Shown here: piece after piece, positions 1 to 64,000 of the stretch
Layout: the number at the start of each line of letters is the position of its first letter
Numbering within the stretch: position 1 is the first letter of the stretch
Source of the DNA: a virus
Taxonomy: Duplodnaviria > Heunggongvirae > Uroviricota > Caudoviricetes
DNA: 64,000 nucleotides
Direction: 5' to 3' (one strand)
IMG/VR virus record: IMGVR_UViG_3300035661_000015
Location: 1 to 64,000 of that record
Translations under genes and position numbers: made by a program
Notes under the pieces: model-generated
Told to the model about the DNA's origin: nothing
The model's input: the letters and a program-made list of their open reading frames with translations, nothing else
Databases searched by the model: none

Positions 1-100
1 TGCCAAGCAGAAAGAAATCTTTTTACTTGGATTGCTTGGGGAGGTCAACATGAACGATATCAACGCATTTACACCTATCGAAATGAAAGAAGGCCAGTAA
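1..100 (+). CDS. 3' end of a further copy of the tandem paralog family (C-terminal tail ...AKQKEIFLLGLLGEVNMNDINAFTPIEMKEGQ), partial
   Basis: Identical C-terminal tail to the ORFs at 100-849 and onward; TAATG stop-start overlap at 98-102. Confidence 0.6.
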   Translation, partial: AKQKEIFLLGLLGEVNMNDINAFTPIEMKEGQ

Positions 101-849
101 TGAGCAAGTTTCGATCGTTCGATTTATTTACGTCCCGTAATCTGATTCTTGCAAACGACCCTTGCCAGGATGGATTAGCTGATTTTGATGCGGCCTTTCC
201 TGATCTGGTAACAAATCCAGACAGACTGGTTTCCCTGGTGGATGTCGTCAAGGGAATTAAAATTGAATATGCAATCTGGTGTTTAGGGGTAACGCCACCT
301 GAGCAGGTCGAAGATACAAAATTGTTCTGCCGATTATTCGCAGGACAAGTAGCAACGCAGTCGTTACATATTTTCGAGTCCGATTATCCAGGCGACCAGC
401 GACCACGAAAGGCAATCGAAATCGCTCTCAGTAAGACAATTTCCTCTGCCGCCGATGTCGCCCGTGCCTCCGCCCATGCCGCCGATGCCGTCTATGCCGC
501 CGCCCATGCCGACGATGCCGACGATGCCACCTATGCCACCCGTGCCGCCGATGTCGCCCGTGCCGCCGATGCCGCCTATGCCGCCGCCGATGCCGCCTAT
601 CCCGCTGATGCCGCCTATGCCGCCACCTGTGCCGCCGATGCCGCCCATGCCGCCGGTGCCGCCGCCCATGCCGCCGCCCATGCCGCCGCCCGTGCCGCCG
701 TCCGTGCCACCTATGTCGCCCATGCCGCCCATGCCGCCGATGCCATCCGTGCCAAGCAGAAAGAAATCTTTTTACTTGGATTGCTTGGGGAAGTTAATAT
801 GAATGATATCAACGCATTTACACCTATAGAAATGAAAGAAGGCCAGTAA
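100..849 (+). CDS. Tandem paralog 1: conserved ~118-aa N-domain + (Ala-Ala-X)n repeat + conserved C-tail; function unknown
   Basis: ORF track; four near-identical neighbours; ATG overlaps upstream TAA. Confidence 0.7.
   Translation: MSKFRSFDLFTSRNLILANDPCQDGLADFDAAFPDLVTNPDRLVSLVDVVKGIKIEYAIWCLGVTPPEQVEDTKLFCRLFAGQVATQSLHIFESDYPGDQRPRKAIEIALSKTISSAADVARASAHAADAVYAAAHADDADDATYATRAADVARAADAAYAAADAAYPADAAYAATCAADAAHAAGAAAHAAAHAAARAAVRATYVAHAAHAADAIRAKQKEIFLLGLLGEVNMNDINAFTPIEMKEGQ
433..757 (+). repeat. GC-rich 9-bp-periodic triplet repeat (GCC GCC NAT)n inside paralog 1
   Basis: Run of gccgccgat/gcccat/gcctat units; open in all three forward frames and on the minus strand. Confidence 0.85.
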
Positions 850-1514
850 TGAGCAAGTTTCGATCGTTCGATTTATTTACGTCCCGTAATCTGATTCTTG
901 CAAATAGCCCTTGCCAGGATGGATTAGCTGATTTTGATGCGGCCTTTCCTGATCTGGTAACAAATCCAGACAGACTGGTTTCCCTGGTGGATGTCGTCAA
1001 GGGAATTAAAATTGAATATGCAATCTGGTGTTTAGGGGTAACGCCACCTGAGCAGGTCGAAGATACAAAATTGTTCTGCCGATTATTCGCAGGACAAATA
1101 GCAATGCAGTCATTACATATTTTCGAGTCCGATTATCCAGCCGACAAACGGCCACGAAAGGCAATCGAAATTGCTCTCAGCAAGACGATTTCCTCCGTCG
1201 CCGATGCCGCCCGTGCCGCCGCCCATGCCGCCGATGCCGCCTATGCCGCCGCCCATGCCGCCGATGCCGCCGATGCCACCGATGCCGCCGATGCCGCCTA
1301 TGCCGCTCATGCCGCCGCCGATGCCGCCTATCCCGCCGATGCCGCCCGTGCCGCCGACTGTGTTGCCGATGTCACCGATGCCGCCGATGTCACCGATGCC
1401 GCCGATGTCGTCCGTGCCAAGCAGAAAGAAATCTTTTTACTTGGATTGCTCGGGGAGGTCAACATGAACGATATCAACGCATTTACACCTATCGAAATGA
1501 AAGAAGTCCAGTAA
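849..1514 (+). CDS. Tandem paralog 2 (shorter repeat tract)
   Basis: ORF track; conserved N and C flanks. Confidence 0.7.
   Translation: MSKFRSFDLFTSRNLILANSPCQDGLADFDAAFPDLVTNPDRLVSLVDVVKGIKIEYAIWCLGVTPPEQVEDTKLFCRLFAGQIAMQSLHIFESDYPADKRPRKAIEIALSKTISSVADAARAAAHAADAAYAAAHAADAADATDAADAAYAAHAAADAAYPADAARAADCVADVTDAADVTDAADVVRAKQKEIFLLGLLGEVNMNDINAFTPIEMKEVQ
1189..1415 (+). repeat. GCC-rich triplet repeat tract in paralog 2
   Basis: Same repeat units as 433-757, different length. Confidence 0.85.
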
Positions 1515-2320
1515 TGAGCAAGTTTCGATCATTCGATTTATCAGTCAGCCGTAATCTGATTCTCGCAAATCGCCCTTGCGAGGATGGATTAGCTGATTTT
1601 GATGCCGCCTTTCCTGATCTGGTAATAAATTCAGATAGACCTGTTTCCCTGGTGGACGTCGCCAAGGGAATTAAAATTGAATATGCAATCTGGTGTTTAC
1701 GGGTAACGCCACCTGAGCAAGCCGAAGACACAAAATTGTTCTGCCGATTATTCGCAGGACAAGTAGCAATGCAGTCGTTGCATATTTTCGAGTCCGATTA
1801 TCCAGCCGACAAACGGCCACGAAGGGCAATCGGAATCGCTCTCAGTAAGACGATTTTCTCCGCCGCCGATGCCGCCTATGTCGCCTATGCCGTCGATGCC
1901 GCCCATGCCGCCGCCCGTGCCGCCCGTGCCGCCGATGCCGCCTATGCCGCCCGTGCCGCCCGTGCCGCCGCCCATGCCGCCCATGCCGCCCGTGCCGCCG
2001 CCCATGCCGCCGATGCCGCCACCCATGCCGCCCGTGTCGCCGATGCCGCCTATGTCGCCTATGCCGCCCGTGCCGCCGATGCCGCCCGTGCCGCCGCCCG
2101 TGCCGCCATCCGTGCCGCCGATGCCGCCCATGCCGCCGGTGCCGCCGCCCATGCCGCCGCCCATGCCGCCGCCCGTGCCGCCTATGTCGCCCATGTCGCC
2201 GATGCCGCCGATGCCGTCCGTGCCAAGCATAAAGAAATCTTTTTACTTGGATTGCTCGGGGAGGTCAACATGAACGATATGAATACATTTACACCTATCG
2301 AAATGAAAGAAGGCCAGTAA
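1514..2320 (+). CDS. Tandem paralog 3 (longest repeat tract)
   Basis: ORF track; conserved flanks. Confidence 0.7.
   Translation: MSKFRSFDLSVSRNLILANRPCEDGLADFDAAFPDLVINSDRPVSLVDVAKGIKIEYAIWCLRVTPPEQAEDTKLFCRLFAGQVAMQSLHIFESDYPADKRPRRAIGIALSKTIFSAADAAYVAYAVDAAHAAARAARAADAAYAARAARAAAHAAHAARAAAHAADAATHAARVADAAYVAYAARAADAARAAARAAIRAADAAHAAGAAAHAAAHAAARAAYVAHVADAADAVRAKHKEIFLLGLLGEVNMNDMNTFTPIEMKEGQ
1855..2222 (+). repeat. GCC-rich triplet repeat tract in paralog 3
   Basis: Same repeat units. Confidence 0.85.
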
Positions 2321-2802
2321 TGAGCAAGTTTCGATCATTCGATTTATCAGTCAGCCGAAATCTGATTCTTGCAAATGACCCCTGCCAGGATGGATTAGCT
2401 GATTTTGATGCGGCCTTTCCTGATCTGGTAATAAATCCAGACAGACTGGTTTCCCTGGTGGACGTCGCCAAGGGAATTAAAATTGAATATGCAATCTGGT
2501 GTTTAGGGGTAACGCCACCTGACCAAGCCGAAGATACAAAATTGTTCTGCCGATTATTCGCAGGACAAGTAGCAATGCAGTCGTTACATATTTTCGAGTC
2601 CGATTATCCAGGCGACCAGCGACCACGAAAGGCAATCGAAATCGCTCTCAGCAAGACGATTTACTCCGCCGCCGATGTCGCCTATGTCGCCGCCCGTGTC
2701 GCCCATGCCACCGATGCCGTCCGTGCCAAGCAGAAAGAAATCCTTATCGTTGGATTACTCGGACAAGTTGATATGTATGATATTAATACGTTCTTGACAT
2801 AG
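2320..2802 (+). CDS. Tandem paralog 4 (very short repeat tract; divergent C-tail)
   Basis: ORF track; same N-domain; repeat about 20 aa. Confidence 0.65.
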   Translation: MSKFRSFDLSVSRNLILANDPCQDGLADFDAAFPDLVINPDRLVSLVDVAKGIKIEYAIWCLGVTPPDQAEDTKLFCRLFAGQVAMQSLHIFESDYPGDQRPRKAIEIALSKTIYSAADVAYVAARVAHATDAVRAKQKEILIVGLLGQVDMYDINTFLT

Positions 2803-2992
2803 AGTTTCTTTACATAAATGTATTAGCGGAAGAATTAAAGGTAGAAGCGACCTTTGTTAATTACAGGGGCAATCTAATGAACTATGAGTTAAAACATAGT
2901 GGATGTAGTAGTTGGGACGGCGAAGATCGGCGTTGCAACTGTGGTAATAGGCGAATTTACTAGTCATATAGCGGCAATTTTAAAAACGGTTC

Positions 2993-3358
2993 TTGGGAGG
3001 CAATGGCGGACTAATGTTATTTTTAAGAGACCTAATAAACAAATGTTCTTCTAAATTAGGACGAGATTGTTACACTGTTCCGTTATACGACCTTATAAAA
3101 GAGGCTTATGTATTAGGTTTAAAACACGGAAATATTTGGAGCAATCTTTCAGAGCAAAAACAGAATGAGTTATCTAGTTGGAAGAAAAAGCAAGATAAAA
3201 AGGTGGCCGATACTCAGGGGAAAGATAAGCCCTATTATGGTGCAATTGGTGGGGCCTATACATATAGTCACACCTTTACTTCTTTAGGGGTTGTACTAAC
3301 AGTTAAAAATGGTTATACTGATGATGAATTAGACCTTAGTGATTATGAGGAGTGGTAA
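2993..3358 (+). CDS. Hypothetical protein
   Basis: ORF track only. Confidence 0.4.
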   Translation: MGGNGGLMLFLRDLINKCSSKLGRDCYTVPLYDLIKEAYVLGLKHGNIWSNLSEQKQNELSSWKKKQDKKVADTQGKDKPYYGAIGGAYTYSHTFTSLGVVLTVKNGYTDDELDLSDYEEW

Positions 3359-3558
3359 TGACCAAACTAAAATTCGTTGCAAAGTTTATGAAATATGTTA
3401 CAATTGGATTGTTGGGCATCTGGGGTTTTGCCCAGACCAATCATCTCGTTAACGAGTCTTTAATTCCCCCCTTTGTTGGGGTCGGGCTCTATTTGTTTAT
3501 CGCGTCCTTGTTGATTGTTTTGTTTTTTGAACCTATTTTTAAGGAACTATCAGAATGA
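3352..3558 (+). CDS. Small hydrophobic membrane protein (possible NfeD-like partner of the downstream SPFH protein)
   Basis: Two hydrophobic segments; overlaps the next gene start. Confidence 0.4.
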   Translation: MVMTKLKFVAKFMKYVTIGLLGIWGFAQTNHLVNESLIPPFVGVGLYLFIASLLIVLFFEPIFKELSE

Positions 3559-4451
3559 AAAAGACCCTACTGTTTGCCGCCCTTACCTTTCCTATGTTTT
3601 TCGCCGGTTGTGGCTGTAATACAGTTGAGCCCGGCTATGTGGGTGTTAAAGTGCCCTATTATGGTGATGCTAAAAATCAAGATTATCAACTCGTACGTGG
3701 CGTAGTGTGGTACAACGGATTCACCGAACGTATTTATGAATTCCCCACATTCTTACAAAGTGTTGTGTGGACTAAGGATACTAACGAGGGGTCGCCAACC
3801 GACGAAAGTGTAACTTTTAATTCGGCAGAAGGTGAGGGTGTAAATGTAGATGTAGCATTTAGTTACACCATTCCAGAAGATAAGGTTAGTGATATCTTTA
3901 AGAAACAACGAAAAGAAATTCGCGAATTGACGCATATATTTCTCCGCTCAGAAGTTCGCGATAGTATTGTTCTACATGGTAGTCGATACAAGATTATTCC
4001 TTTGATTGGTCTTGATAAGGAAAAGTTGATTACCGAAGTTAAGGCCGATCTAATTAAAAAGCTTGGACCACAGGGTTATGAAATTAACGCGATTTCATTC
4101 GTGGGTAAGATGCGTGTTGACCCAAAGGTTGAGGCGTCTATTTCGGCCACTATTACACAGTTGAGTAAGACAGTTGAAGCTGAAAATAAAATTAAGCAGA
4201 GTGAGGCAGAGGCCCGCCAATCTGTTGCGGTAGCTAAGGGTAAGGCTGATGCGGAAGTTCAAGAGGCCGAGGGTAAAGCTAAGGCACGTGTAACAATTGC
4301 GGAAGCCGAAGCTAAGGCCAATACCCTTGTACAAAAATCCCTTACCCCCGAAGTATTGGAATTTAATATGCTCAAACAATGGGATGGTAAACTTCCTCAG
4401 GTGATGGGTGGTGGAGTTTCTCCCTTTGTAAATCTCAAGGATCTAAAGTGA
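3555..4451 (+). CDS. SPFH/band-7 (prohibitin/HflK-like) lipoprotein
   Basis: Lipobox FFAGC; C-terminal Ala/Glu/Lys-rich coiled region typical of the SPFH family. Confidence 0.55.
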   Translation: MKKTLLFAALTFPMFFAGCGCNTVEPGYVGVKVPYYGDAKNQDYQLVRGVVWYNGFTERIYEFPTFLQSVVWTKDTNEGSPTDESVTFNSAEGEGVNVDVAFSYTIPEDKVSDIFKKQRKEIRELTHIFLRSEVRDSIVLHGSRYKIIPLIGLDKEKLITEVKADLIKKLGPQGYEINAISFVGKMRVDPKVEASISATITQLSKTVEAENKIKQSEAEARQSVAVAKGKADAEVQEAEGKAKARVTIAEAEAKANTLVQKSLTPEVLEFNMLKQWDGKLPQVMGGGVSPFVNLKDLK

Positions 4452-4467
4452 ACGATAAATATCAACA

Positions 4468-4510
4468 ATAACTCTTTGAGGCCGTTAATAGCGGCCTTGA
4501 GGTTTATTTT
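4468..4510 (+). terminator. Rho-independent terminator
   Basis: GAGGCCG...CGGCCTT stem followed by a T-run. Confidence 0.6.
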
Positions 4511-4648
4511 TTTGATACTATTATTAGTTGAGCCTAGTCAATTCATTACCATTAGTAGAATTTTTGAAGAGTAAAATAGGTGCCGAAGGGATTTTCGTAT
4601 GAAATTTAAGGATATACTACTGTTCTTATTCGGATTCTTTGTTCTATC

Positions 4649-4677
4649 ATTGACTTCGTTTTGGATTTCTGATATAA
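4649..4677 (+). promoter_or_regulatory. Sigma70-like promoter (TTGACT-17-TATAAT)
   Basis: Near-consensus hexamers with 17-nt spacing. Confidence 0.5.
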
Positions 4678-4708
4678 TAGGTGAAATAATACTGGTAAAA
4701 TAAATACT

Positions 4709-4731
4709 AAGCGGAGAAAGTTATAGGGGCT
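4709..4731 (+). repeat. Dispersed motif, forward copy (TAAGCGGAGAAAGTTATAGGGGC) followed by a T-run
   Basis: Matches consensus TAAGCGGAGAAAGT-n-GGGGCG. Confidence 0.8.
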
Positions 4732-4982
4732 TTTTTTTATTAAAATTACATCTGATCTACATGAAAAAACTTTTTCTAAAATAGGGGCGAACGAGGTTCA
4801 TACTTACCCATGTAAGAATTGTCCTTCTAATTTTCCACGTCCCCATAATCCAGAAGCCGAGAGTATTTTAAATTCTAAAGATGATGAGTGGCTAGAGCAT
4901 TCGATATTTTTATACGGATGGAAAAATAATAAATTCTGTAAGGGTAATTACGATCTTATAAAAGTAGAGATAGGGGCTTTAA

Positions 4983-5810
4983 ATGAAAATTGAGGCAGTC
5001 GTTACGTGTGTTAATTACGCGGACTTTTTAACCTATAGTCTTGCTCATAATCGAAATATTTTTGATCATATAGTGGTCGTCACTGATACAAAAGATGTTA
5101 AAACGCAAAATGTGTGTGACTGGTGGAATATTCAGTGCATTCAAACGGATGCGTGGTATGAGGGCGGGGCCATATTTAATAAGGCAAAAGGAATCAATGT
5201 TGGCCTAGCCCAACTCTCGAAATCCGATTGGGTTGTGCATATGGATGCCGATATTATAATGGTCCCTAAAGCCCGTGACGTTATTAGTAGTTTAGATAAG
5301 GTCGATTTTTTTAATAAGGAAAGTCTTTATGGTATTGATAGAACACATTGTAAGACATTTGAAGAGTTTGCTAATTTTCTAGCTAATCCTGATCCGGCCT
5401 ATATACCCGACATCTTTTTAAATCCCGGTCGATTCCCCCTTAATCATCGAATTATTAAGTTAGAGTATGGGGGCTATTTGCCCATTGGATTTTTCCAAAT
5501 GTGGAATCATAAAGGGTGTGGTTTATTTAAGGAAAACGCCCTTATCTATCCAGAAGAACATATCGACGCTGCCCATTCAGATATGTTGTTTTCATTAAAG
5601 TGGTCACGTAAGAAACGCCACTTAATTCCGGATATTATGGGCTTACATATTGAAACTATGGCAGAAAATGGTAAAATGGGAGCTAATTGGATGGGGCGAA
5701 AGACAAAACCCTTTCTTCCGACCCCTCAGACCGAAATTAAAATTAGAGAAATCCCCCAAAACCTAGTTAGTGATGTTTCCCAAGTTTTTTATCCCTACAA
5801 AGGCGTGTGA
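4983..5810 (+). CDS. Putative glycosyltransferase (GT-A-like; DAD motif HMDADII)
   Basis: Weak motif-level similarity only. Confidence 0.4.
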   Translation: MKIEAVVTCVNYADFLTYSLAHNRNIFDHIVVVTDTKDVKTQNVCDWWNIQCIQTDAWYEGGAIFNKAKGINVGLAQLSKSDWVVHMDADIIMVPKARDVISSLDKVDFFNKESLYGIDRTHCKTFEEFANFLANPDPAYIPDIFLNPGRFPLNHRIIKLEYGGYLPIGFFQMWNHKGCGLFKENALIYPEEHIDAAHSDMLFSLKWSRKKRHLIPDIMGLHIETMAENGKMGANWMGRKTKPFLPTPQTEIKIREIPQNLVSDVSQVFYPYKGV

Positions 5811-6199
5811 TGATTATTGATAAGTTGATTGAGATCAGAAATAGCAATATGAAAAATGGAAATCAGGAGCTATTACTTAGTTCCTGTTTTTTAATTGGTC
5901 AAATTGAACGCCTACAAGAGCCCACTGAGAAGAATGTAATTAAAATTCTTGAGGCTATGGTCAATACGCCGGAAGGATATTGGCCCAAAGAAATTGAACT
6001 TGCCCGCTCTTTTATCCCGGTCAAGATGAGCGGAGAAAGTATAGGGGCGGCTCTGGACAATATTAGGAGCGAGTTACGGGCATTTGAGAAAGATGGTCCG
6101 GCGGTTGGCTATGCTATTAAGTATCTTAAGGATTTTGGCGAAGCGGACGGTGACATCATTTCAAAGCTGGTTAGGGCGATTCGGGAGAATAATGACTAA
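5807..6199 (+). CDS. Hypothetical protein (contains a forward copy of the dispersed motif in-frame)
   Basis: ORF track. Confidence 0.4.
   Translation: MMIIDKLIEIRNSNMKNGNQELLLSSCFLIGQIERLQEPTEKNVIKILEAMVNTPEGYWPKEIELARSFIPVKMSGESIGAALDNIRSELRAFEKDGPAVGYAIKYLKDFGEADGDIISKLVRAIRENND
6027..6050 (+). repeat. Dispersed motif, forward copy (in-frame in a CDS)
   Basis: TGAGCGGAGAAAGTATAGGGGCGG. Confidence 0.8.
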
Positions 6200-6317
6200 T
6201 GAAAGTTATAAAGAAGTCTAGAGTTCAAGAATTTACTGACATGGTACATTGTACATATGGTGCAGAATTAGAAATAAGGGGAATCGACCTGGATGTTAAT
6301 TATAAATTTAGAGCCCT

Positions 6318-6354
6318 CGCCCCTCGACGACCAACACTTTAATTTCTCCGCTAA
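6318..6354 (-). repeat. Dispersed motif, reverse copy
   Basis: CGCCCC...TTTAATTTCTCCGCTAA. Confidence 0.7.
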
Positions 6355-6976
6355 TGGGCTCGGACCAAACTCGGAACGGGATTCACCCCAAGCCTCAGAG
6401 TCCCAAGATGACTTTTTCCGCTGTCGCCTTAGATTTGAGTATACTTTTAATTATAGGGCGAGCGGAGTTGATGGGATTTTTCAGTGCTATGCTACAGATC
6501 ATAATGATGCAATTAAACAATTTGGAATTCACCTGGGGGAAAAATGAGTAAACCAAACATTTACGATATTAAACACTCTTATAGATTTATTCTTTTTCCA
6601 CAGAAAATATATGTATCAAAAAATTATGGATTACCCTATCATCGATGGGTTTGGTTGAAGTGGGTTATGTTTAGTTATGAGTATATTAATAGAAATAATA
6701 AATCACAATGGATTCTTATTGATAGGACGGTGATGAATTGAAATTCAATAGACGAGTATTAGGGTCCAAAAAAATAAGGTGGGGATTTTTATTCTTTCCG
6801 AAAGATATTCCTATTTATGAAAACGAAATTTTAGTTGGCTATGAATCCGCTTGGCTTAGACCTATTAAGTATACATATGAATATATGCAATATATGAAAA
6901 AGGAGACTCGTCAATATAGATCATTTTATTCTCAAATGGTTTCGGAGTGGGTTTTAATTAATAGGGAAATATTGTA

Positions 6977-7324
6977 ATGGCTCTTTACACCGACTACCCC
7001 CTCACCGAACTTGGCGATATCCCCTATAAGGAAGCCCCTATTAGGGAACTTGTACTTTTAAAACACGATGGTGGTAAATATTGTGATATTTTGATAGAAG
7101 AGAAGGTTTTTAATATTAAGATTGGCTATATTTACACTAAAGATAAAAATGGAAAAATGGTTTCTATAGCTAACAACGGGTATTATTTTTTCAATACCCA
7201 TTCTCTCCCCTGTACAAAATGTCCGTATTATATTACAATACATCAATCAGAAGAACATGCTACGGGAATTTGTACGAAGTGCGGTCACTCATTCTGTACT
7301 AGGTATACGAAGCCAAAAAGTTAA
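6977..7324 (+). CDS. Cys-rich Zn-ribbon protein
   Basis: CTKCPYY...CTKCGHSFC. Confidence 0.45.
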   Translation: MALYTDYPLTELGDIPYKEAPIRELVLLKHDGGKYCDILIEEKVFNIKIGYIYTKDKNGKMVSIANNGYYFFNTHSLPCTKCPYYITIHQSEEHATGICTKCGHSFCTRYTKPKS

Positions 7325-7410
7325 GTGACCTAGAAAAAGAATAATGATATAGATCTTGCTCAAGAATTTTCCCTTAAAATTAGCGACTAAGAAATTAAAG
7401 AGGTATTAAA

Positions 7411-8586
7411 GTGTCTAAGTTAATTTTTGGCAACCACCAAGAGAATACGTTGACTCAGGTTGATATGGTTATTGACTCGGGGGCCGAACACTTTGTTCTA
7501 TGTGCTGACGGGCACTTGGGTTACGGTCATCCAATCGGCGGAGTCGCCGCTTATAAAAATAAAATTTCCCTTTCGGGTGTTGGTAAAGATATTTCGTGTG
7601 GAAACTTAGCTTCACGGACGACCATGAAAGGCAAAGATTTAGCGGAAAATATAGGGGCGATTATGGATGAAATTGTTGCCAAAATCTCTTGTGGTGTTGG
7701 TCGCAATAATAAGGGGCGTGTCGATTCGCCCGTATTCGATAATCCCCTATTCGCCACCAATGATATTCTCCGCTCACTTTTGCCTATGACTAGAGATCAG
7801 TTTGGAACAATTGGGGCCGGTAATCATTACGTAGACCTTTTTGTTGATGACTCAGATGATTCTGTTTGGATTGGTATTCACTTCGGAAGTAGGGGGCTTG
7901 GATATAAATTTGCTTCCCACTATTTTGATATGGTAAATTATAAGGACGGATATCTTGTAAAGCCCGCCTTATTAGATGCTGACTCTAATGCTGGTCAAGA
8001 ATATTTGGCTGGAATGGAATTGTGTGGAGATTATGCTTACGAGTCAAGGTATTGGGTGGGCCATAAGGTTGCTGAAATTCTTGGGGCAAATATTACTAAA
8101 AGTGTCCACAATCACCATAATTATTGTTGGATAGAAGAACATTTTGGTGAGACCTACTATGTTGTACGTAAAGGGGCAACCCCCGCTTTTCCCGGCCAAC
8201 TTGGTTTTATTGGCGGGTCAATGGGTGATAATGCCGTAATCGTAGAGGGTGTTGAGTCCGAACTATCCAAAAGTACTTTATATAGTACAATTCATGGGGC
8301 CGGTCGTGATTTTAGTCGTGCCGAAGCTAAGGGGCGATACGTCAAAGATGAGAATGGTAAAAAGCAAAGGGGTGTCGGTCGCGTTCGTCACGATGAAATG
8401 CAAAAATGGCTGAATGATAAGGGCGTAGTAGTTCGTGGCGGCGACTTAGACGAGGCCCCACAAGCTTATCGGCGACTTGATGATGTTCTTAAGTTTCACG
8501 AGGGTACAATTAAAATTCTACATACCCTTAGGCCGGTCGGGGTTATGATGGCTGGACCAAATACTTTTGACCCATATAAGGACTAA
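7411..8586 (+). CDS. rtcB: RtcB-family RNA 3'-phosphate/5'-OH ligase
   Basis: CADGH, GSRGLG, NHHNY and IHGAGR motifs characteristic of RtcB. Confidence 0.8.
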   Translation: MSKLIFGNHQENTLTQVDMVIDSGAEHFVLCADGHLGYGHPIGGVAAYKNKISLSGVGKDISCGNLASRTTMKGKDLAENIGAIMDEIVAKISCGVGRNNKGRVDSPVFDNPLFATNDILRSLLPMTRDQFGTIGAGNHYVDLFVDDSDDSVWIGIHFGSRGLGYKFASHYFDMVNYKDGYLVKPALLDADSNAGQEYLAGMELCGDYAYESRYWVGHKVAEILGANITKSVHNHHNYCWIEEHFGETYYVVRKGATPAFPGQLGFIGGSMGDNAVIVEGVESELSKSTLYSTIHGAGRDFSRAEAKGRYVKDENGKKQRGVGRVRHDEMQKWLNDKGVVVRGGDLDEAPQAYRRLDDVLKFHEGTIKILHTLRPVGVMMAGPNTFDPYKD

Positions 8587-9175
8587 TATGTATATTGATT
8601 CGGTTAAATTTAATCACGATTATAGATGTTTTAATGCTGGTGACCAGTTTGAATTTAAGGATCTAACTTTACTAGTTGGTGACCAGGGTTGTGGTAAATC
8701 TTCACTTCTAGATTTATTAGGACGTAATTGTCCTGAGTTAGAGTTAAGTCTTACCGATCTTGGTTTAAGGGGTGTTGAAACATTTTATTTTGATACTGAA
8801 AAAATGAATCCACGAATTGTAGATGCTCAAATGTATACTAATCCTAATGGTACAAATCGTGGTATTGGGATAGGTCGAGCTATATCATCTAGATTTACTT
8901 CTCATGGCGAAACTATTGTTGACTTTACTGTAAATGCACTGAAAACTGCTAAAAATTGTTTATTTTTTTTAGATGAACCCGAGAGTGGATTATCTATTCG
9001 TAACCAATTCCGATTACTAAAAGAGACTAGATCCGCCATTAAAAGAAAATGTCAATTAGTTATTGCAACACACTCTTTATTACTTATTAGTAAAACTAAA
9101 TCTGTGCTTTCACTAGAACATGGTAGATGGATAGATTCAAAAAGTTTTATTAAATCACACGCGGTAGGTTTATGA
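8567..9175 (+). CDS. Small ABC-type/AAA ATPase (Walker A GDQGCGKSS; Walker B FFLDEPESGL; H-loop ATHS)
   Basis: P-loop and ABC signature-like motifs. Confidence 0.6.
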   Translation: MTHIRTNMYIDSVKFNHDYRCFNAGDQFEFKDLTLLVGDQGCGKSSLLDLLGRNCPELELSLTDLGLRGVETFYFDTEKMNPRIVDAQMYTNPNGTNRGIGIGRAISSRFTSHGETIVDFTVNALKTAKNCLFFLDEPESGLSIRNQFRLLKETRSAIKRKCQLVIATHSLLLISKTKSVLSLEHGRWIDSKSFIKSHAVGL

Positions 9176-9684
9176 TATACTTTACCGGATGTTGGCACCT
9201 TGACCATGAGAATATTATAAAATTGACCAATCGCCCTTTTCTTAATATTGAGTCTATGAACAAGGAAATTATTAATAATACGAATGAGATGGTTGGGCCA
9301 AATGATGACCTTTATATTTTAGGCGACACCCTTCTTACTCGGGGACATTATCCGACAAGAATAAATGAGATTATGAATAGCCTTCGGTGTAATAATATTC
9401 ATTATCTTTTGGGAAATCATGATAGACCACTAAGAGATAATAGACGCATGTGCCCCAATAAAATTAGGTCTATAAACGACTATTTAGAATTGAGTTACAA
9501 GAATACAAAGGTTTGCTTATTTCATTATCCGATTTTAGAGTGGAACGCCTGGTTTCATCGGGCGATTCATCTACATAGTCACGTTCACAATAATTTAGAA
9601 AATGCCGAAAGGCGTATGGATGTTGGAGTTGACGCTATGAATTTTGCCCCTATCTCTATTGAAGAGGTATTTGAAATAATATGA
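9172..9684 (+). CDS. Calcineurin-like metallophosphoesterase
   Basis: DHEN, GDTLLTRG and GNHD motifs. Confidence 0.65.
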   Translation: MIYFTGCWHLDHENIIKLTNRPFLNIESMNKEIINNTNEMVGPNDDLYILGDTLLTRGHYPTRINEIMNSLRCNNIHYLLGNHDRPLRDNRRMCPNKIRSINDYLELSYKNTKVCLFHYPILEWNAWFHRAIHLHSHVHNNLENAERRMDVGVDAMNFAPISIEEVFEII

Positions 9685-9726
9685 CTACAACCGATCCGAT
9701 TTATCAAGCTGTAAAGGTTTATTAAA

Positions 9727-10041
9727 ATGAAACAAGATTGTATAGAAGATGTACTTGATAGTATAAGAACTCAAGAGAACGATGAAATTAAAAAAATAAA
9801 AGAGAAGATTGCCATTTTAATTAAGTCCGCCCATTTTCAAGGGCTGACTAGCTTTGTACTTTATTTGCCCTACGAATCTGTTGAGCGATCGTTTGTAGGC
9901 CAAAGGTTTTTTACTTGTAATAATTATAATTATAGCTATATTTTATTGGACCTACATAAAAGAGGCTTTAATCTCAGTGAAATTTTAAAAGATCTAGTCG
10001 GTCATTATTATGTGATGATTGACTATAGTGGAGCCCTATAA
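9727..10041 (+). CDS. Hypothetical protein
   Basis: ORF track. Confidence 0.35.
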   Translation: MKQDCIEDVLDSIRTQENDEIKKIKEKIAILIKSAHFQGLTSFVLYLPYESVERSFVGQRFFTCNNYNYSYILLDLHKRGFNLSEILKDLVGHYYVMIDYSGAL

Positions 10042-10184
10042 TATGATTAACTTTATACTTTTTATATTTGCGTCCTATGGATTAATTTCCTTTATTGTTG
10101 ATACGACGCTTATTGTTTCAGTCATGATAAAGAAAGCTAATCCCCAACGTTTCTATGAATTAGAATTTAAAAAAGATAGACTTC

Positions 10185-10538
10185 ATGGCGAAAACAATCT
10201 TTTGGAGATTTAATATGACAATTTTAGAAGAATGTATTAGTAATATTAAGCAGGCTTTTGTAGTAGAGCCTATGGCCTATGAACTAGAACAAAATATATT
10301 AAAACAGGTGATTTGTTGCTGCAAAGAAAAAAGGACATTCTTTTATTTTTATATTCCTGATAAATATATGGTGACGGACTCTTATAGTTTTAAGTATTCA
10401 CCATGCACCATGTATGCAAATCTTTTTAAAAAAATGAAATATATGGGATTTGATATATCAGATATAGGCTATGGAAAAGACGAATACTTTGCTACAATTA
10501 GCTTTTTTAACATTATAGAAAATCTAAGGTCTAAGTAA
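10185..10538 (+). CDS. Hypothetical protein
   Basis: ORF track. Confidence 0.35.
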   Translation: MAKTIFWRFNMTILEECISNIKQAFVVEPMAYELEQNILKQVICCCKEKRTFFYFYIPDKYMVTDSYSFKYSPCTMYANLFKKMKYMGFDISDIGYGKDEYFATISFFNIIENLRSK

Positions 10539-10548
10539 TACCAATTAA

Positions 10549-10577
10549 AAAAGCCGCCCATAAGGCGGCTTCTTTTG
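10549..10577. terminator. Bidirectional rho-independent terminator between convergent genes
   Basis: AAGCCGCC-cataa-GGCGGCTT followed by CTTTT. Confidence 0.7.
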
Positions 10578-10641
10578 TTAGCGGAGAAATATATGGGGGC
10601 GTTTTCGAGGGGTCGCCCACCCCCTTTACTTTCTCCGCTTA
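10578..10641. repeat. Adjacent forward/reverse motif pair forming a long hairpin between convergent genes
   Basis: TTAGCGGAGAAATATATGGGGGCG ... CGCCCACCCCCTTTACTTTCTCCGCTTA. Confidence 0.8.
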
Positions 10642-11445
10642 TGAACGGGTTGTTGGGGCCGTTGCGGAGTCTAGGGTGAAAGTCTTAACAGCCGTTGTTC
10701 CATCGGCGGCATATAATGTTAGGGTTGTTCCTACTAGAGCCCATTTACCAAACCCCTGTGCTCTTGCGGCGGCTAGGGCACCACCGATAGTTTCTGTATT
10801 GTCTGTCGGGGTAAAAGTTTGGGCTAAATTAATATTCACAGCAGCGGTTACACTTGGGACTGCCCCACTAACGGAAACGGGGGCGGTTACAGAGGCAACG
10901 GCACCACCAGCAAATGTAGATCTCGTACTGATAGCTGCATCAAGATTACTAAGGCTAGTAGCTCTCGCAGAGGTATAACCAATGCCGGAAACACCAACGT
11001 TAATATCGTTTTGAATAGCCGTATGGTCCGCCAAACTTAAGGCGTTGCCAGTAATTGCAACAGTTGAACCAGGAGCCAGAGTTGTTCTCCCGGCAGAATC
11101 AATAGTGGGGAAACCAAATGATGGATTTGTTCCATATAGGGCACCAAAACCATTGGCCGACAAAACCCTAAATTCCTGAAACACAGGAACGAAAAGTCCA
11201 GAATTAAAAATGTCTAAAATGAGTCTCCCGGTCGTATTTGTATCAGTGGTGGATAAAGTGGCTGTATATAGGCCGCTTCCAATTTCTGTAAAAGTTGGTA
11301 AAATATAGTTGGCAGCAACACCATTTTTAGTTAGAATAGATGATGGGGCTACCATACCTAATATGGGAGTTACGCCATCATTAATAGATGTAAACGGACC
11401 AATTCTAATTATAGCCGAGGTCGATACTTGCAGGTCGATAGCCAT
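10639..11445 (-). CDS. Phage structural protein, tail-fibre-like (Gly/Ser/Thr/Ala-rich)
   Basis: Composition and position directly 3' of the tailspike gene. Confidence 0.5.
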   Translation of the reverse strand: MAIDLQVSTSAIIRIGPFTSINDGVTPILGMVAPSSILTKNGVAANYILPTFTEIGSGLYTATLSTTDTNTTGRLILDIFNSGLFVPVFQEFRVLSANGFGALYGTNPSFGFPTIDSAGRTTLAPGSTVAITGNALSLADHTAIQNDINVGVSGIGYTSARATSLSNLDAAISTRSTFAGGAVASVTAPVSVSGAVPSVTAAVNINLAQTFTPTDNTETIGGALAAARAQGFGKWALVGTTLTLYAADGTTAVKTFTLDSATAPTTRS

Positions 11446-13911
11446 TTAAGCAACCTTTCTCGCCCTTCGGCGATCATCAAAAATATTTTTATCTAAATTA
11501 AGTTCAACACGTCTTCTTCTAATTATATTCCAAATTTGCGGAACGATTGACGGATAATATCCGTCTAACGCCCCAGTATCTTGACCATCATGACCAGCTT
11601 TTTTATAAAGTTTATTAGTTGGTCTCCAACCTAACCTAATCTGTGTAATCAGATCTCTAACAATATTTGGATAAGCCACAACATTATTTTTTAGGTAAAC
11701 CGCAAGAGCCTGATAGTCTGCGACGGCACTAACAGCCGTATTTCCATTTGATCCCCAGCCACCTGTTGATGGAATATATTTAGTATAGGCTTTAGATAAA
11801 TCTCTAGTACTATCATAAAATTGCGGATCGGCGTAAATATCTGTAGTTTCCGAAGATGGAGCCGTTGTAAACATAACTATTCTACCAACTGTTCCGCTTG
11901 TAATTGTTCCACCAATAGATGCAACAGTTAAGCTGGTGGCCGAAGAAAGCACTGGGGTGGTCGTCGTAACAATAACGCCATTAAAATTAATTACCGCCCC
12001 GGCATTATTTAGGGCGTTTCCAGGTGTATTTATAGAAATGGTTGTTCCGGACGATACGGTTGAGTTACATGTAATTCCGAACGTATTGCCGAACTTATAA
12101 CCCTTTTTACTTAATGCTGTATTATAATTATAAGTGCCTGTAGATGTAGTTAAATTGTAACCACCATTATATCCGCAATTAGCTGGCAAGACGATATCTG
12201 GTTTATCAATACTTAAACAACCCACTAATAAATTTAAAGTACTAGGAGTGGTAAGACCATAAGATAAATTAGATCTTAAAGAAGCGATTGAACCAGCAGG
12301 TGAAGAACCGCCCAGGTCACCTAAAACGAAAGCCCCCTGAAAACCCGACCCTGTATCAATATTGGCGGTATTATGGTTAAGATATATAGTTGTATTTGCA
12401 TCGGATTTTGTAAAATTAAATACAGATCCACTTGAACCCGGTTTTGCCGGATTTATATTAGGGAGCGATAGGTTATTAATACACCTAATAGTCGTAGCTG
12501 AAACTGTTGCCCAGTTAGTTTCCATATAGTAAAGGGCCGCATTATTTCCGTTATGGTAACTTTGATACACGTTGCCCGAAAAAGCCCCAATATCTCCCGA
12601 TCCGGTACTAAAGGCCCCTGTATGATTCTGTAACTGAATAATATTTGGGTCATTATTAGTAGCGGCGTCAGACAAAATAATATTATCGGTCATCGGCCCC
12701 TGACAAATCATACTAGCACCAGTGTGTTTTATAAAATTATTTGTAAAAGAGGTCCATCGTCCAGCGGCGATTGTACTGTTAACTACTGGAGCTATATTAC
12801 TATCACCAGCCGCACCGTAAGCAAGTATATTTCCAGTAATATTCCAATAGGCAAATCCATTGGCCGAAGTCGCAAGCCTTTTATCTATAGCGTTTCCAGA
12901 AAGAATTCTATTTCCACTTGTATAGCTCGCTCCCCCTTTTAAACTAATAACGTCAGAACCAACACTATTAGTAAAAATATTGCCAGAAATAGTTGCACTA
13001 TGAGTAGCTGTAGGGGCAGTAGTATAAAAAATAGGAGTAGCACAGTTATCAAATGTACAGTTAGTAATATTTAAAGTTGTTTCACCGCCGTACATCGGAA
13101 CAATCCCGGTTGCCGAAGTGTCACCATATTGAAAGTCCGTATAGGTAATATTAACATTTCTCAGCGTAGCTGATTCTGTAAAATATAATTTTGAAGAACT
13201 CGAAGATCCCTTAACGCTAACATGGCTTCCGGAAGTCCCTGCAAAGGTTACATCACTCGCCCTACCTGTAGAATCACTATAAATAACCCATCGGAACGGA
13301 CCTGTACCTGTCGTAGTAATTGCTCCGCCCGGCTCTATATATAAGTCACCAGACTGTAGAACTTTTGCCCCTAATGTTAATGTAGCACCACTCGCAATCC
13401 TTAATGTTGAAACAGGTTTTGAGTTTAGGCCAATTGTTAAATCAAATGTAGCTGACGTGTTTCCGAAAGATTGATTAGTATCAACAGTCAGCGTATGACC
13501 AAATGGAAGGGCCGAAACACCCGAAGCTATAGAACCAGTTAAAGCCGTAACAGGAATAGTTGTATCACCAACACTGGCGGCGGCTGTACTGGTCGTTGTA
13601 ACCGCTCCGAATGTCATACTTGTTCCACTTGGAATTGGTGAAATTAGAGCCGTTATATTTAAAAGTGTAGCACCGGCTGTTTTAGTCGTTCCGGTTGTGG
13701 TAACAGTTGTATAATTAACAACAACCGTATCCAAGTTCGTATGATCCGGAACTCTTCCGTTAGGAACGCCCGACCCAATTACCCACCACGGTCCAGCAAT
13801 CGTAGTATCAGACCAATTACCACTTCTTTGCGTAGTATAAGACGCCCCAAAAACACTCATCCCCAATGTTAAAAATAATGTAAATAAAAGCCCAATCTTA
13901 AAAATTCTCAT
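11446..13911 (-). CDS. Tailspike/tail-fibre protein with right-handed parallel beta-helix (pectate-lyase-like) repeats; N-terminal signal-like segment
   Basis: Repeated NxTxxN/ITNC-type beta-helix rungs; 821 aa. Confidence 0.6.
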   Translation of the reverse strand: MRIFKIGLLFTLFLTLGMSVFGASYTTQRSGNWSDTTIAGPWWVIGSGVPNGRVPDHTNLDTVVVNYTTVTTTGTTKTAGATLLNITALISPIPSGTSMTFGAVTTTSTAAASVGDTTIPVTALTGSIASGVSALPFGHTLTVDTNQSFGNTSATFDLTIGLNSKPVSTLRIASGATLTLGAKVLQSGDLYIEPGGAITTTGTGPFRWVIYSDSTGRASDVTFAGTSGSHVSVKGSSSSSKLYFTESATLRNVNITYTDFQYGDTSATGIVPMYGGETTLNITNCTFDNCATPIFYTTAPTATHSATISGNIFTNSVGSDVISLKGGASYTSGNRILSGNAIDKRLATSANGFAYWNITGNILAYGAAGDSNIAPVVNSTIAAGRWTSFTNNFIKHTGASMICQGPMTDNIILSDAATNNDPNIIQLQNHTGAFSTGSGDIGAFSGNVYQSYHNGNNAALYYMETNWATVSATTIRCINNLSLPNINPAKPGSSGSVFNFTKSDANTTIYLNHNTANIDTGSGFQGAFVLGDLGGSSPAGSIASLRSNLSYGLTTPSTLNLLVGCLSIDKPDIVLPANCGYNGGYNLTTSTGTYNYNTALSKKGYKFGNTFGITCNSTVSSGTTISINTPGNALNNAGAVINFNGVIVTTTTPVLSSATSLTVASIGGTITSGTVGRIVMFTTAPSSETTDIYADPQFYDSTRDLSKAYTKYIPSTGGWGSNGNTAVSAVADYQALAVYLKNNVVAYPNIVRDLITQIRLGWRPTNKLYKKAGHDGQDTGALDGYYPSIVPQIWNIIRRRRVELNLDKNIFDDRRRARKVA

Positions 13912-13920
13912 TCTTCCCCC

Positions 13921-14226
13921 TTATAATTGCGACGAATCTTGAACATTATCATAAAAATTTAGATTAATCAACTTACCACCAAAAATTTGATTGATACCAC
14001 TAATAGTATCCACATGAACTCTGTCGTTTGTTTGAATAGACCCAGTAAAATTAACTAGAACACTTCCGCGTCCATTATTTATTGGCCCTGTCGTTATACT
14101 AAATGCAATGGAGCCAGAATTTATAACGGGCGGTATTACTGGAGCGGAACCACTTGTCCCAAGCCCCTGTGTAATAATATATGTAGAACCGAACCCCTGT
14201 GTTACTAAAGTCATTGTTGACTCCAA
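13921..14226 (-). CDS. Small structural or hypothetical protein
   Basis: ORF track; Gly/Thr/Ser-rich. Confidence 0.4.
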   Translation of the reverse strand: MESTMTLVTQGFGSTYIITQGLGTSGSAPVIPPVINSGSIAFSITTGPINNGRGSVLVNFTGSIQTNDRVHVDTISGINQIFGGKLINLNFYDNVQDSSQL

Positions 14227-14245
14227 TAGATTTATATGCTATAAT
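14217..14245 (+). promoter_or_regulatory. Sigma70-like promoter (TTGACT-17-TATAAT) upstream of the motif-bounded cassette
   Basis: Consensus hexamers. Confidence 0.55.
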
Positions 14246-14273
14246 AGAACGAACTTGTAGTAGTAAATACACT

Positions 14274-14690
14274 GAGCGGAGAAGTATATGGGGGCGACTT
14301 TAGAGAAAAAGATATTGGTCCAAAGTTATTTAATTGCCCCACTTTTAAATACCGGAAGATGCCGCCACTTGTCCTTTTTGACCTATAGGAATAAAATAAT
14401 TAGTATAGGGCGAAACAGTTATTTGAAGACGCATCCTCTTGGTAAGAAATTTAATACGGCGAGTTCAAGCACGCATTCCGAACTTTCCGCAATTATAAAT
14501 TTCCCCCATAGGTCGCTTGACATTAGGGCGGCCACAATGTACAATGTTAGAATAGACAGGTGGGGCAAAGTCGCCCTCTCGGCCCCCTGCCCCTCTTGCC
14601 AGAACTTAATACGGTCGTTTAGAATTAAAAAATGTTTTTATTCTACGCAAACCGGATTCGCCCCATTCGCCCTATAACTTTCTCCGCTAA
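14274..14690 (+). mobile_element. Motif-bounded cassette: forward and reverse copies of the dispersed 25-bp motif flank a 129-aa ORF
   Basis: Forward copy 14274-14297 supplies SD+ATG; reverse copy 14659-14690 supplies the ORF C-terminus/stop. Confidence 0.5.
14288..14677 (+). CDS. Small cytidine/deoxycytidylate-deaminase-like protein (HSELSAI ... PCPSC)
   Basis: H(S)E and PCxxC zinc-binding motifs of the CDA fold; ORF ends are encoded by the repeats. Confidence 0.4.
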   Translation: MGATLEKKILVQSYLIAPLLNTGRCRHLSFLTYRNKIISIGRNSYLKTHPLGKKFNTASSSTHSELSAIINFPHRSLDIRAATMYNVRIDRWGKVALSAPCPSCQNLIRSFRIKKCFYSTQTGFAPFAL

Positions 14691-14736
14691 AGGGGCTTCG
14701 CCCCACACCTCAACATCCTTTAGAAGGAAATTTTAA

Positions 14737-16692
14737 GTGGAAATATTAGAAGAAGAACGTAAGATCGAAACGAATATGCGTAACGCTATTCTCAATATGG
14801 ACATAGATCAAGACTCGGCGATTTTACAGATACTTTTAAGAACTCAGCTTTATAGTGATCCACACGGTTCGGCCATGCGGGAAATTGCCTCGAATTCACG
14901 TGACGCTCATCGTGAGGTTGGTTGTGAAAAACCTATTAGGATTTTCTTTCCCTCGAAAAGTAATCCCCAAATAGTTTTTCAGGATTATGGACCTGGACTT
15001 TCTCCGGAACGTATTAATAATATTTATAAGACTTACTTCGGATCGACTAAACGTGGTTCAAATATACAAACGGGCGGATTTGGTCTAGGAAGTAAAAGCC
15101 CTCTTGCTATCACTGATACTTTTGGAATCGTAACTGTAAATGATGGTGTAAAGTATAATTATTTGGTCTCTGTTGGTGAAAACAATAAGGGCGATATTAT
15201 TCTTCTCGGCGAAGAACTTACCGGAGAAGGTAATGGAACAACTGTGAAGATCCCCATCCAAGAGGATAAGATTCAGTATTGTTCTGATTATATATATAAT
15301 TGTACACGCATGTGGGAACCTCAACCCGAATACATCGGGTACTCTAAGAAAGGGGATGTTCCTAAAGTTACAATAAGTGGAGACGGTTGGGCGATTTACG
15401 AGAAGTATCCCGGCACGTGTATTTTATTGGACGGCATTCCATACAATTGCAATAATAAAGAAATCCTTAATAATTTGCCCCATAGTAACTTTTGCTTTAT
15501 TCTTAAGACGGGCGAAGTAGAGGTATCTCTTTCACGCGAGTCACTTTACTTTTCAGAAAAGACAAATGGCAAATTAAAAAATATTCTTGATGAATTCTCC
15601 CTTATTATCAAAGATAAGATTCAGTCTGAGTTAGACGCCTGTGACGATCTTTTTAAATTACTAAAACGGGTAAATGAATTTGAAAATGGGGCACATGGTT
15701 ATAAAAGTGTCCGAATTGATTATTCATATATGGGAACTCCTCTTAATTTAAATAGTTCGCCCGATTCTATTTCCGTAATAGTATCAGAAAAAGATGGTCA
15801 AAAAAGATGTAGCTACAGTAACCTGGCCTATGACTATAATAGGTACGATCAATTTAAAATTATCCTAATCGATTACGATAAATTAACTTATGAATATCCA
15901 CACACCTATAGACCAAATGAGATTATTAAAATTCAGTCATATATGCCGACCAATGCGACAAAAAATAGAATACGCGGAAAATTATTGAAAGATAATATTG
16001 ATAAACTTATATTACTATCTCCGGAAAGTGGACTTTTTAACTTAATTAAAATATATTTTCCCCAAAATTTCACCTGGATGAAGGACTTTTGTAAGATTTC
16101 TCATAAAGTCCCAAAAACAAAAAGAAAAAATTTAATTCCCGTCTATCCTGGTGGTGGTCACTATGCTTCTAAAATCGATTTAGATGATACGACCATAAAG
16201 TATATTTGGGAAAATAAGTCTAGATATGGTGGACAAAAAGAAATTTATGAAATCGCTAAAACTCTAGGTTATACCTATGTTGAAATTTCAAATAAATTTG
16301 TTCCTAGGATAAGACTTAATCCTAATTTTATTACAGTTGATCAGTTCTATAAAAAAGAACTTGTGGAAAATATCGGGAGGGAAAGACTAGAGAAGATAAT
16401 TCTAAGTATTGATTTTTCTTATAAGCACGATCATAGACTTGCTTTATTGGTAGATGCGAAGTATAATGAATATATAGAATGGAAAAAGAATAATTCCGAT
16501 ATAGAAAAATATTTTCCACTGATTGAATTATATTTCAAAAAAACTAATTGGAATATTGGTTCATCAGCCATAAGGCTAGATTTTTCTAAGTATCCAATGT
16601 TACAATTCATTCTCAAAGAACCTCTCAGTGACGAATCTTTAAAAGCGGTCGAAGAATATATTAAACTCGTAAATAAAGGAAAGAAAAAATGA
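14737..16692 (+). CDS. GHKL-family ATPase (HSP90/MORC/MutL-like Bergerat fold)
   Basis: N-box REIASNSRDA, G1 QDYGPG, G2 GGFGLGSKS. Confidence 0.6.
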   Translation: MEILEEERKIETNMRNAILNMDIDQDSAILQILLRTQLYSDPHGSAMREIASNSRDAHREVGCEKPIRIFFPSKSNPQIVFQDYGPGLSPERINNIYKTYFGSTKRGSNIQTGGFGLGSKSPLAITDTFGIVTVNDGVKYNYLVSVGENNKGDIILLGEELTGEGNGTTVKIPIQEDKIQYCSDYIYNCTRMWEPQPEYIGYSKKGDVPKVTISGDGWAIYEKYPGTCILLDGIPYNCNNKEILNNLPHSNFCFILKTGEVEVSLSRESLYFSEKTNGKLKNILDEFSLIIKDKIQSELDACDDLFKLLKRVNEFENGAHGYKSVRIDYSYMGTPLNLNSSPDSISVIVSEKDGQKRCSYSNLAYDYNRYDQFKIILIDYDKLTYEYPHTYRPNEIIKIQSYMPTNATKNRIRGKLLKDNIDKLILLSPESGLFNLIKIYFPQNFTWMKDFCKISHKVPKTKRKNLIPVYPGGGHYASKIDLDDTTIKYIWENKSRYGGQKEIYEIAKTLGYTYVEISNKFVPRIRLNPNFITVDQFYKKELVENIGRERLEKIILSIDFSYKHDHRLALLVDAKYNEYIEWKKNNSDIEKYFPLIELYFKKTNWNIGSSAIRLDFSKYPMLQFILKEPLSDESLKAVEEYIKLVNKGKKK

Positions 16693-17717
16693 AAATTGTC
16701 GGATGGTACAAGAACAAAAGTACACTAACCCTATCTGTTGAAAATAAAAATATTATTCTCACAGAAGATTCGGACCCCGAGTCAATGTACAACAAGTGTT
16801 ACAATATGATTAAAGAGGGCAAAAATGACGAATTATATAATTTACTAACACTCAATGACAAAAAGGTCAAGATCTATGAGAAAGAAGGTTTTAAGACCAT
16901 TGAGGATATCGTATTTATTAATGATGAACCTCTCCCAACTATTCTCGGTGAACGACTTTTGGAATATGCGGACGCTGGCCTTCCGTGCGAATCGCTAGTC
17001 AACTTTTGGAAACGTGTTAAAAATAATCCCAGTCAAAGTTCGGTCGCCCAACTTTTTGGTTTCCTAGAGGCCAATAGATTTACATTAACTTCGGACGGTT
17101 GTTTTATTGGTTATAAACGTGTTCGGGCCAACTTAAAAGATATTAGAACCGGCACCTTCGACAATTCGCCCGGACAAAAACCTAATATGAAACGTGAAGA
17201 CTGTAATCATAATCCTAAAGAAACCTGTTCTTACGGACTACATGTCGCGTCATGGCATTACTTAACATCTGGACCAGGTGATTATACTGATAGGACTTTA
17301 CCTATTGTTGAATGCAAAGTAGATCCGGCTAATGTTGTATCCGTTCCTACGGACTATGATCAAAGTAAAATGCGTGTTTGTGAATATGAAGTTTTGTCAG
17401 TAAGTCCTGGTGAACCAATTAAAAGGTTGGTCTACGACAAAGATAATTGTAATTTATTCCAAGTATATGATCTAGAAGATGACGAAAAATGTCCCCGGTG
17501 CGGTAGTGGTGATTGGGGTGACTCATATTTATGTGAAGACTGTGAAGAAGAATTGGAAGATAAGTATGGGGACGAGGAAGATGATTTTGAAGACTATGAA
17601 ATTGGTGAAAAAGTAGAAATAGTACCTATGACTGCTCCAGAAGTCCGTAGCATTAAACTTGATACGCCAGTGAGCGGAAAGAGGGGGTGGGGGCTTTTCA
17701 AATGGTTTAAAGGGTAA
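16689..17717 (+). CDS. Hypothetical protein with acidic Cys-containing C-terminus
   Basis: ORF track; translational coupling. Confidence 0.4.
   Translation: MKIVGWYKNKSTLTLSVENKNIILTEDSDPESMYNKCYNMIKEGKNDELYNLLTLNDKKVKIYEKEGFKTIEDIVFINDEPLPTILGERLLEYADAGLPCESLVNFWKRVKNNPSQSSVAQLFGFLEANRFTLTSDGCFIGYKRVRANLKDIRTGTFDNSPGQKPNMKREDCNHNPKETCSYGLHVASWHYLTSGPGDYTDRTLPIVECKVDPANVVSVPTDYDQSKMRVCEYEVLSVSPGEPIKRLVYDKDNCNLFQVYDLEDDEKCPRCGSGDWGDSYLCEDCEEELEDKYGDEEDDFEDYEIGEKVEIVPMTAPEVRSIKLDTPVSGKRGWGLFKWFKG
17671..17694 (+). repeat. Dispersed motif, degenerate forward copy
   Basis: TGAGCGGAAAGAGGGGGTGGGGGC. Confidence 0.5.
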
Positions 17718-17721
17718 TAGA

Positions 17722-17752
17722 GATGGGGGCCGAGAGGCCCCTATTTTTTTTC
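17722..17752. terminator. Bidirectional terminator (GGGGGCCgagaGGCCCC + T-run)
   Basis: Stem-loop plus T8 between convergent genes. Confidence 0.65.
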
Positions 17753-18358
17753 TAGATAATTACAGTACTGGAATGCTCCATATGTCGATAGGCCAACTGT
17801 ACCAGACCCCTGATAACCAGAAACCCAATTATCTATAGTAAAGTTACATATAACGCCCGTCGTATTTAGATTTAGGCATTGTGCATAAATTTTAATTCCA
17901 CTTGAACTTCCGGGGCTAACACCGAGGGTTAATTGAATCATATCCCCAGTTGTGGGAATTTCACTTGCCCCACTTGCTCTTAATACAGACATAGTTCCAG
18001 AGTTAATAGAACCAACACCAAAAATAGCATTGTTAAACCATGTCAAATATCCAAACTGCCCATCTTGCGTTCTCTTAGCGTGCAGAATTGTCATAATATC
18101 ATTATTCCAATACGTATACTGCATTACACCTGTCATATTGATAGCATTACTATTTGTGGGCGAAACTATGCCACCCGTTATAGAGTTTATCCTATCTATG
18201 TATGGGGTCCAAAGTGCCCCACTTATAATTGCCGCCCCACACCCATTGATATCTATATAATTAGAAGAACCGATCGGTCCCGGAATATTAGTTGATCCAG
18301 AACCGCCCGGTATTGTATCTGAGCCCGCAAATGTATCAACGAAAATCTGTGTTGACAT
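17741..18358 (-). CDS. Putative virion or tail-fibre-like protein
   Basis: Gly/Ser/Thr-rich; bracketed by degenerate motif copies at 17671 and 18528. Confidence 0.4.
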   Translation of the reverse strand: MSTQIFVDTFAGSDTIPGGSGSTNIPGPIGSSNYIDINGCGAAIISGALWTPYIDRINSITGGIVSPTNSNAINMTGVMQYTYWNNDIMTILHAKRTQDGQFGYLTWFNNAIFGVGSINSGTMSVLRASGASEIPTTGDMIQLTLGVSPGSSSGIKIYAQCLNLNTTGVICNFTIDNWVSGYQGSGTVGLSTYGAFQYCNYLEKK

Positions 18359-18378
18359 TTTAATCCTCGGAGAAAAAT

Positions 18379-19176
18379 ATGTTTATTGTATTATTAGCTA
18401 TATGCTTAGGTCAAATCCAAGATCAGAGCAAGTATATTATCGAAATTCCCGGCCTATCATTAGTAGAGAAATCAAAGGTGTCAGTCTGGGGGGCCGTAGG
18501 AAGGGCCGATCTGCCCAATCACCCAACCCGCCCCTATAATTTTCCGCTTATCCTTTCTACGAAAGAGAGACTAACTAAATTCCATCTCGGTAATCTCTGC
18601 TATATCACTGTAATTATTAGGGGTAATATGATTATAGTAGAACATCTTGATGATGAGTTTGGGGAATTGTATCCTTTTGAGGGCACTTTTAATTTAGTCG
18701 TAGATGGAAAGACCTATAATTTTAATTTAAAAGAAACCCATATGGCGACTAAAAATCCCGTATTTAATATTAATCCTGAAAATTACGATACCCTTTTCTT
18801 TGTTTCAAAACCCAACTCTATTATCTTAGAGCGTCTTGATAGTATCGGCATTTATGAGGGGGCGATTTATACGGGCCTAGTATCATGTAGGTTAGGAACA
18901 AAAGTCGAAGTTTCATTTTTATACTACTCTGATATTAATAGTGATTTTTCTATTAATTTATCTCAGTTATATTATAAGAAAAATTCAAGCTACGCTTTTA
19001 GTAAAATTTTAATTAAAACAGATAGGGCGGCATGTTGGAAAAGATTTAGAAAAGTTATAACCTTAGACCCGACCTCTATATCTTTCACTATTACTATTAA
19101 AGTAGACGGTTCAGAAAATCGGGTCTGGTTAGATAATCTTTCTTGTAAAATTATCGGTTCGATTGATACCCCATAG
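18379..19176 (+). CDS. Hypothetical protein
   Basis: ORF track. Confidence 0.4.
   Translation: MFIVLLAICLGQIQDQSKYIIEIPGLSLVEKSKVSVWGAVGRADLPNHPTRPYNFPLILSTKERLTKFHLGNLCYITVIIRGNMIIVEHLDDEFGELYPFEGTFNLVVDGKTYNFNLKETHMATKNPVFNINPENYDTLFFVSKPNSIILERLDSIGIYEGAIYTGLVSCRLGTKVEVSFLYYSDINSDFSINLSQLYYKKNSSYAFSKILIKTDRAACWKRFRKVITLDPTSISFTITIKVDGSENRVWLDNLSCKIIGSIDTP
18528..18550 (-). repeat. Dispersed motif, degenerate reverse copy
   Basis: CCGCCCCTATAATTTTCCGCTTA. Confidence 0.5.
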
Positions 19177-19177
19177 A

Positions 19178-19576
19178 TTAAGGTTTGGAAATCGGTAATA
19201 GGTTTGGGGTTAAAATATTCTTTCTGTTAAATACGCCGGTCTGACCAACGCCATTAGTTGTATGGGTCTTTCCATACTTGGCACTTTCGTAGATCGGCCT
19301 AATAACCTGTGCTTCATCGCCCACATTAACTGTTCCGCTAACCGTGGCAAAAGAATTAATTACATAGCCCGGTTGACTAAGAAATTGTTGTGGTATAACC
19401 GCATAAAACGTAGTCCCTATTCCGAGTGGCTGTAAAGTCGCTCCGGAATTTAGGGGCGTGTCCCCATTTAAACTATGATAAACAGCAACCCCACTCCCAC
19501 CACCACCCGAAATAGTAAAATAAATTTTTCTCTTATTCGGGTCGGCCTCATTCACAAACATCTGTATAGTGCCCAT
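19178..19576 (-). CDS. Hypothetical (structural?) protein
   Basis: ORF track. Confidence 0.4.
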   Translation of the reverse strand: MGTIQMFVNEADPNKRKIYFTISGGGGSGVAVYHSLNGDTPLNSGATLQPLGIGTTFYAVIPQQFLSQPGYVINSFATVSGTVNVGDEAQVIRPIYESAKYGKTHTTNGVGQTGVFNRKNILTPNLLPISKP

Positions 19577-19577
19577 C

Positions 19578-19949
19578 TTATATCTCCGATACTTTTTTAA
19601 GGTTTAAGCAGTCAAAACATTCACTGTAAGAAACATATCTTTTATTTGGATCTTCACCTACGACCATAGATCCTTTTCCTCGCTTACATTCGTTAAGTCC
19701 CCCGCATCCACAAGAAACCTTGTCGCCCCTATCTGGACAAGACTCTACTGCAATCTTATTAGTATTTAAAAGTTTTGTGACTTTGGAGTCGCCCCCAAAC
19801 CTCACAACGCTAGATTCTATAATAACACCCTTCCACTCTTCGGGAGATTCCTCCATTTTCTCACAAATCCTTTTTATATCTTCTCCTAAACATTTACTTT
19901 TATTTAATGGACAGTTTTTACATTTCATCCCATCACCGTAACTTGGCAC
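19578..19949 (-). CDS. Cys-rich small protein
   Basis: Eleven Cys in 123 aa. Confidence 0.4.
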   Translation of the reverse strand: MPSYGDGMKCKNCPLNKSKCLGEDIKRICEKMEESPEEWKGVIIESSVVRFGGDSKVTKLLNTNKIAVESCPDRGDKVSCGCGGLNECKRGKGSMVVGEDPNKRYVSYSECFDCLNLKKVSEI

Positions 19950-28409: not shown

Positions 28410-28747
28410 AGGAGAGTTTTAATATTGCTTTACACTGATGAAAAATATGCCCCCTGGCTAGACCAGGGGATTTCTATCCCAGTAACGACCAATGAAGATG
28501 ATTGGGACCACCCAGTAATTATTGGTGAGTCACTAAAAGATTATACTGATCTTGCGGATAGTTTTGAGACACAGGTTAAGACTAGTGACCGTCTTTATAA
28601 TCAAATTAAAAAACTTCGCACTAAAATTAAATACCTGGATGAAGATCTTGAATATTATAGGGATAACTTTCATGATTCCGAAGAGTATGTATCAAAATTA
28701 AAATCAAATAATAATTTTAAAGATTTTATGATTTTTATTTTCCTACT

Positions 28748-29317
28748 TTGGAATCTTCTACAATGACACTGTTAGGCCGGGCCTTTATTTTTGCTGCCGA
28801 TGCCCACAGGGCTCAAATTCGTAAAGGGAGTAGACTGCCCTACTTTGTCCATCCCGTTAATATAATGAATCTTATGAATGACTTTGGTATAGACCCCACC
28901 CTCTTTCCAGAACTTCATATTGTTGCGTGCTTACATGATACAATTGAAGATACGGACGTAACTTATGAAAATATTAGAGATCAGTACGGTAAGGATATTG
29001 CCGATATTGTACATGAACTAACTTACTATGGAGAAAACAAAGATATCTACATGGATAGTTTTTATAATTGTAGTACCGAGGCACTTATTGTAAAACTCTT
29101 TGATAGAATTTCAAATATATTAGATTATTACAAAAGTGATGATCCATATTGGGTTAAATATTCACTAAAAGGTTTACCTGTTTTTCAAGCGTTTAACAAA
29201 AGAACTAAAGAGATTAGTAACTATGTCAAAGAAAAAAGTGGTCTCGAAATCGAAAGCTTCCCACAAATCTGGTCTAAATCCGGACTACCTGACATGCCGA
29301 CTACTTTCCAAGGTTGA
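28748..29317 (+). CDS. HD-domain (p)ppGpp hydrolase-like small alarmone hydrolase
   Basis: AHRAQIRKGSRLPYFVHP ... CLHDTIEDTDVT motif as in the SpoT/RelA hydrolase domain. Confidence 0.7.
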   Translation: MESSTMTLLGRAFIFAADAHRAQIRKGSRLPYFVHPVNIMNLMNDFGIDPTLFPELHIVACLHDTIEDTDVTYENIRDQYGKDIADIVHELTYYGENKDIYMDSFYNCSTEALIVKLFDRISNILDYYKSDDPYWVKYSLKGLPVFQAFNKRTKEISNYVKEKSGLEIESFPQIWSKSGLPDMPTTFQG

Positions 29318-29699
29318 TAAGTACATTTTGGCCGAACTCGATCCATTCGATGGACCAGGAGATTTTGATGAATTTTTGAATAAGGTCTGGAATATCGGCG
29401 TTGGGGTTTTCTACGAGGGTAAATTAAAATCATTCGTATTAGCGGAGAAATATGATGGTGAGGGCGAACTACGAGTAACTAAGTTTGACGCCGAAAACCC
29501 AGAATTTTTTGGGGCGTTACTTGCCTATATGAAGGGGCTTTTGAGGCCGGGCATCTTTACTAAAATTATAATTAAGACTCCGGACCATGAGCCAATCGAA
29601 TTGTATAATACGCTGGCCGAACTTAATTTTTCTTCAGCTATGGAACGTGACGGTATCTCTTCTGGAAAAGACGCTTATATCTTCACCTACTCTCTTTGA
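29223..29699 (+). CDS. Hypothetical protein (contains a forward motif copy in-frame)
   Basis: ORF track; overlaps the previous ORF end, so the start is uncertain. Confidence 0.35.
   Translation: MSKKKVVSKSKASHKSGLNPDYLTCRLLSKVDKYILAELDPFDGPGDFDEFLNKVWNIGVGVFYEGKLKSFVLAEKYDGEGELRVTKFDAENPEFFGALLAYMKGLLRPGIFTKIIIKTPDHEPIELYNTLAELNFSSAMERDGISSGKDAYIFTYSL
29439..29466 (+). repeat. Dispersed motif, forward copy (in CDS)
   Basis: TTAGCGGAGAAATATGATGGTGAGGGCG. Confidence 0.8.
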
Positions 29700-29968
29700 A
29701 TTAAGGGGCCATATATGTTTCTAGAGTTTTCCGACCTTCAGCGAATTGTTAAAGAGATGGAATCAAAGGGATTGGCCCCAACTACTAAGGTCTTGATTGA
29801 TGATGGTCATAGTTATGTTTCAACCACAAAAGTTCTGACTGGTAATCTGGTTAATTTTGGGGAGATTTATACCCCTGAATCGATTGAAGATAAGGATGTA
29901 ATTATTTTTACAAGTGCCGAAGTTGGCTCAGATGTTCGTAATAAAAACCTCTTTTTTGGAGAAGATGA

Positions 29969-30559
29969 TTGAGTGCTTTAAAAGGTTATACTACTTATCT
30001 TGTTGGCCCTATGGACCGAGTAGTGGATGGTGGACGGGACTGGCGTAAAGAAATTTCGTCCAGGCTCTGGGATTTGAAAATAAATGTTATTGATCCTTGT
30101 GATAAGCCAATTCAATTTGGCCCCGAAAACCCTGAAACTAGGACGGAACTTAAGAAACTTCTAGATATGGGAAAGTATGACGAATATGCCGCCCGAATAA
30201 AGGAAATTGCCCTAATTGACCTTGGCTTTTGTGATATGTCGGACTTTTTAATTGCTAAAGTTGATATCGATGTACATATGTGCGGCACCTATGAAGAGAT
30301 TTTTACGGCCAACCGGATGAAACGGCCCATTCTTGTTTGGTGTCCACAGGGTAAAAATAATATTCCGGCTTGGCTATGGGGACGCTTGTCCCACGAGATG
30401 TTTTTTAGTACAATGGACGAGTTGATTGATCATATCGCCACCTTTACTTTCTCCGCTAACACTCATCGTCGTTGGCGACGTTTTTCGGTTAGTGATATTT
30501 TCAAGGGAATGGGATATAAAAGAATTACTCATGAAATGAAAGTTAAATACAATACATGA
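29969..30559 (+). CDS. Nucleoside 2-deoxyribosyltransferase-like protein (YLVGPM motif)
   Basis: YL(A/V)GP motif. Confidence 0.45.
   Translation: MSALKGYTTYLVGPMDRVVDGGRDWRKEISSRLWDLKINVIDPCDKPIQFGPENPETRTELKKLLDMGKYDEYAARIKEIALIDLGFCDMSDFLIAKVDIDVHMCGTYEEIFTANRMKRPILVWCPQGKNNIPAWLWGRLSHEMFFSTMDELIDHIATFTFSANTHRRWRRFSVSDIFKGMGYKRITHEMKVKYNT
30437..30459 (-). repeat. Dispersed motif, reverse copy (in CDS)
   Basis: CGCCACCTTTACTTTCTCCGCTAA. Confidence 0.75.
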
Positions 30560-30676
30560 CACATTTTTTAATGTCCATCTGGGATCATTTGACTGTCGAT
30601 CACTCTTGGCGATTTTTTACCATCATTTTCGTACAATTACTTTTTTGTTTTCTTTTTTATAAATTGGGGTTTAAAA

Positions 30677-31030
30677 ATGGACAGGCAGAGTCTAGTAGAT
30701 CTAGCGGCGAATGAACTTGATAGTTATCACAAGCAGAATGCTCAAGATATGACAATTATTATGTTGGCAATTGAGGCAATTATTCAATATCTTATTAGTA
30801 ATTGTGCTAGTCGATTAACGCCAGGACAGGTTAAAGCCCCTAATGCCTTTCAGCGATTTGCCTTTCGTGTAGCGGCCAATCAAGCTGTTCGTAGTTATTC
30901 TAAATTTGAGAACTTTAGCCGTACTTCGGCTCTACACTATTCGGGCCTAGCTGTTGATGCAATTTTGAAAGCTGCACCTAAGGCTAGTGATGAACAGGTT
31001 CGATATTTTTTGAAAGGTAATAATGGATAA
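30677..31030 (+). CDS. Hypothetical protein
   Basis: ORF track. Confidence 0.4.
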   Translation: MDRQSLVDLAANELDSYHKQNAQDMTIIMLAIEAIIQYLISNCASRLTPGQVKAPNAFQRFAFRVAANQAVRSYSKFENFSRTSALHYSGLAVDAILKAAPKASDEQVRYFLKGNNG

Positions 31031-31119
31031 TAAGAAAATTATCGTATATTCAACACATTTAGAAACCGACCAGGTTTTTAACTTTGAAGATTTTTTAGAA
31101 GAGTATGCTGAATAATTAA

Positions 31120-31884
31120 ATGCGGTTGGATTTTATAAAATTCAACCGGCCCCTAAAATTGATTCTTGGAGATAAGATGACTGTAGATGAAAAAAGCGAG
31201 TCACTTTATCAGCGACTCGTTAGCGGAGAAATTAGTAGGGGCGAATTTTTTGATGGGTATAATAACCTATACAAAGAGATTGAGGGGGCCGATAAAAGGG
31301 GTCTTGACCGACGTTTAGACAATCGGACCCTTGGGGCCTTTGCCCTTATGATCTATGATAGTACTCGGCGTGAAAAAATCCTTATCGACTTGTGGCGTGA
31401 TATGACCCTAAAGATTGGGCTTTTCTCTAAGTTTGAAATTAAAAATCATGGCGTAGATAATTCGGGCAAGGTATTTATTAAGAACACAAAAGCGGCCCGA
31501 GGAAATGCCGACTATATTATCAATGTAGACGGCGATAGCATTCCGCCCGGCGAGTACCCTCTAGAGGTTAAGTTTTCACCCACATTAAAAAAGATGACCT
31601 TTAAGGTCGCCGACCTATCCAATTACATCAAATCTAATGTTCTCATGCTCACAATCCTTGGGGACACCAAAATGTTAGGCCCCAATGGAAACCCCCTACT
31701 TTCTCCGCTTACTGTTGACAATGTAGACGCAACCATGTTACAGTGGTGCTTAGCAACAGGGGCAGATATGAGTAAGATGTTAAATACTTTGGAACAAAAA
31801 CCCTATAGAGAAATGGGATTTAAGGAATGTGTTCAAATGAAGTCTGATCAATTTAGTCAATTTTTTAACCTTTACGGATTTTAA
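31120..31884 (+). CDS. Hypothetical protein hosting an in-frame forward/reverse motif pair (31220-31711)
   Basis: ORF track. Confidence 0.4.
   Translation: MRLDFIKFNRPLKLILGDKMTVDEKSESLYQRLVSGEISRGEFFDGYNNLYKEIEGADKRGLDRRLDNRTLGAFALMIYDSTRREKILIDLWRDMTLKIGLFSKFEIKNHGVDNSGKVFIKNTKAARGNADYIINVDGDSIPPGEYPLEVKFSPTLKKMTFKVADLSNYIKSNVLMLTILGDTKMLGPNGNPLLSPLTVDNVDATMLQWCLATGADMSKMLNTLEQKPYREMGFKECVQMKSDQFSQFFNLYGF
31220..31243 (+). repeat. Dispersed motif, forward copy (in CDS)
   Basis: TTAGCGGAGAAATTAGTAGGGGCG. Confidence 0.8.
31692..31711 (-). repeat. Dispersed motif, reverse copy (same CDS)
   Basis: CCCCCTACTTTCTCCGCTTA. Confidence 0.8.
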
Positions 31885-32113
31885 TTTAGTATGAGCAAGT
31901 CTTTCCGCAGTAATTACGATGGTCTCAGTGATGATGATGGTAATCACAATCGCCGCAACCGACACTTTATCAAACAGATCTTAAATAATGTCGAAGAGGA
32001 TGATTTTGAAACACTGTATCAGGATTCTAAATTAAAGCATAATAAGGATGATAAGGTGATTAAACAAGTACGTAAAGATAACGGCAAACGATCTTTTATC
32101 GAGGACGAACCAA

Positions 32114-33169
32114 ATGTTTAATTTCATAGCACCTTTTACAGATCAGACAAGTTATGGTATAGTAGCAAATAATATTTTGTCTGAATTAAATTCTATTGAA
32201 AGTTGCCCTTCAATTTTCCCGATTGGTCAAGCCTCTTATGATCCGGAACAACCTGATCAACTATCGGCTTTACAAAATGGTTTTTCTAGGGCGGCTTTTT
32301 ATAATAGATATGAGTCGAGCGTAAGACTTTTTCATGAATTTTCTCAGGCCGAACATGTTGGTTCTAAACATATCGCCTTTCCTATTTTTGAGTTAGACAC
32401 ACTAAAGCCCCAAGCTATTCATCATTTAAAAAATGTCGATCAAATTATAGTTTGTTCGGAATGGGCTAGAGAAGTGATGATGATGAATGTCGGGTGTGAC
32501 TGTGAGGTTGTACCCCTTGGCGTGAATACCGAGATCTTTAAGCCCGCCCCACTTAGTAATAATCCTCGTTCTACAATATTCATGAATGTGGGCAAATGGG
32601 AAAAACGTAAGGGTCACGATATTTTACATACGGCATTTCGCAAGGCTTTTAGTAAAAATGACGATGTTGTTTTGTGGATGATGCCCGATAACCCATTTAT
32701 AGATCAAAGAGAGTGGGATGATCTTTATCAAAAAAGTATTGGTAATCAACTTAGTGTTTTTGGTAGAATTTCAACAAATCAATTAGTTAGTATTATGCAA
32801 AGAGCCGATTGCTTTGTTTTTCCGACTCGTGCCGAAGGTTGGGGGCTCCCAATCCTTGAGGCTATGTCTCTTGGTAAAGAAGTTATTGTTACGTATTATT
32901 CGGGTCAAACCCAGTTTATTAATAATAAAAACGCTAGACTTATTGAAATCGATAATCTGGAATTGGCTAATGATGGTAAATGGTTTCACGGTGAAGGTAG
33001 TTGGGCCGAGTTTGGTAAAAGACAAGAAGAACAATTAATTGAGCATATGAGGGCGGTTCATCGTAAAAAACAGATGGGTGAAAATTTATTTAATGAAATA
33101 GGGCGAGAAACAGCCCTAAGATTTACTTGGCGTAATACAACTAAAGCACTTTTGGAAGCGATTAAATAA
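32114..33169 (+). CDS. Glycosyltransferase family 1 (GT-B)
   Basis: FVFPTRAEGWGLPILEAMSLGKEVI signature. Confidence 0.7.
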   Translation: MFNFIAPFTDQTSYGIVANNILSELNSIESCPSIFPIGQASYDPEQPDQLSALQNGFSRAAFYNRYESSVRLFHEFSQAEHVGSKHIAFPIFELDTLKPQAIHHLKNVDQIIVCSEWAREVMMMNVGCDCEVVPLGVNTEIFKPAPLSNNPRSTIFMNVGKWEKRKGHDILHTAFRKAFSKNDDVVLWMMPDNPFIDQREWDDLYQKSIGNQLSVFGRISTNQLVSIMQRADCFVFPTRAEGWGLPILEAMSLGKEVIVTYYSGQTQFINNKNARLIEIDNLELANDGKWFHGEGSWAEFGKRQEEQLIEHMRAVHRKKQMGENLFNEIGRETALRFTWRNTTKALLEAIK

Positions 33170-33175
33170 AAACGA

Positions 33176-33290
33176 AAGTCCGTGGCAAATTGGCAAAGCA
33201 CCTGGCTTAGACAATAGTGGCTTATCACTGTCGACTCTGGGGTCTACCAATAATCTAGGTAGTGTTTGTGGGTTCGACTCCCGCCGGACT
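33176..33290 (+). ncRNA. Long tRNA-like element F (acceptor AAGTCCG/CGGACT, T-arm GTGGG-TTCGACT-CCCGC; about 115 nt)
   Basis: Acceptor and T-arm pairing; body too long for a standard tRNA. Confidence 0.4.
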
Positions 33291-33296
33291 GTTAAA

Positions 33297-33373
33297 CTAG
33301 ATGTATACCAACAGCCTTCTAAGCTGTATCAGGTTAAAGGATGAAAATGCAGGTTCGAGTCCTGTCATCTAGG
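33297..33373 (+). tRNA. Atypical tRNA-Arg(TCT)-like: 7-bp acceptor, anticodon arm ACAGC-CTTCTAA-GCTGT, T-arm, but apparently no D-arm and a 21-nt variable region
   Basis: Perfect acceptor CTAGATG/CATCTAG; anticodon loop with T33 and TCT. Confidence 0.5.
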
Positions 33374-33394
33374 CTTATTTTTTTTAGATAGGGG

Positions 33395-33943
33395 GTGAAA
33401 ATGATATTACATGAAACATCGTTGGTTTTTAGAAAATTTAAAATTGCACAAGGATTCATGGTGTCTACCATTGATGAATATATTAAGCGAGGAAAAAGGG
33501 TGGCGGCGAGGGCGGGACTTTATAATGACGTGGACGCTGCCGACTTTGCTTCTTCTGCACTTTCTATAGCTGACTGGCGATACGATCCCATAAAGTGTGA
33601 TAATGTAGTAAAATATAGGAATATGTTAGACCGATTTGTACTTGGGAAGTTGCGGCGGCTTATTTGTAAGAGTAAGAAAATTGATACGATTAATTTCAGC
33701 ATGAATTTAGAAGTTCAAGATAGGGCCGATGATTTGGGGCAATTTGATAATAAGGATATGATCCAGGCCCTTATTTTTAATTCCGGACTAAGTGTTGAGG
33801 AACAGAATTGTGTGAAGGCCCTATACCTCAACAATATGAATTATAAAGAGGCTGCTAAAGAACTCAAGTATCATGTTAAAAAGGTGGGGCGTATTGCACA
33901 GGGGGCTTTTACTAAAATTAGGGAAAAGTATGCAAACCTTTAG
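33395..33943 (+). CDS. Sigma-70-family sigma-factor-like protein (region 4 HTH)
   Basis: C-terminal LSVEEQNCVKALYLNNMNYKEAAKELKYHVKKVGRIAQGAFTKIRE resembles sigma region 4. Confidence 0.55.
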   Translation: MKMILHETSLVFRKFKIAQGFMVSTIDEYIKRGKRVAARAGLYNDVDAADFASSALSIADWRYDPIKCDNVVKYRNMLDRFVLGKLRRLICKSKKIDTINFSMNLEVQDRADDLGQFDNKDMIQALIFNSGLSVEEQNCVKALYLNNMNYKEAAKELKYHVKKVGRIAQGAFTKIREKYANL

Positions 33944-34282
33944 AGTAGTATTAGAATTTATTATCTATGACATCGAAACCGATTCTATTTTATGCGAGCG
34001 TGGTTCCGAAGATATCTTACCAACGATTTATCTTGCTGGACATGAAACTATAGATAATCAGGCCCATTTTTATATAAAAGAGACTTTTGATATTGGTAAA
34101 TCCTGGTTAATTATGAAGAGGTTAGGTATAGATGACCGTTCTATAAATATTGATTCGTTGTCAATTCCATACCTATGTATTATGAGCGGAAAATGTATTC
34201 GTAGTTATTGTGATTGGGTTAAGGTTGATAATATACAAGATTCCGTTAAACAAAAACTACTTTTATCTTTAGGGGAAGTAAA

Positions 34283-34603
34283 TTGGACGAGAAGTTTTAC
34301 ATAAGCTTGTATCAGGGTGAAATGCCGGGCCTTCTTTATTGCAATATTGGTTGGCCGAAGGGACCATTTAATCCAGAGGATTTTAATACGTTTACAGAGA
34401 TTCTAAAGTCTCAGACTAATCGTCAAATTATCGACCTAATGATTGCGTCGATTAAGAGTTATGGGGCCGATAATGACGATATGGAAAATGCTAACAACTT
34501 TATAAGTATGCTCACCCTTTTAAAAAATCCAATCTGGAATAATCCTGAACCTTATATTAGTCCACTTAATTTCACTGTTCATAACGTAGGCGTAACACGA
34601 TGA
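34283..34603 (+). CDS. Hypothetical protein
   Basis: ORF track. Confidence 0.4.
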   Translation: MDEKFYISLYQGEMPGLLYCNIGWPKGPFNPEDFNTFTEILKSQTNRQIIDLMIASIKSYGADNDDMENANNFISMLTLLKNPIWNNPEPYISPLNFTVHNVGVTR

Positions 34604-35463
34604 TTTATAATTATGAAACTCTTAAGTATGATACGCTCCTAGAAGAAATTCTTTGCTACGGAGATGTCAGAGTAAATAAGCGAACCGGGATTAAAACTAT
34701 TAGTATTTTTGGTGATATGCGTCACTATGACGTTTCTAAATCGGTTCCCCTTTTAACGGGACGAAGACTATATTGGAAGTCAATTGTAAAAGAATTATTG
34801 TGGTTTCTATCCGGAAGTACAAATGTGGGCGATCTTGAAGAAATGGGTGTTAATTATTGGTCACCTTGGCGTGATGAAGATTTTGAAAAAGAACATGGTT
34901 TTATTTCGGGAGCATTGGGGCCAACCTATGGTCATCAATTAAGGGCCTTTGGTCATCCATATGGTAATGGTTATTTTAGTGGACCAGGACTTAATGATCA
35001 ACTTTTGACCTTAATAGACAATATTAAAAAAGATCCAACTGATAGGGGTCATATTATAAATCTATGGAATCCCGCCCAAATCCCCCTTATGAAGCTACGT
35101 CCATGTTTATATGGATACCAGTTTGGGGTTGACTCACAGGGGAATATGGATTTAATGATCAATCAGCGTAGTGCCGATGTTCCGGTTGGAGTTCCGGCTA
35201 ATTTATTTTTCTCAACATGCTTTCTTTATATGGTAGCTCAGCAAACTGGATATAAGCCGAGAAATTTAATCCATAGCATTGCGGACGCCCATATTTATGA
35301 CAATCAAATAGATGCCGTTAAAGAATATTTAGGAAGAACCTCGCCCCCAGACCCTAATCTTACTATTAATAAGGCCGCAGATATCTTGTCTTATAAGATT
35401 GAAGATTTTGAATTGGAAAATTATAACCCCCTGCCGCCAATTAAGTTTGAGGTTGCTATATGA
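34600..35463 (+). CDS. thyA: Thymidylate-synthase-family enzyme (ThyA-like; atypical PCL and SAD at positions normally PCH and SCD)
   Basis: Alignable by eye to ThyA over its length (WNP...PC...QRS...). Confidence 0.75.
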   Translation: MIYNYETLKYDTLLEEILCYGDVRVNKRTGIKTISIFGDMRHYDVSKSVPLLTGRRLYWKSIVKELLWFLSGSTNVGDLEEMGVNYWSPWRDEDFEKEHGFISGALGPTYGHQLRAFGHPYGNGYFSGPGLNDQLLTLIDNIKKDPTDRGHIINLWNPAQIPLMKLRPCLYGYQFGVDSQGNMDLMINQRSADVPVGVPANLFFSTCFLYMVAQQTGYKPRNLIHSIADAHIYDNQIDAVKEYLGRTSPPDPNLTINKAADILSYKIEDFELENYNPLPPIKFEVAI

Positions 35464-36023
35464 TTTCGATCGTTGTAGCCTATGATAAAAATAGGGGTAT
35501 AGCACAATCTTACCAACCCCAACTTTTACCTTGGCAAGACTTTACGGGCAAAAATAAATATGATGAGGATATGTCACTTTTTAAAAAGTTGACTATGGAC
35601 TCTGTAGTTATTATGGGCCGAAAAACTTTTGATAGTTTACCCCGAAGATCAGAAATTGTTTATTCTGGCAGATATAGTAGTACCATTATTACGAACGCCC
35701 TTAAACATCGTCTTAATGTAGTAATTACAAAACGCCCCAAGATTTTTCACGAAGATCCTAATGTGGCCTACTATAAGGATATACAGTATGCTATCGATGA
35801 TTATAAAAAACTTTGTCCCGACCTGCCCATATTTATAATTGGTGGGGCCGAAATCTACAAACTCGCCCTCGCCCTTGATCTTGTGGACCAAGTAATAGCC
35901 TCAGAGATTCAAGAGAGTTTTATGAGTGCCGACATACATTTTCCGCCTATATCTGGTTTTGAAGAAGTTGCCCAAGAAGAGTACACTGGTTTTAATCGCG
36001 TAACTTATAAGAGGGTTCGATGA
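35460..36023 (+). CDS. folA: Dihydrofolate reductase
   Basis: ISIVVAYDKNRGIA...LPW and VIMGRKTFDSLP motifs. Confidence 0.8.
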   Translation: MISIVVAYDKNRGIAQSYQPQLLPWQDFTGKNKYDEDMSLFKKLTMDSVVIMGRKTFDSLPRRSEIVYSGRYSSTIITNALKHRLNVVITKRPKIFHEDPNVAYYKDIQYAIDDYKKLCPDLPIFIIGGAEIYKLALALDLVDQVIASEIQESFMSADIHFPPISGFEEVAQEEYTGFNRVTYKRVR

Positions 36024-36595
36024 ATTATAAAGTTGAGTGGGTTGCTGTAAATGAAAATGAGCTTAATAAAAGTGACTTTTCGGACAGTGATACTATTACT
36101 ATGAATATGGGCGAAAAGAGTTTGGCTCATGAAATTGGTATACTTCGTCTTGGGGATTTTAGGTGGTTTATAATAAATTCCAATTTTAATTTAAGTTCCG
36201 AGGCTCTTTTACGAGCACAAACGGTAGAGGGTATTGAAACTGTCCGAATAATTTCCCGTTATCGGTTGAAAATTTCTATTGGTATGATGTTTGATATTGA
36301 GACTGTCCAATCTAACTTTACTAAACGGTTAATTGAACTAACTAGAGCTATGTCGACACAACATGTTATTGCTAAAGGGCATACGAAAGGACAAGGGGTC
36401 CAAGTTGCTGAACTATGTCATAAACTCGCCGAAGTCTTTCCTAATTTTTCTATGTATATCAACCCCAAACAAGAGTTATTTGGTATTTTTGGCGATAAGG
36501 ACAGTGATATCTATAAAAACTCTATTTCTACTATCAAACAATATGAATCTCTTTTTGGTGGCTCTGTTTTTGATGAAAGTATAACTAAAAATTAG
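36020..36595 (+). CDS. Hypothetical protein
   Basis: ORF track. Confidence 0.4.
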   Translation: MNYKVEWVAVNENELNKSDFSDSDTITMNMGEKSLAHEIGILRLGDFRWFIINSNFNLSSEALLRAQTVEGIETVRIISRYRLKISIGMMFDIETVQSNFTKRLIELTRAMSTQHVIAKGHTKGQGVQVAELCHKLAEVFPNFSMYINPKQELFGIFGDKDSDIYKNSISTIKQYESLFGGSVFDESITKN

Positions 36596-36651
36596 TGTAT
36601 ATATAGTATGGGAATAGGATTACAAATTTTAGGAAAATGGAAAAACGAAAG

Positions 36652-36673
36652 TAAGCGGAGAAATATATAATGG
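36652..36673 (+). repeat. Dispersed motif, forward copy supplying SD+ATG of the ORF at 36670
   Basis: TAAGCGGAGAAATATATAATGGG. Confidence 0.8.
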
Positions 36674-37248
36674 GTACAAACTACTCGTTTAGAAATCTTA
36701 GTAGCGGTGCAAAACCGGCCCTACCTGAAAAAGATGACGGTGCGACCGTTCTTTATGGTGGTAATATTAGTGGTCGAAGCGTAACAAACGCTCCTAGCAC
36801 AAGTATTGTTGCAACTCCCCGCAAAGTTAATCACATTCCCTCACCTTCAAAACAGTCTGGTACTGAGAGAACTTGGGTGACATCTGGTGTTGGGGGCGAT
36901 TTTGCAAAGATGACCCCGAACCGATATTTAATTTATCGTCACTCTCAAAATCAATATCTAGCTGGTAACACTACGACTCAGTTGCAGACACCTCACCGTG
37001 GTCTTGAAAGAATTAGTATCAATGGTCAGACGTACACTAGAACAAGCCTACAGAGGGCTGCTGGCTGGAACTATGTAACCGGCAAGTTCTTGATTACACC
37101 TTCCTCTGTTAAAAATACTTATACTAAGGCCAATAGTGCTCTACCTTTAGATCAAGCATTAAATGGAACACGTGCTATTCCTGGCACATTACGATTTGGA
37201 ATAGGTAATAAAGTTGGTATCAAGGCCAACTATGGTGCGGATACTTAA
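36670..37248 (+). CDS. Hypothetical (possibly structural) protein; start supplied by the forward motif
   Basis: ORF track. Confidence 0.45.
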   Translation: MGTNYSFRNLSSGAKPALPEKDDGATVLYGGNISGRSVTNAPSTSIVATPRKVNHIPSPSKQSGTERTWVTSGVGGDFAKMTPNRYLIYRHSQNQYLAGNTTTQLQTPHRGLERISINGQTYTRTSLQRAAGWNYVTGKFLITPSSVKNTYTKANSALPLDQALNGTRAIPGTLRFGIGNKVGIKANYGADT

Positions 37249-37371
37249 TTTTTACCAGGGAGGATTTTTTATGCTTGATCTTTTACAAAAAATTCAAAAA
37301 TTAAAAGAGCTTGATAAAAAACTCAATCATTTTGAAAACATTCGTGATAGAACTTCGGAGAAGGGGGCGTT

Positions 37372-37617
37372 ATGGGCGACCCAGAAAACGATGATAGATT
37401 ATCCGAAGTTGAGCGTAAAACATGGGTGGAATATCGCCTCTTAATTATGTCAACTTTGGACTCCCTTGAAGAAAATGCAAAAGTTCTTAAGGCCGAGATA
37501 GATGAGATAAAACTAAAATTAGAAAACTTTAAAATATGGAAAAGTTTAGCTAATATTATTTGGGTATTCGTATCTGCCGTGGCCCTATTGTGGTTACAGC
37601 ACTTTTTAGGAAAATAA
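37372..37617 (+). CDS. Small membrane protein (holin-like candidate)
   Basis: C-terminal transmembrane segment. Confidence 0.35.
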   Translation: MGDPENDDRLSEVERKTWVEYRLLIMSTLDSLEENAKVLKAEIDEIKLKLENFKIWKSLANIIWVFVSAVALLWLQHFLGK

Positions 37618-37979
37618 CTATGAAATTTTTAATTTGGCTATGGGCACAAGTGCCCGATTCGATTAAATATAACGTCAATGGCGTCGAATTATTAAAGACG
37701 ACTATCCTTGCCGTTATCGCCGCAATCACAGCCGGTACTGGTGTCGCCGGTTTAGACTTTTTTCAACTTCACTTACAAGATTTTATTACCCCTAACGGTA
37801 TGGCTGTTATTGGTGGTTTAATCATGTGGGGCGTTGACTTCGTAAGAAGATTCTTCAATGGAGAGCCAAAACCACTTCCTGTTCCGGCCCCAACGCCGGT
37901 TCCGGTCCCGGTTCCTAAGCCCGTTCCAGTAGTTCCAGTTCCCGGCCCCAATCCAGGTGGCCCCACAATCATTCCCTGA
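37560..37979 (+). CDS. Membrane protein with Pro/Val-rich C-terminal linker (probable start at 37620, MKFLIW)
   Basis: Transmembrane segments plus PVPAPTPVPVP. Confidence 0.4.
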   Translation: MGIRICRGPIVVTALFRKITMKFLIWLWAQVPDSIKYNVNGVELLKTTILAVIAAITAGTGVAGLDFFQLHLQDFITPNGMAVIGGLIMWGVDFVRRFFNGEPKPLPVPAPTPVPVPVPKPVPVVPVPGPNPGGPTIIP

Positions 37980-38004
37980 TTTTAATTAAAATTATGGACC
38001 ACTT

Positions 38005-38056
38005 TAAGCGGAAGAAGTAAAAGGGGCAGCCCCCTAACTTTCTCCGCTTATTTTTT
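38005..38056. terminator. Terminator hairpin built from an adjacent forward-variant/reverse motif pair plus T-run
   Basis: TAAGCGGAAGAAGTAAAAGGGGC / GCCCCCTAACTTTCTCCGCTTA followed by TTTTTT. Confidence 0.65.
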
Positions 38057-38079
38057 CGACTTCACAAAAGGACAAAAGT

Positions 38080-38886
38080 ATGTTTAAGAAAATGTTCGGA
38101 CTTGTTTTTATTACCCTAACCCTTATTTCTCCGCTTAGGGCAGATGACGTATTAGTTATTATTGATGGTAAGTTAGCTAAAGCACAGGCCGTTGTTGATC
38201 CAAAACCAGAAATTAAGTCCACTGGTCCAATTGAACTTGGCGAATTAGTTGTACTTGCCCCAGGTCTTATTGATACAGCGAGTCAATTCGCTAAGACAGT
38301 TAAATATGATTGGGAAGTTAAAAAAGATGGGGTAATTAAAAACTCTTTTAAGGATGCCAACTCTAATTGTGTTTTTACAACTGGCCTTAAGGGCGGCACA
38401 TTTTCCGTTAAATTAAAAGCTACGGTCGGCTATCAAATCGGCACGGATACACTTTATAAAGAGTGTATGGCACTTAAGGACATTAAGGTAGATTCTCCGG
38501 AACCGACACCTACCCCAACCCCCAAGCCCGATCCAACGCCGCCCCCTCCGGCCCCAACCCCCTTTAATCCTATTACTGGACCACTACATGTAACTTTTAT
38601 TTATGATACCGCTACACCAGACCTTTCTATGGCAACTATTCATGCGAGTTCAACAATACAGGAATCTTTAGATGTTTTTGGCGGTAAGTGGCATGTATTA
38701 ACAACTCAAAGTAAGGGGCTAGTTGATTTTAATTTAAAAAGATATGTTGATACGATTGGGGCTCCCTGTATCGTTTTACAAAAAGAAGATGGTACAGTTT
38801 TAGAAAAACAATCATTTAAAGTTAAGACGGGCACAACAGAGGCCGATCTTATTCAGTTAATTAAAAATATAAAGGATGGAAAATAA
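38080..38886 (+). CDS. Secreted protein with signal peptide and Pro/Thr linker
   Basis: N-terminal hydrophobic signal; PEPTPTPTPKPDPTPPPPAPTP. Confidence 0.5.
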   Translation: MFKKMFGLVFITLTLISPLRADDVLVIIDGKLAKAQAVVDPKPEIKSTGPIELGELVVLAPGLIDTASQFAKTVKYDWEVKKDGVIKNSFKDANSNCVFTTGLKGGTFSVKLKATVGYQIGTDTLYKECMALKDIKVDSPEPTPTPTPKPDPTPPPPAPTPFNPITGPLHVTFIYDTATPDLSMATIHASSTIQESLDVFGGKWHVLTTQSKGLVDFNLKRYVDTIGAPCIVLQKEDGTVLEKQSFKVKTGTTEADLIQLIKNIKDGK

Positions 38887-39730
38887 TATGGGAGATAGAA
38901 TATACGATTATAGGATGGAAGATGGAAGTATAATGGAGGGCTACGTTTCTTCCGATGGTGTTGTTAGAATGTTGGCGTCTACTCCAAGCCCGCCCGAACT
39001 TAAGGCTACCTTTGCGTCATTCTCTTCGGCCAATCCAATTATTCCACGTTCGGAACTAAGGCCATCACGAAGACGCTTTAAAAATATGCCATTTTTTGAC
39101 CAGGGTCAGCACGGCTCCTGCGTTGGGAATTCTTCTGTCAAAGCCCTAATGAATGCCCGTGCTCGTCAGGCAATGGAGTACCTACTTCTTTCCCCATGTT
39201 ATGTCTATGGACAAATTAATGGTGGTAGAGATAATGGGGCAAATATTTCCGATGCAATGACAACCCTCTTAAATAAGGGGACGTGTCTTGAAACCATAGT
39301 TCCACAGGGTCAAATTTACAAAAGTAGAAATCCACCCGAAGCTGACGCTAACGCCCTTCTACATAGGGCCGAAGAGTGCTATAATCTAGAAAATTGGGAC
39401 GAAATTCTTTCAGCTTACGCCCTAGGTTGGGATATCTGTCTATCAGTACGTGTTGGTGGCAATTTTAATAGTTTGGATAAAAATGGTTGCCCTCCCGTAT
39501 CAAGAGGGATGGGAAATCACGCCGTTTATTTTGGTAATGAATTAAAAATTACCTCGGATGGTAGACTTGCACTCGGCGGCGATAATTCATGGGGAACTAA
39601 CTGGGGCTTGCACGGCGAGTTGTTTATTTACGAGGAACATATTGCCGAACAGGAATACTTTGACGCCTTTGCTATCAAATCTGCCATTTGGACCCCTGGC
39701 GACAAAAACGCCCCGCCAATCGCAAAATAA
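38876..39730 (+). CDS. Papain-like (C1 family) cysteine peptidase
   Basis: QGQHGSCVGNS (Cys motif), GNHAVYF (His), NSWGTNWG (Asn-Trp). Confidence 0.65.
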   Translation: MENNMGDRIYDYRMEDGSIMEGYVSSDGVVRMLASTPSPPELKATFASFSSANPIIPRSELRPSRRRFKNMPFFDQGQHGSCVGNSSVKALMNARARQAMEYLLLSPCYVYGQINGGRDNGANISDAMTTLLNKGTCLETIVPQGQIYKSRNPPEADANALLHRAEECYNLENWDEILSAYALGWDICLSVRVGGNFNSLDKNGCPPVSRGMGNHAVYFGNELKITSDGRLALGGDNSWGTNWGLHGELFIYEEHIAEQEYFDAFAIKSAIWTPGDKNAPPIAK

Positions 39731-39731
39731 C

Positions 39732-39759
39732 TTGACATAGAAGAGAGTTATGGTATAAT
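39732..39759 (+). promoter_or_regulatory. Sigma70-like promoter (TTGACA-16-TATAAT)
   Basis: Hexamers. Confidence 0.5.
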
Positions 39760-39971
39760 AGAGACCAGCTACAGAGATGTAGTTGGTCTTTTTTCTTTTT
39801 TATAAGTGGATAAAAATGCGTTTTATAAAGGTTATAAATAAGGTTCATGTTGACATATACCAAAAGGGGAATATCCTCCCAAAGAATGGTTTGTAAAAGA
39901 ACTTGAGTCACTAAAAGAAACTCTTGATTATGTAACAAATAAAATTAAAGAATACGAACCTTTTGTATAAG

Positions 39972-39997
39972 TAAGCGGAGAAATATATGAGGTGGGC
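39972..39997 (+). repeat. Dispersed motif, forward copy supplying SD+ATG of the ORF at 39987
   Basis: TAAGCGGAGAAATATATGAGGTGGGC. Confidence 0.8.
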
Positions 39998-40256
39998 AAA
40001 AATTACCTTTTTCGATCATTATAATGAAAAGCATGTTGATTATGAAATCTGTAAAACAGAGCAAGAGTTTTTAGATATTTATAATTCTTATAATACTCTT
40101 GATGGCGATTCAGTAATTATGCTTGACGAGGGCGAATTGCCGCCACAGGATTGGATTATAGGTCAAATAGATTTTGGTAATTCTTTAGTAAAAAGTGGTA
40201 GGGCGATTATAGAATTATACACACCGCTTTTGGGAGATAAAAATGTCTGTAAATAA
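39987..40256 (+). CDS. Hypothetical protein (start supplied by the forward motif)
   Basis: ORF track. Confidence 0.4.
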   Translation: MRWAKITFFDHYNEKHVDYEICKTEQEFLDIYNSYNTLDGDSVIMLDEGELPPQDWIIGQIDFGNSLVKSGRAIIELYTPLLGDKNVCK

Positions 40257-40905
40257 ATGGCCCAACTACCCCGATGACGCACACATTAGGGCTTTAGAAA
40301 ATTCACACGTTGGTTTTTATTCATATAGTACTAGAAACCCTGTTCTACCCACTCCTAATATATTTAAAAAAACTGATGATCAGGAGGTTAGTCGGGATAA
40401 ATTTATAGAATCTGTAACCACTAAACCCCACTGTCTTGTCGGCACCGCCGCCATGATTCGCCATAAAAACCACTTTTTAGTTGGTATCCGTAAGGGGTCT
40501 CATTGTCCCGGCATTTGGGCTTTTCCTGGTGGTCACGTCGAATTAGAAGACGAGTCCCTTAGGGCCGCCACCGAACGCGAAGTCGCCGAAGAAGTTTTGG
40601 ATTATAGGACGGGCCAAGGTCTTAAGATTTTCACCTATGATTTTCGACTCGGAAGCCCCCAAGCTTTTTTAGTTCATAAAAAAGTTAATAATAATACAAA
40701 GTCCTATGTGACGATGTATATGGAATGCGAGCTAGATACTTGGGATAAAATTGATTTGGATCGGCCCCTACTTTCTCCGCTTAATGAACGTCATAAATGC
40801 GAACAGTGGGAGTGGAAAACCCTTGACAAGTTGCACGAAATAGAGTATAATAATAAAGAGTCGTGGATTCCATTGGATCTTATGAGGGAGTATTATGGTT
40901 TATGA
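40243..40905 (+). CDS. Nudix hydrolase
   Basis: Nudix box GGHVELEDESLRAATEREVAEEV. Confidence 0.75.
   Translation: MSVNKWPNYPDDAHIRALENSHVGFYSYSTRNPVLPTPNIFKKTDDQEVSRDKFIESVTTKPHCLVGTAAMIRHKNHFLVGIRKGSHCPGIWAFPGGHVELEDESLRAATEREVAEEVLDYRTGQGLKIFTYDFRLGSPQAFLVHKKVNNNTKSYVTMYMECELDTWDKIDLDRPLLSPLNERHKCEQWEWKTLDKLHEIEYNNKESWIPLDLMREYYGL
40762..40783 (-). repeat. Dispersed motif, reverse copy (in the Nudix CDS)
   Basis: CGGCCCCTACTTTCTCCGCTTA. Confidence 0.8.
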
Positions 40906-41023
40906 AATACATAGTTAACTCGGATAACAATATAGTTTTTGGTCCAGAATATACGGATGAAGAATTAGGGCTTCTTTTTAATAAATATGAAGAAATTTCT
41001 AATGGTGAATTTAAGTTAGTTGA

Positions 41024-41362
41024 TTGTGGACCGTTGATTTCACCAGAAGATTTAGGTATGATTATTCGTTACTTAATTACAGAATTAAGAAATCAAAGGG
41101 GTGGGTGCTCGTGGCTCTAGATGAACGCGATAAAAGCGTATTAAAAATGTATGCTAACCAAAAGTGCAAAACCTGCTACGGTAGAGGTTATGCAAACTAT
41201 TCGACCAAGGTTGATGGAATTTTAATGGGGCAGGACAAGCCCTGTCACGGATGCTTGGGGCCTGGAATTTTAAGTGCCTTAGCATTTAGTAAAGATGAAA
41301 GTGAACGTAGAAAGATGTTGGACGACTTAATATTTGAAGAAGTTTTAGGAGTCACAGTATGA
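41024..41362 (+). CDS. Hypothetical protein
   Basis: ORF track. Confidence 0.35.
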   Translation: MWTVDFTRRFRYDYSLLNYRIKKSKGWVLVALDERDKSVLKMYANQKCKTCYGRGYANYSTKVDGILMGQDKPCHGCLGPGILSALAFSKDESERRKMLDDLIFEEVLGVTV

Positions 41363-41604
41363 AGCTCGAACCCGGTGATGTTGTTAATGTAACACAAAAG
41401 TTTTGCTATGAAGATACAACCTATATAGTTGAACGTATTATTGAGTCTGTTTCTAAAGATGGTAAATATGAATTTTTAGATACAAACTCTCAAGACCTTG
41501 ATCCTAATATTATCGATATTATAAAAGTTGATTATGTTAGGTCAATTTCTAAAGAAGATATGTATGGGGCAAAAATGAAATTTGAATTGGGCGACGCTAT
41601 ATGA
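41359..41604 (+). CDS. Hypothetical protein
   Basis: ORF track. Confidence 0.35.
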   Translation: MKLEPGDVVNVTQKFCYEDTTYIVERIIESVSKDGKYEFLDTNSQDLDPNIIDIIKVDYVRSISKEDMYGAKMKFELGDAI

Positions 41605-41875
41605 AAATCTTAAGAGTGAAAATTTTAGGAAAGGACCAAATTGGTTTTCTTGGGAAAAAGAATATCTTTTAACAAAGTTAAATAACAAGGATTATTGTAA
41701 AGAAATTAATGAAGATCCTAGAAATCAAGGGTGGAGCAGATCAATTGGGATTGTTAGAAAAATTAGATAAGATTTATAATATTTAAACGGAGCTAAGAAA
41801 ATTAAAACTTTAGTCGATTTTACACAGAACGATATTAATAGCCTATCAGAATCCCAGGTTAAAGCATTAAAAAAA

Positions 41876-42223
41876 ATGTTGGATGGGCATGAGCCAACTA
41901 TAAGTAATAATAAAAAGAAATCTAAGGAAAAATATGACAAATACGTAAAAGAAGTAGAGGAAAAACTTTTATTATCAGATTGTGTAGAATTTAATGTATC
42001 ACTTACATTTGTTCCTTTTTTGATTAAAGGTAAGGGTTACGAAGATCAGGTAGACGCAAAATTAGAAGTAAATGTTACGGGCTGTTCAAAGGAGATCAAT
42101 GATAAACTGGTTTATATATTTACCTACACTGACGCAGATCAAATTTTTACTAAAGCCTTTAAGAAGTTAGATGTTATTAATAATAGACTTCAAAAACTAT
42201 GGGTAAATTGTCTTTATACTTAA
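41876..42223 (+). CDS. Hypothetical protein
   Basis: ORF track. Confidence 0.35.
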   Translation: MLDGHEPTISNNKKKSKEKYDKYVKEVEEKLLLSDCVEFNVSLTFVPFLIKGKGYEDQVDAKLEVNVTGCSKEINDKLVYIFTYTDADQIFTKAFKKLDVINNRLQKLWVNCLYT

Positions 42224-42377
42224 TCAGATAGCGTCACCTGTTGTTATAGAATACGGTTTCACTTAAATAATTACGCGACCCTAGAAGAATTATTTTGTTT
42301 GCCGGGATACGATATGAAAAAGTTTCCAAGAGGGTACAAGATATTAAAAGTTTTTCAAATTGAAAGGCTAGACCTCT

Positions 42378-42923
42378 ATGATTAAATTCGAGCCCTCCAA
42401 AGATCCCCATTGGTATAATAGTATTTTTAATGGCGAACACAAATTCCGCGAAACACCCTCGTTTCCCGAATTTTTTATGGGGCTTGCTTGGGCAGTTAAA
42501 GAAAAAAGTCCCGACTATGAAACCCAGCACGGATGCGTACTTGTCGATAAGTTTTGGCGAGTAATTTCAATCGGCTATAACGGATTTGTTCCTGGGATTG
42601 AAGATAATAAAGTCCCAAACACTCGACCCGAAAAATATAAATTTGTCGCCGGTAATCATGCCGACACAAATGCTATTCATAACGCTTCTATTGACTTACG
42701 TAACAGAGATGGTGTAAAATGTTTTCTAACTGGTTTTCCTTGCCTGCCCTGTTTTTCAGCCTTACTGACGGTTGGTATCAAAGAATTCTACATCTTAAAC
42801 AGGCCGGGTACACAAATGGAGGATAATTTAGATAGGGCGATTCGAGATTATTATATTCAAAAAAAGAATGTTGATTTTTATATTATGAATATGGATGAAA
42901 TAGAGTGGATAAAGGGACTATGA
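42378..42923 (+). CDS. dCMP deaminase-family protein (zinc motif HAD.NAI ... PCLPC; catalytic Glu replaced by Asp)
   Basis: HGCVLVD...GYNGFVPG...HADTNAI...GFPCLPC. Confidence 0.7.
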   Translation: MIKFEPSKDPHWYNSIFNGEHKFRETPSFPEFFMGLAWAVKEKSPDYETQHGCVLVDKFWRVISIGYNGFVPGIEDNKVPNTRPEKYKFVAGNHADTNAIHNASIDLRNRDGVKCFLTGFPCLPCFSALLTVGIKEFYILNRPGTQMEDNLDRAIRDYYIQKKNVDFYIMNMDEIEWIKGL

Positions 42924-42941
42924 ATATTTTTATAAACAGGG

Positions 42942-43379
42942 GTGTTAACGATGAAGATTGTTGAGGATATTGGGTTTTATAAAATTGAAAATCCGATCGT
43001 CTGGATGACTTTGGACGAATTAAAAGAGTTAGCGGAGAAAGTAAATGGGGTGATTGGGCGAGTTGAGACAATGACTAAGCCCGATTTAAAAAAAGTTATT
43101 AGGGCGGCCCTTGTTCTAAAAAACACTATAAACCAATCTTTTTCCATTACAGATCTTATGTTTGGAAATTATGATGATCTCTATGATTTTGTTATCCGGT
43201 ATAAGCACAGCAAAGAAGTTGTTTATATTAGGGTTTCGGGGGAAGTTCATGGTAGTGGTCCAAGGATTACGCAGACCTATTATGAAAATGATCAAAAACC
43301 CCCGCCGCCCCCTCAATTTGTAAATCAGATTCTTAATAAATTTTCCGAACTTTACGATGCATGGAATGTGTATTTATAG
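42942..43379 (+). CDS. Hypothetical protein lying between a forward/reverse motif pair
   Basis: ORF track. Confidence 0.4.
   Translation: MLTMKIVEDIGFYKIENPIVWMTLDELKELAEKVNGVIGRVETMTKPDLKKVIRAALVLKNTINQSFSITDLMFGNYDDLYDFVIRYKHSKEVVYIRVSGEVHGSGPRITQTYYENDQKPPPPPQFVNQILNKFSELYDAWNVYL
43029..43060 (+). repeat. Dispersed motif, forward copy (in CDS)
   Basis: TTAGCGGAGAAAGTAAATGGGGTGATTGGGCG. Confidence 0.8.
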
Positions 43380-43405
43380 GGCCCCCTATTTACTTTCTCC
43401 GCTTA
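43379..43405 (-). repeat. Dispersed motif, reverse copy immediately after the stop codon, followed by a GGGGCTTTGCCCC hairpin
   Basis: GGCCCCCTATTTACTTTCTCCGCTTA; spacer GTAAAT identical to the partner forward copy. Confidence 0.8.
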
Positions 43406-43460
43406 CTGGGGCTTTGCCCCAGATCCCAATACGGACTTTACTTAAAATCGAATATGGGGC

Positions 43461-43488
43461 TTGACAAATAGGCATATTCTGGTACAAT
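43461..43488 (+). promoter_or_regulatory. Sigma70-like promoter (TTGACA-16-TACAAT)
   Basis: Hexamers. Confidence 0.5.
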
Positions 43489-43683
43489 AGAGATGTTGTT
43501 GGACGCTGATTGCACCTTTTGAAAGTGTTATCCGAAAATTAAAAAAGTAAGCTCTTTTTAAGAAGTAGGGTCGCCAAGGTATACTTTGCGGGCTACCAAA
43601 GGCGTTGGGGCGAAACTGCTAGTTTCCAACAACTTTTCTTATATAGTTGTTTTTATTTTTCTATTTTTGGAGTCTATGATTTT

Positions 43684-44430
43684 ATGAAGAAGTTTATTTT
43701 GAGCCTTTTGCTAGTCGTTGGTTTTGCTTCGGTTTCCAGTGCCCAATTTTTAAATACCCCTCCCGCTTCGCCCGATAATTCGGTAGTTGTTGTAAACCAA
43801 ACACTTGTGATCCTTCAAAATCCTGGTCCGGGTGCCCCTTCCTTAGAAGATTTAAGCCCTAATCAGATAGCTACTTGGCCTCCAATCTCACAAGCTTCGA
43901 CTCAACCTATTGTTATTTCGGGCTTTTGTCAAATGTCGCCGGACCTTACTAATCAAATTTGGAGTGGTAGAGTTGTCTTTTATCAGAATAATGTGGAATG
44001 GGTTTCAAAGCCGATTTACTTTAATTCACTTGGAAATAAGCTAATAGGAGGTGGTGGTCATGTTTATCCTCCTGCACCAGCCATTATTACTTATGTAGAC
44101 CCACTATGCTCAACTCAGCCCTTGGGGTTAATTTTTAATAGTCCTAGTGGTTCGGTAGTTTCTTGGAGCACACTAGATGTTTCTTCACCGATTGTTCCGG
44201 GGGTTGTTAGAAATGGTGTATTTAGCATCGCTATTCCTGGTCCAGCTTCGGTAACTCTTAGAGTAGATGTTCAGGTTTTTGATTTTTATGGACGTAGATT
44301 AGGTCACAGTATGATATCGGGCAGTGGAACTAATTCTGGTACATTTATAAGTCCTATAGATTCTACCGTACTTGGTGCGGGGCCTTTTCTAATCTATTCC
44401 GGTGCCGCCATCACCTTAACTTCTAATTAA
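43684..44430 (+). CDS. Secreted protein with signal peptide
   Basis: MKKFILSLLLVVGFASVSSAQ. Confidence 0.5.
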   Translation: MKKFILSLLLVVGFASVSSAQFLNTPPASPDNSVVVVNQTLVILQNPGPGAPSLEDLSPNQIATWPPISQASTQPIVISGFCQMSPDLTNQIWSGRVVFYQNNVEWVSKPIYFNSLGNKLIGGGGHVYPPAPAIITYVDPLCSTQPLGLIFNSPSGSVVSWSTLDVSSPIVPGVVRNGVFSIAIPGPASVTLRVDVQVFDFYGRRLGHSMISGSGTNSGTFISPIDSTVLGAGPFLIYSGAAITLTSN

Positions 44431-44463
44431 AAATAAGGGCGGAATTAAAAAGCCGCCTACTTC

Positions 44464-44535
44464 GGCCCATTCGTATAGTGGCTAAGACGACCGCTTTTCA
44501 GGTGGTAGAAAACGGATCGAAACCGTTATGGGCTA
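44464..44535 (+). tRNA. tRNA-Glu (anticodon TTC)
   Basis: Cloverleaf by eye: acceptor, D-arm, ACCGC-TTTTCAG-GTGGT, T-arm AACGG-ATCGAAA-CCGTT. Confidence 0.65.
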
Positions 44536-44692
44536 TCTTTAGTTATTGTCGCTTACATGGATAGTTTAGGCAATGAATAAAGAACGGTAAATTAAACATG
44601 ATGTTGCTGGACGGGAACATTGTATCTAAAATTTAATTTACTTACCCCGTCCATTAACTTTCTTGTCGGTGGTTCGATTCCCTCACTTATCT

Positions 44693-44767
44693 TCGGGGAG
44701 TGACGGTGTTGGTACTGTCAAAAGCCTTTGAAACTTTTTGACCTTGGTTCGATTCCAAGTCCCCGAA
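44693..44767 (+). tRNA. tRNA-Gln (anticodon TTG)
   Basis: Acceptor TCGGGGA/TCCCCGA; D-arm; loop CTTTGAA; T-arm CTTGG-TTCGATT-CCAAG. Confidence 0.65.
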
Positions 44768-44771
44768 CTTT

Positions 44772-44843
44772 GCCTGAGTAGCTTAATGGTAAAGCACCCG
44801 ATCTGTAATCGGGCAACTCGGAGTTCAAATCTCTGCTTAGGCT
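44772..44843 (+). tRNA. tRNA with anticodon loop TCTGTAA (apparent TGT, Thr; C at position 33)
   Basis: Acceptor GCCTGAG/CTTAGGC; D-arm GCTT/AAGC; CCCGA/TCGGG; T-arm. Confidence 0.55.
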
Positions 44844-44850
44844 CTTTAAT

Positions 44851-44921
44851 GCGTCAGTGATGTAGTGGTTGCATGAGACTCTTCCAAAGTCTATGAAAGA
44901 ATTCGATTTTCTTCTGACGTA
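44851..44921 (+). tRNA. tRNA-Gly (anticodon TCC)
   Basis: Acceptor GCGTCAG/CTGACGT; AGACT-CTTCCAA-AGTCT; T-arm AAGAA-TTCGATT-TTCTT. Confidence 0.65.
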
Positions 44922-45018
44922 CTAGCTGGACCATACCTAGTCTTTTTGTGATGAAAATAATGAAAAGTATCGTCCGTCTGGTGCTTAAAGGAATTTTTAT
45001 TAAAGGGAGCGTAGTTCT

Positions 45019-45687
45019 ATGATTAAATACATTGCCTTTGATCTTTTTGGAACTGTTTTTGACTGGCGTGGAACTATATTTTCTCACGGCAAGGCCCTAT
45101 ACCCTTATATTGATTGGTATGACTTTGCTGCAAAATGGAAAGATGGCTATACCTCATCCTCAGATTGGTTAAGATTAGACAATAAGATGGAAACGAGGTT
45201 TTGGAACTTAATAAGTAATCGTGAATTTTATAAATTAACAGATTTAAATAACTATGATCTTGAGCTATTATCTAAAACTTGGTCGAAGTTAATAATGTGG
45301 GATGACGCATATCGTGGATTAATTAAAATTGTGTGTGATCCTAGATATCAAACAGTCGCCCTAAGTAACGCTAATAAGGAAATGCAAGTAACACTTGATC
45401 GTTATAATCTTTTTAATTATCATATCCATCCCGACCATATTAAAAAATATAAACCCGACCCCCTTGTCTATCAAAACGCTCTAAACATTCTTAATTGTGA
45501 CCCCCAAGAAATCTTAATGGTCGCCTCTCATATATTTGACCTAAATGCAGCTAAGAAGGTTGGATTTAAAACCTGTTTAATCACCAGGGAATTAGAGCCC
45601 GGTTGTGATCCTAAAGACCTCGACCATGCCGTTGACTATATTTTTAATTCAATCGAACATTTAGCGGAGAAAGTTAGGGCGTTATGA
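45019..45687 (+). CDS. HAD-superfamily hydrolase
   Basis: Motif I FDLFGTVFD. Confidence 0.65.
   Translation: MIKYIAFDLFGTVFDWRGTIFSHGKALYPYIDWYDFAAKWKDGYTSSSDWLRLDNKMETRFWNLISNREFYKLTDLNNYDLELLSKTWSKLIMWDDAYRGLIKIVCDPRYQTVALSNANKEMQVTLDRYNLFNYHIHPDHIKKYKPDPLVYQNALNILNCDPQEILMVASHIFDLNAAKKVGFKTCLITRELEPGCDPKDLDHAVDYIFNSIEHLAEKVRAL
45661..45681 (+). repeat. Dispersed motif, forward copy (C-terminus of the HAD CDS)
   Basis: TTAGCGGAGAAAGTTAGGGCG. Confidence 0.8.
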
Positions 45688-45698
45688 ATTAAAAAAAA

Positions 45699-46337
45699 GT
45701 GGGTAAGTATGGGTGTCGGATACAATTATTTAACGACAACCCATATTTGATGGTAGTGATATTATTAGAGAAATCCCAGACCGATATAAAAGACCCCAAA
45801 GTGATCAAGATTAATTCCATCTTTGTCAGTCAAAATCGCCTACGAGATCTAAAACAAGTCGAAAGTATAAGAAGGTTCGCCGCCGCTGGCGAATTTTTTA
45901 ATTTACAATTCATGGGGGCGTGGTGTGAGAAAAATGGCCACAGATCGCCCCAACTAATCCAGATTACATCATTTCCAAACGCCCTTATGATTCACGATGG
46001 CCACCATCGTTGTGCTGGGATTCTTATGTCTTGTCGGGATTATTTGAGAGACGACGAATATAAAATTACGAAGATGACGCCCGAAGACTATTTGGAAATG
46101 GCCCCACAAAAGGGGTGGTTTACGCCCTTTGATCCGTTTTCAGAGGCCCGCACTCCTAATTTCTCCGCTCATAAGTGCGAAGCACTTTCTATTATGGAGA
46201 GAGAGGGCGAACTAGCGGCGATTGATTATATATTAAATAATAAACATAATTATATAGAAAGAAGGAAAATATGGTCGGTTGGTCAGTTGGTTTATGAAAC
46301 ACGATTATCGAACCCAGAACAACGAGGTTTTGTTTAA
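45699..46337 (+). CDS. ParB/Srx-like nuclease-domain protein (DGHHR motif)
   Basis: IHDGHHRCAG. Confidence 0.45.
   Translation: MGKYGCRIQLFNDNPYLMVVILLEKSQTDIKDPKVIKINSIFVSQNRLRDLKQVESIRRFAAAGEFFNLQFMGAWCEKNGHRSPQLIQITSFPNALMIHDGHHRCAGILMSCRDYLRDDEYKITKMTPEDYLEMAPQKGWFTPFDPFSEARTPNFSAHKCEALSIMEREGELAAIDYILNNKHNYIERRKIWSVGQLVYETRLSNPEQRGFV
46146..46171 (-). repeat. Dispersed motif, reverse copy (in CDS)
   Basis: GCCCGCACTCCTAATTTCTCCGCTCA. Confidence 0.7.
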
Positions 46338-46644
46338 CATCTTGTATAAAGGGGTTCAACATACAGTGGTAGTTGACTTAGATGATTTTGACAAAGTATC
46401 TAAATATAAATGGCACTTGAATAAGCATAATAAAAAAGATGGGAGTGAGTTGAGGGTTCAAACAAATCTCCCAAGATCACAGGGAAAGCGTCCTAAGCTT
46501 AGGCTACATATTTTAATTGCGGGTAAGCCAAAGGAAGGAAACGTAGTTGACCACATAGATAGAAATCCACGTAATTGTAAAAAAGAAAATCTTCGTCACG
46601 TGAGCGTGGCGGAAAATAACCGCAATAGAGGCAAAAGAGAATGA
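46279..46644 (+). CDS. HNH homing endonuclease
   Basis: VVDHIDRNPRNCKKENLRHVSVAENN. Confidence 0.65.
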   Translation: MVSWFMKHDYRTQNNEVLFNILYKGVQHTVVVDLDDFDKVSKYKWHLNKHNKKDGSELRVQTNLPRSQGKRPKLRLHILIAGKPKEGNVVDHIDRNPRNCKKENLRHVSVAENNRNRGKRE

Positions 46645-48557
46645 GTATATTTGAAAAACGGGTAGCTTTTAAACCATATGAGTATCCAGATGTTCTAAAA
46701 TTTAGAGACGCTATCAATCATAGTTATTGGATTGTTACAGAATTTAATTTTTCTAGTGATGTACAGGACTTTAAAACTAATTTAACCGAAGTGGAGAGAC
46801 ATGCTATTAGGAACGCCCTTTTAGCTATTTCGCAGATTGAGATTTCCGTAAAAAAGTTTTGGGCAAAGATCGGGGATAAGTTTCCAAAGTCCGAATTTGA
46901 TCAGGTAGGTATAGTTTTTGCGGAATCCGAAGTTAGGCATGCTCAAGCTTATTCTGAGCTATTAGAAATTCTTGGTCTAAATGATGATTTTACCGGATTA
47001 CTTCAAGAGCCATCAATCCAGGGTCGGGTCGAATACTTAACAAAATATTTAAAAAACGCCTCAGATAACTCAAACGAAAACTATACATTGACATTGACTC
47101 TATTTTCTATTTTTATTGAGAATGTGAGTCTTTTTTCGCAATTCCTAATCATCCAATCGTTCAATAAATACAAAAATATATTAAAAGATATAGATAATGT
47201 AGTTCAGGCTACTCAGAAGGAAGAGTGTTATTCAGAAGATACTGATATTTTAACACCTAACGGTTGGGTGCCATTAAAAGATATAAAGAACGGAGATTCG
47301 GTTTATCAGTTTAAAAATGGTAAAATCACAAAAACAACCGCTTCAAATAAAATTGAGAGAGATTATAATGGACGGATGTATGAGATTGGTAATAAGTCAA
47401 GTAATTGCTTAGTAACTCCTGGTCATGAAATGGTTTATATCAACAAGATGGGGGATTATGAAAAGAATACCGCTAAAGATATTAAGTATCATTCAAAAAT
47501 AAAAATTCCTGCCGGTGGTATTTTAGAAAATAATTCTGAAGAAAAGTTGACGTGGAGTGAGCGTCTCCAAATCGCTATGCAATCTGATGCGACTAGATTA
47601 TATTGGATTAACGCCAATGGTGAAAAAATTTGGAGAGGAAAAGATGGTGGTTATAACTATGAGTTCACACTAACAAAACAAAGAAAAAAGGATAGGTTAA
47701 GATTAATTTTAAATAATACAAATATTGAGTTTGTAGAACAAGATATTGGTAAAGAGACGGAATTTAAAATAAAATATAACAATGATAATGATTATAAAAC
47801 ATTTACTTGGGTTGATTTAAGTAATAAAAATAAAGATTGGTGCATAGATTTTGTTCAAGAGTGCGTTGAGTGGGATGGATATAGAGGTGGCAGCAACATG
47901 GGGTTTAGCACTACGAATAAAAAGGTGGCCGATATTTTTCATGCTATTTCTGTACTGGCGGGTTATAGAACAAATCTTTTGACTAATAAAAGTAAAAGAG
48001 GATATAAGGATTGTTATAAAATTAGTATAAGTGAAAGGTCACTTACCCCATCTGGACACAGTTACGATAAAGTCGAACAAGGTTATAGTGGTATGGTTTA
48101 TTGCGTTACCGTTCCATCTGGAATCATTATCACAAGACGCAACGGAAAGGTTTGTGTTGCCGGAAATTGCCTACATGCACTTTTCGGGGTTTATCTGATC
48201 AAAGAAATTCAAAAAGAGTGTCCCGATTGGTTTAATGAGGATTTTTATAATAAGTTATATAGGGCTTGTAAGAAAGCGTATGAGGCAGAGGAAAAGATTA
48301 TAGACTGGATATTTGAAAAGGGTGAACTTGATTTTCTACCGAAAGATATTGTAAAAGAGTTTATTAAGGATAGGTTTAATGAGAGCTTACTTATGGTGGG
48401 CGGAAAAGAAGTTTTTGAAGTTGATACGGAGAAGTTAAGTTCTTTAAGTTGGTTCAACGAAGGTGTTAGTGGCCAGACCAGTACAGATTTTTTCCATAAA
48501 AAACCAGTGACTTATAGCAAAAAAACAAAATCAATCAAAGCGGGAGACTTATTCTAA
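46641..48557 (+). CDS. nrdB: Ribonucleotide reductase small subunit NrdB interrupted by an intein
   Basis: R2 ferritin-like fold motifs; extein junction QKEE|C...N|CLHALF matches RDEGLHCDF. Confidence 0.8.
   Translation: MSIFEKRVAFKPYEYPDVLKFRDAINHSYWIVTEFNFSSDVQDFKTNLTEVERHAIRNALLAISQIEISVKKFWAKIGDKFPKSEFDQVGIVFAESEVRHAQAYSELLEILGLNDDFTGLLQEPSIQGRVEYLTKYLKNASDNSNENYTLTLTLFSIFIENVSLFSQFLIIQSFNKYKNILKDIDNVVQATQKEECYSEDTDILTPNGWVPLKDIKNGDSVYQFKNGKITKTTASNKIERDYNGRMYEIGNKSSNCLVTPGHEMVYINKMGDYEKNTAKDIKYHSKIKIPAGGILENNSEEKLTWSERLQIAMQSDATRLYWINANGEKIWRGKDGGYNYEFTLTKQRKKDRLRLILNNTNIEFVEQDIGKETEFKIKYNNDNDYKTFTWVDLSNKNKDWCIDFVQECVEWDGYRGGSNMGFSTTNKKVADIFHAISVLAGYRTNLLTNKSKRGYKDCYKISISERSLTPSGHSYDKVEQGYSGMVYCVTVPSGIIITRRNGKVCVAGNCLHALFGVYLIKEIQKECPDWFNEDFYNKLYRACKKAYEAEEKIIDWIFEKGELDFLPKDIVKEFIKDRFNESLLMVGGKEVFEVDTEKLSSLSWFNEGVSGQTSTDFFHKKPVTYSKKTKSIKAGDLF
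47226..48167 (+). mobile_element. Intein in NrdB (Cys1 ... Asn, +1 Cys; about 314 aa with endonuclease-like middle)
   Basis: Begins CYSEDTD, ends VCVAGN followed by C; host protein continuity restored when removed. Confidence 0.7.
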
Positions 48558-51304
48558 TGGGTTATAGATGGTTAAATAAGTTATCACAAGATTTTCTTGA
48601 AAAAGACTACTTGCTACCAGGGCAAACGGTTGACGAACGTGTTAATATTATCTGTAATCATGCGGAAAATATTTTAAAATTACCGGGATTTGCAGCTAAA
48701 CTTAAGGCCAATTTTGAAAAAGGTTGGTATTCTTTTAGTACCCCAATCTGGACTAATTTTGGGACCGATAGAGGTTTAGCTATATCTTGTTTTGGTTCGT
48801 ATATAGAAGATACGATGGAGTCGATTGCGGGCACATGGGCCGAAGTCTGTATGATGACTAAACTAGGTGGTGGCACATCGGCTTATTTTGGCGATCTTCG
48901 CCCACGTGGGGCCGAAATTAAAAATAATGGAAAAAGTTCGGGTTCGGTCAATTTTATGGAAGCTTTTGATACCTTGATAAATATCGCTAGTCAAGGCTCC
49001 AGTAGACGTGGTAATTGTGCCGTATATTTGCCGGTTGATCATAAGGATATTGAAGAATTTTTACAGATCAGGCAAGAGGGGCATCCTATCCAAGACTTGT
49101 CTTTCGGCGTCTGTATTCCTGAGGGCTGGATGCAAAGCATGATTGATGGAGATCAATCTAAGCGGAAAATATGGGCCCGTATTTTGGAATGCCGATCTAA
49201 TATGGGCTATCCTTATATTTTCTTTTCGGATAATGTAAGTAATGGTACAGTAGATTGTTATAAAAATACGGATAGAAAAATCACCCACTCTAATTTATGT
49301 TGTGTTACAAAAGATCAGAGAGTTGTTTCGGATCGGGGGCTATTAACAGTTGAGGAATTATATAATATAGGAGGTGAATTAAAATTATTTGACGGGATCA
49401 ATCAGGTGTCGGCTTCGCCGATGTTAAAGATATCTGATTCTGAAGATATTTTTAAGATTACCCTAGATAATGGATTAACACATAAAGTTACTAGCGAGCA
49501 TAGAATTGAAACCAATAAGGGAATGGTAAAATTAAAAGATCTAAAAATTAGAGATAAGGTTGCAATTCAATTAAATACTGGTATTTTTGGTAATAAATCA
49601 ATGGAAGATGAGGCGTTTTTACTTGGAACCTATCAGGCTAATGGTACTCAAAATAAAGATAATATTTATCTTGATCTATGGGAACATAGTTTTGATCTAA
49701 TTGAAGAAATAGAGACTAGGTTTAGTAATGTGTTTTATAAATATAGTTGCGATAAGTATGATATTACAAATCAGTATAACTCAACTTTTCAAAGATCTAT
49801 TGATCCAACTAAATTTTATGATTGTGTCGTAACTGATTCGCCCATAAAGAAAAAGAGACTTGGGTCAAATTGTCTTAAAAAGGCACTAAATTTTGAAAAA
49901 GGATATATTCCTAATTGGATTTGGGAATCGGATGAAAAAACTCAGTGGCAGTATATTAGAGGCCTTTTCTACGCCGATGGCACTATCAGTATGACAAATG
50001 ATAAGGGTAGCCCTATTTACTTAAGCATCAGTAATATTAATAAAGCTTTTCTTGAAGAATTACAAATATTGCTTTTAAATCTCGGGGCAAGGTTTGCATT
50101 ATCTTTAGGTAATCCGGCTGGCGAAAGATCGCTACCAAATGGTAAAGGTGGTTATAGTCTATATAATTGCCAAGATTGCTATAGGCTAGTTTGTGGTAGT
50201 AAAGTTGCCGCATTATTATTTGAGAAGAATATACAATTTTTAACCCGTAAAGGTATAGAATTAGAAAATAGGGTATATAGGGACAATACCAAGAAATTCT
50301 CTAGAATTAAATCTATTGAGCATATTGGACAAGATTCCGTATACTGCTGTGAGGTTTATACCAATGATCACAAATGGGTTTGCAACGGAATAATTACTCA
50401 TAATAGTGAAATACTTTTACCAGATAACGCCGAAGAATCATTTGTATGTGATCTTTCTAGTATGAATATGATTTACTACGATGAATGGAAAGATACTGAC
50501 GCTATTGAACTACTGGTCTATCTTCTAGATGCGGTAATGACAGATTTTATTGAAAAGGCTAAGAAAATTAAATTTATGGAGCGGGCCGTTAGGTTTGCTG
50601 AAAATCATAGGGCTCTTGGGATCGGTTGGTTTGGGTGGCACAGTCTTTTGCAAAGTAAGATGATTGCTTTTGAAAGTATGGAAGCAAAGTATTTAAATAT
50701 TGAAATCGCCAAAAATATGAAAGAAAAAGCCTATGGGGCGTCGGCAAAAATGGCCGAAGAGTACGGTGAGTGTAAGATGACTAAAGGGTATGGACGTAGA
50801 CACGTAACACTTTCCGCAATCGCCCCCACAAAATCCTCTTCTTTTATTATTGAACAAGCCTCCGAAGCAGTCGAGCCCGATACGGCGAATATCACAGTCA
50901 AGGATTTAGCCAAGGGAAAAGTCACTATTAAAAATAAATACTTAATTAAAATATTGGAAACTAAGGGAAAGAATACTGAAAAAGTCTGGTCGTCTATTTT
51001 AAAAATGGGCGGATCTGTTCAACATTTAGATTTTTTAACAAATGAAGAAAAAGCGGTATTCAAAACCTTCGGAGAAATTTCTCCGCGTGAAATTATAATT
51101 CAGGCCGCCCAAAGACAGAAATATATTGATCAGTCTCAATCTATTAATTTAATGATCCATCCATCAGTACCGACTAAAGATGTAAATGCCCTACTTATTG
51201 AAGCTTGGCAAATGGGTGTAAAAACCCTATATTATCAAAAAAGTGTTAACGCCTCTCAAGAATTTGCTAAAAATATTCTGAATTGTTCGTCTTGCGAAGG
51301 TTGA
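48557..51304 (+). CDS. nrdA: Ribonucleotide reductase large subunit NrdA interrupted by an intein at the active-site NLC|SEI
   Basis: ATP-cone/RNR motifs; SNLC then intein then SEILLPDN. Confidence 0.85.
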   Translation: MGYRWLNKLSQDFLEKDYLLPGQTVDERVNIICNHAENILKLPGFAAKLKANFEKGWYSFSTPIWTNFGTDRGLAISCFGSYIEDTMESIAGTWAEVCMMTKLGGGTSAYFGDLRPRGAEIKNNGKSSGSVNFMEAFDTLINIASQGSSRRGNCAVYLPVDHKDIEEFLQIRQEGHPIQDLSFGVCIPEGWMQSMIDGDQSKRKIWARILECRSNMGYPYIFFSDNVSNGTVDCYKNTDRKITHSNLCCVTKDQRVVSDRGLLTVEELYNIGGELKLFDGINQVSASPMLKISDSEDIFKITLDNGLTHKVTSEHRIETNKGMVKLKDLKIRDKVAIQLNTGIFGNKSMEDEAFLLGTYQANGTQNKDNIYLDLWEHSFDLIEEIETRFSNVFYKYSCDKYDITNQYNSTFQRSIDPTKFYDCVVTDSPIKKKRLGSNCLKKALNFEKGYIPNWIWESDEKTQWQYIRGLFYADGTISMTNDKGSPIYLSISNINKAFLEELQILLLNLGARFALSLGNPAGERSLPNGKGGYSLYNCQDCYRLVCGSKVAALLFEKNIQFLTRKGIELENRVYRDNTKKFSRIKSIEHIGQDSVYCCEVYTNDHKWVCNGIITHNSEILLPDNAEESFVCDLSSMNMIYYDEWKDTDAIELLVYLLDAVMTDFIEKAKKIKFMERAVRFAENHRALGIGWFGWHSLLQSKMIAFESMEAKYLNIEIAKNMKEKAYGASAKMAEEYGECKMTKGYGRRHVTLSAIAPTKSSSFIIEQASEAVEPDTANITVKDLAKGKVTIKNKYLIKILETKGKNTEKVWSSILKMGGSVQHLDFLTNEEKAVFKTFGEISPREIIIQAAQRQKYIDQSQSINLMIHPSVPTKDVNALLIEAWQMGVKTLYYQKSVNASQEFAKNILNCSSCEG
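49301..50404 (+). mobile_element. Intein in NrdA (Cys1 ... His-Asn, +1 Ser; 368 aa; LAGLIDADG-like GLFYADGTI)
   Basis: CVTKDQ ... ITHN|S; homing endonuclease motif inside. Confidence 0.8.
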
Positions 51305-51329
51305 CACTAAATATAACTTGTGTTACAAT
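51301..51329 (+). promoter_or_regulatory. Sigma70-like promoter (TTGACA-17-TACAAT)
   Basis: Hexamers. Confidence 0.5.
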
Positions 51330-51411
51330 AGGAGATGCGGTTAATGCCACGTCTCTTTTTTTATAAGGATACATATGCAATTTTTTATATATTGGAAATG
51401 GAGAATGGAAA

Positions 51412-51792
51412 ATGTTTAAATATAAAAATCAATACTACGAACAATCACTTGTTTTAAAAAATAATCCAAAGTCAGAAATCTCTATGGAAGATTTTATTAG
51501 ATCATATTATAAAAATGGTTATCATGATGGTCAACCAAGACTTCGGCAACTCCTACCTAATGGGGAATGGTCCGATAATACATATCAACTCTCTACACTA
51601 GCTAAGACATTTTTATTATACGAAGCAAGGGTTCATATTTTTGACACCAAACAAATACTCGTAGAAACACGTAATTCTTACGATGGTTACATTACAGGAG
51701 TTAAGTATTTTTATTATGAATCTTTGGATGATTTTATTTGCACCATTATGAACTGGACCAATGATTTTACGGAGTTTTATAAAAATGTTTAA
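51412..51792 (+). CDS. Hypothetical protein
   Basis: ORF track. Confidence 0.4.
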   Translation: MFKYKNQYYEQSLVLKNNPKSEISMEDFIRSYYKNGYHDGQPRLRQLLPNGEWSDNTYQLSTLAKTFLLYEARVHIFDTKQILVETRNSYDGYITGVKYFYYESLDDFICTIMNWTNDFTEFYKNV

Positions 51793-52025
51793 TACTATAC
51801 TTGATCTGGTTAACGATTATAAAATTGATAAAGCACTTGATTTTTCTAATAGAGAAGAAAAGTCTTTATTTGGCATGGTTTATTTTTTTTGAAACAGGTC
51901 AAGTTATATTGGAAACAGTGGAGTTTCTTGATCTTAAATACTTTTCCAATATGGGTGAATTTGAAAAGTTTATCATGAATGAGATTAATAGAATTAAAAC
52001 TCTAGAAAAGAATTGAAATTTTAAT

Positions 52026-52640
52026 ATGAACCTAATAGAACAAATGCAAAGTTGCGAATATACGCCCGGCCAATCAGTGTTAGAATATGGACAATCTGTC
52101 TACGAGTATTTTAGACGAATTTTAAATATTTGCCTAACTGGCGTTATTGATCCCGCCATAAAGGTGCCCGACCAAATGTTCTTGTACAGGAAATGGGCCG
52201 CTGACGAAATTGACATTTATATTATGTACTTCTATTTACTTTATCACAATTGTGGAAAATCCTTTTGTAAAAGGGTTGACGAAAATGGAAAGTCCCACTT
52301 CCCCGATCATGCCGCCGTCTCTAAGGCCACCTATGCCCTGTACTTTCCGCTTACACCATTTACCCTTGACATTCAAGAGCTAATTGGTTATGATATGGTT
52401 ATTCACACAGCAAACAGGGAAGAAATTGCCGAGCACTTAAAAGTATGGAAACCAGAAACCGCCATCGCCCTTTGCTTTTCCGCACTCGCCGAAGTACATT
52501 CTAACGCAATGATGTTTGGAGGGCTTGACTCAACTTCATTTAAGATTAAGTACAAGAGGATTGAGAAAAATATTAATTTTATTTTTAAGCACTATAAACC
52601 TAATCCTAATAAGATCAGTGTTAAGCTTAAAGGGGGGTGA
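52026..52640 (+). CDS. Hypothetical protein
   Basis: ORF track. Confidence 0.4.
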   Translation: MNLIEQMQSCEYTPGQSVLEYGQSVYEYFRRILNICLTGVIDPAIKVPDQMFLYRKWAADEIDIYIMYFYLLYHNCGKSFCKRVDENGKSHFPDHAAVSKATYALYFPLTPFTLDIQELIGYDMVIHTANREEIAEHLKVWKPETAIALCFSALAEVHSNAMMFGGLDSTSFKIKYKRIEKNINFIFKHYKPNPNKISVKLKGG

Positions 52641-52702
52641 AGAAATGCCGGGTATGTATTATGCTCAAATTCCACCGAAAGAAGGAAGGATGGTAATCTT
52701 AA

Positions 52703-53245
52703 ATGTTTGAAAGCCACGTAACCGTCGAAGACTTTTCCGAAGAAGGATTTAGGGCGAAGTGCAAGGAAATTGGTGTTAAGCCCGTCGTTATTTACCAGGA
52801 TAGTGGCGGAAGGCCCGTTCAAATGATGACTCAGGAATTTTTTAAAAGCACCGATAGAGACGCGGCGGTTGCCCGCCTCCACGAAATTGCAGATCAGTTT
52901 GGAACAAACTGTAAGCGGAGAAAGTTAGAGGAAATAGTAGGGGGCCGGGCTAAATCGTTGCCGCCCCACGACTATCTTGAATTTCACCTAAAATATTCCC
53001 CAGTCGCCCCCTTAACTTTCTCCGCTCATGTGTTACAATTAGGGGGTAAAACATCGATGAATGCCAATGGTAACTGTTATGCTACGGCGAATGATAGGGC
53101 GACTTACGAGAAATTAAAAAGCGGCCTTATCGGGCATAATTTTATTTCAGAGGCTTTTGAGTGTATTGTTTTTGATAGTAATCCGTCATATGATTTTGTT
53201 CACCATTGTGATTGTGGTCTCAAGGTTGTACCTATATACGAATAG
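52703..53245 (+). CDS. Hypothetical protein hosting an in-frame forward/reverse motif pair (52912-53028)
   Basis: ORF track. Confidence 0.4.
   Translation: MFESHVTVEDFSEEGFRAKCKEIGVKPVVIYQDSGGRPVQMMTQEFFKSTDRDAAVARLHEIADQFGTNCKRRKLEEIVGGRAKSLPPHDYLEFHLKYSPVAPLTFSAHVLQLGGKTSMNANGNCYATANDRATYEKLKSGLIGHNFISEAFECIVFDSNPSYDFVHHCDCGLKVVPIYE
52912..52950 (+). repeat. Dispersed motif, forward copy with an 11-nt insertion before the GC box (in CDS)
   Basis: TAAGCGGAGAAAGTTAGAGGAAATAGTAGGGGGCCGGGC. Confidence 0.75.
53005..53028 (-). repeat. Dispersed motif, reverse copy (same CDS, about 90 bp downstream)
   Basis: CGCCCCCTTAACTTTCTCCGCTCA. Confidence 0.8.
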
Positions 53246-53689
53246 GCACATATGTTGGACTACGGGCACATATAATAATAAACTTTTTTTAAATGAAGTG
53301 GTTGAAGAAAAATAAGGGAGAGTAAAATGATCGTAGAAATTTTCCCGACTTACATACCTAATGATCCAGCTTTTCTTTATCTTCTTAATCATATTAACGA
53401 ATTAACCGATTCGGGATATCTTTTAGAAGCACTTAATGCAACGGTCGACTTAGCTTTTCAAATTGGTAGGGAGTATGAGTTAAGTATTTCTGAGTATATT
53501 AAGATGCAAAATGATAAACTTACCCAAAAAGGGGATGAGGACGATGTTGGTGCGGGTGGCTTGGGCTATTTTAATATTAAAGCCCATAATGAGAGCATCT
53601 AATCACTTTGTAAAAATACATGGATTTGAAAACATATTTCATCTTAAGTATTTTTATAAATGGTTAAAAGAAGAGGGGTAGAGTAAAGT

Positions 53690-54253
53690 ATGGACATTTT
53701 GAACCACAAGACTTTGGTCCTAAATCAGTGCGGTACTCCCATAAAGTGCTTGCATTGGTCTAGGGCCATTAGTCTTGTTTATGTGAGAAATAAGGCAACT
53801 GTTTTAAATTATTATGATATTAAACTTAGGGCGGGTCACGGTAAAAATTATCCCTTACCTGCTGTTATTATTCTCAAGAAGTATGTTCGTCAAAACTATC
53901 TTCATGTTGGAATATCTAAGCGGAAAATATATGTGAGGGACAAATATGAGTGCCAGTATTGCGGCGAACGGCTAAAACAAGACGGTCTGACCATTGATCA
54001 TATTATTCCAAAATCCTTCTTTAAAAAGGGGCCGCAGGTGGCGGTCGATGGAAAGCAGTTGGTCAATTCGGGCTCTTGGCGTAATTTAATCACGTCATGT
54101 AAGCCATGTAATACGAAAAAGGGCAATCGGACCCCCGAGCAGGCGGGCATGAACCTCTTGACTTTGCCCCGTATTCCTGATAGAATAGAGATCAAGTTGG
54201 GACTCTTAAGTGAAAGTTTTCCAGATGAATGGAGAAATTACATTGCAGTTTAA
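53690..54253 (+). CDS. HNH endonuclease
   Basis: CQYCGERL...DHIIPKS...CKPCNTKKGN. Confidence 0.65.
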   Translation: MDILNHKTLVLNQCGTPIKCLHWSRAISLVYVRNKATVLNYYDIKLRAGHGKNYPLPAVIILKKYVRQNYLHVGISKRKIYVRDKYECQYCGERLKQDGLTIDHIIPKSFFKKGPQVAVDGKQLVNSGSWRNLITSCKPCNTKKGNRTPEQAGMNLLTLPRIPDRIEIKLGLLSESFPDEWRNYIAV

Positions 54254-54523
54254 AATCATTAAAGATAGCGATACTATTGAGAATGTTGTAGATTTCCTTA
54301 TGGATAACGACTGTTTTTATATTGTTGAGACCGAAGGTGGTGAAATTAAAATTCTATCACAAGTCTCGTTGGTATATAGTTGTTATAAAAGGATTATCCA
54401 AGTAATGTCGGGACCGAATGAACTTTTGGCCCAGGGTATTGGGGCACTTTTAAAAAGGATCGAAGCCCTTGAAGATGCTACATTTTCTTTCCCAATCCTT
54501 AAGTAAAAAGGATAAGTGAAAAA

Positions 54524-55657
54524 GTGTTAAATCCAAATAATTCCATCATTGATTCTGGATATAAATTTGTTCTCTCAATTACGGGGGGTGGTCAAGAGAT
54601 TATTGGCGAACTTACAAAATATGGGGGTATGTCATCATGTCTTCTAGAATGTAATGTGCCGTATTCTCAACCCGCCCTTGAAAAACTTATCGGTCACCTA
54701 CCAACTAAAACTGTAAGTAAAGAGACCGCACTTAAATTAGCTATGGTGAGCTATCTTAGAGCAAAAGAGTATACGGGCGAAAATAAAAATATTTATGGAA
54801 TTGGCGTGACCTCCTCTTTGGTAAAGCTGGACGGTGAACGAGGTGGGCGTGAACATAAGGTCTGTATTGGTTTACATGGTACAAATACTTATTACCTTGA
54901 AATTATTTTAAAGCAGAATCGAACGAGATTAGAAGAAGAAGAGTTGGTTTCAAATATCATTGGGGCGATTTTAGAATATGCTGGTTATGAGTTCGATATA
55001 TTTGTGAATTGTTCTAGAAGTCAAATTAATGGACTTTTATCTACCTTAGACTTTTTTAATATTGAACTTGGGTTTTTTAAGTCTGAATATAATAATGCCT
55101 ACATATTTTTAAAAGATGGTCTAGCTGCTAGTCAGTGTGAAACTCCGCTTAATCCAACACTCTTTCCTGTTTCTATGAATCCACTTCATAGTGGGCACAT
55201 TACTATAAAAGAGTTTTATGAAAAAAAATACGATAAAACTGTTTATTATGAACTATGTCTAAAAAACGCCGACAAAGGACAGCTTGATTTTATTTCAACC
55301 CAAGAAAGAATTAAACAGGTTAATGAATTGTTTATTACAAACTTACCTTTGTTTATTGATAAATTTAACAAATTTCCTTATTCGTCTTTTTTAATGGGGG
55401 TCGATACCTTTCATCGTATCCTTAATCCTAAATACTATAACTTAGAGACTATTAGAGATGTAATTAAAAAATACAACCATCACTTTGATCGTAGATCGTC
55501 TCTACATATTTTTAATAGAGTTGGTTACGAGGGAACTTATAATTATCTTAAGGGCTACCTTGAAGCCCTAGATCTTGATTGTTCTGGTATCATTTTTGAA
55601 GATGATTTTATTCCAACAGACATTTCTTCTACTAAAATCAGAAAAGGGCAGCTATGA
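54524..55657 (+). CDS. Bifunctional CinA/PncC-like domain plus NMN adenylyltransferase (HxGH, ISSTKIR)
   Basis: N-terminal SITGGG...ECNVPYS (CinA C-terminal-domain-like); C-terminal NPLHSGH and ISSTKIR. Confidence 0.7.
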   Translation: MLNPNNSIIDSGYKFVLSITGGGQEIIGELTKYGGMSSCLLECNVPYSQPALEKLIGHLPTKTVSKETALKLAMVSYLRAKEYTGENKNIYGIGVTSSLVKLDGERGGREHKVCIGLHGTNTYYLEIILKQNRTRLEEEELVSNIIGAILEYAGYEFDIFVNCSRSQINGLLSTLDFFNIELGFFKSEYNNAYIFLKDGLAASQCETPLNPTLFPVSMNPLHSGHITIKEFYEKKYDKTVYYELCLKNADKGQLDFISTQERIKQVNELFITNLPLFIDKFNKFPYSSFLMGVDTFHRILNPKYYNLETIRDVIKKYNHHFDRRSSLHIFNRVGYEGTYNYLKGYLEALDLDCSGIIFEDDFIPTDISSTKIRKGQL

Positions 55658-57240
55658 ACCTCAACACTTTTTTAAGTGGCCCACGAAAGATCCCCGTACC
55701 ACTACGCGGCGACTTTTATACCGTCACAAGTGCCCCCGTTATTTCCAAATCAGCTAAGCGGAGAAGTGTGTATAATTTTACTAATCGTGTTAGTCCAATG
55801 ACCGGCCTTCCACAGGGCGTTGCGGGCGACTCACGTATGGTTCTTTTTGGACTGACCGATTTTATCCAGCGGGAATTGATTTGCCCAATTAATTATAGTG
55901 ATATATCCGACACGGCGGATTTCTTAAAAGATGCCCACTCTTTTGGCGACCCAGTCCCCTTTGATAAACAAATGTGGATTCGTGTGTTAGATAAGTACAA
56001 TGGTTTTTTGCCAATTGAGATTAAGGCCCTTCCGGAATGCTCTACTTTTTGGCCCAATGAGCCCATAATTGAAGTCCAATCTTTGGACGAGGGGTTTGGG
56101 GAAATCGCCGCAATTATAGAGGCCAACTTAGTTGGCATGGTTTCTTGTGCAACGGCCCGCCTAACCTTAAGTCGCCACCTATTTAAGAGAATGCAACAGC
56201 AAGTTAAAAAGTACAACCCCTCCTATTCCTCCGCTCAAGTTGATAGCATAGCATCCTTTATGGTTCACGATTTTGGAATGAGGGCATCATCTACGCCGGA
56301 AGAAGCTGAAATTTATGGTGTAGCTCACCTTTTAGCCGGATTTAATGGTACGGATACGACAAGTGCAGCATATTTAGTACGAAAGAATGGTGCCCCTAGT
56401 CCTATCGGCACGAGTATTTTGGCCCTAGCCCATCGTATTGTACAGAGTCACGACGAAGAACAAAGTTCTTTTGAGGCTCTTTTTAATGCAAGTCAAGGTA
56501 CGATTGGGAGTTATGTGGGCGATTGTTATAATTTTAATAATGCGGTCGATAAATTCCTTGTAGAGATTGCCCTAAGAACTAAGACAATTGTAGTTGCTCG
56601 TCCTGATAGTGGCGATTATATTAAAAATATGCTCTATGTGGTTGACACGGCTATCAAGCACGACCTTTTTACCATTTCGCGAGATGGATTAAAAGAAGCT
56701 ACTAATCTACGTTATATTTTGGGCGACTCAATGACTTGGGCTAAAATGTGGGAAAGTTTTCAAGTCCTAGAACGCCGTGGTGTAAATCCAACAGGTTTTG
56801 GTATTTTTGGGGTTGGGGGCTGGATGCGTAATAGCGTTAATCGCGATAGCCTTTCTTCCGCTTATAAATTGGCCGAACATGGTTCATATCCAGATTTTAA
56901 GAAGGTAGTAAAACTTTCCGAGATTGCCGCTAAAATGTCGATTCCCGGCCAAACAAAGATTTTGCGGGGCAACTTGGTTGGAAAATCCCCCACAGTTGTT
57001 GCAATTGAAGAACCGGGAGAGGACCAGAGAGTTGTTTATTATAGGGGCGATATGGGTGAAAAGAGTTTCTTGGCTCCATGTCTAGAAGATTTTAATACGA
57101 AGCGGCAACGGTGTATTGAAGAGTTTGATAGCTATACTCATGTAAACTGTGATTATGGGACCAGAAACTTTTTGCCAACATCAAAGGCTATTCGAGATTT
57201 TCAACAAGAGGCAATTAATAAATACAGGGGTAACAAGTGA
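55654..57240 (+). CDS. nadV: Nicotinamide phosphoribosyltransferase (NAMPT/NadV)
   Basis: HDFGMRASSTPEEAEIYGVAHLLAGFNGTDT matches the NAMPT core. Confidence 0.75.
   Translation: MNLNTFLSGPRKIPVPLRGDFYTVTSAPVISKSAKRRSVYNFTNRVSPMTGLPQGVAGDSRMVLFGLTDFIQRELICPINYSDISDTADFLKDAHSFGDPVPFDKQMWIRVLDKYNGFLPIEIKALPECSTFWPNEPIIEVQSLDEGFGEIAAIIEANLVGMVSCATARLTLSRHLFKRMQQQVKKYNPSYSSAQVDSIASFMVHDFGMRASSTPEEAEIYGVAHLLAGFNGTDTTSAAYLVRKNGAPSPIGTSILALAHRIVQSHDEEQSSFEALFNASQGTIGSYVGDCYNFNNAVDKFLVEIALRTKTIVVARPDSGDYIKNMLYVVDTAIKHDLFTISRDGLKEATNLRYILGDSMTWAKMWESFQVLERRGVNPTGFGIFGVGGWMRNSVNRDSLSSAYKLAEHGSYPDFKKVVKLSEIAAKMSIPGQTKILRGNLVGKSPTVVAIEEPGEDQRVVYYRGDMGEKSFLAPCLEDFNTKRQRCIEEFDSYTHVNCDYGTRNFLPTSKAIRDFQQEAINKYRGNK
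55755..55773 (+). repeat. Dispersed motif, degenerate forward copy (in the NAMPT CDS)
   Basis: CTAAGCGGAGAAGTGTGTAT. Confidence 0.5.
56214..56236 (-). repeat. Dispersed motif, degenerate reverse copy (in the NAMPT CDS)
   Basis: CAACCCCTCCTATTCCTCCGCTCA. Confidence 0.45.
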
Positions 57241-57782
57241 TTACTATTGAATATATAAATGGCGATCTTTTTAATGATGATAATGATGTAATCGCACATG
57301 GTTGTAACTGTTCGGGCGGATTTGGTTCGGGTGTTGCGGGTATTATCTCTAGAGAATTCCCAGAGGCGAGAGCTAATTATATTAAAAAACATATGGTGGG
57401 TGAATTAAGTCTAGGTCAAATTTTCTTTGTAGAGACCGATAGTGTTCATCCTGAATATATTGTTAATATGATGACTCAGCAAAATTATGGCGGGGACAAA
57501 ACTGTCGTTTATGTTAGCTATGAAGCTATTCGTGAATGCTTTAGGGGCCTATTTAAAAGTATTGATTTCTTTTTTTCTCACCGCTATGAGACCGCGTACA
57601 GTGAACCTGACGGAGAATATATGTATGCGACTAGCAAACCTATTACTATTGCTATTCCTAAAATTGGTTCGGGCCTAGCTAATGGTGACTGGGTAGAGAT
57701 TCATGAAATTATAAAAGAGGTAGTAGAAGAGTTATCTGATTTCTGTTCTTTGAACATGGTCTTGAAAATTTACTCACTATAA
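57237..57782 (+). CDS. Macro-domain protein (ADP-ribose binding/processing)
   Basis: DVIAHGCNCSGGFGSGVAGII. Confidence 0.7.
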   Translation: MITIEYINGDLFNDDNDVIAHGCNCSGGFGSGVAGIISREFPEARANYIKKHMVGELSLGQIFFVETDSVHPEYIVNMMTQQNYGGDKTVVYVSYEAIRECFRGLFKSIDFFFSHRYETAYSEPDGEYMYATSKPITIAIPKIGSGLANGDWVEIHEIIKEVVEELSDFCSLNMVLKIYSL

Positions 57783-57808
57783 GCGGAGAAAGTAAATGTA
57801 TGGGGCGA
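57780..57808 (+). repeat. Dispersed motif, forward copy supplying SD+ATG of phoH
   Basis: TAAGCGGAGAAAGTAAATGTATGGGGCG. Confidence 0.8.
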
Positions 57809-58627
57809 AGTAACAGACGGGGGTCTAAAAACCCACAACGTAAAGAGCGTTACGAAGAACAACAAAATAAAAATAATGGCGGGGTATCTAATATGCGTGG
57901 AAAGCCAAGGCACTTATCACAACCAACCGAGTCGCGGCCCATTGAAATTAAAAAGGTGCCGCGTTTTACCAGCATTGATGGGGCGACCGAAAACCAGAAG
58001 AAGGTGATTAGGGCGATTCACACTAATGATATTATTTTTATTGAGGGTCCAGCCGGAACAGGTAAAACCACATTAGCTATTGGGGTTTCGGTTGAAAGAC
58101 TCGCAAAAGGTTTGACACAGCGTATTATTTTATGTAGACCGGCCCTTGAAGCTAATGGCGAACGTATTGGTTTCGAGCCTGGAACGGGTACTGATAAGCT
58201 AGGCCCCTATACAACGCCCTTCTTTCAAGCTTTAAATAAATTTGTCGATGGTGAAACATTGACAACGTGGCAGAAAGAGGGTAAGATTAGTATTGTTCCG
58301 TTCTCGTATATGCGTGGACAGAATCTTGATGGCGATATTATTTTGGACGAAGGTCAAAATTGTAAGTTTGAACAATTATATTTATTTTTGACTCGTATGT
58401 GTAAAGATAGTAAGGTTATGATTACTTATGACTTGCTTCAGTCCGACCTTCCCTATTATGAAGATATTACGGTTGGGGAAGTTTGTAGAGAACTATCTAA
58501 GGAAGATGGGATTGTTCACTGTCAGTTAGATGATACGGATAATCAGCGTCACCCCCAGGTGAGAAAAATTATTAAAGCATTTGGACGACTAAGAGAAAGA
58601 CGCAAAAATGATTCTAAGAGACTATAA
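57800..58627 (+). CDS. phoH: PhoH-family ATPase
   Basis: GPAGTGKTTLAI ... ILDEGQN. Confidence 0.8.
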   Translation: MGRSNRRGSKNPQRKERYEEQQNKNNGGVSNMRGKPRHLSQPTESRPIEIKKVPRFTSIDGATENQKKVIRAIHTNDIIFIEGPAGTGKTTLAIGVSVERLAKGLTQRIILCRPALEANGERIGFEPGTGTDKLGPYTTPFFQALNKFVDGETLTTWQKEGKISIVPFSYMRGQNLDGDIILDEGQNCKFEQLYLFLTRMCKDSKVMITYDLLQSDLPYYEDITVGEVCRELSKEDGIVHCQLDDTDNQRHPQVRKIIKAFGRLRERRKNDSKRL

Positions 58628-59033
58628 ATGCGGAGTTTGTGAAGAATTTTTTGAGATTGCTTCAAATAGTGTTAAGGATAACATCCCTGTAACCTGTCCA
58701 GGTTGCGGGGAAGATTCTTTGGGCGTTGTTTATTTGTCAGCACCACTGATTATTTTCAAAGATGATCCAAAAACAATTGGATCTATGTCAGATCGTAATA
58801 TTCAAAAGATGGGCACATACGAATATCAGTCCAAAGTTATGGAACAAAAAGAAAAACGTGCTGCCGCCATTCAGGCCCGAAAAGAACGTGGCTTAAAAGA
58901 TGTTGCCGGTAAGGCCACCCTTGATACTGGCCCCAAGAAAAATCCTATTTGGCGTGATTCGGCCCCCGACCTAAGTTTAGCTACACTATCGACGGAAAAA
59001 CAAACTAAGTACATAATGACGGGAGAGAAGTAA
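58608..59033 (+). CDS. Zn-ribbon-containing hypothetical protein
   Basis: CGVCEE...CPGCG. Confidence 0.4.
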   Translation: MILRDYKCGVCEEFFEIASNSVKDNIPVTCPGCGEDSLGVVYLSAPLIIFKDDPKTIGSMSDRNIQKMGTYEYQSKVMEQKEKRAAAIQARKERGLKDVAGKATLDTGPKKNPIWRDSAPDLSLATLSTEKQTKYIMTGEK

Positions 59034-59034
59034 T

Positions 59035-59394
59035 ATGATTAGCGGAGAATTAAAGGGGCGTGTCGTAAACACAATTAAAATTGGCGATGACGACCGTATT
59101 AAAACCACCTGTATTAAGTGTTCGGCCCCCTTGTTAGAATTTATTAAAAGTCACGTCTCTAAAGATGATAAAAATAACACCGATTGGCAGGTTCGGGCCG
59201 ACTGCCCCCATTGTGGGGGTAAATCCATTATTCATAAACTTCATTGTGCAAAATTTTCACTTGGCCCGGTCCTTGAAAATGGAGAAGAAACGCCCTATAC
59301 TTTGATGGATCAGCAATATGTTGATACTGATAGAAATGGAAATGTTGTTTTTGCTTTTCAAACCACTGTTGGAAAGAAATGGGGTGTCTCTTGA
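59035..59394 (+). CDS. Hypothetical Zn-ribbon protein (start inside the forward motif)
   Basis: CIKC...CPHCGG. Confidence 0.4.
   Translation: MISGELKGRVVNTIKIGDDDRIKTTCIKCSAPLLEFIKSHVSKDDKNNTDWQVRADCPHCGGKSIIHKLHCAKFSLGPVLENGEETPYTLMDQQYVDTDRNGNVVFAFQTTVGKKWGVS
59039..59060 (+). repeat. Dispersed motif, forward copy (ORF start inside it)
   Basis: TTAGCGGAGAATTAAAGGGGCG. Confidence 0.75.
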
Positions 59395-59828
59395 ATAAGA
59401 AGAATGATTTTAGTGTTGATCATCGCAACGACAGTACTATTAAAATGGTGTCGGGCGGAAATATTAAATTTGTCTCACAAACAGAGCGGTCAATCCCCCC
59501 TATTACTTCTTCCGCTTATCTTGACGTAAAGTCAAAGCCTACAAAGGATAGTAACGTAGCATATGCCAAAACCGATATTTTTCAGAGCGGTGCCACTGTT
59601 TATTATGTGCGTAAATATGCCGATGGTCCACATACTGGTCTTTTGGTTGACCCAATTAATAATGGGATAATTTTAAATATGGACGCCCCTACTAACTCGA
59701 ATAATGGTCCAGCTTATCCTTTCGTATCCGTCTCACAGGAATGTTTTAATAACTACATTGTCTACCTTGTAAAGAAAAACCCCAATTATTACTTACAAGC
59801 AAATCGACTAATTCAGAAAGGTGTTTAA
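59379..59828 (+). CDS. Hypothetical protein
   Basis: ORF track. Confidence 0.4.
   Translation: MGCLLNKKNDFSVDHRNDSTIKMVSGGNIKFVSQTERSIPPITSSAYLDVKSKPTKDSNVAYAKTDIFQSGATVYYVRKYADGPHTGLLVDPINNGIILNMDAPTNSNNGPAYPFVSVSQECFNNYIVYLVKKNPNYYLQANRLIQKGV
59495..59518 (-). repeat. Dispersed motif, degenerate reverse copy
   Basis: CCCCCCTATTACTTCTTCCGCTTA. Confidence 0.5.
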
Positions 59829-59830
59829 TT

Positions 59831-60190
59831 ATGGCTAAGAAAGACCCTTTAACCCCTGTAACAAAGTTTTTTATTGAAAATAATAGAGATAAAAGTGTAG
59901 GTGAACTATCTACACTAACAGGAGTGGGTGAGACAGAGGTTAACCGAATTTTGAAAGAAAGTGAACCGGCTATGCCGGAAGTTGTTAATATACCTAAGAA
60001 CTTAATTAAAAAGAAACAAACTCAGTTTGAGGTTAACCTAGCTAAAGATCGTAGTGGTCAACGTGGATATATTGCTATGACACCAGCGGCGGCTGAATAT
60101 GGGGACGAAGTAGTTAAGAAGAGATCTAAGTCAAAAGATATTAGTGGTCACGTGGTAAAGATTACAGATTTAGTGAAAGGTGATCAATGA
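59831..60190 (+). CDS. Hypothetical protein
   Basis: ORF track. Confidence 0.4.
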   Translation: MAKKDPLTPVTKFFIENNRDKSVGELSTLTGVGETEVNRILKESEPAMPEVVNIPKNLIKKKQTQFEVNLAKDRSGQRGYIAMTPAAAEYGDEVVKKRSKSKDISGHVVKITDLVKGDQ

Positions 60191-60437
60191 TTTTATTTAA
60201 CCCTAAAAGTGGGGATGTAAAATTCTTTAATGGTTTTGATCCATCTGGCTATATTTTATTTGGCGAGAATAATGGGCGTATAAACACTAATTATAAAACC
60301 ATTGAAGTTATAAAAGAATCTTTAAGAATTCATTCTTCCCCATATGTGGTTCTTGGTACACTTAAAGATATTGCTAAATTTTATCATAATAACTTTGGTA
60401 AACCGAATACAGATCTCAATCTAGACAGAGATTTTTA

Positions 60438-60905
60438 ATGAGTGAAAAAAGAAGTGCTAAGTCATGCTATCAATCAAATTTTGGGGGCGGTTTTATCACT
60501 GGCCCCCAACTTGTTGCTGAGAAGGTTTTTGCCCTTAGGGCTTTCGCTGAGAAAAAACAATTAAAAGATCGATTTTGGCAAGATGACTTATATAAAAAGG
60601 ATTTTATTTTTCAGTGTAAGTTGGCAAATGATCTATTAAGTGGAAAAGGTAAAGGGGGCGGTCCCTATGAAATTTCCACAATTCTCAACGTACTTAATGG
60701 CGAATCCGTCAAATTCAAAAAGATTAAAAGTCTTGGGGCGTTATATGCACTAGGGCCACTACTAAGGGCCGAACAAGCACGCCAAGATAAAGAGGCGGCG
60801 ACACTTGAGGTCGCTACCCCCATTATTGAACCCGAAATTATATTGGAGACTCGGCCCCAAATAAATAAGAAAATATCACTTTTAGATAAATTAAAGGGAC
60901 TGTAA
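60438..60905 (+). CDS. Hypothetical protein
   Basis: ORF track. Confidence 0.4.
   Translation: MSEKRSAKSCYQSNFGGGFITGPQLVAEKVFALRAFAEKKQLKDRFWQDDLYKKDFIFQCKLANDLLSGKGKGGGPYEISTILNVLNGESVKFKKIKSLGALYALGPLLRAEQARQDKEAATLEVATPIIEPEIILETRPQINKKISLLDKLKGL
60636..60661 (+). repeat. Dispersed motif, degenerate forward copy
   Basis: TTAAGTGGAAAAGGTAAAGGGGGCGG. Confidence 0.45.
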
Positions 60906-61975
60906 TGGCTAGACCTAAAAAAGCAGATAAGGTCGAGGAAGTCGTAGAAAACAAAATTAAGAAATCATGTTTTGATTTAGTGAGAGCACAGGTTGAAAAA
61001 AGTTTTGGTAAGAATATTTTAAAAAGTGGCGACGCTGTATTGGATGAAAAAACTATTATTATTCCACTCTCACCCGCCCTCGATATCGGATTAGGTGGCG
61101 GAATCCCGGAAGGTACTTGGGGAATTTTTACAGGCCCTCCAAAACTCGGCAAGACGACCACCATGTTGTCTTTCGCGGCTAACGCCCAAAAACCTGAATT
61201 TGGTGGTAGAAATGTATACTACTTCAAAGTTGAAGGTCGTCTATCTAAAAAGAATTTAGAAATTGCTGGCCTCGATATGTCTAAGCTACAAATTATTGAA
61301 AGTACGGAAGAAAAGATTTTAACAGCCGAAGATATTTTGCAGATTGCGGAAATTGCAATCATGACAGATCCCGGTTGTGTTATTATCATTGATAGCTATA
61401 GCTCTCTATGCACAAACTCCGAAATGTCGAATGAAATCAAATCAAATTCAAGGTCAGACGCCCCTAAGCTTTTATATAATTTTACACGAAAAATGGGACA
61501 GGTTGTTCCACTTAAAAAATGTATTGTTATTGGCGTAATGAAAATTATTGCGAATACTTCGGGGTACGGTGCTTCGGAAATGGAGCAAGGGGGAGGGGCA
61601 CTTAAGTTTCAAGAAGATTGGAAAATTCGTTGTATTAGAAAAGAACTTTGTCATCTTAATGACGATAAAACCCAAACCGCTACAGGGCAGATTGTTACTT
61701 GGAGAATTCTAAATTCAGTACTTGGAGCACCTGGGGCTGAAGTAACTTCTCATATTAAATATGGGATTGGCGTAGATAGTGTGAGAGAAATTTGCGATAT
61801 TGCAATTGATATGAATATCATAGTTAAGGGCGGATCGTGGTTTAATATTTTGCCGGAAGAGAATGAAGATAAATTAAAATTTCAGGGAATGGCTGACCTT
61901 ATGGAATATATCGAATCTAATCCAGATGTTTTTGAACAAATTAATACTAGGGTAAGGAATATGTTATATGCCTAA
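60905..61975 (+). CDS. RecA-family recombinase (UvsX/RecA-like)
   Basis: Walker A GPPKLGKTT in RecA-like context; overall layout. Confidence 0.7.
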   Translation: MARPKKADKVEEVVENKIKKSCFDLVRAQVEKSFGKNILKSGDAVLDEKTIIIPLSPALDIGLGGGIPEGTWGIFTGPPKLGKTTTMLSFAANAQKPEFGGRNVYYFKVEGRLSKKNLEIAGLDMSKLQIIESTEEKILTAEDILQIAEIAIMTDPGCVIIIDSYSSLCTNSEMSNEIKSNSRSDAPKLLYNFTRKMGQVVPLKKCIVIGVMKIIANTSGYGASEMEQGGGALKFQEDWKIRCIRKELCHLNDDKTQTATGQIVTWRILNSVLGAPGAEVTSHIKYGIGVDSVREICDIAIDMNIIVKGGSWFNILPEENEDKLKFQGMADLMEYIESNPDVFEQINTRVRNMLYA

Positions 61976-62268
61976 ACAACTTGGTGACCTACTTTTAGTA
62001 TATGAAACCGATTATCGAGAGGTTGATGATTTTATCTCAGATTATTTTGGTAAAAATTACGAGATGCAAGATTTTGGTGAATATTCTAATGGTGACAACG
62101 AATTGTTTAACTTAAAGAAAGGTGATGACTACGATTGTACCAAAAATGTTATGGATTGGTTATTAGGAAATAGAAAATCGGTTTGGTTACGAGATATTAT
62201 GCAATATCTTGTTAATCATGATGTTATTTTGTCCGGCAATTACATTATTAATATAAGTTGGTAAATAT

Positions 62269-62982
62269 ATGCACTATCTCGGCGGTAAATCGCAAATAGC
62301 TAAAGAACTTTGTTCTTATATAAAAACACGATTAGTACCAGGACAACCTTATAATGAACCATTTGTTGGAGCTTGCTGGACAATGCAAGAAATTTCTGGC
62401 CCCAACGAAAGGGTTTGTAATGGTAGCGATATTCATGGTGACCTCATAGCTCTACTAAAAGCACTTCAGGATGGATGGATTCCGCCAGATATTGTTAGTG
62501 AACAAGAGTACCGTAACGTCATGCTTAATTATAGAAAAAATAAGAATGATTATTCGGCGATACGTGGTTTTATGGGGTTCGGATGTTCTTTTGCGGGAAG
62601 ATTTTTTGAGGGGTATGCTAGATGTAAGAATAGTAGAAACTATGCACTTTCCGCTAAAAGATCTTTGTTGAAAAAATTACCGAATATACAAAATGTAAAT
62701 TTCTCTCAAAAAGATTATAAAGAATATATTCATAATACTGGTGATTTATTTTATTGTGATCCGCCATACGAAGGAACAAAAAACTTTAGTCATAAATTCA
62801 ATCATAAAGATTTTTGGGATTGGGTTAGAGTGATGTCAAAAAATAATACGGTCTTAGTTTCCGAATATAATGCTCCCGAAGATTTTAAAATTGTTTGGCA
62901 AAAAGAAGTAAAGACAAAGATGGCAGATATAAATAATAATAAAATACAAAGAGTTGAAAAACTTTGGGAATTAATTAAATGA
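62269..62982 (+). CDS. dam: DNA adenine methyltransferase (Dam-like; DPPY)
   Basis: N-terminal YLGGKSQIA and DPPY motifs. Confidence 0.75.
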   Translation: MHYLGGKSQIAKELCSYIKTRLVPGQPYNEPFVGACWTMQEISGPNERVCNGSDIHGDLIALLKALQDGWIPPDIVSEQEYRNVMLNYRKNKNDYSAIRGFMGFGCSFAGRFFEGYARCKNSRNYALSAKRSLLKKLPNIQNVNFSQKDYKEYIHNTGDLFYCDPPYEGTKNFSHKFNHKDFWDWVRVMSKNNTVLVSEYNAPEDFKIVWQKEVKTKMADINNNKIQRVEKLWELIK

Positions 62983-63511
62983 AATGCAAGTGGTTATTAG
63001 AAGAAGATATTTTGATGAAAATTTAACGCTTCTTAGTGAAGAAATTACTAGACAGGGTATGGAATTTAGAATTGTTTCCAAGAAGGATAGGGACGATGGG
63101 GGATGAGTATAAAGTTATGGAAATTAATTCTGTAACATGTAGCGGCCTTTATAAGTGCGACTTAGAAGCGTATGTAAAAGAAATGTCACGTATTTCACTT
63201 AACAAATGGGATAAATACAAAAATGTGCTCTATGATGAATGAAATTTTAAATAAAACCATCCAAGCTTTTCATATAGAAGATTGTGGTTTTTGTATCATT
63301 GTTGATAATAAATTATATACTTTTCTTATGGATATGGTATGCTCAACACTTAGTTACGAAATAATAGTGCCGCTGAAAGAAAAAATCGTTGGAGAAAAAA
63401 TTATCAGTTGGAAAATTACAAATATGAATAGGGGGACTGATTATAAATACCTTAGTTTTATTTTTGAAAATCGTTGCGAGGGTCTAATTCTTTTTAGAAG
63501 AGAGATAAAAG

Positions 63512-63916
63512 GTGAATTTTCTGGATCTTTTGAACAAGCCCCATAAATGGAATTTGTCCGGCCATATTCCTGCCCTTGATGATGAACGTCCCCGGTCGTC
63601 TTTACATATTCAATGCAAGTCCATCTTGAAAGAAATCTTCCCCTGTGTTACAATACTAGAAGAAGTTCCATTGCCAAGTACACGCCTATTTTTTGATTTC
63701 TATATTCCGATTTATAAAATGGCGATTGAAGTACATGGTGAACAACACTACGGGTTCAACAAATTCTTTCATAAGACCGCCGGTGATTTTAAAGTTGGAT
63801 TAAAAAGAGATAAGTTAAAAGCTGAATTATGTGGGATCAACTCTATTCAACTGGTCGAACTTCCATATAATAAAATCAAAGACTGGCAAAGTATAATTAT
63901 GGGGGCCTTGCTATGA
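63512..63916 (+). CDS. PD-(D/E)xK-type endonuclease-like protein (DFYIP...AIEVHGEQH; Vsr/DUF559-like)
   Basis: Motif resemblance. Confidence 0.45.
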   Translation: MNFLDLLNKPHKWNLSGHIPALDDERPRSSLHIQCKSILKEIFPCVTILEEVPLPSTRLFFDFYIPIYKMAIEVHGEQHYGFNKFFHKTAGDFKVGLKRDKLKAELCGINSIQLVELPYNKIKDWQSIIMGALL

Positions 63917-64000
63917 GCGAAGAGAATGAGGGTTTAGCACGCCTAGAACGTATTGAAAGGGACTTGGAAACCTACGGGCAAAAAATCGGTTTAAAAATCC
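63913..64000 (+). CDS. 5' fragment of a downstream ORF
   Basis: ATG at 63913 with an open frame to the window end. Confidence 0.3.
   Translation, partial: MSEENEGLARLERIERDLETYGQKIGLKI

Follow-up and report, generated by a model that had tools for sequence, protein, structure and literature searches.

A predicted NARP2-type NAD+ synthesis operon with a fused adenylyltransferase and a macrodomain in an uncultured large phage

Depletion of NAD+ is among the commonest outcomes of anti-phage defence, and the study of NARP1, NARP2 and NARP3 is a recent and fast-moving field. Do three adjoining genes of an uncultured large phage (g1, g2 and g3; 54524..57782) form such an NAD+ reconstitution system, and by which route would they make NAD+? 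The genes lie in a stretch of 64,000 nucleotides, which is referred to here as the window.

Gene arrangement and the predicted route to NAD+

The three genes are all encoded on the + strand and overlap by 4 bases at each junction. At the g1-g2 junction (ATGA) the start codon of g2 lies over the stop of g1, and at the g2-g3 junction (GTGA) the start of g3 lies over the stop of g2. An initial annotation had described three translationally coupled genes for a CinA/PncC-like domain fused to an NMNAT, a NAMPT and a Macro domain; the overlaps agree with the coupling, and all four domain calls were upheld by profiles, fold comparison and motifs. Scans for promoters and terminators gave counts not clearly above shuffled expectation and no signal that bounds the operon, and a nucleotide search of the region 54524-57782 against 50,697 phage records returned no match.

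By its published definition, NARP2 combines Nampt with Nmnat (in Vibrio phage KVP40, NadV and NatV; Osterman et al., bioRxiv 10.1101/2024.02.11.579819). In experiments the KVP40 pair overcame Thoeris, DSR and SIR2-HerA, and also aRES (10.64898/2026.01.28.702374). The likeness to phage NAD+ reconstitution that had been suggested for the window stands. Like NARP2, the window operon joins a phage Nampt to an NMN adenylyltransferase and has no Adps, and an ADP-ribose-handling module is attached to it. The predicted route, from nicotinamide and PRPP via NMN to NAD+, is common to both. Judging from the encoded proteins, the operon is probably a NARP2-type module for NAD+ synthesis or reconstitution that serves NAD+ upkeep against NAD+-destroying defences, although we hold this with some reserve. 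The g2 product would convert nicotinamide and host PRPP to NMN, and the C-terminal domain of g1 would adenylylate NMN with ATP to NAD+. The benefit to the phage would be that NAD+ stays available under TIR, SIR2, SEFIR or RES-type defences.

The initial annotation had the genes rebuild NAD+ from both nicotinamide and ADP-ribose. The nicotinamide route is the predicted one, but a route from ADP-ribose is not encoded, as PRPP would be the substrate and the window has no Adps or Prs. Tblastn with the Adps of Vibrio phage KIT04 and a phage Prs-like protein gave no match at E<1 in the 64-kb window, whose parent contig measures at least 129 kb, and none at E<=1e-4 across the 23 related loci scanned, which derive from a metagenome scan with g2. 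This absence argues against NARP1. The initial annotation also pointed to a Nudix hydrolase at 40243. It lies 14 kb away and has generic Nudix matches only; its match to the Nudix domain of NadM is merely of the size of a Nudix box (48 aa). It was left unassigned as to substrate and not counted as part of the pathway.

A CinA/PncC fold joined to an adenylyltransferase

The first gene, g1 (54524..55657, + strand), encodes 377 aa. Its C-terminal domain (55139..55654; approximately aa 206-377) is a HIGH-superfamily nucleotidyltransferase of the NadD/NMNAT type. It has the NadD/NMNAT fold and both signatures, (H/T)xGH and ISSTxxR, as HSGH at residues 222-225 and ISSTKIR at 367-373; throughout the g1 family, HxGH and ISSTxxR do not vary. 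By sequence g1 is not a canonical NadD ortholog, as it reaches 15.7 bits where the NCBIfam equivalog TIGR00482 requires 112.45. The predicted NMN adenylyltransferase may prefer NMN or NaMN; its sequence does not discriminate between the two.

The N-terminal domain (54524..55003; approximately aa 1-160) has the fold of the CinA C-terminal domain, which was detected by profiles and fold comparison only. A single-sequence search with g1 yielded no match in PHROGs or the PDB, and the profile scores are low: 13.1 bits for Pfam PF02464, under the gathering threshold of 23.5, and 12.4 bits for NCBIfam PRK00549 against a cut-off of 379. Known PncC/CinA NMN deamidases (PF02464; AtCinA, 2A9S; TtCinA, 4CT8) use a Ser/Lys dyad, whereas in the g1 family the Lys is replaced by L, F or M and the Ser by Thr, Ala or Ser. 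The equivalent of AtCinA K63, the general base, is L52 in g1, and it is Lys in none of 150 family representatives; L, F, M, I or V occupies this position in 147 of them, and the remaining three have Q, W or T. The nucleophile S31 corresponds to T20 in g1; among the 150 representatives, 124 have Thr here, 15 have Ala, 10 have Ser and one has Val. By contrast, the equivalents of S48, Y58 and R145 (S37, Y47 and R135 in g1) are kept in 149, 150 and 149 representatives, respectively, with an approximate register for R145. Since the general-base Lys has given way to a hydrophobic residue, the domain appears catalytically degenerate for NMN deamidation; as the residues that bind the NMN phosphate are retained, it is probably a binding module rather than a deamidase. 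The domain context differs as well, because PncC/CinA proteins are fused to a COG1058 pyrophosphatase domain and g1 instead to an adenylyltransferase.

If the domain were an active deamidase, g1 would be a NaMN-preferring NadD, and synthesis would run from NMN via NaMN to NaAD, with the host NadE acting last. The PncC fold, the conserved binders of the substrate phosphate and the Thr at the nucleophile position in most representatives are in line with this scheme. So is the general preference of bacterial NadD enzymes for NaMN. Against it, the general base is never Lys, neither in g1 nor in any of the 150 representatives, and both the S31A and the K63A mutants of AtCinA are inactive (PMC5384747). 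The Ala at the nucleophile position in 15 of the 150 representatives also argues against catalysis, and the phage would be left reliant on a host amidation step. An active deamidase is thus very improbable. The degenerate domain would most likely capture or sense NMN (or NaMN) for the adenylyltransferase without deamidating it.

A divergent Nampt

The second gene, g2 (55654..57240, + strand; 528 aa), matches phrog_448 (2.4e-50), PF04095 (7.4e-15) and Nampt in the PDB (2.7e-24), which sustains the NAMPT assignment. All core motifs are conserved (HDFGMR at 205, GTDT at 232, ALAH260, RPDSGD at 316 and NRD at 396). The protein keeps the equivalents of human H191/F193/R196, D219, H247, R311/D313 and R392/D393, in a human numbering checked for the motif positions only. 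However divergent, with 180.9 bits, far under the cut-off of 405 for the NCBIfam Nampt equivalog, and approximately 26% identity to NadV of cultured phages, g2 is by its sequence a Nampt with an intact catalytic core. Its subfamily has Ala in place of E246 and Arg in place of S248, which flank the catalytic His, and a stretch of its own, GG[WY][LM]RN.

This stretch falls into the region of the helix motif that forms the selectivity clamp of Namat (PMC12774641). The region reads GGWMRNSVNRD in g2, GSFTYQYVTRD in the Namat of KIT04 and GGGLLQxVxRD in phage NadVs. Because of the E246 and S248 changes and the aromatic residue at clamp position 3, the donor specificity of g2 is not certain. A Namat-like g2 would join nicotinamide to ADPR-pyrophosphate, as in NARP1, with g3 acting on the ADP-ribose derivatives. 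The W or Y at clamp position 3 throughout the subfamily, where Nampts have Gly or Ala, fits such a chemistry, and a Poa1p-like macro protein is the known accessory of NARP1 (Osterman et al., bioRxiv 10.64898/2026.01.28.702374). On the other hand, clamp position 7 is non-aromatic in the subfamily (Ser, Thr, Ala or Asn), the motif begins with GG instead of GS, and neither the window nor the 23 related loci contain an Adps or Prs homolog. An adjoining NMNAT is almost always present, yet it would be superfluous in NARP1. Taken together, Namat-like activity is highly improbable, and Nampt chemistry is retained as the predicted first step.

The macrodomain and its candidate substrates

The third gene, g3 (57237..57782, + strand; 181 aa), is flanked by the Nampt gene and a PhoH gene and encodes a macrodomain of the ALC1-like class (TARG1/DarG/SCO6735/BT1257/Poa1p). 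It classifies as a Poa1p-like macrodomain and matches phrog_335, which is annotated as 'phosphatase' (3.4e-35). One close comparison is with NARP1-AP, which consists of Adps, the Adpp macro protein and Namat (10.64898/2026.01.28.702374). The comparator was the syntenic NARP1-AP operon of phage KIT04, which belongs to the same subfamily as the Adpp characterised from Vibrio phage Gary. The g3 product aligns end to end with the KIT04 macro protein at 25% identity and the conserved motifs are common to both, although g3 has an insertion of approximately 20 residues and is more DarG-like. NARP1-AP and the window operon thus share a Gln-type macrodomain of the Poa1p/TARG1 class inside a phage NAD+ reconstitution operon, but the partners are Adps and Namat in the former and Nampt and NMNAT in the latter. 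With these partners, the ADPR that a phosphatase releases would have no direct way back into NAD+. Furthermore, NARP2 alone defeats aRES (10.64898/2026.01.28.702374), so that an ADPR-1''-phosphate phosphatase would be superfluous for NAD+ recovery by this route.

From its sequence, g3 may act as an ADPR-1''-phosphate phosphatase or remove ADP-ribose from DNA or protein. Most likely it would clear an ADP-ribose derivative produced by NAD+-consuming host defences, either the ADPR-1''-phosphate that RES-type phosphorolysis of NAD+ yields or ADP-ribose on phage DNA or protein. Assigning the substrate from the nearest solved structure was abandoned, as a NARP1-AP macro protein itself most resembles TARG1 and BT1257.

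Alternatively, g3 could be independent of NAD+ synthesis and merely co-transcribed with g1 and g2. In that case it would be a glycohydrolase resembling DarG/SCO6735 that removes ADP-ribose linked to thymidine in phage DNA and so counteracts DarT. DarG and SCO6735/BT1257 are thymidine-ADPr DNA hydrolases (PMC9411070), whereas g3 sits in a phage NAD+ synthesis operon. The match of g3 to the DarG model spans model positions 1-90 of 338, with 59.3 bits against 250. DarG possesses a C-terminal DarT-binding domain and a DarT partner, and g3 is without either. At the position of the catalytic Lys of DarG/TARG1 (K80 in DarG), g3 has Gln81, which is invariant among its homologs. This residue had been considered to exclude DNA de-ADP-ribosylation, but the argument was dropped because SCO6735, which has Gln at the same position, still supports dT-ADPr hydrolysis (PMC9411070). 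The nearest g3 homologs do not adjoin Nampt genes, and among the loci compared Macro-Nampt adjacency occurs in the window only. An anti-DarT role of this kind is a possibility to be taken seriously, albeit short of likely. The initial proposal that the Macro protein belongs to the pathway is not supported in that form: translational coupling in this one genome is what speaks for it, and the location of the nearest homologs away from Nampt genes does not.

Macro proteins of the T4 Tk.4 type fall into the same PHROG as g3 (phrog_335) and are 36% identical to it in a local alignment. Their genes are located in the midst of early genes, close to tk, vs and regB, whereas g3 lies beside NAD+ synthesis genes. 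The Tk.4-type family comprises 1,810 records at E<=1e-3 and is widespread in large phages; the name Tk.4 is absent from a 2022 survey (PMC9503650).

Related loci and the third-gene slot

A scan of viral contigs with g2 as a single protein recovered no loci, and with a g2 alignment two IMG/VR loci only. In the metagenomic loci, the pairing of Nampt with an adenylyltransferase is conserved: of the 15 g2-subfamily loci whose upstream flank is long enough, 13 have an NMNAT gene within approximately 3 kb upstream, of which seven are CinA-like fusions, four stand-alone proteins of the type of the g1 C-terminal domain and two NadM. The slot after Nampt is occupied by Nudix in eight loci, by NADAR in three and by Macro in the window, all of them ADP-ribose-handling domains. 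The g3 product would thus fill a slot that Nudix or NADAR holds in related operons.

These neighbourhoods also bear on another explanation, in which the operon provides and recycles the NAD+ that ADP-ribosylation by the phage itself consumes, instead of countering depletion. A phage ADP-ribosyltransferase would use NAD+, g2 and g1 would regenerate it from the freed nicotinamide, and the macrodomain would serve as eraser or for clean-up. Among the nearest relatives, whose g2 is 51-54% identical, the conserved gene order is WGR-PARP, a gene of ~200 aa, a g1-like fusion, Nampt, a gene of ~150 aa and NADAR; this flanking of the pair fits ADP-ribosylation at least as well as counter-defence. One locus (L013) additionally has Tpt1 and an RtcB that shares 54% identity with the RtcB of the window, and two others (L020 and L022) carry a PARP-like gene 6 kb downstream. 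The 2022 survey records NADAR beside NadM/NadV and PARP-type ARTs as frequent among phage ARTs (PMC9503650). However, the 64-kb window contains no homolog of PARP, NADAR or Tpt1 (tblastn, E<0.01) and no NAD+-dependent ligase was found in it, and more distant members of the g2 subfamily show the order NMNAT-Nampt-Nudix without PARP. We therefore regard a supply role for phage ADP-ribosylation as unlikely for the window operon, for which NAD+ upkeep against host defences remains the favoured reading. The frequent PARP-like neighbours nonetheless raise the question whether such operons serve offence by the phage in addition to counter-defence.

The window operon does not overturn current understanding. 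The published surveys consulted name NadM and NadR only and do not list an adenylyltransferase of the pseudo-PncC type, so that the Nampt route appears to occur in uncultured large phages with an undescribed type of adenylyltransferase. For accessory enzymes, NARP1 is the only precedent reported to date; here an exchangeable ADP-ribose-processing slot follows Nampt. More speculatively, and as something we consider conceivable rather than probable, the pseudo-PncC-NMNAT fusion might, next to NadM and NadR, represent a third and large class of adenylyltransferases that partner phage Nampt. The degenerate domain of the fusion would capture or sense NMN to channel or gate NAD+ synthesis, and the third cassette, whether Macro, NADAR or Nudix, would be exchangeable and tuned to the ADP-ribose derivative that arises from local host defences or from a phage PARP-like enzyme. 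If so, this would be a modular 'NARP2 with accessory' system, the counterpart to the NARP1 accessories.

The g1 family is big and unannotated and offers a test case for pseudo-enzyme domains in metabolic channelling or sensing. In an exhaustive HMM search the family numbered 3,408 representatives, and no fewer than 805 clusters had E<=1e-30, which overturned an earlier view of the family as rare, which had been based on 28 matches. The cluster names carry almost no taxonomy; one is a 'hypothetical protein' of a Planctomycetota MAG.

A coupled three-gene operon in a large phage

The three open reading frames of the initial annotation lie exactly where it placed them, all on the plus strand, and the motifs it quoted are found in this region. 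The first gene, g1 (54524-55657; 377 aa, GTG start), encodes a CinA/PncC-like domain fused to an NMNAT-type adenylyltransferase, g2 (55654-57240; 528 aa) a divergent Nampt, and g3 (57237-57782; 181 aa) a macrodomain protein. An ATGA is common to the g1/g2 junction and a GTGA to the g2/g3 junction, and purine-rich stretches lie directly 5' of both overlaps (AAAAGGG and AGGGG, respectively), a classic translational coupling arrangement. Upstream, an HNH endonuclease gene (53690-54253), whose product may be a homing endonuclease, is separated from g1 by only a 98-aa ORF (54210-54506). The window comes from a large phage that is uncultured, and it codes for PhoH, HNH endonuclease, RtcB, RecA-like and Dam-like proteins, five tRNAs and a ribonucleotide reductase with its best match in an uncultured 595-kb phage. 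No nucleotide match was found among 50,697 phage records, and a 128,912-bp JGI contig carries an identical g1 protein.

Judging by sequence, the locus appears to consist of a NARP2-like core (the phage Nampt plus Nmnat route), made up of a pseudo-PncC-NMNAT fusion and a Nampt of a distinct clade, with a macrodomain accessory. In the pathway we propose, g2 would convert nicotinamide freed by NADase defences, together with host PRPP, to NMN. The C-terminal domain of g1 would then form NAD+ from NMN and ATP, with NMN held or sensed by the degenerate PncC domain, and g3 would clear an ADP-ribose derivative made by NAD+-consuming immunity. We consider this scheme as a whole, including the roles of the PncC domain and g3, reasonably probable, and place greater confidence in the two synthetic steps taken alone.

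The predicted Nampt and its adenylyltransferase partner

By its sequence matches, g2 is a Nampt-family enzyme. It matches phrog_448 ('nicotinamide phosphoribosyl transferase'; 2.4e-50), PF04095 (7.4e-15) and Nampt structures solved for bacterial and mammalian enzymes (~1e-24). The Nampt core residues are kept in HDFGMR (human H191/F193/R196), GTDT (D219), RPDSGD (R311/D313) and NRD (R392/D393), and the catalytic histidine lies within ALAH260; the human numbering follows what we take to be the human sequence and served solely for motif placement. In human Nampt, D219 confers nicotinamide specificity. The protein scores 180.9 bits against an NCBIfam cut-off of 405 bits and is only ~26% identical to cultured-phage NadV. 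It falls in a subfamily of 214 or more metagenomic proteins that share 40-55% identity with g2, many of them from 100-200 kb contigs; in this subfamily the flanks of the catalytic histidine are altered from AxEHS to ALAHR. The helix that discriminates Nampt from Namat (motif definition in PMC12774641) reads GG[WY][LM]RNxxxRD in the g2 subfamily, GSFTYQYVTRD in the Namat of Vibrio phage KIT04 and GGGLLQxVxRD in phage NadVs. The subfamily is a distinct Nampt clade. Of the two aromatic positions with which Namat stacks adenine, it has one and lacks the other; a Namat-like g2 using ADPR-PP is highly improbable, because Adps, the partner of Namat in NARP1, is missing from the 64-kb window and from the related loci scored.

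To place g2 in context, 23 related loci were scored by tblastn and HMMs, 22 of the g2 subfamily and one distant relative (L008, 34% identical). Where the upstream flank sufficed, an NMNAT gene was found at most ~3 kb upstream of Nampt in 13 of 15 loci, with the window counted in and L020/L022 taken as one. It takes the form of a CinA-like fusion (window, L002, L010, L013, L014, L028, L032), a stand-alone adenylyltransferase of the g1 C-domain type (L020/L022, L024, L029, L033) or a complete NadM (L021, L008), and was not detected in L025 and L027. Since, in addition, neither the 23 loci nor the window contain a Prs/Adps homolog, the adenylyltransferase-Nampt pair represents the conserved core, as in the published definition of NARP2. 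The third gene position varies and is taken by enzymes that handle ADP-ribose: downstream of Nampt lies a NadM-type Nudix in L020/L022, L023, L024, L026, L029, L031, L033 and L034, NADAR in L010, L013 and L014, and a macrodomain in the window only. In L025 and L027, downstream proteins of ~290-306 aa are weak CinA-like matches. The L027 Nampt gene resides on a 1.56-Mb contig (Ga0172379_10000001), and the g2 homolog P0076, likewise on a 1.56-Mb contig, bears the NCBI name Candidatus Woesearchaeota.

In the closest relatives, a WGR-PARP gene and NADAR flank the NMNAT-Nampt pair, joined in L013 by Tpt1 and RtcB, so that the operon may feed a phage ADP-ribosylation or RNA-repair system. We consider it rather unlikely that it supplies NAD+ for phage ADP-ribosylation; homologs of PARP, NADAR, Tpt1 and LigA are lacking within the 64-kb window, which covers half of the contig. 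Among L010, L013, L014 and L002, the WGR-PARP-type ADP-ribosyltransferases are encoded one or two genes upstream of NMNAT-Nampt (for example, L014 1824-3110); the Nampt operon of L013 has Tpt1, PARP and NADAR nearby, and in L020/L022 the PARP-like match is downstream, 6 kb from Nampt. The RtcB RNA ligase of the window (7411-8586; 1.8e-62) is 54% identical to that of L013.

The N-terminal domain of g1 resembles the NMN deamidase AtCinA, in which the substitutions S31A, K63A and R145A each abolish activity and the phosphate of NMN is bound by S48 and Y58 (PMC5384747). When g1 is aligned by profile with TtCinA and AtCinA, its L52 takes the place of the lysine of 'YSxxAK'. When 1.84 billion representatives were searched exhaustively by HMM, this CinA-like variant was recovered in 3,408 proteins at E<=1e-3 (805 at E<=1e-30). 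Among the best 150 of the 3,408, the lysine position is occupied by L/F/M/I/V in 147 and by lysine in none, and the position of the nucleophilic serine by Thr (124), Ala (15), Ser (10) or Val (1). The equivalents of S48, Y58 and R145 are retained in 149, 150 and 149, respectively, and 123 of the 150 carry an adenylyltransferase domain, in every case C-terminal to the CinA-like domain. We do not regard the domain as a conventional deamidase; the simplest reading is that it still grips a 5'-phosphoribosyl pyridine nucleotide and has lost amide hydrolysis. An active deamidase, which would route synthesis via NaMN, is very unlikely given the missing catalytic lysine.

A 2022 survey of viral NAD+ systems names NadM and NadR as the only NadV partners (PMC9503650), and a CinA-like/NMNAT fusion is mentioned neither there nor in the literature searched. 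The pseudo-PncC-NMNAT fusion is previously undescribed yet widespread. The members of the CinA-like family seen in cellular contexts (Planctomycetota-like contigs) have no adjoining Nampt gene. Downstream of a g1 homolog in a phage-like contig (L003, 6772-8322) lie genes for an AAA_33 kinase and a Prs-like protein; this contig has two CsrA genes and no Nampt within its 12.6 kb, and may hold a different NAD+ or PRPP-related combination.

The macrodomain and ADP-ribose handling

In g3, the position of the catalytic lysine of DarG/TARG1 is Gln81. SCO6735 also has Gln at this position, where it is required, and still cleaves thymidine-linked ADP-ribose (PMC9411070). The Poa1p-like macrodomain Adpp has been demonstrated to convert ADPR-1''-phosphate, which the RES-type defence aRES produces, to ADPR; 15% of NARP1 operons contain Adpp, a survey in which only NARP1 neighbourhoods were scanned (10.64898/2026.01.28.702374). 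One such Adpp-containing NARP1 operon, in Vibrio phage KIT04, is ordered Adps-macro-Namat, and its macrodomain aligns with g3 over the full length, with every conserved motif in common at 25% identity. As this Adpp-type protein is itself closest in sequence to TARG1 and BT1257, similarity rankings cannot decide the substrate of g3. We propose that g3 is a macrodomain accessory of a type previously reported only for NARP1. NARP2 alone suffices against aRES (10.64898/2026.01.28.702374), and a phosphatase would thus be a clean-up or recycling step rather than a requirement.

No Nampt genes lie beside the nearest homologs of g3 (~42% identical), so that support for its putative functional tie to g1 and g2 comes from the 4-base overlap present in this genome and from the analogy to the Nudix/NADAR slot. 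That g3 is an independent anti-DarT hydrolase is conceivable, if on balance somewhat doubtful, and would not conflict with the main explanation as far as g1 and g2 are concerned. One close g3 homolog (P0151, 43% identical; L066 5001-7297) directly abuts a gene for an NAD+-dependent DNA ligase on the opposite strand.

The initial annotation had the operon rebuild NAD+ from both nicotinamide and ADP-ribose products and pointed to a Nudix hydrolase. Its interpretation holds in part; a route from ADP-ribose to NAD+ is not encoded here, with Adps absent and the Nudix substrate not assignable. The Nudix gene itself is real (40243-40905; PF00293, 6.8e-10). A role in the pathway is not supported, as it lies 14 kb away, has only generic Nudix matches in PDB and matches the NadM Nudix domain over no more than the Nudix box (48 residues).

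Further features of the window

Four tandem paralogous ORFs (100-849, 849-1514, 1514-2320 and 2320-2802) without a Pfam match are 92-97% identical over their first ~430 nt and then continue into Ala-rich repeats (AADAAYAAA...) that vary and have a period of 9 nt; GC content is 54% over 100-2802 and ~37% elsewhere in the window. An Intein_splicing match lies in the central part of the ribonucleotide reductase small-subunit ORF (46641-48557; 638 aa), which is therefore probably an nrdB with an intein; the large subunit comes next (48557-51304). The five tRNA genes (26221-26302 and 44464-44922) comprise a Glu, Gln, Thr and Gly cluster and a separate tRNA-Tyr, an 82-nt call with the unusual anticodon ATA inside 1.2 kb of sequence that contains no long ORF.
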